DNA of 32,000 nucleotides from Mycolicibacterium smegmatis (GCF_001457595.1 NZ_LN831039.1:4050001-4082000); one strand, 5' to 3'. Counted from the stretch's first letter, positions 1 to 32,000 are shown. The notes: generated from the sequence alone by a model not told the origin. A program made the numbers and translations.

Positions 1-452
1 GGCCGCTCGATGAGCGGGACGCCGTGACGACGGGCGAACGCGCCGAAGAACGCGCGTGATGCGGCGTTACCCGGGGACACGGTGGCCTCCACTGTGATCG
101 GTCGCCCACCGCGATCGGAGCGCACGCGCTGCACCAGATCGTCGATCATCGCGCTGGCCAGCCCTGTGCCCTGCGCGCTGGGCGCCACCGCGACCTGCCA
201 GACGAACAACACGTCCGGCCGTGGCGGCGGGTGGTAACCAGTGATGAAACCCTGCAGGTCACCATCACATTCGGCGACGATCGACGTCGCGGAAAAATCC
301 GTCGCCAGCAAAAGATAGGCGTAAGTGGAATTCAGATCGAGCACTTCCGTGGCCTCCGCGATGTCACGGATGCCGATTGCGTCGTCGCCCTGCGGCGGAC
401 GCAAATTCAGGGTCCGGGATTTGCGCCCCGGCGCGCTTTCCAGAACATGCAT
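1..452 (-). CDS. ectA: L-2,4-diaminobutyrate acetyltransferase (EctA-like GNAT); 3' end runs off the window
   Basis: Minus-strand frame open from ATG at 452 to the window edge. It is absent from the ORF track because no stop lies in the window. Hand translation: MHVLESAPGRKSRTLNLRPPQGDDAIGIRDIAEATEVLDLNSTYAYLLLATDFSATSIVAECDGDLQGFITGYHPPPRPDVLFVWQVAVAPSAQGTGLASAMIDDLV... This shows the EctA-type pattern (LDLNSxYxYLLL, LFVWQVAV, QGxGLA). An in-frame TAA lies upstream of the ATG. Confidence 0.7.
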   Translation of the reverse strand, partial: MHVLESAPGRKSRTLNLRPPQGDDAIGIRDIAEATEVLDLNSTYAYLLLATDFSATSIVAECDGDLQGFITGYHPPPRPDVLFVWQVAVAPSAQGTGLASAMIDDLVQRVRSDRGGRPITVEATVSPGNAASRAFFGAFARRHGVPLIER

Positions 453-771
453 ATCGAGTTGAAACTCACCACCGAACAGTTAGCGAACATCGTCAGTACA
501 AGTCATCGGTGCCATGAACCGTAATCACATCGGGACAGCAGGATCAACCACCCCAAACGCGTTCCTCGGCGGAATCCGCGTCGCCACATGATGTTTGATC
601 TGCGGTTATGTCGCGTTTCCACGCGCGGTGAACAAGATCGCCGTCGTTATCGAATCGTTATATTCGCACGACCGTACTACTTCTGGACGCCCGCCGGATA
701 TCGTGGGATTTGTCACCGAAAAGCGCCGGGCAACGGTGTTTGACGTTGCGCTGCGGGGGTATGAGCCAGCA

Positions 772-836
772 CCGCGAGCGTGCGTGTCTGCTGCTGAAAA
801 TACGGCGCGTCGGCAACATTTTGCGCACGCTCGCGG
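772..836. repeat. Palindromic intergenic element, copy 1
   Basis: Perfect 13-bp inverted arms CCGCGAGCGTGCG (772-784) and CGCACGCTCGCGG (824-836) around a 39-nt spacer that starts tgtCTGCTGCTG. The arms are near-identical to those of the element at 1342-1406. Confidence 0.6.
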
Positions 837-1341
837 CCGATGAGAGTGCGCGATCATCGCGATTTTCGACAGCGTCAGAATTTGCCGACGAGGGTGAGGG
901 CGACGTTGCCCGAATGACGTGTCAGTGTCGCGAGCTCCACGCGCACGCAGATTCGCTCGTGACACGGGCATCCCCGACGGGTCGCACCCTGGGATGGGAT
1001 ACGTTGGGCGACCGGGTGTTTCGTGAGCGGTGGGGAGGACGGAATCACGGGCGCACCCGGATACCCCGGTCTTTCCGGTGAGGCAGGCAACGCCATGGCC
1101 GGACGCGCAGTGGCCGGCTCACGGCCACCCGGTGCCGAATCTGGCCGCGTTCGACGCGGCTCCTGGACGGCTCACGGGACGAGCGCACGCTGCGCGCGCT
1201 ACCAACCCGGACCCAGCGCGATGGCCCTGAGACACGTCAGCGCCGGCGCGATCGCCATGGTCGACGCCGACGGACTCGCGGTCGCGAAGCTTGCTCGTCG
1301 GGCAGTTCATCGAGAACTTGGACCGCCTTGCCTTGAATAGC

Positions 1342-1406
1342 CCACGAGCGTGCGCGAACTGCTGACGAATCCCGGCGTGCCGGGCAGCAGACGCGCACGC
1401 TCGTGG
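1342..1406. terminator. Palindromic element, copy 2; probable intrinsic terminator downstream of mpa
   Basis: Perfect 15-bp arms CCACGAGCGTGCGCG (1342-1356) and CGCGCACGCTCGTGG (1392-1406). Nested pairs: CTGCTG (1359-1364)/CAGCAG (1385-1390) and CCCGGC (1371-1376)/GCCGGG (1379-1384). The right arm ends 13 nt from the mpa stop codon (1420-1422). No U-tract. Confidence 0.55.
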
Positions 1407-1419
1407 TGCAGCGCGGGTC

Positions 1420-3261
1420 CTACAGGTACTGGCCCAGGTTGCTCTCGGTGTCGATGGCGCGGCTGGCGCTCGACGACTTGCCGGTGACGAGCGTGCGGAT
1501 GTAGACGATCCGCTCGCCCTTCTTGCCCGAGATCCGGGCCCAGTCATCGGGATTGGTCGTGTTGGGCAGGTCCTCGTTCTCGGCGAACTCGTCGACGATC
1601 GAGTCCAGCAGGTGCTGGATCCGCAGACCCTTCTGACCGGTCTCCAGCACCGACTTGATCGCGTACTTCTTGGCCCGGTCGACGACGTTCTGGATCATCG
1701 CGCCCGAGTTGAAGTCCTTGAAGTACATGACCTCTTTGTCGCCGTTGGCGTAGGTCACCTCGAGGAACCGGTTGTCGTCGATCTCGGCGTACATCCGGTC
1801 GACGACCTTCTCGATCATCGCCTTGATGCACAGCGCACGGTCACCGTTGAACTCCGTGAGATCGTCGGCGTGCACCGGCAGGTCCTCGGTGAGGTACTTG
1901 CTGAAGATGTCCTGCGCGGCCTCAGCATCCGGACGCTCGATCTTGATCTTGACGTCCAGGCGGCCGGGCCGCAGGATCGCCGGATCGATCATGTCCTCGC
2001 GGTTGGAGGCGCCGATCACGATGACGTTCTCCAGGCCCTCGACACCGTCGATCTCCGAAAGGAGCTGCGGCACAACCGTCGTCTCCACATCGGAGCTCAC
2101 GCCGGTGCCGCGGGTACGGAAGATCGAGTCCATCTCGTCGAAGAACACGATCACCGGGGTGCCCTCGGAGGCCTTCTCGCGTGCACGCTGGAAGATCAGC
2201 CGGATGTGACGCTCGGTCTCACCGACGAACTTGTTCAGCAGCTCGGGGCCCTTGATGTTGAGGAAGTAGCTCTTGGCCTCGCGGGCGTCGTCGCCGCGGA
2301 CCTCAGCCATCTTCTTCGCCAGCGAATTGGCCACGGCCTTGGCGATCAGCGTCTTACCGCAACCTGGCGGGCCGTAGAGCAGCACACCCTTGGGCGGACG
2401 CAGCGAGTACTCCTTGTACAGGTCCTTGTGCAGGAACGGCAGCTCGACCGCGTCGCGGATCTGCTCGATCTGCCGGCCCAGGCCGCCGATGTCGTTGTAG
2501 CTGACGTCGGGCACCTCTTCGAGCACGAGGTCCTCGACCTCGGCCTTGGGGATGCGCTCGAACGCGTACCCGGCCTTGGTGTCGACCAGCAGCGAGTCGC
2601 CCGGGCGCAGCTTGCGCGGCCGGCTGTCGTCGAAGTAGTCGGTGGGCTCGTCGGGCAGGTCCTTGGCCGCCACGAGGGGCTCTGCCAGCCAGACGATGCG
2701 CTCTTCGTCGGCATGGCCCACCACGAGTGCGCGGTGGCCGTCGGCCAGGATCTCGCGAAGCGTGCTGATCTCACCCACGGCCTCGAAGTTGCCGGCCTCG
2801 ACCACGGTCAGCGCCTCGTTGAGGCGGACGGTCTGGCCCTGCTTGAGCTCCTTGACCTCGATGTTGGGTGAGCAAGTCAGCCGCATCTTGCGGCCCGACG
2901 TGAACACGTCGACCGTGTCGTCGTCGTGCGTCGCGAGCAGCACGCCGTAACCGCTCGGCGGCTGACCGAGGCGGTCGACCTCCTCACGCAGGGCGAGCAG
3001 CTGCTGGCGGGCTTCCTTGAGGGTGTCCATCAACTTGGCATTGCGGGCCGCAAGGGAGTCGATCCGCGCTTCGAGCTGATGTACGTCGCGGGCACTTCGC
3101 AAACCACTCTGCGGTCCCACCGCGTTTTCCAACTGCTCGCGCAGCATCGCGGCCTCCCGGCGTAATGCCTCCAGCTCGGCGGCATCTTCGCTGGAGAGGG
3201 AAGCTGACCCCGCTCCGGCGAAACCCTCGGGAAAACCTTCCGAACGCTCTGACTCACTCAT
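1420..3261 (-). CDS. mpa: Proteasome-associated AAA+ ATPase Mpa/ARC
   Basis: Walker A GPPGCGKT, Walker [10 protein letters not shown], an N-terminal coiled-coil ([18 protein letters not shown]) and the C-terminal ...NLGQYL tail typical of Mpa. Start placed at ATG 3261 (MSESERSEG) rather than the ORF-track start at 3285. Confidence 0.95.
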
Positions 3262-3406
3262 ATTGCGCTCCCTCCCGCACCGCAAGTTGGTGCAGTAACA
3301 ACTTCAACGCTACCGGCGATTCAGCCTTTGTGTGTGGTCTAGGAACTCGACACACCAGCACCGCTGTTAACCTCTCTGTTCAGTAGGTCCGATCGAAAGG
3401 ACAGTC

Positions 3407-3910
3407 GTGACCCCGAAATCCCTCGTTACCGGCTTCATCACCGCAGCTGCAGCGGCCGCTGTGGTGAGCGGCGCAGCGGCGGGTGTGACTTCCATTGCAT
3501 CCAGCGGTATGTCGACGTCACCGGCAATTCAGCCGGTCGTGTTCGGCGCGCCGCTGCCCCAGCAGCCGGCTCCTGAGCTCGAAGCCCCGCTGATCCAGAC
3601 GTTGCAGGCACTCGCCTCCGGCGGATCGTTCAGCGGAAAGGCGCCCTACATCCAGGGCGGCATCGGGCGTGTCGAGAGCATCGCCGCCGACCGCGCGTAC
3701 AACCGTGCCGCGGCCGACGGCAAGTTCCCGCTGACGTTCACCGTGAACAACGTCGACCAGCAGGGCCCGGTGGCCTACGCCGACGTGACGGCGACGGCCG
3801 CGACCGGTGGCACCGCCACCCAGAACATCCAGTTCGTGGCGGGCCCCAGCCCGACCGGTTGGCAGATCTCGAAGGGATCGGCCCTGTCGCTGCTGTCGTC
3901 TGTCGGCTGA
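3407..3910 (+). CDS. Exported protein, MTB12/LppK-like fold suspected
   Basis: GTG start preceded by GAAAGGA. The N-terminus is hydrophobic (LVTGFITAAAAAAVVSGAAAG). The C-terminal part (FPLTFTVNNVDQQGPVAYADVTATAATGG...QFVAGPSPTGWQISKGSALSLL) parallels the C-terminal part of the next gene. Confidence 0.65.
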   Translation: MTPKSLVTGFITAAAAAAVVSGAAAGVTSIASSGMSTSPAIQPVVFGAPLPQQPAPELEAPLIQTLQALASGGSFSGKAPYIQGGIGRVESIAADRAYNRAAADGKFPLTFTVNNVDQQGPVAYADVTATAATGGTATQNIQFVAGPSPTGWQISKGSALSLLSSVG

Positions 3911-3918
3911 GGCGGTCG

Positions 3919-4482
3919 TTGAACCGGAACCGAATCGCAGTCCTGAGTGCCGCCACGGTCACCGTGGCGGCACTCGGGCTATCGGGATGCGGTGGCGACG
4001 ACCGGCAGGCCGACAAGCCCGTCACGGTGCCGTCGACGTCGGCGGTCGTGACCACGCCCGCTCCGCCGCCCGCGCACCCACTGCCGGCCCCGGAGGCGCT
4101 CACCGGGGTGCTGTACCGCCTGGCCGACGTCAACGTGCCCGGCGCCGAGAAGGTCGGGCTGGTCGAGCAGGCCACCCCGGACGACGCCGAGGCCCTCGAC
4201 AAGTTCGGGCGGGCGTTGGCCGACAACGGCTTCACGCCGCTGAATTTCGAAGCCACCGACCTGGCGTGGTCGGAGAACGACTCCGGCAACGTCATCGCGA
4301 CCATCCACGTGACCGCCGGCGAGGGCGATGCGCCCGGGCAGTTCACATTCCCGATGGAGTTCACGCCGAAGGGCCCCGACTGGCAGTTGACGCGCAATAC
4401 CGCCGACATGCTGCTGGAGATGGGTGCCGCGGCCGGTGGCGGGCAGTCTGAGCCGGCAACGACGCCGACGCCGACGCCCTGA
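3919..4482 (+). CDS. lppK: Lipoprotein, LppK-like
   Basis: Lipobox AALGLSGC follows a basic N-terminus (MNRNRIAVLSAATVTVAALGLSGCGG) if the in-frame TTG at 3919 is used; the ORF-track start at 3859 overlaps the upstream gene. Position between mpa and the DUF503 gene matches Rv2116. The C-terminus is a TPTPTP tail. Confidence 0.75.
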   Translation: MNRNRIAVLSAATVTVAALGLSGCGGDDRQADKPVTVPSTSAVVTTPAPPPAHPLPAPEALTGVLYRLADVNVPGAEKVGLVEQATPDDAEALDKFGRALADNGFTPLNFEATDLAWSENDSGNVIATIHVTAGEGDAPGQFTFPMEFTPKGPDWQLTRNTADMLLEMGAAAGGGQSEPATTPTPTP

Positions 4483-4487
4483 AGCCC

Positions 4488-4781
4488 ATGTGGATCGGGT
4501 GGCTGGAGTGCGATGTGCTGCTCGGTGATGTGCGCTCGCTCAAGCAGAAGCGCTCGCTGATCCGGCCGGTGATCGCCGAGCTGCGACGCAAACTCGCCGT
4601 GTCGGCGGCCGAGACCGGCATGCAGGATCTGCTCCGTCGTTCCAACATCGGGGTCGCGGTCGTGTCGGCCGACCACTCACACGTCGTGGATCTGCTCGAC
4701 GCGGCCGAACGCATGGTGGCCGCGCACCCCGAGCTCGAGTTGTTGTCGACGCGGCGCGGTCTGCACCGCAGCGACGACTAG
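4488..4781 (+). CDS. DUF503 family protein (Rv2117-like)
   Basis: 97 aa: MWIGWLECDVLLGDVRSLKQKRSLIRPVIAELRRK... This is a typical DUF503/YlxP-like N-terminus, and the synteny with Rv2117 fits. Confidence 0.8.
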   Translation: MWIGWLECDVLLGDVRSLKQKRSLIRPVIAELRRKLAVSAAETGMQDLLRRSNIGVAVVSADHSHVVDLLDAAERMVAAHPELELLSTRRGLHRSDD

Positions 4782-4786
4782 CAGAT

Positions 4787-6590
<1,804 letters not shown>

Positions 6591-6594
<4 letters not shown>

Positions 6595-7388
6595 TCGGTT
6601 GCCACTACCGGCGTCTGGGCACGGATGGCCAGTTCCAGCTGTTCGAGTCGACACCGGACACCCGCAGCAACTGGGACGAGAGCATCCAGCACGGCTCGCC
6701 ACCGCTCGCGCTGCTGACCAAGGCCATCGAGGAACTCATGGCAGGCTCCGGGCTGCGCGTCGGCCGCCTGACGCTCGACATCCTTGGCGCCATTCCAGTT
6801 GCGCCCGTGCGGGTTCGGACGTGGGTGGAGCGGCCCGGTTCCCGCATCTCGCTCGCGGTCGCGGAGATGGCCGCGGCTCGGCCCGACGGTGAATGGCGCG
6901 CCGTGGCCAAGGTCAGCGCCTGGCTGCTGGCCACCGGTGACACCAGCGACGTCACGACCGACCGGCACCCACCGCTGGTCGAGGGTGAGCCCGCCGACGT
7001 CCCGCACAACTGGGTGGGCGCGCCCGGATATCTCGACACCGTCACCTGGCGGCGCCAGGCGACGCCCGAAGGCGCGTCGGCCGAGGTGTGGATGAGCCCG
7101 CTCACCCCTGTGGTCGACGACGAGGAGACGACGGCACTGCAGCGGTTGGCGCTGGTGGTCGACTCGGCCAACGGCGTCGGTGCGGCACTGGATCCGAAAG
7201 AATTCATCTTCATGAACACCGACACCACCGTTCATCTGCACCGTCTGCCCGAGGGTTCCGATTTCGCGGTCCGCGCCCGCGGTTCGATCGGCCCGGACGG
7301 CATCGGGGTGACCACGGCAGAGATCTTCGACCGCAAGGGTTTCATCGGGACCTCCGCCCAGACCCTGCTGGTCATGCGCGCGCCGTGA
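6591..7388 (+). CDS. Thioesterase-like protein (TesB-like double hot-dog family suspected)
   Basis: 265 aa. Its ATG overlaps the upstream stop (ATGA at 6591-6594). Motifs such as IQHGSPPLALLTKA and FMNTDTTVHLHR recall mycobacterial 'thioesterase family protein' entries. Family call is from memory only. Confidence 0.55.
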
Positions 7389-7891
7389 TCGAGCAGATCC
7401 GGCGCCAGTTCGACCTCGCGTGGGCCTTGGCCGACCTGCACCTCGCGGCGCTCGATGACGACGATCTCTTCTGGGAGCCTGCCCCTTTGATGTGGACGGT
7501 GCATCGCGACGAGTGCGGACGTTGGTGGCCCGACTGGAGGGACACCGAGCCCGATCCCATTCCCGTCCCGACGATCGCGTGGACGACGTGGCACGTGATC
7601 TTCTGGTGGTCGACGGCCCTGGCGCACGTTCGCGGTCTCACGCCACCGGAGCGCACGTCGATCTCCTGGCCCGGATTCGAGGGCGCCGTCGCACGGATCC
7701 GGGAGCTCGGCGAGCAGTGGCGTGGTCTGCTCGCGACGTTGTCCGACGCGGATCTCGCTGCGCCCGCTACGTTTCCGTGGGGTGAGGAATCAGGCCACAC
7801 CGTTGCCGACACCGTGCTGTGGCTCAACGTTGAGCTCACCAAGAACGCGGCCGAGATCGGTCAGCTGCGGATGCTGCGTGCCGCTCACTGA
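7385..7891 (+). CDS. DinB-family (DinB_2-like) four-helix-bundle protein
   Basis: GTG at 7385 overlaps the upstream stop (GTGA). The product is about 168 aa with spaced His residues (WTVHRDE, WTTWHVIFWW, ...AEIGQLRMLRAAH), typical of DinB-like metal-binding bundles. Confidence 0.65.
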   Translation: MIEQIRRQFDLAWALADLHLAALDDDDLFWEPAPLMWTVHRDECGRWWPDWRDTEPDPIPVPTIAWTTWHVIFWWSTALAHVRGLTPPERTSISWPGFEGAVARIRELGEQWRGLLATLSDADLAAPATFPWGEESGHTVADTVLWLNVELTKNAAEIGQLRMLRAAH

Positions 7892-8423
7892 CGCTCGGGT
7901 GTGAGCCGCAGTACCGGGATCTCACGGATTCCCTTGGTGTGCGCGCGGCATATGAGCTGAAGTTCGACGCGTACTGCTCAGCGAGCGCGTACAAGCGGTC
8001 GTGGTCGGAACCCTCGGTGGGCCGCGCGACGAACGTGCCGCCGCTGTTCGGGTTCCCCTCGGCGAACAACTGGCACCGCGGGTTCGCGATCAGGTTGTGG
8101 TACCACGCCGGGTGTTTGGTCTGCCCGTAATTGGAGGCGATCAGCACGACGTCGTCTCCGTCGGTGAAATACGCGAGGGTCACCTCCCGCTCTACACCGG
8201 ATTTCGCCCCCTTGGTGCGCAGCAGCACCAGCGGCATGACGCCCCGACCGAAGTGCACGCGCCCGCCGGTCAGGTGCATGAGCCGTTTGTCTGCGGGCGC
8301 CATGAGGTGGCGGTGCAGTGCCGAGCCCAGTTCCGTCGACAGGATCCAGCCCGCCGCTCGCCGCATCAGCGTCGGCTTACGCGTCGGATCCACGCGGGGT
8401 ATGCCGTTCAACAGGTCGGCCAT
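7836..8423 (-). CDS. Deazaflavin (F420H2)-dependent nitroreductase-family oxidoreductase; 3' end apparently frameshifted
   Basis: Core pattern GGRV...PLVLLRTKGAKSGVEREVTLAYFTDGDDVVLIASNYGQTKHPAWYHNLIANP is typical of the Ddn-like family. After ...SSYAAR the listed frame gives unrelated sequence and overlaps the DinB gene by 56 nt. Another frame reads TKGIREIPVLRLTPERQ* (stop at 7885-7887), which is the family-typical C-terminus. Confidence 0.8.
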   Translation of the reverse strand: MADLLNGIPRVDPTRKPTLMRRAAGWILSTELGSALHRHLMAPADKRLMHLTGGRVHFGRGVMPLVLLRTKGAKSGVEREVTLAYFTDGDDVVLIASNYGQTKHPAWYHNLIANPRCQLFAEGNPNSGGTFVARPTEGSDHDRLYALAEQYASNFSSYAARTPRESVRSRYCGSHPSVSERHAASAADRSRPRSW

Positions 8424-8485
8424 CGGCCGAATGCTACTCGGGTGGCACTGCCGCCAGCGCAGCTTTCACCCACGCGTCTGTGCGC

Positions 8486-8737
8486 TCACGCAAGCTGCAT
8501 CTGCTCGGTGCCGTGGGCAGCAGCCCACGCGACATTGGCGTGAGCCCAGCCCGCCGAAGCATCGGTCATGGCAAGGGTTTCGCTGACCTCGACGACCGTG
8601 CGCGGCGCAACCGCATAGCCGCCGAAGCGGCGCGGCGTGAGCATCCGGAAGAGGCCTGCCTGCGTCAGCGCGTCGATCACCTCATCGGGGCGACGTCGAT
8701 TGATGTCCCCGGCATGACGAGCCAACAGCGGCTGCAA
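8486..8737 (-). pseudogene. N-terminal fragment of an acyl-CoA dehydrogenase-fold / flavin monooxygenase gene
   Basis: 83 aa: ...INRRRPDEVIDALTQAGLFRMLTPRRFGGYAVAPRTVVEVSETLAMTDASAGW... This matches only the first ~80 residues of ~390-aa ACAD-type proteins. Only 62 nt separate its stop from the next gene, so the remainder is absent. Confidence 0.6.
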
Positions 8738-8781
8738 TGCCCTTGCCCTGCGACCAACTCGCCGCGGGTCACCGTGTCCCG

Positions 8782-9345
8782 TCAGAAGGCGACGCTCGCA
8801 CCGCCGTCGACCACGAAGTTGTGGCCGTTGACCATGCCTGCGCCCTCACCCGCAAGGTAGAGCACCGTCGAGGTGACGTCATCAAAGGTGGCCAAGCGGC
8901 GAGTGGGAATCCGCTCGATCACCTGCGCCCTCGCCGCGTCAGGCCACGTGGCCCGCGACATCGGTGTGTCGACGAGTGTCGGGGACGCGCAGTTCACCGT
9001 GACACCGTGCGGGCCCCATTCTGCGGCCAGAACACGGGACATCCCGAGGATGCCGGCCTTGGCCGCCGAGTAGGCAACGTGCCCGCCGATGCCCTGAATG
9101 GCGTTCTGGGATGCGATGTTGACGACTCTCCCCCATCCACGATCGACCATCCCGCGCCCGAATTCCCTGGTACACAGGAAAACTCCACGCAGGTTGGTGG
9201 CCATCGTCGTATCCCAGTCGGTGGTGGTGTATTCCGTAGCCGGCGCGAGCAGAGCAACCGCGGCGTTGTTGACCAACACATCCACCGAACCCAGTTCGGC
9301 GTCGATCTTCCGCGCGCCGTCGGAGATCGACGGCTCCGACGACAC
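8782..9345 (-). pseudogene. Short-chain dehydrogenase/reductase lacking its N-terminal Rossmann segment
   Basis: 187 aa. It begins just before the LVNNAAV motif and contains YSAAK and the C-terminal GxxFVVDGG. The TGxxxGxG segment (about 60 aa) is missing. The frame is closed by a TGA at 9373-9375, and the opposite-strand hydrolase gene starts at 9392. Confidence 0.65.
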
Positions 9346-9391
9346 GTACCCCTCGACGAATAATCGCGCCCGTCACATCGTTGGGATCGAT

Positions 9392-10540
9392 GTGAACGTC
9401 TCCGTCCAAGGGCATTGCGACGCCCGATTCGACAAAGTCGCCGAGGCGCTGGGCCAGGCGATCGAGAGCGGCGACGAGGTCGGGGCCGCCATCGCCGTCG
9501 ACATCGACGGTGAACTCGTCGTCGACATCTGGGGTGGGTACGCCGACGCTGCCGGCACCCGGCCGTGGCGCGCGGACACCATCGTCAACGTGTGGTCCTC
9601 GACGAAGACCGTGACCGCGCTGGCCGGCCTCATGCTGATCGATCGCGGACTGATCGAACCCACGACGCCGGTCGCGCAGGTGTGGCCGGAGTTCGCCGCG
9701 AACGGCAAAGAGTCCGTGGAGTTTCGGCACCTGCTCAGCCACTCGTCGGGGTTGTCCGGCTGGGAGCGGATCGACCGCATCGAGGATCTCTACGACTGGG
9801 ATTTGTCGACGGCCAGGCTGGCCGCTCAGGCGCCGTGGTGGGAACCAGGATCGGCGTCGGGATACCACGCGATGACCTTCGGCCACCTCGTCGGCGAGGT
9901 GGTGCGACGCGTCACGGGTCGCACCCTCAAGCAGTTCGTCGCCGACGAGATCGCCGCACCGCTGAACGCCGACTTCCAGATCGGCGCACGGCCGCAGGAC
10001 GCGGAGCGCATCGCCGAGGTCGTCCCGGCCGACAACCCGATGGAGGGGCTTCCACCGGCGGAAACCTGGACCGAGCAGATGGTGAAAACCTTCGGCGGTT
10101 TCTTCCCCGATCCGGCGGCCGCCAACACCGACGCGTGGCGCGCGGCCGACTTCGGCGCGGTCAACGGGCACACTACTGCACGCGCGCTCGCGCGCATCCT
10201 GTCGTCGATCTCGTTGGGTGGCACGGTCGACGGAGTGCGCCTGCTGCGTCCCGAGACCGTGGAGAAGGTGTTCGAGGCGCAGATCGAGGGCCCTGACCTC
10301 GTCATCGCACGCCATCCGGTGAAGTGGGGCCTCGGATTCGGGTTACCGGAACCCACCACCCTTCCGCACATCCCGGACGGCAAGATCTGCCACTGGGGCG
10401 GATGGGGCGGTTCGTGGGAGACCATGAACCCCGACAAACGAGCCACCGTCGCCTACGTGATGAACAAGATGGGGTCGGGGCTGCTGGGTAGTGACCGTAC
10501 CGAACGCTATTTCACGCTCATCTACGACGCGTTACGCTGA
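9392..10540 (+). CDS. Serine hydrolase, beta-lactamase/esterase (class C-related) family
   Basis: SxxK motif in VWSSTKTVTALAGLMLIDRG; N-terminal VQGHCDARFDKVAEA typical of EstB-like esterases; YHAMTFGHLVGEVVRRVTG; C-terminal HWGGWGGS. Start placed at GTG 9392; the ORF-track start at 9098 lies inside the SDR fragment. Confidence 0.8.
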   Translation: MNVSVQGHCDARFDKVAEALGQAIESGDEVGAAIAVDIDGELVVDIWGGYADAAGTRPWRADTIVNVWSSTKTVTALAGLMLIDRGLIEPTTPVAQVWPEFAANGKESVEFRHLLSHSSGLSGWERIDRIEDLYDWDLSTARLAAQAPWWEPGSASGYHAMTFGHLVGEVVRRVTGRTLKQFVADEIAAPLNADFQIGARPQDAERIAEVVPADNPMEGLPPAETWTEQMVKTFGGFFPDPAAANTDAWRAADFGAVNGHTTARALARILSSISLGGTVDGVRLLRPETVEKVFEAQIEGPDLVIARHPVKWGLGFGLPEPTTLPHIPDGKICHWGGWGGSWETMNPDKRATVAYVMNKMGSGLLGSDRTERYFTLIYDALR

Positions 10541-11184
10541 TCAGCCGGCAAATCTCGTCGAAATCGACTGCTCGGGAACCTGATCCAGTTTCTCCGCGAC
10601 CAAATTCAGCTTGGCTTTCATTCCGCTCGACCGCGCCGGCCCCGAGACGGCAGCGACGTTTTCGGCGACCACAGGACTGGCGCTCGCGGCCGCCACAGCC
10701 GCGCCCGCCTGCCTGTGTCACTCCCGGCCTACCGGGGCGCGACTGCCGCCCCAAAGTTCATCAGCCGTTGCATCTGCGCCGGACCGTGCTCGCGACGTGA
10801 CTTTTGGAACAAAATCCAGGCTCCGACTGCCATCCTCGCCCACCGCGTATTCGGTGTAGAGAGTCTGGTCGAGCAGTTCGGACAGGTGCACAGTCCGCAC
10901 CGACGATTCGAGCGTGAGATGCGGCGGCATATTGTCGCTGCCCGCACAGTACACATCGCACCCATGCCACAGGATCAACCGGCGCCCATCGGTCACCGCC
11001 ACCTCTTGCCACAACGAGGTTCCCCAGTCGTATTCGATCGTGTTGTCACTGAGCACGAACGACGTGGCCGCATCAAGGTCGACAACACGTGCCAGGGCTT
11101 CGAGCGCGATGTCGGCATCGCGTGGCCGATCAGGACCGCATCCCGAAGGTGCTCATAGCGGGCCCAGTCGAATTTGTCAGACAT
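10541..11184 (-). pseudogene. Disrupted hypothetical gene (one frameshift plus one in-frame TGA)
   Basis: There are three collinear coding-like pieces. (1) ATG 11184, MSDKFDWARYEHLRDAVLIGH... (2) After a frame change, ...DADIALEALARVVDLDAATSFVLSDNTIEYDWGTSLWQEVAVTDGRRLILWHGCDVYCAGSDNMPPHLTLE..., running to the TGA at 10718-10720. (3) The same frame then stays open for 58 more GC3-rich codons to the TGA at 10541-10543. Total length is 644 nt, not a multiple of 3. Confidence 0.35.
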
Positions 11185-11279
11185 GGGTCGCCATCAGCTT
11201 CCCGAACTGAAGGAGCCGCTCTCGACGGCGGCCGCTTCGCTTTCAAACACGTATGCTCGGCGCGGCTCAACGGCCGAAG

Positions 11280-11897
11280 TCAACTACCCAGCGGCCAGTT
11301 GACGGTAAAACCATGCCTAAGAACGAGTTCGGTCAGGACATCGAGGCGCTCAGCGAGCGGCCACAAGCGTATTCGGAACTGCTGGTGGGCGAAGAACGCG
11401 TAGTTGGCGGACTGTTGCGGAGTGGTGCGCGACCGGTAGACGATCGCGTCGAGGTCGGTCCACCAGCCGCGCGCGGCTTCGGCAAGACGTTGACAGGTGC
11501 CCCACACGGCGTCGTGTTGGCCGGTGCTGATCTGGTCGTCGACGTCGAGGGCGTCGAGGTTGCGCTCGGTGCGCAGGTCGAGTACGCGCATCGGGCGCCT
11601 GGTGACCAGCTCGCTCAGATAATGCCCAGCGTGGTCGGCGGGGATGACGAGCCCGGTGGCCCGGTAGCGCTCACGAAACGCCCCGACGAGATCCGCACCG
11701 GCATAACGGGTGCGGAAGGCCCCTGACGGCGGGTCGAAGCGGTGACGCGCTTCGGGGAAGCCATGCCAGTCCCACTCGTCGGGCGCGGCAGCTTCGACCC
11801 GCCACATCGTGGTGCCCGGCTGTACCGTTCGGCTCCGCAGCCCGCGGGGCCGGGTTGCGGGCAGCGGGTTGTGATAGCCGGGGAGGAGGTCAGGCAC
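11280..11897 (-). CDS. RES-domain toxin (MbcT/ParT-like NAD+-targeting family)
   Basis: R/E/S signature regions: ARHRFDPPSGAFRTRYAG, LVGAFRE, AIVYRSRTT. GTG at 11897 overlaps the antitoxin stop by 8 nt (GTGCCTGA). Product is about 205 aa. Confidence 0.8.
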   Translation of the reverse strand: MPDLLPGYHNPLPATRPRGLRSRTVQPGTTMWRVEAAAPDEWDWHGFPEARHRFDPPSGAFRTRYAGADLVGAFRERYRATGLVIPADHAGHYLSELVTRRPMRVLDLRTERNLDALDVDDQISTGQHDAVWGTCQRLAEAARGWWTDLDAIVYRSRTTPQQSANYAFFAHQQFRIRLWPLAERLDVLTELVLRHGFTVNWPLGS

Positions 11898-12405
11898 CGA
11901 GCGCGGTGAGGACTCGCCAAGCCGGCGCGGCGGTCGCCGCGTGATCGAGCGCCTCCACGATTGAGGCACCGTCCAGGTCGTCCCGTTGCAACCGCATGAT
12001 GCGGTCCGCTGCGACGGCGTCATCGGTGAAGTTCGCCAGCAGCTCGAGGATGCGCGGCAGGTCGGCGCGGAGCCGTCCGCCGTCGAACTGCCACGCCGGG
12101 AACCAGGTCTTGTTACCCACCGCGGCGCCGATCAGCCGTTTGCGCGTGCGGAGCCGATGCACTGCCTGCGGTGTCGCGTATCCGAGTCGTTCTTGCACAT
12201 CGGCGGTCGACAGCGCGCCGTCGATGAACTCCTCGATCAGAGCAGTCCGGCGCTGGTCGTTGAGGGCGCGCGCGGCCGAGCGTTCCAAGGTGCCCTGCGG
12301 GCCCGTCGGTGCGTCTCGCAGGGCGTCGAGGACCCGCACAAAACGCGCGTCGCGACGGGCCCGGGCCTCGATGTCTCGGACCAGCGGGGTTACGGCTGCG
12401 GTCAT
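11890..12405 (-). CDS. Xre-type antitoxin with C-terminal MbcA/ParS-like toxin-binding domain
   Basis: HTH segment STADVQERLGYATPQAVHRLRTRKRLIG, then WFPAWQF and a C-terminal ...ADRIMRLQRDDLDGASIVEAL... It sits immediately upstream of, and overlaps, the RES gene. Start at ATG 12405 (MTAAVTPLV). Confidence 0.75.
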   Translation of the reverse strand: MTAAVTPLVRDIEARARRDARFVRVLDALRDAPTGPQGTLERSAARALNDQRRTALIEEFIDGALSTADVQERLGYATPQAVHRLRTRKRLIGAAVGNKTWFPAWQFDGGRLRADLPRILELLANFTDDAVAADRIMRLQRDDLDGASIVEALDHAATAAPAWRVLTALGA

Positions 12406-12412
12406 GAGACCA

Positions 12413-12452
12413 ACAGTACCCGTCACGAGATCGAGTTGAAACAATTGAAACA
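12413..12452 (-). promoter_or_regulatory. Putative leaderless promoter of the Xre-RES operon, overlapped by a TTGAAACA direct repeat (candidate operator)
   Basis: On the minus strand: TTTCAA (-35, 12436-12441), 17 nt, TACTGT (-10, TANNNT type, 12413-12418), 7 nt, ATG (12405). Plus-strand TTGAAACA occurs twice (12436-12443 and 12445-12452) in an AT-rich patch. Confidence 0.4.
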
Positions 12453-12572
12453 CCGCGCGGCTCGGAGCTGGCACTGCACCCCAGGGCGTGTACAAGCTGA
12501 GGTGCGCCGACCTGTGGCCCCTCCCGCGAGTAAAGGTCGGCGGAGGTCACCACTTGTTGTGATCGGTAGCAC

Positions 12573-12602
12573 TTGTCATGGGTCATTATGGACAGACAGA
12601 TT
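12573..12602 (+). promoter_or_regulatory. Possible promoter of the seven-cistron operon
   Basis: TTGTCA (12573-12578), 18 nt, CAGATT (12597-12602), inside the only AT-rich patch of the 295-bp divergent intergenic region. Weak, pattern-based only. Confidence 0.2.
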
Positions 12603-12700
12603 GGGGTCGCACACCCCGCTGACGGCGAGTGAGCTGGTCGGAACAACGACAACCACGACCGCACCGTGGCGATTCCTCACCCGCCGGGAAGGGACGCGAC

Positions 12701-13531
12701 ATGCGCCAGCACCACCCGACGGGCTCGAAACCCACCGACTCGGCAACCATTTGGGCCACGCTCGCTACATCATCGCCGGCCCGTGTCGCCCGTCCTCGCG
12801 ATGTTCCCCGCCCGGAGTCGGTCGAGGAAGTCGCTGGGTGGGCGGGCAGCGAGGATCTGCGCCGCACTGAGCTGGTCTACGCGCCGGTGTTCTGGGTGCT
12901 CCTCCCCCTCGCCGCCATCGCGTTCCTTACCCATCAGGCGATCACGGACCCGACGGGTGCGGGGTGGAGCATCACGATCAACGGCGCGAGCCGCGACTCC
13001 TGGCCGGTCTGGGTGCCGTGGCTCGCGTGGATCGGCGTCAGTGTCTGGCTGCTCATCGCTGTCGGCGTCCTGCTCCTGCGCCTCAGCATCCTCCGAGATC
13101 TGCGGGACCAGAACGAGTGGATTTTCGAGCACGGCGTCGCGCACTCGATCCACCGTGCATCGGTGGATTACGAAGGCGAAGCGAGCTGGTCGACTTACAT
13201 CGCCCTCGACCACCGCCTCGATGACCGGCAGGCCGCACGGATCCACGCCGCGTTCGAGCAGTGGCTCTCGCAGGCAGGACTGCCGCCATCGGGCTCGAAG
13301 CCGATCGCCTCGACGACACTGTTCGGTGCGCAGGCGAAGGGCGGCTACTTCATCCTCCACCTGCCGGTATCCCAGACGGCCGGCGCCACCGCCGAACACG
13401 AGTGGATGCTCATCACCGAGCCACAGGCCGACGAGAGCGATGTGATCGTCACGCCGGTGCCTGTCCCGAAACGACTGCAGAAGATCCGCCGCAAGCTCCG
13501 TCGGAGAGCAGAACGCATGGGCACGTCATGA
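12701..13531 (+). CDS. Operon member P1: two-TM membrane protein with ~130-aa C-terminal domain; no family assigned
   Basis: ATG 12701 is preceded by GGGAAGGGA 6 nt upstream (ORF-track start 12629 is also possible). TM helices: VFWVLLPLAAIAFLTHQAI and VPWLAWIGVSVWLLIAVGVLLLRL. The tail is basic (KRLQKIRRKLRRRAERM). Its stop overlaps the next start (ATGA). Confidence 0.7.
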   Translation: MRQHHPTGSKPTDSATIWATLATSSPARVARPRDVPRPESVEEVAGWAGSEDLRRTELVYAPVFWVLLPLAAIAFLTHQAITDPTGAGWSITINGASRDSWPVWVPWLAWIGVSVWLLIAVGVLLLRLSILRDLRDQNEWIFEHGVAHSIHRASVDYEGEASWSTYIALDHRLDDRQAARIHAAFEQWLSQAGLPPSGSKPIASTTLFGAQAKGGYFILHLPVSQTAGATAEHEWMLITEPQADESDVIVTPVPVPKRLQKIRRKLRRRAERMGTS

Positions 13532-14148
13532 GTGGGTTCCGGATGATCACGCTGCGGAGCCTGACCGGCCCTGGTCCGCAGACCAGGGAATGGATGGCTC
13601 GGGCACGTACCCCGGAGACTCGCGCGGAGATTCGTCGGTGGTCACGGTGGGAGACGACGTCGGCGTGCCTTCTACTTGTCGGCGCGGCCTGTGGAGGCGC
13701 GACGCCGCTGAGCGGTCTGGGGCTCGCCGCCTGGCATGTCGTGCACGGCGACGCCCCGTGGCTGTGGTGGCTCCTCGGATCCCTCGCGATCACAGCGCTT
13801 TTCCTGATGGCCGGTTCGTGGCTGGGCTCCTACTCAAGCGACCGACGTTTGACGGTGCTCTATGCCGACGGACACGTCTCTATCGGGCGTCTCGACAAGG
13901 TCATCACCCAGCCGGGCGGCGGTGATGAGCAGACCAGCTACGACTTCGCCATCAGCGCAGAACTCTCCGATGGCGTCGTCCTGCACCGCGAGCTGCACTG
14001 GGGCGAGGACAGCAGCCTGCTCTACCCAGAGCGTTGGGTCCGCCGCACGATCCGGTTCCGCCACAACACCCTCGATCCGAATAACCTCGGGGATGTGCTG
14101 TTTGACGGCTGGGTGAGCGCGGACAACGGAGGCGCTCGTGACCGATGA
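13528..14148 (+). CDS. Operon member P2: TM hairpin plus beta-rich module (paralogue of P6)
   Basis: ATGA overlap at 13528-13531. Contains WMARARTPETRAEIRRW, two TM helices, and a module ending RTIRFRHNTLDPNNLGDVLFDGWV. Confidence 0.75.
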   Translation: MSGFRMITLRSLTGPGPQTREWMARARTPETRAEIRRWSRWETTSACLLLVGAACGGATPLSGLGLAAWHVVHGDAPWLWWLLGSLAITALFLMAGSWLGSYSSDRRLTVLYADGHVSIGRLDKVITQPGGGDEQTSYDFAISAELSDGVVLHRELHWGEDSSLLYPERWVRRTIRFRHNTLDPNNLGDVLFDGWVSADNGGARDR

Positions 14149-14521
14149 GTACGCAGAGTTCTGGGCCAGCCGGACGAACACATCACGGACCCTGGCACGG
14201 ATCCGCCTTCTATCAAGACTCGATGAGGCGAAGTTCGCAGACGGGCACTGTTCGGTCGGGGTGATCGACGCCGTCATGTCCAGAGAAGGCACTGACGGGC
14301 AACGTTTCACCACGACCCGCTACACGCTCACGGTGACGGCTGTACTCCCCGAAGCGACCACGATCCGCCGCCATATCGACTGGGGTGTCGGCGACTCGCG
14401 GGGTCGCGACAACACCTGGGCGGGGCGGCGGATCAGTTTCCGCCACAACTCCCGAGACCCGGACGACCTCGCCGACGAGCAGGCCGCCGGTCGGCCCGAC
14501 GGTGATGCGGAGCGATCATGA
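14138..14521 (+). CDS. Operon member P3: soluble beta-rich module only (paralogue of the N-terminal half of P7)
   Basis: GTG 14138 is preceded by ACGGAGG and overlaps the P2 end by 11 nt. Contains EAKFADGHCSVGVIDAV ... RRISFRHNSRDPDDL. No TM segment. Confidence 0.7.
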   Translation: MTDEYAEFWASRTNTSRTLARIRLLSRLDEAKFADGHCSVGVIDAVMSREGTDGQRFTTTRYTLTVTAVLPEATTIRRHIDWGVGDSRGRDNTWAGRRISFRHNSRDPDDLADEQAAGRPDGDAERS

Positions 14522-15162
14522 CCGGCAACGATCACAAGGAGCCGCTGCTCGTACGTACCGCAGAGAAGCTACTCGTCGGCTCGGGACCGCAGGCACCGTT
14601 CCTCGTCCGCCACGACTGGGCGATCCCGGCCATCGTGTTCGGCGGATGCGGCCTCTTCATGGTCCTAGCGCTGATCGCGAGTTTTCAGGGATGGGGCCCG
14701 GTGCTGATGTGGATCGTCATCGGGATCGGCGCGCTCTGCGTCGTACTGACGGTGCCCACGTTCGTCCAGATGTTCCGAGCAACCCGCGGTCCGCTGCCCG
14801 CGCTCGACCGGACCCCGCGAACAGCCAGGGTGGTCCTGCACGCAGACGACGCCGAGGGTGGGCAGACGATCCTCGTCGAATATCGCGATGCCGCAGGGGA
14901 AGGGCACGACGCGCAGCTCGCCGATGTCATCCACGAGTCTTGGGAAAAGCGGTTCTCTCCCGGCTCACGGTGGCAGGTCTACGCGTTCCGCGACCCCGAG
15001 CTCACCGACACTGTCGTGTTTCTCACCGAGGTCCACGACGATGTCTGGCGCGACGGGTGGAAGCTCGACGGGGTCCGCATCGGCGGCGAAGGCGGACCGG
15101 TCAAACCCGGCCCAGGATCCCCGTTCCTGCGTACAGGCTCGAAGTGGGAGTTCGCGTCATGA
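14518..15162 (+). CDS. Operon member P4: TM hairpin plus beta-rich module (paralogue of P5)
   Basis: ATGA overlap at 14518-14521. TM helices: WAIPAIVFGGCGLFMVLALIASF and VLMWIVIGIGALCVVLTVPTFV. Module: PLPALDRTPRTARV...ILVEYRDAAGEGHDAQL...WQVYAFRDPELTDTVVFLTEVHDDVWRDGW...GPGSPFL. Confidence 0.75.
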   Translation: MTGNDHKEPLLVRTAEKLLVGSGPQAPFLVRHDWAIPAIVFGGCGLFMVLALIASFQGWGPVLMWIVIGIGALCVVLTVPTFVQMFRATRGPLPALDRTPRTARVVLHADDAEGGQTILVEYRDAAGEGHDAQLADVIHESWEKRFSPGSRWQVYAFRDPELTDTVVFLTEVHDDVWRDGWKLDGVRIGGEGGPVKPGPGSPFLRTGSKWEFAS

Positions 15163-15781
15163 CCGCCACACCGCAGAGCCGCCAACCACAGCGGAAGCAG
15201 GGATCCGACGGTTCGATCTGGACCGACGGGGGAACCTGGTTCGGGCTGTTCCTTATCAGCTCGGTCCTGCTGGGCTGGGGCATCTTGTCCTTGCCGTTCG
15301 ACGGGGTCGTCCGCGGCGTGATGCTGTTCTTCGCCGTTATCGTGGCCGCGGTCGCCTGCGGCGTCGGGTGGCTCGAGACGATGTCGAACATGCCACTGCC
15401 TGCGCTGGACCACACCCCCCGCGTGGCACGTGTACGCGAGATCCGCGATGGGACCAACCCGACACCACAGCGGAAGCGGAGACGAAAAAGGTCATCGTCG
15501 ATTACGACGGAGCCGACGGGAAGACACACACAGCCTGGCTGGGCGATCTCATCAACGAGGCGTCGATCAACCGGTTCACTCCCAAGAGTCTGTGGCAGGT
15601 GTACGCCTTCGCCAACCCAGACCTCGCCGACACCATGGTCCTGCTCACCGAAAGGCATGACGACGTGTGGCGCGGCGGCTTCATGATCACGGGTCTGCAC
15701 GGCGATTTCGCATTCTCCGAAATTCGGCAGTCGGCACCAGGATCGCCGTTCCTCGATGGAAAGCGCAGGTTCGCCTCATGA
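15159..15781 (+). pseudogene. Operon member P5: paralogue of P4, reading frame broken once
   Basis: ATGA overlap at 15159-15162. The N-terminal part (two TM helices, MPLPALDHTPRVARV) is in one frame. The C-terminal part (TTAEAETKKVIVDYDGADGKTHTAWL...WQVYAFANPDLADTMVLLTERHDDVWRGGF...APGSPFLDGKRRFAS*) is in the -1 frame. The span is 623 nt, which is 2 mod 3. Confidence 0.65.
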
Positions 15782-16326
15782 ACCGCCGCACCACAGCGTG
15801 GATGGCCCTGGCGCGGACGCCCGAGACCCGGGCACGGATCCGCCGGTGGGCGTTACTCAAGCGCGTCTTCTTCGGGCTGGCCGGCCTGGGTTCGACGGCG
15901 TCGGTGACCATCATCGTCGTGGCGGCGATCCGCGAATTCCTCGGGGAGCCGGCCCCGTGGTGGGTCTTCCTCGCAGCCCTCGCTGTACTCGTGGTTTCGA
16001 TCCTCCCGTGGTGCCTCGCCTCGTTAAGGCTCGACGTCGCTCGGTATGCCGACGGCGAGGAAACTGTCGGCACCATCACCAAGATCGTCGTCGATGAGGA
16101 CACGGATCCAGAGGCGTTGCCCGCATACGACATCACGATCGCAGCCAGGCTTCCCGCTGGGGGCATCCATCGCACCTGCCGAGTGTCTGAGCGCACGGCG
16201 CCGAAGCCTGGACAGAGGGTCCGGTTCCGCCACAACACCGGTGATCCGGACGACCTTGAGGATGTGCTGTTCCTCGGATTCGTCGATGCGCCGAACACCG
16301 CACAGCGAGGAACGATGAATCCATGA
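15778..16326 (+). CDS. Operon member P6: TM hairpin plus beta-rich module (paralogue of P2)
   Basis: ATGA overlap at 15778-15781. Contains WMALARTPETRARIRRW, two TM helices, and QRVRFRHNTGDPDDLEDVLFLGFV. Confidence 0.75.
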   Translation: MNRRTTAWMALARTPETRARIRRWALLKRVFFGLAGLGSTASVTIIVVAAIREFLGEPAPWWVFLAALAVLVVSILPWCLASLRLDVARYADGEETVGTITKIVVDEDTDPEALPAYDITIAARLPAGGIHRTCRVSERTAPKPGQRVRFRHNTGDPDDLEDVLFLGFVDAPNTAQRGTMNP

Positions 16327-17051
16327 CCGAACGACACGCCGAGAAAAAGCCGCCCCTGTTGCGGCGGGTGTGGGAGGCGATCATCGGTGAGTTCACTCCG
16401 CCGTCGACGCCGCGCCCGACCCCGAGTGAGGCGGAGTTCGCCGAGGGATATCTTGCGGTCGGAATGATCAATGACGCGATCGAGGACGGCCCTGGTGGCG
16501 ACGTGCAGGGGCCTGACAAGCTCGTCATCAGCGCCGACATCCCCGGGCACGGAACCATCTACCGAACGAGGTCATGCCCGCTGTCGATGCCCGGCAGCGG
16601 CCTAAAACTCATCGGACACAGTATTCGATTCCGCCACACCACTTTCGACCCGGACTACAGCAACGACATCCAGGTGACACGGTGGCCACCCGAGGTCAGG
16701 AAGGCCCTGGAGCCGGTCCGCTACGAGGGCCCGGGTGCTCTGCGTGCGCGCGCGTGGGGCTTGCTCGCCGGTTGCAACTTCCTCGTCATGTGGGCCGGGA
16801 TCGCGCTCACACCGATCCTGCTGTGCGGCATCATCTTCGGCGGCGACATGTTCACCGACCTCCCCGCGTGGTTCCACCCCGGCGTCGCGCTCGCATCGAG
16901 CGTCGGCGCGGTACCGCTGGGGTTGTTTCTGGTCGCCGTCTGCAACGTGCACAGAGATGCCGCACTCTCCCGCACCAGATCCCGGAGGAGCCCGGGACAT
17001 GAAACGCGCAGTTCGTCGAGCGGGATCGCCGACGATGAGCCTTGCGGCTAG
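16323..17051 (+). CDS. Operon member P7: inverted architecture, N-terminal beta-rich module then C-terminal TM hairpin
   Basis: ATGA overlap at 16323-16326. Contains EAEFAEGYLAVGMINDAI ... HSIRFRHTTFDPDYSNDI, then TM helices WGLLAGCNFLVMWAGIALTPILLCGIIFGG and VALASSVGAVPLGLFLVAVC. Confidence 0.7.
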   Translation: MTERHAEKKPPLLRRVWEAIIGEFTPPSTPRPTPSEAEFAEGYLAVGMINDAIEDGPGGDVQGPDKLVISADIPGHGTIYRTRSCPLSMPGSGLKLIGHSIRFRHTTFDPDYSNDIQVTRWPPEVRKALEPVRYEGPGALRARAWGLLAGCNFLVMWAGIALTPILLCGIIFGGDMFTDLPAWFHPGVALASSVGAVPLGLFLVAVCNVHRDAALSRTRSRRSPGHETRSSSSGIADDEPCG

Positions 17052-17851
17052 AGCAGCTGCTCGGGCAGCGGGCCGCTGACATCGACGAACGGCCCCATCA
17101 CCCGTTCGAAGACCCCGGTGTCGACTTCGTCACCGGCGAGGTCGCGCATCAGGGCGGCGACGCCGAGCGTCCAGAACGGTCGCAGGTCGATGCCGGGCCC
17201 CTGCGGAGCAACGTGGTCGAGGTGCAAGACGAAGGCCCCAACTTGTTTGCGCAGATCGTCGGGAATCCTCGGCCCCCAGGAGTACAGCCGTTCCTCTGCT
17301 CGTTCCCAACCGTTGCCGTCGCTGCGGATGCCGTCCAGGACAGCGCGCGCTTCAAGCGTGCTCAACAGGCCAAGCCGGAAACAGACGGCGTCCCAGGCGG
17401 GATGGGCCGCTGATACGGTCGGTTCCATCAGGTTCGCGAGTTCGGCCGCGGAGGGCGGCGGGTACCGCGCCGCCAGGGCGCTCGTGCGCAGATTCCGGGC
17501 GTCCCGGATCGCCTGCAGATCGGCAGGCACGAGCGGCAAATCGGGGCCGCACGGCGGTTCGAGCAGGAGCACACGTCCGGGGTCGGCCCTGTCAACAATC
17601 ACTGGGACGTGCCAGCGCATGACCAGCCCCGTGAAGCTGCCGGGATCGGTGCCGCTACGCAGCTCCGCTCGGTATGAGGCTCCACCCGGCGGCTGAACCT
17701 CAACCACCGCCGAGCAGCGATCGGATTCGAGCACCAGAGCCCGCGCGTACAGGGGCTCGACGAGGTCTGGTGCGCCGACATCTGCGGGCATTGGGGCGCC
17801 GATTTCAGGCCCGGACGAGGCCATCCCACGCAGTCGATCCATCCAGCCCAC
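17048..17851 (-). CDS. Hypothetical protein: N-terminal beta-rich module related to the operon family plus a helical C-terminal domain
   Basis: 267 aa with no TM segment. The N-terminal part ARALVLESDRCSAVVEVQPPGGASYRAELRSG...WHVPVIVDRADPGRVLL has the same strand pattern as the operon modules. Its stop overlaps the P7 stop (CTAG at 17048-17051). Start is uncertain: GTG 17851, ATG 17842 or ATG 17824. Confidence 0.6.
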   Translation of the reverse strand: MGWMDRLRGMASSGPEIGAPMPADVGAPDLVEPLYARALVLESDRCSAVVEVQPPGGASYRAELRSGTDPGSFTGLVMRWHVPVIVDRADPGRVLLLEPPCGPDLPLVPADLQAIRDARNLRTSALAARYPPPSAAELANLMEPTVSAAHPAWDAVCFRLGLLSTLEARAVLDGIRSDGNGWERAEERLYSWGPRIPDDLRKQVGAFVLHLDHVAPQGPGIDLRPFWTLGVAALMRDLAGDEVDTGVFERVMGPFVDVSGPLPEQLL

Positions 17852-18045
17852 ACGGCGACCTTAGCCGAGGGCGCCGCCGGGGTTCGCGAGCCGACCGACG
17901 AGCGCGTGCCCTTGACGCCCGCGAACCACGCGACGCCACCGGCGCATTGGTGTCCAGCCCTTATGTCATAAAACAACTCGCCCCGCAGCTGTATGTGCTC
18001 ACCGAGATCATCGACCCCCAACCGCACAACGAGTCCGGTAGCCCG

Positions 18046-18975
18046 TCAAGACCCTCCAGAAACCCGCACCGTGCCCTCAGGCGGCCTGGCCGCCACGATG
18101 AAGTCAGAAAACCGTTGTACCGCCTTGGTTTTACGTCGCTCACGCGACCAAGCCAGCACAGCGTGCCGAACTGCCGAAGGTTCCTCGAACGGCAGCACGA
18201 CGACCCCGTCGGTACCGGTCAACCGCACCGCGAGCTCACTGAGCACGCCGACGCCCAATCCAGAGCGCACCATCGACACCAGCGTGTGCGGGCTCGCGAC
18301 GCGCCTGCCGGCACCCACCTGCACATCGGCCGCGGCGAACAACGCGGCGATCTCCGGGGAAACACCTCGCGCGCCCGCACCACTACCAGGCGTGACGACA
18401 TCCTCGACTGCCAACTCGTCCAACGTCACCGACGACATCCGAGCCAGCCGATGAGTCGGCGGCACCAACAAGCGCAACGGCTCATCCCACAGCGGAACCC
18501 ACTGCAGTTCAGGGATGTTCGCGACATACGCCTGCGGCAAGATCGCCAGATCGGCCTCGTGGCGGTGCAGCATCTCGGGCAGCGTGGCCGTCGGCCCCTC
18601 CAGGACCTGCACCTCGATGTTGCGTTCGATCCTGCTGAACCGGTCGATCAACCGCGATGCGAAGGCGCCGGCCGCACTCGCCATGCACGCCAACCGTACG
18701 GTTCCGTAGGTCGTCCCGCGTAGCGCCGCCATCTCGGCGCGTGCGCTGTCGAGCGTCGCCAGCACGTCCTTCGCCCGCCCGAGAAAGATCTCGCCGGCCA
18801 CCGTCAGGCGTACGGGCCGCACGCTGCGGTCCACCAGCACGACGCCGAGTTCGTGCTCCAACTTCGCGACATGCTCGCTGACCCTCGACTGCACGCGACC
18901 GAGATCCTGCGCCGCGGCCAGAAACGCACCGCGTTCGGCGACCGCGACGAACGACGTCAGCCAGTCCACGTGCAC
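18046..18975 (-). CDS. LysR-family transcriptional regulator
   Basis: N-terminal wHTH (LTSFVAVAERGAFLAAAQDLGRVQSRVSEHVAKLEHELGVVLVDRSVRPVRLTVAG) and a typical ~300-aa length with a substrate-binding domain. It is divergent from the next operon. Confidence 0.9.
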   Translation of the reverse strand: MHVDWLTSFVAVAERGAFLAAAQDLGRVQSRVSEHVAKLEHELGVVLVDRSVRPVRLTVAGEIFLGRAKDVLATLDSARAEMAALRGTTYGTVRLACMASAAGAFASRLIDRFSRIERNIEVQVLEGPTATLPEMLHRHEADLAILPQAYVANIPELQWVPLWDEPLRLLVPPTHRLARMSSVTLDELAVEDVVTPGSGAGARGVSPEIAALFAAADVQVGAGRRVASPHTLVSMVRSGLGVGVLSELAVRLTGTDGVVVLPFEEPSAVRHAVLAWSRERRKTKAVQRFSDFIVAARPPEGTVRVSGGS

Positions 18976-18986
18976 CGCTCCACACT

Positions 18987-19001
18987 ATCCGAAAAACAGA
19001 T
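18987..19001. promoter_or_regulatory. LTTR-type box ATC-N9-GAT (T-N11-A)
   Basis: atccgaaaaacagat lies 12 nt upstream of the LysR start, in the 115-bp divergent region. TATCCG recurs at 18986 and 19008, and the palindrome ATCCGGAT is at 19009-19016. Confidence 0.4.
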
Positions 19002-19090
19002 TGGAATTATCCGGATCGGCGTGGTTCATCCGGTCCGGCCCAGCCATACGCTCCCCAACGACAGTGACCCGACTCACAATGAGGAGAATC

Positions 19091-19876
19091 ATGACCGACC
19101 GAATCGATGGGACCACCCATGACCGAACCCGCTACCGCAACGCGATGGGACCGCGCGGCGTCATCGGGATCATGACTCCCGGCCCGAACGTGGTCGTCGA
19201 GAACGAGATGATGGACATGCGCCCGCCCGGCGTCATCAACGCAGTCGACCGCTATTACGTCCCCAACCAGTCGATCCGCGCCGACGACGACTGGACGATC
19301 ATCATGCGCCACGTCGCCGCCAACCTCGACGACTCGGTGCGCCGACTCAACGAGGCGCTCATCGACCATCTTGTCCTGGGGATGTCGTCGCAGAGCTTCA
19401 TGGGCGGAGTCGACGGCAGCTTCGCCCTGCTCGACCATCTGCGCGAAGCGTCCGGGGTCGACGTGTCAATGGGTGCGCAGGCGTCCGAAGCCGCACTCAA
19501 GGAAGTCGGCGCACGGCGACTCGCGCTCGTCACGCCCTATTACCCCGTGATCGAGAAGAATGCGGTGAGCTACTTCGAAGGCCGCGGCTTCGAGGTCGTC
19601 CACGTCGAAGGCCTCAAGTGCCGCAGCATCATCGAGGTCGCCTCCCAGGGAGAGGACCGTCTGCGCGACGCGGTCCGCATCGCCGACGAGCACCGTCCTG
19701 ACGCGATCATCCAGCTCGGCACCAATCTGCGTTTCGGGGCGCTGGCCCCGCGACTCGAGCAGGAGCTCGGCAAACCCGTCTGGGCCGTCGGCACCGTCAT
19801 CTACTGGCACGCACTACGCGCCATGGGGATCGACGACCAATACGAGGGCTTCGGCACACTGCTCGAAAAGCACTGA
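19091..19876 (+). CDS. Asp/Glu racemase-superfamily protein (arylmalonate decarboxylase / maleate isomerase-like)
   Basis: ATG 19091 is preceded by GAGGAGAA. GIMTPGPNVVVENE, LVLGMSSQSFMGG, RRLALVTPYYP and AIIQLGTNLRF parallel the conserved blocks of AMDase/maleate isomerase as I recall them. Confidence 0.65.
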   Translation: MTDRIDGTTHDRTRYRNAMGPRGVIGIMTPGPNVVVENEMMDMRPPGVINAVDRYYVPNQSIRADDDWTIIMRHVAANLDDSVRRLNEALIDHLVLGMSSQSFMGGVDGSFALLDHLREASGVDVSMGAQASEAALKEVGARRLALVTPYYPVIEKNAVSYFEGRGFEVVHVEGLKCRSIIEVASQGEDRLRDAVRIADEHRPDAIIQLGTNLRFGALAPRLEQELGKPVWAVGTVIYWHALRAMGIDDQYEGFGTLLEKH

Positions 19877-19889
19877 GGTCGAACCGCAC

Positions 19890-21194
19890 ATGTCCGTCCA
19901 ACTGCTCTCCATCGCCGTGCTGGTGGCGGTGTTCATCATCTCCACGGTGTTCAACGTGCACATGGGTGCACTGGCGTTCGTCGCCACTTTTGTCGTCGGG
20001 ATCGGTTTGACCGACCTGTCTGAGAAGGAGATCATCGCCGGGTTCCCTGCCGGCCTGTTCGTGATCCTCGTCGGCGTGACGTATCTCTTCGCCATCGCCA
20101 AGGCCAACGGCGCCATCGACTGGCTCGTCGACTCCGCGGTCAACCTGGTGCGCGGACGTGTGTGGGCATTTCCGTGGATCATGTTCGTGCTCGCGGCCGG
20201 CCTCGCCGGGGTGGGCGCCGTTCCTCCGGCGGCGGTGGCGATCATCGCGCCGACGGCCATGCGGATCGCCCATCGCTACGGCATCAGCCCGTTGCTCATG
20301 GGCCTCATGGTCGCCAACGGCGTGTCCGCAGGCGAGTTCTCGCCGATCGGCCTGTTCGGGATCATCGTCAACGACGTCGCCGTATCCAACGGCGTCACGT
20401 CGTCGCCAATCCTGTTGTTCGCGAGTTGTTTCGCGGTCAACGCCATCATGTGCTACGCGCTGTGTGTCGTGATCAACCGACGCGCACGCCGTCACGACAA
20501 GGCCGATGAGTCCCTCGAAACCGGTGGCCCCACTCCCCCACGCGGTGGGACCGGGGTGCGAGTGGTGGACGCCGATGTCGCCGTGGCTGTCCGACCGCCG
20601 ATGACCCGCTCGGTAGCCACGACCCTTGCCGGGCTCCTGGTGATGGTGGGCATTGTGGCGTGCACTGAACTCGACATCGGTTTTGTGGCAATGACTCTCG
20701 CGGTGATCCTCAGCATTCTGTCTCCGGAGGCGGCAAAGGAGGCATTGCCGAAGATCGCGTGGCCGTCGGTCTTCCTGATCGTCGGGATCGTCACCTACGT
20801 CGGTCTGCTGCAGGAACTCGGGACCGTCACCTACGTGTCCGACGCGGTGGCGCATCTGCAGTCGCCGCTGTTGATCGCCCTGCTCATCTGCGTCATCGGC
20901 GCGGTGGTCTCGGCGTTCGCCTCGACCACCGGAATCCTCGGCGCTCTGGTGCCGTTGGCGGTGCCGTTCCTGTTGTCGGGCGAGGTGTCATCGATTGCGA
21001 TGATCATCGCGCTGAGTCTGTCCTCGTCGATCGTCGACGCGTCACCGTTCTCGACGTCAGGAGCGCTGATAGCCGCCAACGCCGCCGAGGAAGACCGCGA
21101 CCGCGTCATGAGCCAGCTGCTGCGCTGGGGGATGTCGATGATCGTCGTCGCGCCGGTCGTATCCTGGGCCGTTTTCGTCCTGCCCGGTTGGTGA
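19890..21194 (+). CDS. Anion/dicarboxylate carrier, DASS/SLC13-type (MatC-like)
   Basis: 434 aa, strongly hydrophobic, in two halves separated by a hydrophilic loop (RRARRHDKADESLETGGPTPPRGG...). The N-terminus MSVQLLSIAVLVAVFIISTV...GALAF...AGFPAGLFVILVGVTYLFAIAKANGAIDWLV resembles MatC-type carriers (from memory). It starts 13 nt downstream of the preceding gene. Confidence 0.7.
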   Translation: MSVQLLSIAVLVAVFIISTVFNVHMGALAFVATFVVGIGLTDLSEKEIIAGFPAGLFVILVGVTYLFAIAKANGAIDWLVDSAVNLVRGRVWAFPWIMFVLAAGLAGVGAVPPAAVAIIAPTAMRIAHRYGISPLLMGLMVANGVSAGEFSPIGLFGIIVNDVAVSNGVTSSPILLFASCFAVNAIMCYALCVVINRRARRHDKADESLETGGPTPPRGGTGVRVVDADVAVAVRPPMTRSVATTLAGLLVMVGIVACTELDIGFVAMTLAVILSILSPEAAKEALPKIAWPSVFLIVGIVTYVGLLQELGTVTYVSDAVAHLQSPLLIALLICVIGAVVSAFASTTGILGALVPLAVPFLLSGEVSSIAMIIALSLSSSIVDASPFSTSGALIAANAAEEDRDRVMSQLLRWGMSMIVVAPVVSWAVFVLPGW

Positions 21195-21199
21195 CCCGA

Positions 21200-21241
21200 G
21201 TGCGATACGCGGCGCGAGGCCTCACGCGCCGCGTATCGCAC
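21200..21241 (+). terminator. Perfect 17-bp stem hairpin downstream of the carrier gene
   Basis: GTGCGATACGCGGCGCG (21200-21216), loop aggcctca, CGCGCCGCGTATCGCAC (21225-21241). It starts 6 nt after the TGA at 21192-21194. No U-tract. Confidence 0.65.
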
Positions 21242-21272
21242 TGCGGTGGCACCATGGGTGGGCGTGACGTCT

Positions 21273-21776
21273 ATGGACCGGGCGATGCCGCCCCTGAACG
21301 GTGATGAACGCACGACGTTGGTGGGCTGGCTGGACTTCTACCGCGCGACCCTGGCTGCCAAATGCGAAGGCCTCACCGATGAGCAGGTTCGCATCGCTTC
21401 GGTGGAACCGTCGGAGATCACGCTTCTGGGTTTGGTGCAGCATGCCGCAGAGGTGGAACGAAACTGGTTTCGGCGGGTGCTGACGGGCGAACAACTGCCC
21501 CCGATTTTCGGATCCACTCCCCATCCCGAGGGCCACGACAGTGGATTCGAGCTGTCACCGGAATCGTCCTACCGAGCGGCGATCACGATCTGGCAGGACG
21601 AGATCCGGCATGCGCCCGCCAATATCGCAGAGCGCGAACTCGATGACACCAGCCCGTTCATGCAGACCGAGGTGACCCTGCGGTGGATCGTCGTCCACAT
21701 GATCGCAGAATACGCGCGGCACTGTGGGCACGCCGACCTGATCCGTGAACGTATCGACGGGCGCACAGGCGTCTGA
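21273..21776 (+). CDS. DinB/DUF664-family protein (mycothiol-transferase-like bundle)
   Basis: GDERTTLVGWLDFYRATLAAKCEGLTDEQ...SEITLLGLVQHAAEVERNWF...TLRWIVVHMIAEYARHCGHADLIRERIDG is the characteristic DUF664 pattern. Start at ATG 21273 or 21285; the ORF-track GTG at 21246 abuts the hairpin. Confidence 0.8.
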   Translation: MDRAMPPLNGDERTTLVGWLDFYRATLAAKCEGLTDEQVRIASVEPSEITLLGLVQHAAEVERNWFRRVLTGEQLPPIFGSTPHPEGHDSGFELSPESSYRAAITIWQDEIRHAPANIAERELDDTSPFMQTEVTLRWIVVHMIAEYARHCGHADLIRERIDGRTGV

Positions 21777-21817
21777 TTCACGCTGCTTCGGCAACGAGGG
21801 TCGTGCCCGGCAGGCCG

Positions 21818-24586
21818 CTACCGATGGGCGACGGTGTGTCCGCCTTTGGGTTCCTCTCCTGCGAGAGCTGCACGCGCCTTCCGTCGACGGACCATGAACT
21901 TCTCCAACTCGACCACTCCGAACACAGGTGCACCGACAGCGGCGGCCTTGATCCAGTCGACGTATCCGAGCGGTGTGGATCCGAACACCGCGTTCATCGC
22001 CGGGGCGTAGGTGAACACGAGCTGGAGTGCCGTACAGGCAACCACGGTCGCGAAAGCGATCTTGTTGCCGAACAACCCGATCCTGTTGAGGACAGGTTCG
22101 AGGAGGAAGCGATTGTTGAGAAGATAGAACATCTCGGCGGCCACGATCGCGTTGACCGCCATGGTGCGTGCGGTCTCGACGCTTGTGCCCGAACGCAACT
22201 CCCAGAGAAACATGCCGAGTGCTCCGCCTGCCATCAGCACCGAGACGAGTAGGACTCGCCAAGCGAAGTGTCGCGACAGCAGACTCTCACTCGGGGCGCG
22301 GGGTTTGCGGCGCATCACGCCGGCCTCCGGCGGTTCGAAGGCAAGCGCCAGACCGAGTGTGCTGGAGGTGACGAGGTTGATCCACAGCACCTGTGCGGGA
22401 GTCAACGGCAGGGTGAACTGGAAGAGAATGGCCGCAATCACGACCAACGCTTCTCCTCCGTTGGTGGGCAACATGAACAAGACGAATTTCCGGATGTTGT
22501 CGTAGACGGTGCGCCCTTCTGACACCGCGGCAGCAATGGTGGCGAAGTTGTCGTCCGCCAGCACCATGTCCGCAGCCTCCTTCGCCGCTTCGGTGCCTCG
22601 ACAACCCATCGCAATACCGACGTCTGCTTTCTTCAGTGCCGGCGAGTCGTTGACGCCGTCGCCGGTCATGGCCACCACTTCACCGCCGGCTTGAAGAGCT
22701 CGCACCAGGCGCAGTTTGTGCTCCGGGCTGGCCCGCGCGAAGATATCCCGTTCTTGCACAACCGTTTGCAGATCTGTGTCGTTCAGCGAGGCAATCTCGG
22801 AGCCGATCACCGCCGGCTTCCCGATGCCGATGCCGAGCTGCGCCCCGATCTCACGAGCGGTCGCCGCATGGTCGCCGGTGATCATTTTCACCCGGATACC
22901 TGCGCGGTGACACTCTCGCACGGCGGCCGCGACCTCAGGACGCAACGCGTCGATGATGCCCACCAGACCCAACATGGTGAATCCCGAATCGAGGTCGGCG
23001 ATGTCGAGGGTGCCGGCATTTCGTGGAGCTTCGCACCGACGGGCGATCGCAAGAACCCGTAACCCCTGCGCTGCGGTGGTCGCAGCCATGCGCTGCCAGT
23101 AAAGCCGGTCTAGAGGCTCCTCGCAGTGGGGAGACCGCTGACTGTCACAGATGTCCAGGACGCGCTCGGGTGCGCCTTTGACCACGATCAGCGGGGTGCG
23201 GTCGACATCGCTGTGCAGAGTGCCCATGATCCGGTTTTCCGACGCGAATGGCACGGTGGTGACCCGCGAATGTGAGACCGTCTCGCGGTCGTGATCGAGA
23301 CCGGCCTTCTTGGCCACCACGAGCAGCGCTGCCTCGGTCGGGTCGCCCGTGATCACCCAGACCTCATCCTCTACGTCGAGAGATGCGTCGTTGCAAAGCG
23401 AAGCAGCCAGGAGGGCTTCCATCAGGGCCGGATAGCGGCAGGGATCGATCACCCGTCCGTCGATGCTGAAATCACCCACAGGCGCATACCCGACGCCTCC
23501 GACGTCTATGTCGTGGCCTCCGCAGACCACTCGCTGGACCGTCATCTCGTTGCTGGTGAGCGTGCCCGTCTTGTCCGTGCAGATGACCGTCACCGAGCCG
23601 AGCGCCTCGACGGCCGGCAGCCGGCGCACGATGGCGCGTCGCCGCGACATACGCTGGACCCCGATCGCCAAGGTGACCGTCATGATGGCCGGGAGCCCTT
23701 CCGGGATCGCCGATGCGGCCAGAGCCACTGTCATCATGAACATCTCCGTGAGGGTCTCCCCTCGCCAGATCACCCCCAACGCGTAGGTGGCGGCACTGAG
23801 CAACAGGATCACAACCGCCAGCACCCGACCGAACCGGCTGATCTGACGCAACAGCGGAGTTGCCGTCGGTGCAACTCCGGTGAGCAGGTGGTTGATCCGC
23901 CCAAGTTCGGTCTGGGCACCCGTGCCAACGACAACTCCGGTGGCCTGGCCGTGGACGGCAAGCGTTCCCGAATACGCCATGCTTCGTCGGTCCGGTAGCG
24001 AGGTATCTTCGTCGTCCACGCCGATGGTCTTCCAGACCGGTGCAGACTCGCCCGTCAGCGGGGCCTCGTCGACCTGTAGTCCGTCGACACCGATCAATCG
24101 GAGGTCGGCGGGGATGCGATCGCCTGCCGCCAACTGAACGACGTCTCCGGGAACGAGCTCGACCGCCTCGACGTCCAGTGTCCGACCGTTGCGAGTCACC
24201 GTTGCGTGTGGTGACATCATCGCCCGGATGGCATCCAGGGCTGCCTGGGCCCTGCCTTCCTGAACGTAGGCGATGACGACGTTGATGAGGACCGCGGCGA
24301 ACAACACCGCGGCGTCGACCCAGTGCTGAAGCACCGCAGTCACAATCGCGGCGCAGGACATCACATAGATGAGCACATTGTGGAATTGACGAATGAACCG
24401 CACCAATGCGCTCTGTTTCCGGACTGCGGCGAGTCTGTTCCAACCATGAACGGCGCGACGCCGCTCCACCTCACTGTCGGTGAGACCGCTCCTGCCGGCG
24501 CCGAGGGCGTCGAGCACTTCGTCGGGTTGCATTGTGTGCCAATTATTCTCGATCGAAATCGCTACAGCATCCGCCGACCGTCGCAC
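21818..24586 (-). CDS. ctpF: P-type (IIA-like) cation-transporting ATPase
   Basis: Phosphorylation motif CTDKTGTLT; TGES in LTGESAPV; hinge TGDGVNDSPALKKADVGIAMG; ten or so TM segments. Start tentatively GTG 24586 (VRRSADAVAISIENNWHTMQPDEVL); ATG 24532 is an alternative. The symbol rests on linkage to the DosR-type cluster. Confidence 0.85.
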   Translation of the reverse strand: MRRSADAVAISIENNWHTMQPDEVLDALGAGRSGLTDSEVERRRAVHGWNRLAAVRKQSALVRFIRQFHNVLIYVMSCAAIVTAVLQHWVDAAVLFAAVLINVVIAYVQEGRAQAALDAIRAMMSPHATVTRNGRTLDVEAVELVPGDVVQLAAGDRIPADLRLIGVDGLQVDEAPLTGESAPVWKTIGVDDEDTSLPDRRSMAYSGTLAVHGQATGVVVGTGAQTELGRINHLLTGVAPTATPLLRQISRFGRVLAVVILLLSAATYALGVIWRGETLTEMFMMTVALAASAIPEGLPAIMTVTLAIGVQRMSRRRAIVRRLPAVEALGSVTVICTDKTGTLTSNEMTVQRVVCGGHDIDVGGVGYAPVGDFSIDGRVIDPCRYPALMEALLAASLCNDASLDVEDEVWVITGDPTEAALLVVAKKAGLDHDRETVSHSRVTTVPFASENRIMGTLHSDVDRTPLIVVKGAPERVLDICDSQRSPHCEEPLDRLYWQRMAATTAAQGLRVLAIARRCEAPRNAGTLDIADLDSGFTMLGLVGIIDALRPEVAAAVRECHRAGIRVKMITGDHAATAREIGAQLGIGIGKPAVIGSEIASLNDTDLQTVVQERDIFARASPEHKLRLVRALQAGGEVVAMTGDGVNDSPALKKADVGIAMGCRGTEAAKEAADMVLADDNFATIAAAVSEGRTVYDNIRKFVLFMLPTNGGEALVVIAAILFQFTLPLTPAQVLWINLVTSSTLGLALAFEPPEAGVMRRKPRAPSESLLSRHFAWRVLLVSVLMAGGALGMFLWELRSGTSVETARTMAVNAIVAAEMFYLLNNRFLLEPVLNRIGLFGNKIAFATVVACTALQLVFTYAPAMNAVFGSTPLGYVDWIKAAAVGAPVFGVVELEKFMVRRRKARAALAGEEPKGGHTVAHR

Positions 24587-24620
24587 GAAAGTCCGTGGTC
24601 TGCTACACACATCGACTCCT

Positions 24621-25088
24621 CTACACATCGCGCACAGCCTCGTGCAAGCCGGCCTCGCGCAAAATGACCGCCACAACATCAGGCACGGCCCCCGCGACCG
24701 CGTCCGTCATCCCGAATCCGTACCCGACATCGACCACATCCACGGTCAAGACGATGAGCCGACCCGGTGACTGCCCGAGGGCCTCTCCCAGCCGATACGC
24801 CCCGGCTAAACCGAGTGCGTGGGAGCTCACGCCGCCCAAATCGCGGGGCAGGTCGGCCGGCGTCCACCGGCGGACCGTGCCGGGAGTCGCAGAAGGCGAG
24901 ACCGCGGCGTCGACGGCGATGACGGTCGGTACCCCCGCCCACGCGTCGAGCAACTCCCCTGGGTCACCTGAGGTCACCATCGCCTCGACACCGGGCAACC
25001 GCCGTTGGGCGATCTCGTGCACGGCGGCGATACCGACTCCGTCGTCGCGACGGGCCTCGTTGCCGATTCCGATGACCAGTACCGTCAT
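24621..25088 (-). CDS. [NiFe]-hydrogenase maturation endopeptidase (HyaD/HoxW family)
   Basis: [23 protein letters not shown] matches the GxGNxxxxDDGxG motif. Its ATG overlaps the large-subunit stop (ATGA at 25085-25088). 155 aa. Confidence 0.85.
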   Translation of the reverse strand: MTVLVIGIGNEARRDDGVGIAAVHEIAQRRLPGVEAMVTSGDPGELLDAWAGVPTVIAVDAAVSPSATPGTVRRWTPADLPRDLGGVSSHALGLAGAYRLGEALGQSPGRLIVLTVDVVDVGYGFGMTDAVAGAVPDVVAVILREAGLHEAVRDV

Positions 25089-26377
25089 CCGCGGTCCAGG
25101 GTAAGTGTGAGGAAATGGGTTGCGCATGAGATGCACGGATCATGGTTGCGAATGGCCCGCTCGCACAGTTGCGTCAGTTCTGCGTCGTCGCGATCCAGGT
25201 TCGCCGCGACCAGTACGGCGAGTTCGTGCTCGATGGCCGCCTGGTTCTGGGCGGTGGGTGGGATCAGCGTGGCGGTCCGGACCAGACCGTCGTGGCCGAT
25301 CTCATAACGGTGATAGAGCAGGCCGCGTGGCGCCTCGCTCACACCGTGCCCGACTCCGGCGCGGGCCGGTACCTCCACGAACGGTCGGGGCGGCTCCTGG
25401 TATTCGGCGATGATTCGCAGCGCTTCTTCGATCGCGAAGACCACCTCGACAGCACGTACGACGATGCTCCGGAACGGGTTTCGGCATTGTGCGCCGAGCC
25501 CGGCCGAGGTGGCGGCTTCACGCGCGGTCGGTGGCAGGTGGGCAGAGTTCAGTGAGTACCGGGCCAGCGGCCCGGTGAGGTAGCGCCCATCGTCCAAGGC
25601 AGCGTGCAGCGCGGTCGAGTGCGGCACTTGCGCCTCGCCGACGTGAGTGGTGAAGTCGGCGAGCGGAAATGACGGGCCGGCACTTCGGACGATCGCGCCG
25701 CTCTCGATCGGATAAGCGTCGGCGGTGCCGAGTGCCAGGAACTCGTGATCGAAAACGACATCGGGACAGTCGAGATCGGCGACTTCACGAACCGTGTACA
25801 GCGCGTCGTCGAGACTTTTGCGCAACAACGCGGCGAGAGATTTGAGGTCCCCTGGCTTCGGCGCCGAGTAGAACCCGCCGAGACGCACGTTGACCGGGTG
25901 GATGGCACGTCCACCGATCTGCTCCATGATCCTGTTCCCGGTCTTCTTCAGTGACAATCCGCGTTCGACCAACTCGGGATGCTCCCTCGCCAGGCTGATG
26001 CCGTCGGGATGCCCCAGGAAGTCCGGAAGGTGCAGCAGGAAGATGTGCAACGCGTGACTGTGGATCCACTCGCCGCAGTACAGCAACCGGCGCAGTTGCA
26101 CGATTTCCGGGTCCACCGTCACGCCGCAGGCATCTTCGATGGCATTGCACGCACTCACCTGGTACGCCACAGGGCAGATCCCGCAGACCCGCGCGGTCAG
26201 GTCGGGCGGTTCGGTATGAGCCCTTCCACGCAGGAACGCCTCGAAGAACCGCGGCGGCTCGTAGATGTTCAGCTGTGTCCCCACCACGGCGCCGTCGCGC
26301 AGCGTGACGTGCAGTGCGCCTTCACCTTCCACGCGGGCCAGGGCGCCGACCGACAACGTGCGTACCTCGGGGTTCAC
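25085..26377 (-). CDS. hyhL: [NiFe]-hydrogenase large (alpha) subunit, group 3b-like
   Basis: N-terminal [10 protein letters not shown] (RxCGxC) and C-terminal DPCISCATH followed by a short extension. GTG 26377 overlaps the small-subunit stop (GTGA). About 430 aa. Confidence 0.9.
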
Positions 26378-27132
26378 CGGTCGTTCCGCTCGGCATCGAA
26401 ACGTGTGACGTTGAACGTCGAGAACACCCTGTCGACCTCGCCGTCGGTCATCCCGTCGCGGCGCAACAACCGGATGAGTGCTGCGGAGTTCGGCGTGGCT
26501 GCCGGCCCGAAACATCCATAGCAGCCGCGATGACACGACGGGCACAGCGCACCGCACCCGGCGTGGGTGACGGGCCCCAGGCACGGTATGGATTCGGCCA
26601 CCAGAACACACGTGATACCACGAAGCTTGCATTCGGCGCACACGGTCTTGGCCGGTAGCCGGGGTTTGCGTCCGATGAGGAGGGCTGCGAGTGTGTCCAG
26701 CAACTGGCCGCGGTCGATCGGACACCCTTGCAGTTGGTAGTCGACGCGCACATGCGCAGCGGGCGGTGTCGAGGTCGCGAGCGTCTCGATGTAGCCGGGT
26801 TGCGCGTAGACCACCGACAGGTACTCGTCGATGTCAGACATGTTGCGCAGCGCCTGGATTCCCCCGGCTGTCGCGCAGGCCCCGATGGTCACCAGGATCT
26901 TCGACTGCTCACGGATCTCCCTGATCCGTCGTTCGTCGGCAGGCGTGGTGATCGAGCCCTCGACCAGGGAGATGTCGTAGGGCCCGCCGGTGAACGCACT
27001 GGACGCTTCGAGGAACGTGGCGATCCGGACCTCGCCGGCGAGGGTCAGCAGTTCGTCCTCGCAGTCGAGCAACGTCAACTGGCAACCGTCACAGGAGGCG
27101 AATTTCCATACCGCCAGGGATGGCACGCTCAT
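26374..27132 (-). CDS. hyhS: [NiFe]-hydrogenase small (delta) subunit, group 3-type
   Basis: [17 protein letters not shown] and the distal Cys clusters [11 protein letters not shown]...C...[16 protein letters not shown]. Its ATG abuts the upstream stop (TAGATG). Confidence 0.9.
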
Positions 27133-27978
27133 CTACAACTCCTTCACCGCGAGCAGGGGATCCGCCACGTCGTAGCCGACCACCGGACCGTCGCGACACA
27201 GCAGCAGTGGCCCCAGTTGACAGTGCCCACACCATCCGATGCCGCATTGCATGTTGCGCTCCAGGGACACGCGAATGTCACTGGCCCGCAAACCTTTCCC
27301 CATCAACACTTCAGCACTGGCGCGCATCATGGGTTCCGGGCCGCACAGGTACGCCGTTGTGCGCTCAGGCCGGACCGGCAACCGGCGCAACGGTTCGGTG
27401 ACGAATCCGACCTCGCCCGGCCAGCCCTGTACCGGTATGTCGACGGTCAGGTGCACATCGATCGACCCGCGAGAACTCCACTGCCGCAGTTCCGGGGTGA
27501 AGAGGAAATCGTCGCGCGAGCGGGCACCGGCGATCACGGTCACTTGCCCGTACATGTGGCGACAGGCGAGCACATCGACGATGACCGGTCGCAGCGGCGC
27601 GAGGCCCACACCACCTGCGACGATCACCAGTTCCCGGCCTGTGGCCACTTCATGACCCCAGCCCGTCCCGAAAGGCCCACGCAAGCCGACGAGACTGCCG
27701 ACGGCAGCGTCCCGCAGCGCGGTGCTGACGGCTCCCACCGCGCGCACCGTGTGCGCGACGGTGGTCTCGGGTTCCGGCGAGATGCCGCTGACCGACACTG
27801 CGATCTCACCGATCCCGAAGGCGTACATCATCATGAACTCTCCGGGCCGCGGGGTCCTCAGCGCACCATTGACGGGGTCCAGGAAGAGCGTTGCCGAATC
27901 GCGGTTCTCGACGACGCGCTCGCGAACCCGGTACGGCACGGGTTCCATCGGCGCAGCGAGTTCAGCCGTCATGGTCAC
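27133..27978 (-). CDS. hyhG: Hydrogenase gamma subunit, FAD/NAD(P)-binding with C-terminal 2Fe-2S
   Basis: Ferredoxin-reductase-like fold ([27 protein letters not shown]) and C-terminal [12 protein letters not shown]. Alternative start at ATG 27972. Confidence 0.85.
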
Positions 27979-29065
27979 CGGCCAGATCGGCGAGGGTGGC
28001 CATCTCTTCGGTGATGTCGATTCCGGTGGGGCACCAGGCGATACATCGCCCGCATCCCACGCATCCGGTGGTGCCGAACTGATCGTGCCACGTGCCGAGC
28101 TTGTGGGTGATCCAGTGCCGGTATCGCGACGGTGCGGACTGCCGGACAGTGCCCTCGTGGATGAACGTGAAGTCCATCTCGAAACAGGATGCCCAGTTCA
28201 TCCACCGCTCGGCATGCTCGCCGGTGAGATCGGTGACGTCCTCGACGCTCGTGCAGAAGCATGTCGGACACACCATCGTGCAGTTGCCGCACGTCAGGCA
28301 CTGGCTTGCTACCTCGTTCCAATGAGGTGACTCACGGGACTCGATCAGCAGTTCACGAAGGTCACCGTCGGGCATCGCGCGGCCCATGTGTTCGGCGGCG
28401 GCGGCGATCGCGGTTTCCGCGGAGTCGATCTCAGCCTGCACGGCCGCGCGATGTGGCAACGTGTCGAGAACCTCTTCCCCTTCGTCGCTGCCGGTCTCGA
28501 CGAGGTAGTGAGGGCCGTCACCGTCGAGGCGTTCCGTGAGGGCCAGGTCGTACCCCGGGCCGAGGTGTGGCCCGGTGCCCATGGACGCGCAGAAGCACAA
28601 TCCGCCCGGCTCGGTGCAATTGACCGCCACGATGAACGCGCGGCGCAGCCGCCCGACGAATCCGCGGTCGGCGTACTCCCCCTCCCCCAGCACGCCGTTG
28701 AGTTTGTTGATCGCGGCGAGATCACAGGCTCGCACACCGATGAACGCGTAACGGGGCGGCTCCGGTGCAGGCGCGCCGTCCGATGACCACAGCCGCTGCC
28801 GCGCCGGATGAAGGAATTGTTTCCAGGACTGCGGGCCCGCGGAGTGGCCGAACAGAGCGGTGTCGCCGCGGCGACGCAACCGGTACCGGCCCGGCCCCAC
28901 GTCGACGCCCCATCCGCGGGGAAGATCGGCGCCGGAAGTCAGTTCGGCGAGCACGATCGAGTTGTCGGCGCAGGTAGGGCCGATCACCCGGTAGCCGCGG
29001 TCGATCAGCGTGGCCACCAGTCGGTGGATCCCCGCGGTGTCGATCACCGCCCTGTTCACGGCCAT
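27962..29065 (-). CDS. hyhB: Hydrogenase beta subunit, 4Fe-4S dicluster protein
   Basis: CLTCGNCTMVCPTCFC and CVGCGRCIAWCP ferredoxin motifs. Start placed at ATG 29065 (MAVNRAVIDT), 5 nt after the hspX stop. Confidence 0.85.
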   Translation of the reverse strand: MAVNRAVIDTAGIHRLVATLIDRGYRVIGPTCADNSIVLAELTSGADLPRGWGVDVGPGRYRLRRRGDTALFGHSAGPQSWKQFLHPARQRLWSSDGAPAPEPPRYAFIGVRACDLAAINKLNGVLGEGEYADRGFVGRLRRAFIVAVNCTEPGGLCFCASMGTGPHLGPGYDLALTERLDGDGPHYLVETGSDEGEEVLDTLPHRAAVQAEIDSAETAIAAAAEHMGRAMPDGDLRELLIESRESPHWNEVASQCLTCGNCTMVCPTCFCTSVEDVTDLTGEHAERWMNWASCFEMDFTFIHEGTVRQSAPSRYRHWITHKLGTWHDQFGTTGCVGCGRCIAWCPTGIDITEEMATLADLAGDHDG

Positions 29066-29069
29066 GGCG

Positions 29070-29507
29070 TCACGGGCTGACGGTCTCCACCGCGACACGC
29101 TTCTCGGCGGCTGCCTCGGGTTCGGTCACCGGAACCGAGATCGTGAGGATGCCTTTGTCGTAACCGGCCTTGATCGCATCCTCATCAGCGCCGGGAGGCA
29201 GTGTCACCGAGCGCATGAACGATCCGTATGCGAACTCGGATCGCCCGTTGGTCTCCTTCTTCTCGGTGCGTTCGGCCTTGATGGTCAACACGCCGTCGCG
29301 AACCGTGATGTCGATGTCCTTGGCCGGGTCGATTCCCGGGACCTCGGCGCGCAGTTCGTAACCACCGTCTTTCATTTCGTCCTCGATCCGGATGATGTGG
29401 TCACCGAAAACCGGGCGGATCGAGGCCCACGACGGCAGACCCGCGAAGAAGTCGGACATCTCCGGAAAGAGCGAGCGTGCTCGTGATCGTTCAGGAAGTT
29501 TGGTCAT
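29070..29507 (-). CDS. hspX: Hsp20/alpha-crystallin small heat-shock protein
   Basis: Alpha-crystallin domain (IRIEDEMKDGGYELRAEVPGIDPAKDIDITVRDGVLTIKAER...FMRSVTLPPGADEDAIKAGYDKGILTISVP). Strong SD (GAGGAGGACCG before the ATG). Confidence 0.9.
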   Translation of the reverse strand: MTKLPERSRARSLFPEMSDFFAGLPSWASIRPVFGDHIIRIEDEMKDGGYELRAEVPGIDPAKDIDITVRDGVLTIKAERTEKKETNGRSEFAYGSFMRSVTLPPGADEDAIKAGYDKGILTISVPVTEPEAAAEKRVAVETVSP

Positions 29508-29572
29508 CGGTCCTCCTCACTCGTAGGAATCGTTTCCACGTCAGTGATCCGACCACCTGGCACGGGTGACGG

Positions 29573-29592
29573 GTAGGGACCGAAGTCCCGTC
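29573..29592. promoter_or_regulatory. DosR-type palindromic box
   Basis: gtaGGGACcgaaGTCCCgtc fits the GGGAC-N4-GTCCC core of the DosR consensus TTSGGGACTWWAGTCCCSAA. It is centred about 75 bp upstream of the hspX ATG. A weaker copy, cgaacTTTCgtccc, lies at 29597-29610. Confidence 0.6.
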
Positions 29593-29646
29593 ACCACGAA
29601 CTTTCGTCCCTGGTTTTCTGTCCCCGAAGTGACGAGATTTCGGGAT

Positions 29647-29742
29647 ATGTCCACCGCAGTAGCGAAACTCGTCGTCGGAGTCGCCGGGCTTTATGCCGCG
29701 CGGCGCTACTACCGGAACTGGGGAACGACCAAGGAGGAATGC
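29647..29742 (+). other. Short ORF or gene remnant resembling the N-terminus of SRPBCC-type membrane-anchored proteins
   Basis: MSTAVAKLVVGVAGLYAARRYYRNWGTTKEEC... The hydrophobic anchor plus RxWG(A/T)TxEE resembles the start of actinobacterial SRPBCC proteins (from memory). Downstream the frame has no recognisable continuation and merely runs into pps out of frame. Confidence 0.25.
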
Positions 29743-29887
29743 CGTTCCAGGCCGCAGCAGAATCCGCGGCGGATCTGCACAATTCGCGCGAAAGGGCACT
29801 TTGACGGTCCCGCAGGTGACCTAAGGCCTTCCGTCAACGGTCCTCGGACGCTATCGGCCGCACCGGGCCCGGGCGAGAGTGGACATC

Positions 29888-32000
29888 ATGTCCGACCGTT
29901 ATGTGCGAACCCTCGATATCCTGACGATCGCCGACGCCGAGGAAGCCGGCGGGAAGGGCGCGAACCTCGGCGAGCTTGTCGCCGCAGATCTCCCCGTGCC
30001 GCACGGTTTCGTGGTGATGCGCTCGGCGTACCTCGACTCGGTTCGCATGGGTGGTGTCGAAGCCGAATTGGCCGCATTGCACACCGAAGCGCTCACCCAC
30101 GCCGCCGACACCGCTCGACTCTCGGAACTGTGCCGCCGCATGCAGAGCCTGGTGAACAAGGCCGGGCTGAGCCCGAGCGTGCGGGACGCGACGCTGGCCG
30201 CGTACCGCGCGCTGGGTACCGATGTGGTTGTGGCCGTGCGGTCCTCGGCCACCGGTGAGGACGGCCGCGATGCGTCGTTCGCGGGGATGAACCGCACCAT
30301 CACCAACGTCATGGGCGAGGTGGCACTGCTCGACGCGGTCACCCAGTGCTGGATGTCGCTGTTCAGCCCGCGGGTCATCACCTACCGCGCCAGCCGCGGG
30401 TTCACCGCCGCCCCTGCGATGGCCGTGGTGGTGCAGCAGATGCTCTCGGCCGATCGAGCCGGCGTCGCGTTCACGAGCGACCCCAGCACGGGCGATGCCG
30501 ACCACATCGTCATCGAGGCGGCCTTCGGCCAGGGTGAGGTGGTGGTGTCCGGCAAGGTCGAACCCGACACGTACGTCATCGACAAGCGCACGCTTGAGGT
30601 CCGAGACGTCCGGATCGGTTTCAAGGCCATCAAGATCGTGCGTGGTGACGACGGTGCCGACTCGATGGTGCAACTCGAGCGGTCGCAGGCCGAGGCCCGA
30701 GTCCTCGACGACGACGCGTTGCGCAAGATCGCGACCCTGGCGGTCGCCACGGAGACACACAACGGCTGCCCACAGGACATCGAATGGGTGATCGCCGATG
30801 GCGCGGTGTGGCTCGTACAGGCCCGGCCGATCACCACTCTCGGCAGCGCCGGGTCCACGGCCGGCGACGAACCGAGCGTGCTGATCCGGGGTCTCCCCGC
30901 CGCGCCGGGTGTCGCGTCAGGACGTGTGCGCGTGTTGCTGGCTCCTGACGATGGGGACAAGCTGACCGACGGCGAGATCCTGGTCGCACCGACGACGAAT
31001 CCCGACTGGTTGCCGACGATCCGCCGAGCCGCGGCGCTGGTCACCGAGACCGGCGGCATGACCTGTCATGCCGCGATCGTCGCGCGAGAACTCGGTGTGC
31101 CATGTGTCGTCGGTGCCCGGTCGGCGACGGTGGCCCTTGCCGTCGGGTCGATGGTGACGGTGGACGGGACCCGCGGTGAGGTGACGACGGGGCGCCTCCC
31201 GGAAACGGTGCGCACCACCACGACGCCACAGGAGCCGGCTCCGCACATCACCGGTGAAGCCACCGGCACCAAGGTCTACGTGAATCTCGCGATGCCGGAT
31301 TCGGCCGAGGCGGTCGCCGCGCAGGACGTCGACGGGGTCGGTCTACTGCGTGCGGAGTTCATGCTGACCGAGGCCCTGGCGGGCCGGCATCCGCGGGACC
31401 TGATCACAAAGGGCGAGCAGGACACGTTGGTCGACGCCATGGCGGCCGCGGTCACCCGGATCGGCACGGCATTCGCACCGCGACCGGTGATCTATCGCGC
31501 AATGGACTTCCGCACCAACGAGTTCCGTGGGCTGGCCGGAGGTGAACAGTTCGAGCCCGTCGAACACAACCCGATGATCGGCTATCGGGGCTGTTACCGC
31601 TACATCAAAGAACCGGACCTCTTTGCGCTCGAACTCAGCGCGCTGGCCCGGGCCCGTGAGCACACGCCCAACATCCACCTGATGATTCCCTTCGTCCGCA
31701 CCCGGTGGGAGCTTGAGGAATGCCTCGCGCTGGTGGACGCGAGCCCGTTGAGGCGACACCGGAATCTACACCGGTGGGTGATGGCCGAGGTGCCGTCCGT
31801 GGTGCATTGGTTGCCCGAGTACGTCGGTATGGGCATCGACGGAGTGTCCATCGGCAGCAACGACCTCACACAGTTGATGCTCGGTGTCGATCGGGATTCC
31901 GAAACGTGCGCCGAGCTGTTCGACGAATCGGATGCCGCGGTGCTCGACGCGATCTCACGCATCATCTCGACGGCCAACCGGCTCGGGATCACATCGTCGC
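29888..32000 (+). CDS. ppsA: Phosphoenolpyruvate synthase / pyruvate,water dikinase family; 3' end runs off the window
   Basis: Frame open from ATG 29888 to the window end (hence not in the ORF track). ATP-grasp N-terminus (GGKGANLGEL, VAVRSSATGEDGRDASFAGM), phospho-His swivel motif GGMTCHAAIVARELGVPCVVG, and a PEP-utilising TIM-barrel C-terminal part (GLLRAEFM, IGSNDLTQL). Confidence 0.9.
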   Translation, partial: MSDRYVRTLDILTIADAEEAGGKGANLGELVAADLPVPHGFVVMRSAYLDSVRMGGVEAELAALHTEALTHAADTARLSELCRRMQSLVNKAGLSPSVRDATLAAYRALGTDVVVAVRSSATGEDGRDASFAGMNRTITNVMGEVALLDAVTQCWMSLFSPRVITYRASRGFTAAPAMAVVVQQMLSADRAGVAFTSDPSTGDADHIVIEAAFGQGEVVVSGKVEPDTYVIDKRTLEVRDVRIGFKAIKIVRGDDGADSMVQLERSQAEARVLDDDALRKIATLAVATETHNGCPQDIEWVIADGAVWLVQARPITTLGSAGSTAGDEPSVLIRGLPAAPGVASGRVRVLLAPDDGDKLTDGEILVAPTTNPDWLPTIRRAAALVTETGGMTCHAAIVARELGVPCVVGARSATVALAVGSMVTVDGTRGEVTTGRLPETVRTTTTPQEPAPHITGEATGTKVYVNLAMPDSAEAVAAQDVDGVGLLRAEFMLTEALAGRHPRDLITKGEQDTLVDAMAAAVTRIGTAFAPRPVIYRAMDFRTNEFRGLAGGEQFEPVEHNPMIGYRGCYRYIKEPDLFALELSALARAREHTPNIHLMIPFVRTRWELEECLALVDASPLRRHRNLHRWVMAEVPSVVHWLPEYVGMGIDGVSIGSNDLTQLMLGVDRDSETCAELFDESDAAVLDAISRIISTANRLGITSS

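Follow-up and report, generated by a model that had tools for sequence, protein, structure and literature searches.

A translationally coupled block of predicted membrane-hairpin proteins in Mycolicibacterium smegmatis belongs to a rare family of mosaic arrays

A gene block at positions 12701 to 17851 of a 32,000-nucleotide stretch of Mycolicibacterium smegmatis DNA (NZ_LN831039.1:4050001-4082000; the whole stretch is called the window) is real and coding; it varies between strains and belongs to a rare family of mosaic arrays, which range from 1 to 15 genes in size. Its products in this strain are six intact proteins and one frameshifted one, translationally coupled, with a convergent gene, P8, in addition. 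The products are N-in/C-in transmembrane (TM) hairpins bearing small cytoplasmic beta-rich domains (modules A and B and the P1 domain), and our tentative best guess is that they form a hetero-oligomeric membrane assembly with a role in conflict or defence. The features are:

12701..13531, plus strand: P1, 276 aa; conserved N-terminal motif, TM hairpin 58-76 and 108-126
13528..14148, plus strand: P2, 206 aa; TM hairpin 46-64 and 79-97, then predicted cytoplasmic module A with RFRHNTLDP
14138..14521, plus strand: P3, 127 aa; P2-type N-terminal motif fused straight to module A
14518..15162, plus strand: P4, 214 aa; TM hairpin 35-53 and 61-79, then module B
15159..15781, plus strand: P5, 623 nt; pseudogene of a P4 paralogue
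15778..16326, plus strand: P6, 182 aa; P2 paralogue with N-terminal motif, TM hairpin 30-48 and 63-81, module A
16323..17051, plus strand: P7, 242 aa; inverted arrangement, with module A (about residues 36-125) ahead of TM hairpin 153-171 and 188-206
17048..17851, minus strand: P8, 267 aa, soluble; convergent with P7, the stop codons overlapping in CTAG
14051..14102, plus strand: 52-nt block for (I/V)RFRHN..DP..L, reference copy of repeat family D1 (63-85% identity); other copies at 14433-14484, 16220-16271 and 16624-16675
14188..14207, plus strand: 20-nt repeat D4; second copy at 15825-15844, 95% identical

The start/stop overlaps reported in a first-pass annotation of this DNA (ATGA at 13528, 14518, 15159, 15778 and 16323, and an 11-nt GTG overlap at 14138) were all verified in the sequence, as were all gene coordinates. 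Each cistron has a GC3 of 0.76-0.86, Shine-Dalgarno-like sequences lie upstream of the cistron starts, and the ORF and start of P1 match those of an M. abscessus orthologue with 73% identity. The dN/dS relative to strain mc2155 ranges from 0.20 (P6) to 0.33 (P2), in line with purifying selection, whose absence had been named as damaging to the original reading, and orthologues of each paralogue are kept across genera. The earlier description of seven gap-free cistrons holds for the overlaps but not for P5, a pseudogene that has lost 1 nt between 15448 and 15449 (CGC GA- TGG), so that its N-terminal hairpin part is read in frame 0 but module B in frame +2. P4 and P5 do contain the motif strings quoted for them, but those of P5 are drawn from these two frames. 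The lesion is common to six other assemblies (L001-L006); a Streptomyces and M. abscessus have intact homologues, of which L034 and M. abscessus M7 were used for the alignment.

Sequence comparison divides the products into four families, in place of the three paralogue pairs, ordered B-C-D / D'-B'-C', that had been proposed: module A (P2, P6, P7 and the hairpin-less P3), module B (P4 and P5), P1, and P8. P2, which carries the invariant basic N-terminal motif WMARARTPETRAEIRRW, matches P6 at E 3e-25, with the shared motif strings found as quoted; P4 matches P5 at E 5e-30, the module B motifs of P4 being PLPALDRTPR...WQVYAF...HDDVWR...PGSPFL. P7 is related to the P2 family by profile-profile comparison (probability 99.3%). 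No hydrophobic segment was found in P3, which, judged by alignment with P2, P6 and the full-length, hairpin-bearing M3 of M. abscessus, is a P2-type protein minus its TM hairpin; relatives without TM helices occur in other loci. It had been paired with the N-terminal half of P7 (E 1e-6), but all four proteins share module A and P3 is closer to P2 and P6 (E ~1e-11). Profile comparison detected no relation of module A to module B or to the P1 C-terminal domain, a cytoplasmic domain of about 130 aa that forms its own family in a protein with a basic C-terminal tail. P8, previously listed as a sequence relative, showed no similarity to any other product in sequence or profile comparison, and its OB-like barrel appears in the AF2 model only. 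The 52-nt block has one copy each in P2, P3, P6 and P7; its core is the identical 19-nt block noted earlier at 14052-14070 and 16221-16239, which was confirmed. The two copies of D4 lie within the codons for the N-terminal motif, one in P3 and one in P6.

Topology prediction, proposed with the first-pass annotation, gave TM hairpins for P1, P2, P4, P5, P6 and P7 and none for P3 or P8. In these six proteins the hairpin loops are poor and the flanks rich in K/R, so the modules are predicted to be cytoplasmic, in agreement with the original reading. By modelling, module A is a five-strand OB-like barrel preceded by an N-in/C-in TM hairpin; the AF2 model of P2 has a pLDDT of 85 and the order b1-b2-b3-helix-b4-b5, and its structural neighbours are generic OB folds only. 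The P8 model (pLDDT 76) comprises a five-strand OB-like barrel (33-96) and an eight-helix domain (110-259), with weak OB-fold structure matches only. The modules carry a net acidic charge and are thus unlike nucleic-acid-binding OB folds. The recommended profile searches with P1-P8 returned nothing above threshold in Pfam, NCBIfam, PADLOC, PHROGs or PDB, and the absence of catalytic, nucleotide-binding, lipobox or secretion motifs was borne out, no such family being found in any product. The neighbouring pair labelled RES-Xre gave no RES, Xre or other significant match in these five databases (PDB sequences in the last case), and the label is not supported.

Module A has 96 representatives among 1.84 billion proteins (for P2, in 56 homologue clusters), none of them annotated, every named source in the searches run here being a member of the Actinomycetota, and array loci number 27 among 185,579 species genomes. 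P7 homologues form 56 clusters (46-75% identity, several genera), and those of P8 form 26 (53-78% identity, zero annotated). Identity between Mycolicibacterium and Jiangella, Okibacterium, Streptomyces or Tsukamurella proteins is 65-78%; P4 orthologues in other genera are 43-63% identical, and P6 orthologues are 63% identical in Jiangella and 54% in Streptomyces. The P2...P7 gene order recurs among loci, P7 usually being the final gene, while P8 adjoins array genes in M. abscessus and four other loci (L021, L029, L036 and L044) and is solitary in L043 and L045. Fragments and frameshifts are frequent. The M. abscessus array has 15 genes and lies next to a tRNA cluster and a prophage junction; most of its counterparts are 58-83% identical to window proteins, the orthologues being unequally similar (P6 83%, P7 40%). 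Some arrays contain a lipoprotein, a 4-TM protein or a TM protein whose extracytoplasmic domain is rich in Cys, and some are adjoined by PIN genes, an IS element or a TA-like pair. Annotated neighbours are mostly ordinary metabolic or housekeeping genes, so that there is no clear defence-island context, and no enzyme, NTPase, nuclease or signal-generating partner was found in the arrays.

Strain mc2155 carries a deleted version of the array, MSMEG_3918-3921 (numbering inferred), that lacks 666 bp of P1, in frame, and 1610 bp across P3 to P6. The 1610-bp deletion has blastn breakpoints at 14207/15817 with a 27-bp overlap, its junction coincides with D4, and the resulting hybrid protein reads VTDEYAEFWASR followed by P6 sequence from TPETRARIRRW on. 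These deletions, the differing flanking DNA among strains and the P5 frameshift support the earlier view of an accessory, decaying locus. In mc2155 the genes are transcribed during unstressed exponential growth, and a published table gives MSMEG_3919-3920 as an operon co-transcribed in that phase (PMC6448022, Suppl. Table S6).

In the model that we tentatively favour, the hairpins would pack into a hetero-oligomeric inner-membrane assembly whose cytoplasmic barrels serve as partner- or ligand-binding parts; the acidic barrels may dock the invariant basic N-terminal helices or the C-terminal tails of their neighbours. The function of such an assembly would most likely be defence against phage, mobile DNA or toxins, in which barrels sense a cue, holin-like hairpins alter membrane integrity or entry, and the many paralogues give breadth of specificity. 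Evidence for coding and selection (GC3, dN/dS, cross-genus orthologues) and for architecture (hairpins, positive-inside charge, the AF2 OB-like barrels of P2 and P8) counts towards this model. Assembly, which the first-pass annotation had suggested, is plausible: in 7 other loci, belonging to 6 genera, a P1-like gene directly precedes P2 and overlaps it by 4 nt, and natural single-chain fusions join P2 to a second module A, to module B or to another P2; the P2...P7 order and MSMEG_3919-3920 co-transcription point the same way. About one third of loci consist of a single P2-like gene alone, which indicates that a hetero-complex is not obligatory. Conflict-type evolution is suggested by rarity, patchiness, cross-genus identity, unequal orthologue identities, the copy number of 1-15, pseudogenes, within-species deletions, the M. 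abscessus tRNA/prophage site and PIN, IS or TA-like neighbours; the hairpins of 11 of 41 P2-family members give weak holin-X-like matches, which also count towards a conflict role. Zero PADLOC or PHROG matches, the lack of phage homologues (none in 50,697 phage records) and of an enzyme partner, the mostly ordinary neighbours, the solitary P2-like genes, the acidic modules and the unstressed-growth transcription count against the model. Cap15-type CBASS and other 2TM abortive-infection effectors are similar in their two N-terminal TM helices, a small C-terminal barrel that could be a sensing domain, and accessory, horizontally spread genes; the present proteins differ from them in having no PADLOC match, no cyclase or other signal-producing enzyme in the arrays, a five-strand OB-like barrel topology and arrays of many paralogues.

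An orphan immunity array, in which each paralogue neutralises a different membrane-targeting toxin of a competitor, for example one exported by ESX/T7SS or bacteriocin-like, is unlikely. It would resemble acquired islands for interbacterial defence, or the tandem immunity genes EsaG (DUF600) and TsaI, which likewise form runs of diverged paralogues in variable number, with orphan copies and pseudogenes. Mosaicism and horizontal spread of the arrays also speak for it. LXG/T7SS toxin loci encode DUF3592 membrane proteins (PMC12482557), and a DUF3592 protein recurs in three arrays: L021, L044 and that of M. abscessus, where M9, a coupled gene, is a genuine member (26.2 bits, cut-off 25.3). One Streptomyces array has a DUF6973 protein 2.5 kb downstream, preceded by a helical 145-aa ORF, but this gene is unique to that locus, and no toxin, WXG100/LXG or secretion gene adjoins the window block or nearly all loci. 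Moreover, unrelated families keep their order and coupling across genera and undergo inter-family domain fusion, as fits subunits better than interchangeable cassettes.

Nor is it likely that the block is an accessory envelope or membrane-homeostasis module whose hairpin-barrel proteins would assist membrane enzymes, transporters or stress systems as cofactors or scaffolds, in the manner of PspM, of NfeD alongside SPFH proteins, or of ML2271, a DUF3592 protein and predicted MptB binder. Short NfeD proteins (YuaF/YbbJ type; PF01957) combine a membrane anchor with a C-terminal OB fold for protein-protein contacts, an architecture close to the one seen here, but PF01957 was unmatched and no SPFH/flotillin gene or conserved partner enzyme was found in the neighbourhoods examined. 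The weak PspM/Rv2743c matches in the TM region, the lipoprotein, 4-TM and Cys-rich TM proteins of some arrays, expression in normal growth and the prediction of ML2271 as an MptB cofactor (bioRxiv 10.64898/2026.07.15.738315) favour such a module; rarity, patchiness, horizontal transfer and easy within-species loss argue against a general physiological role, and every family match is far below threshold. The resemblance to DUF3592 (PF12158) proposed initially is weakly supported: in both, a hydrophobic anchor precedes a small module, rich in beta structure, whose final strand is V-x-[FY]-x-x-x-x-DP-like, and one P4-like relative scores 15.8 bits, sub-threshold, but window proteins, 41 P2-family and 24 P8-family members gave no match to the model even at E<=1, and hhalign comparison of M9 with module A, module B, P1, P7 and P8 profiles gave no signal.

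A mobile-element leftover with a role in DNA traffic (superinfection exclusion, a DNA-entry block or Streptomyces Spd-like spread), whose membrane-tethered OB barrels and basic helix-turn-helix-like N-terminus handle incoming DNA, is very unlikely. Actinomycete spd operons typically contain overlapping genes for small membrane proteins, a point of likeness, and the tRNA and prophage next to the M. abscessus array also count in its favour; lambda Xis is the sole PDB/Pfam lead for the N-terminal motif, and 16 of 41 P2-family members match DUF4131 (PF13567, the ComEC N-terminal TM plus OB region) along the hairpin (chiefly helix two) and the first strands. The Xis lead is non-significant and the DUF4131 matches (best E 1e-4) lie below the gathering score of 31.6 bits; competence and metallo-beta-lactamase domains are absent, and the OB fold of ComEC is thought to face outward whereas the barrel here is predicted to be cytoplasmic. 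Against this explanation also stand the acidic modules, the absence of integrase, relaxase, TraB/FtsK and replication genes from the arrays, and the lack of phage-record homologues, with only two, weak plasmid matches, both on plasmids typed non-mobilizable. Finally, functionless DNA decaying in this strain, with remnants retained by drift alone, would account for the P5 frameshift fixed in the lineage, the P3 hairpin loss and the absence of P1 and P3-P5 tolerated by mc2155, but is exceedingly improbable given six intact frames with coding GC3, dN/dS of 0.2-0.33, transcription in mc2155, and sequence identities of 58-83% with most M. abscessus counterparts and as high as 78% with proteins from other genera or metagenomes. 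The block is a real candidate for a conflict or envelope system of a new, membrane-based kind.

The array is a real feature, both richer than the first-pass annotation described, as one of a family of arrays that includes a 15-gene version and natural deletion variants, and less tidy, with a pseudogene and four sequence families. Its genes lie where that annotation had placed them, seven as plus-strand cistrons (P1 to P7) and one as a convergent gene (P8).

Genes of the array (window coordinates)
12701-13531, plus strand: P1, ORF
13528-14148, plus strand: P2, ORF
14138-14521, plus strand: P3, ORF
14518-15162, plus strand: P4, ORF
15159-15781, plus strand: P5, 623 nt, frameshifted
15778-16326, plus strand: P6, ORF
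16323-17051, plus strand: P7, ORF
17048-17851, minus strand: P8, ORF

The sequence bears out all five ATGA overlaps, the GTG overlap of 11 nt and the identical 19-mer at 14052 and 16221. In every cistron GC3 exceeds GC1, which exceeds GC2, with GC3 at 0.76-0.86, the pattern of high-G+C coding DNA; a purine-rich Shine-Dalgarno-like stretch precedes most starts, and the start codons of the array genes match those of orthologues in other genera. Overlooked in the first pass was that P5 is a pseudogene: its hairpin part and its module part lie in two different frames, with one base missing between 15448 and 15449, where the window reads CGC GA- TGG against CGT GAA TGG in intact homologues. Since six other assemblies of M. 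smegmatis carry the identical lesion, it is not a sequencing error. P7 and P8 end in overlapping stop codons that share the palindrome CTAG (17048-17051), within an 18-nt imperfect palindrome (window 17044-17069), a convergent layout also present in the laboratory strain mc2155. With no intergenic terminator possible, antisense overlap of both transcripts at the 3' end is to be expected. An Rfam scan of the window found nothing, no tRNA is present in it, and a sigma-70 consensus scan revealed no promoter; terminator-like sites were set aside, being located inside genes.

Paralogy was assessed by all-against-all BLASTP and profile-profile comparison, which resolved four unrelated sequence families among the array products. 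P2, P3, P6 and P7 share module A, predicted to be an OB-like barrel (P2 against P6, E 3e-25; P2 family against P7 family, profile-profile probability 99.3%), P4 and P5 share module B (E 5e-30), and P1 and P8 are each a family alone. A 52-nt block encoding RFRHN..DP, present in four copies, is a DNA-level trace of this paralogy. The same comparisons ruled out, at the sequence level, P1, P8 or module B as diverged copies of module A. P3 had been described as a twin of the N-terminal half of P7, a pairing that has to be revised: P3 keeps a P2-type N-terminal motif (EFWASRTNTSRTLARIRLL, against the P2-type EWMARARTPETRAEIRRW) joined directly to the barrel. Because this motif is retained and M3, the M. 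abscessus counterpart of P3, still has the two-TM hairpin, P3 is a P2-type protein minus its hairpin. The P2-family alignment (A1) reveals the invariant N-terminal motif QT..WMARARTPETRA.IRRWSR.E at P2 residues 18-42 (window 13579-13653). Its sole PDB profile match is the helix-turn-helix part of lambda excisionase, and Pfam Exc matches it in 3 of the 41 P2-family members, all non-significantly (E 0.1-0.6); the PDB Xis matches, at E 0.56, were discarded on this ground. The motif could be a degenerate HTH-like element of basic character, or else an artefact of composition.

A hydropathy scan detected one hairpin each in P1, P2, P4, P5, P6 and P7, with zero to one K/R in the inter-helix loops and K/R-rich flanks. 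This distribution of charge implies an N-in/C-in topology, which places the modules, as predicted, on the cytoplasmic side. The AlphaFold2 model of P2, built on 41 homologues (pLDDT 85), comprises N-terminal helices, a long helical hairpin and then a five-strand barrel in the order b1-b2-b3-short helix-b4-b5; its sole Foldseek neighbours in the PDB and BFVD are OB folds (uS12, Teb1, S1, a ligase OB domain and tRNA_anti-like), all with weak scores. The P8 model (pLDDT 76) consists of a five-strand barrel (33-96) and an eight-helix domain, and its Foldseek neighbours are again OB folds only, and weak. P8, proposed earlier as a relative of the other products, has no relationship to them that is demonstrable by sequence; its modelled barrel makes it like them in fold class only. 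The barrels are net acidic, and both the P2-family N-terminal motif and the P1 C-terminal tail are strongly basic; these basic segments may dock onto the acidic barrels of neighbouring subunits.

None of the P1 to P8 products gave a match above threshold in Pfam, NCBIfam, PADLOC or PHROG, and whether the query was a single protein or a profile, searches of PDB sequences found no relative of any of them. When 41 P2-like proteins were scanned one by one against Pfam, sub-threshold matches were found to DUF4131 in 16 and to actinobacterial holin-X (PF07332) in 11 (best E 0.025; none in the window proteins), and to DUF3592 in none; among 24 P8-like proteins and a group of relatives resembling P4 or P1, matches were at most sub-threshold. 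The suggested likeness to DUF3592 (PF12158) stands as far as architecture is concerned, in that hydropathy and the P2 model place a hydrophobic anchor beside a small beta-rich domain, as in that family. It does not extend to membership: at the gathering score of 25.3 bits there was no match in P1-P4, P6-P8, the 41 P2-like or the 24 P8-like proteins, and one P4-like relative reached 15.8 bits. M9, a distinct 105-aa gene in the M. abscessus array, does pass this cut-off (26.2 bits), and a DUF3592 protein recurs in two other loci. As a kind, TM-anchored OB/DUF3592-like barrel proteins are known, if functionally obscure; the present families and their array organization appear to be undescribed.

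The P2 family comprises 56 clusters among 5.8 billion proteins, and an exhaustive profile search with module A/P2 returned 96 representatives among 1.84 billion proteins, none of them fused to a known domain; long multi-stretch matches to PKD and LRR proteins in that search were rejected as spurious. P7 and P8 are represented by 56 and 26 clusters, all 'hypothetical'. Scanning one genome per species across 185,579 species yielded 27 loci, all in Actinomycetota (Streptomyces, Saccharomonospora, Nocardia, Nocardioides, Gordonia, Microbacterium, Jiangella, Nocardiopsis and Leucobacter). Horizontal exchange of array genes is indicated by identities of 65-78% that link Mycolicibacterium with Jiangella, Okibacterium, Streptomyces or Tsukamurella.

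Array size ranges from a solitary P2-like gene (about one third of loci) through P2-P7 pairs and P1-P2-P7 sets to large arrays; gene fragments and frameshifts are common. In seven other loci P1-like genes always lie directly upstream of P2 with a 4-nt overlap; the last gene is usually P7, P4/P5-like genes occur in about nine loci, and P8 faces array genes convergently in five contexts and stands by itself in two. Recurrent extra members include a 2TM protein of about 300 aa (loci L007, L021, L034), a TM protein with a beta-rich C-terminal module (L009, L036), a lipoprotein (L031, L036), the DUF3592 protein, a 4-TM protein and a TM protein with a Cys-rich outer domain. Three kinds of natural single-chain fusion were found: a P2-like protein that carries an additional, TM-less module A (as if P2 and P3 were joined), a P2-like protein with module B, and a tandem of two complete P2-like units. 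The arrays of Nocardia carnea and Streptomyces halstedii are flanked by PIN-domain (VapC-like) genes, and an IS3-type transposase orfA lies near the array of Gordonia liuliyuniae.

PIN and IS neighbours of the N. carnea, S. halstedii and G. liuliyuniae arrays
L015, 7066-7482 and 11726-12139
L016, 10357-10770
L020, 10897-11223

The largest version found, with 15 genes, is that of M. abscessus subsp. massiliense. Its plus strand carries eleven tightly packed, mostly overlapping genes, including orthologues of P1 (73% identity), P2 (58%), P7 (40%), P4 (43%), an intact P5 (66%) and P6 (83%) as well as a full-length P3-like gene, while the convergent operon consists of two P2-like genes, a P1-like gene and P8 (77%). 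Such unequal identities mark the arrays as mosaics. In L046/L047 (8271-8777 and 9171-18752) this array begins 400 bp past a tRNA-Lys/Glu/Asp/Phe cluster, and in L047 these tRNAs are bordered on their far, tRNA-Lys side by a prophage resembling prophiGD34-2 or prophiT50-1; the array itself is in no deposited phage record.

Within M. smegmatis, mc2155 differs from the window by two deletions. One removes 666 bp inside P1, in frame, leaving a 54-codon remnant; the other removes 1610 bp, from about codon 24 of P3 to about codon 14 of P6, with its junction within a 20-nt repeat (14188-14207, 15825-15844), and creates a P3/P6 hybrid of 183 aa. Because full-length P1 and separate genes occur in other genera, the mc2155 locus is the derived, reduced state. 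The reduced array appears to be MSMEG_3918-3921; from P8 as MSMEG_3921 we infer P2, the hybrid and P7 to be MSMEG_3918, 3919 and 3920. A published transcriptome (PMC6448022, Suppl. Table S6) counts MSMEG_3919-3920 among its high-confidence exponential-phase operons, and likewise MSMEG_3916-3915, the TA-like pair; in the literature, MSMEG_3916-3921 and UniProt A0QZ70 turned up only in this operon table and one unrelated mention. Downstream (17882-21804), the position filled in mc2155 and other strains by condensation-domain and Lactamase_B genes is occupied in the window by LysR-Amdase-CitMHS genes (18046-21194).

Divergent from P1 lies the TA-like pair, which had been labelled RES-Xre.

The TA-like pair (window coordinates)
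11280-12023, minus strand: ORF of about 205-247 aa, overlapping the next
11890-12495, minus strand: ORF of about 171-201 aa

That label lacks family support: the pair contains no RES domain (PF08808) and no Xre-type HTH or DUF2384, and it has no match in Pfam, NCBIfam, PADLOC, PHROG or PDB sequences. Its TA-likeness consists only in the overlapping two-gene layout. Both genes are conserved in mc2155 (dN/dS 0.23 and 0.37). Between the pair and a beta-lactamase-fold gene is a 112-aa ORF (window 10718-11056, minus strand), called as a gene in related assemblies and without a family match. On this side (window 10652-11221) the interval from the beta-lactamase-fold gene to the pair is about 2.3 kb longer in mc2155, the additional DNA carrying a zinc alcohol dehydrogenase gene and small ORFs.

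The single-chain fusions, together with the conserved coupling and order of the genes, support the view that the modules would physically associate on the cytoplasmic face. A hetero-oligomeric membrane assembly with a function in conflict is the account towards which we lean, at somewhat less than an even chance. A conflict role, in defence or immunity, fits better than one in core physiology with the rare, patchy and horizontally exchanged distribution, the mosaic structure and copy-number range, the frequent decay and dispensability, the tRNA/prophage hot spot in M. abscessus, and the PIN genes, IS element or TA-like pair that adjoin the array in some genomes. Against it, PADLOC gave no match to a Cap15-like CBASS effector or any other catalogued defence protein, housekeeping genes predominate among the neighbours, enzymes and signal generators are absent, and the mc2155 genes are expressed without stress. 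The arrays differ from Cap15-like systems in particular in that neither the window nor the annotated related loci contain an adjacent CD-NTase or cyclase-type signal enzyme. We propose tentatively, as a rather doubtful further step, that the arrays are a previously unrecognised membrane-acting conflict system, so far only in Actinomycetota, whose paralogues serve as sensor-effectors. Each paralogue would be self-contained, its cytoplasmic OB-like barrel sensing an invader cue and its TM hairpin, holin-like, coupled to that barrel; mixed oligomers would be built from these subunits, and proteins like P1 and P8 would act as regulators.

An orphan immunity array is unlikely; no cognate toxin gene of the polymorphic type is adjacent in the window, and DUF6973, considered as a recurrent toxin partner, was rejected, occurring near one locus only. 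At that locus (L025 13224-14770, Streptomyces sp. NPDC050560) the 367-aa DUF6973 protein lies together with a 145-aa helical ORF 2.5 kb downstream of the array; by eye the two look like a toxin gene pair, and they were found near no other array. It is likewise improbable that the arrays form an envelope scaffold or cofactor; NfeD (PF01957) matched neither the window proteins nor the 41 relatives, and the neighbourhoods examined contain no SPFH/Band_7 gene. A mobile-element function in DNA traffic is quite improbable. The ComEC N-terminal region (DUF4131, PF13567) also combines TM helices with an OB fold, but the array proteins lack its downstream Competence and Lactamase_B domains and scored at best 12-13 bits in the window, against a gathering score of 31.6, and E 1e-4 among the 41 relatives; phage records contain no match to the array, and two weak plasmid matches, both on plasmids typed non-mobilizable, have uninformative contexts. 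That the array is junk is very unlikely; dN/dS between the window and mc2155 is 0.20-0.33 for P2, P6, P7 and P8.

The window families, in none of Pfam, NCBIfam, PADLOC or PHROGs, represent uncharted protein space in a model organism, with an expanded 15-gene version in the clinical pathogen M. abscessus subsp. massiliense. The deletion variants and the frameshift provide ready-made, isogenic-like comparisons. Natural variants range from the reduced array of mc2155 through the seven cistrons of other M. smegmatis strains to the 15 genes of M. abscessus subsp. massiliense. Should the arrays have no measurable effect, they would still be a clean case of paralogue-array growth, recombination and decay; as envelope cofactors, they would extend the roles now emerging for DUF3592-like membrane proteins. 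A protective role against phages or toxins, if borne out, would bear on mycobacteriophage host range and on phage therapy of M. abscessus.
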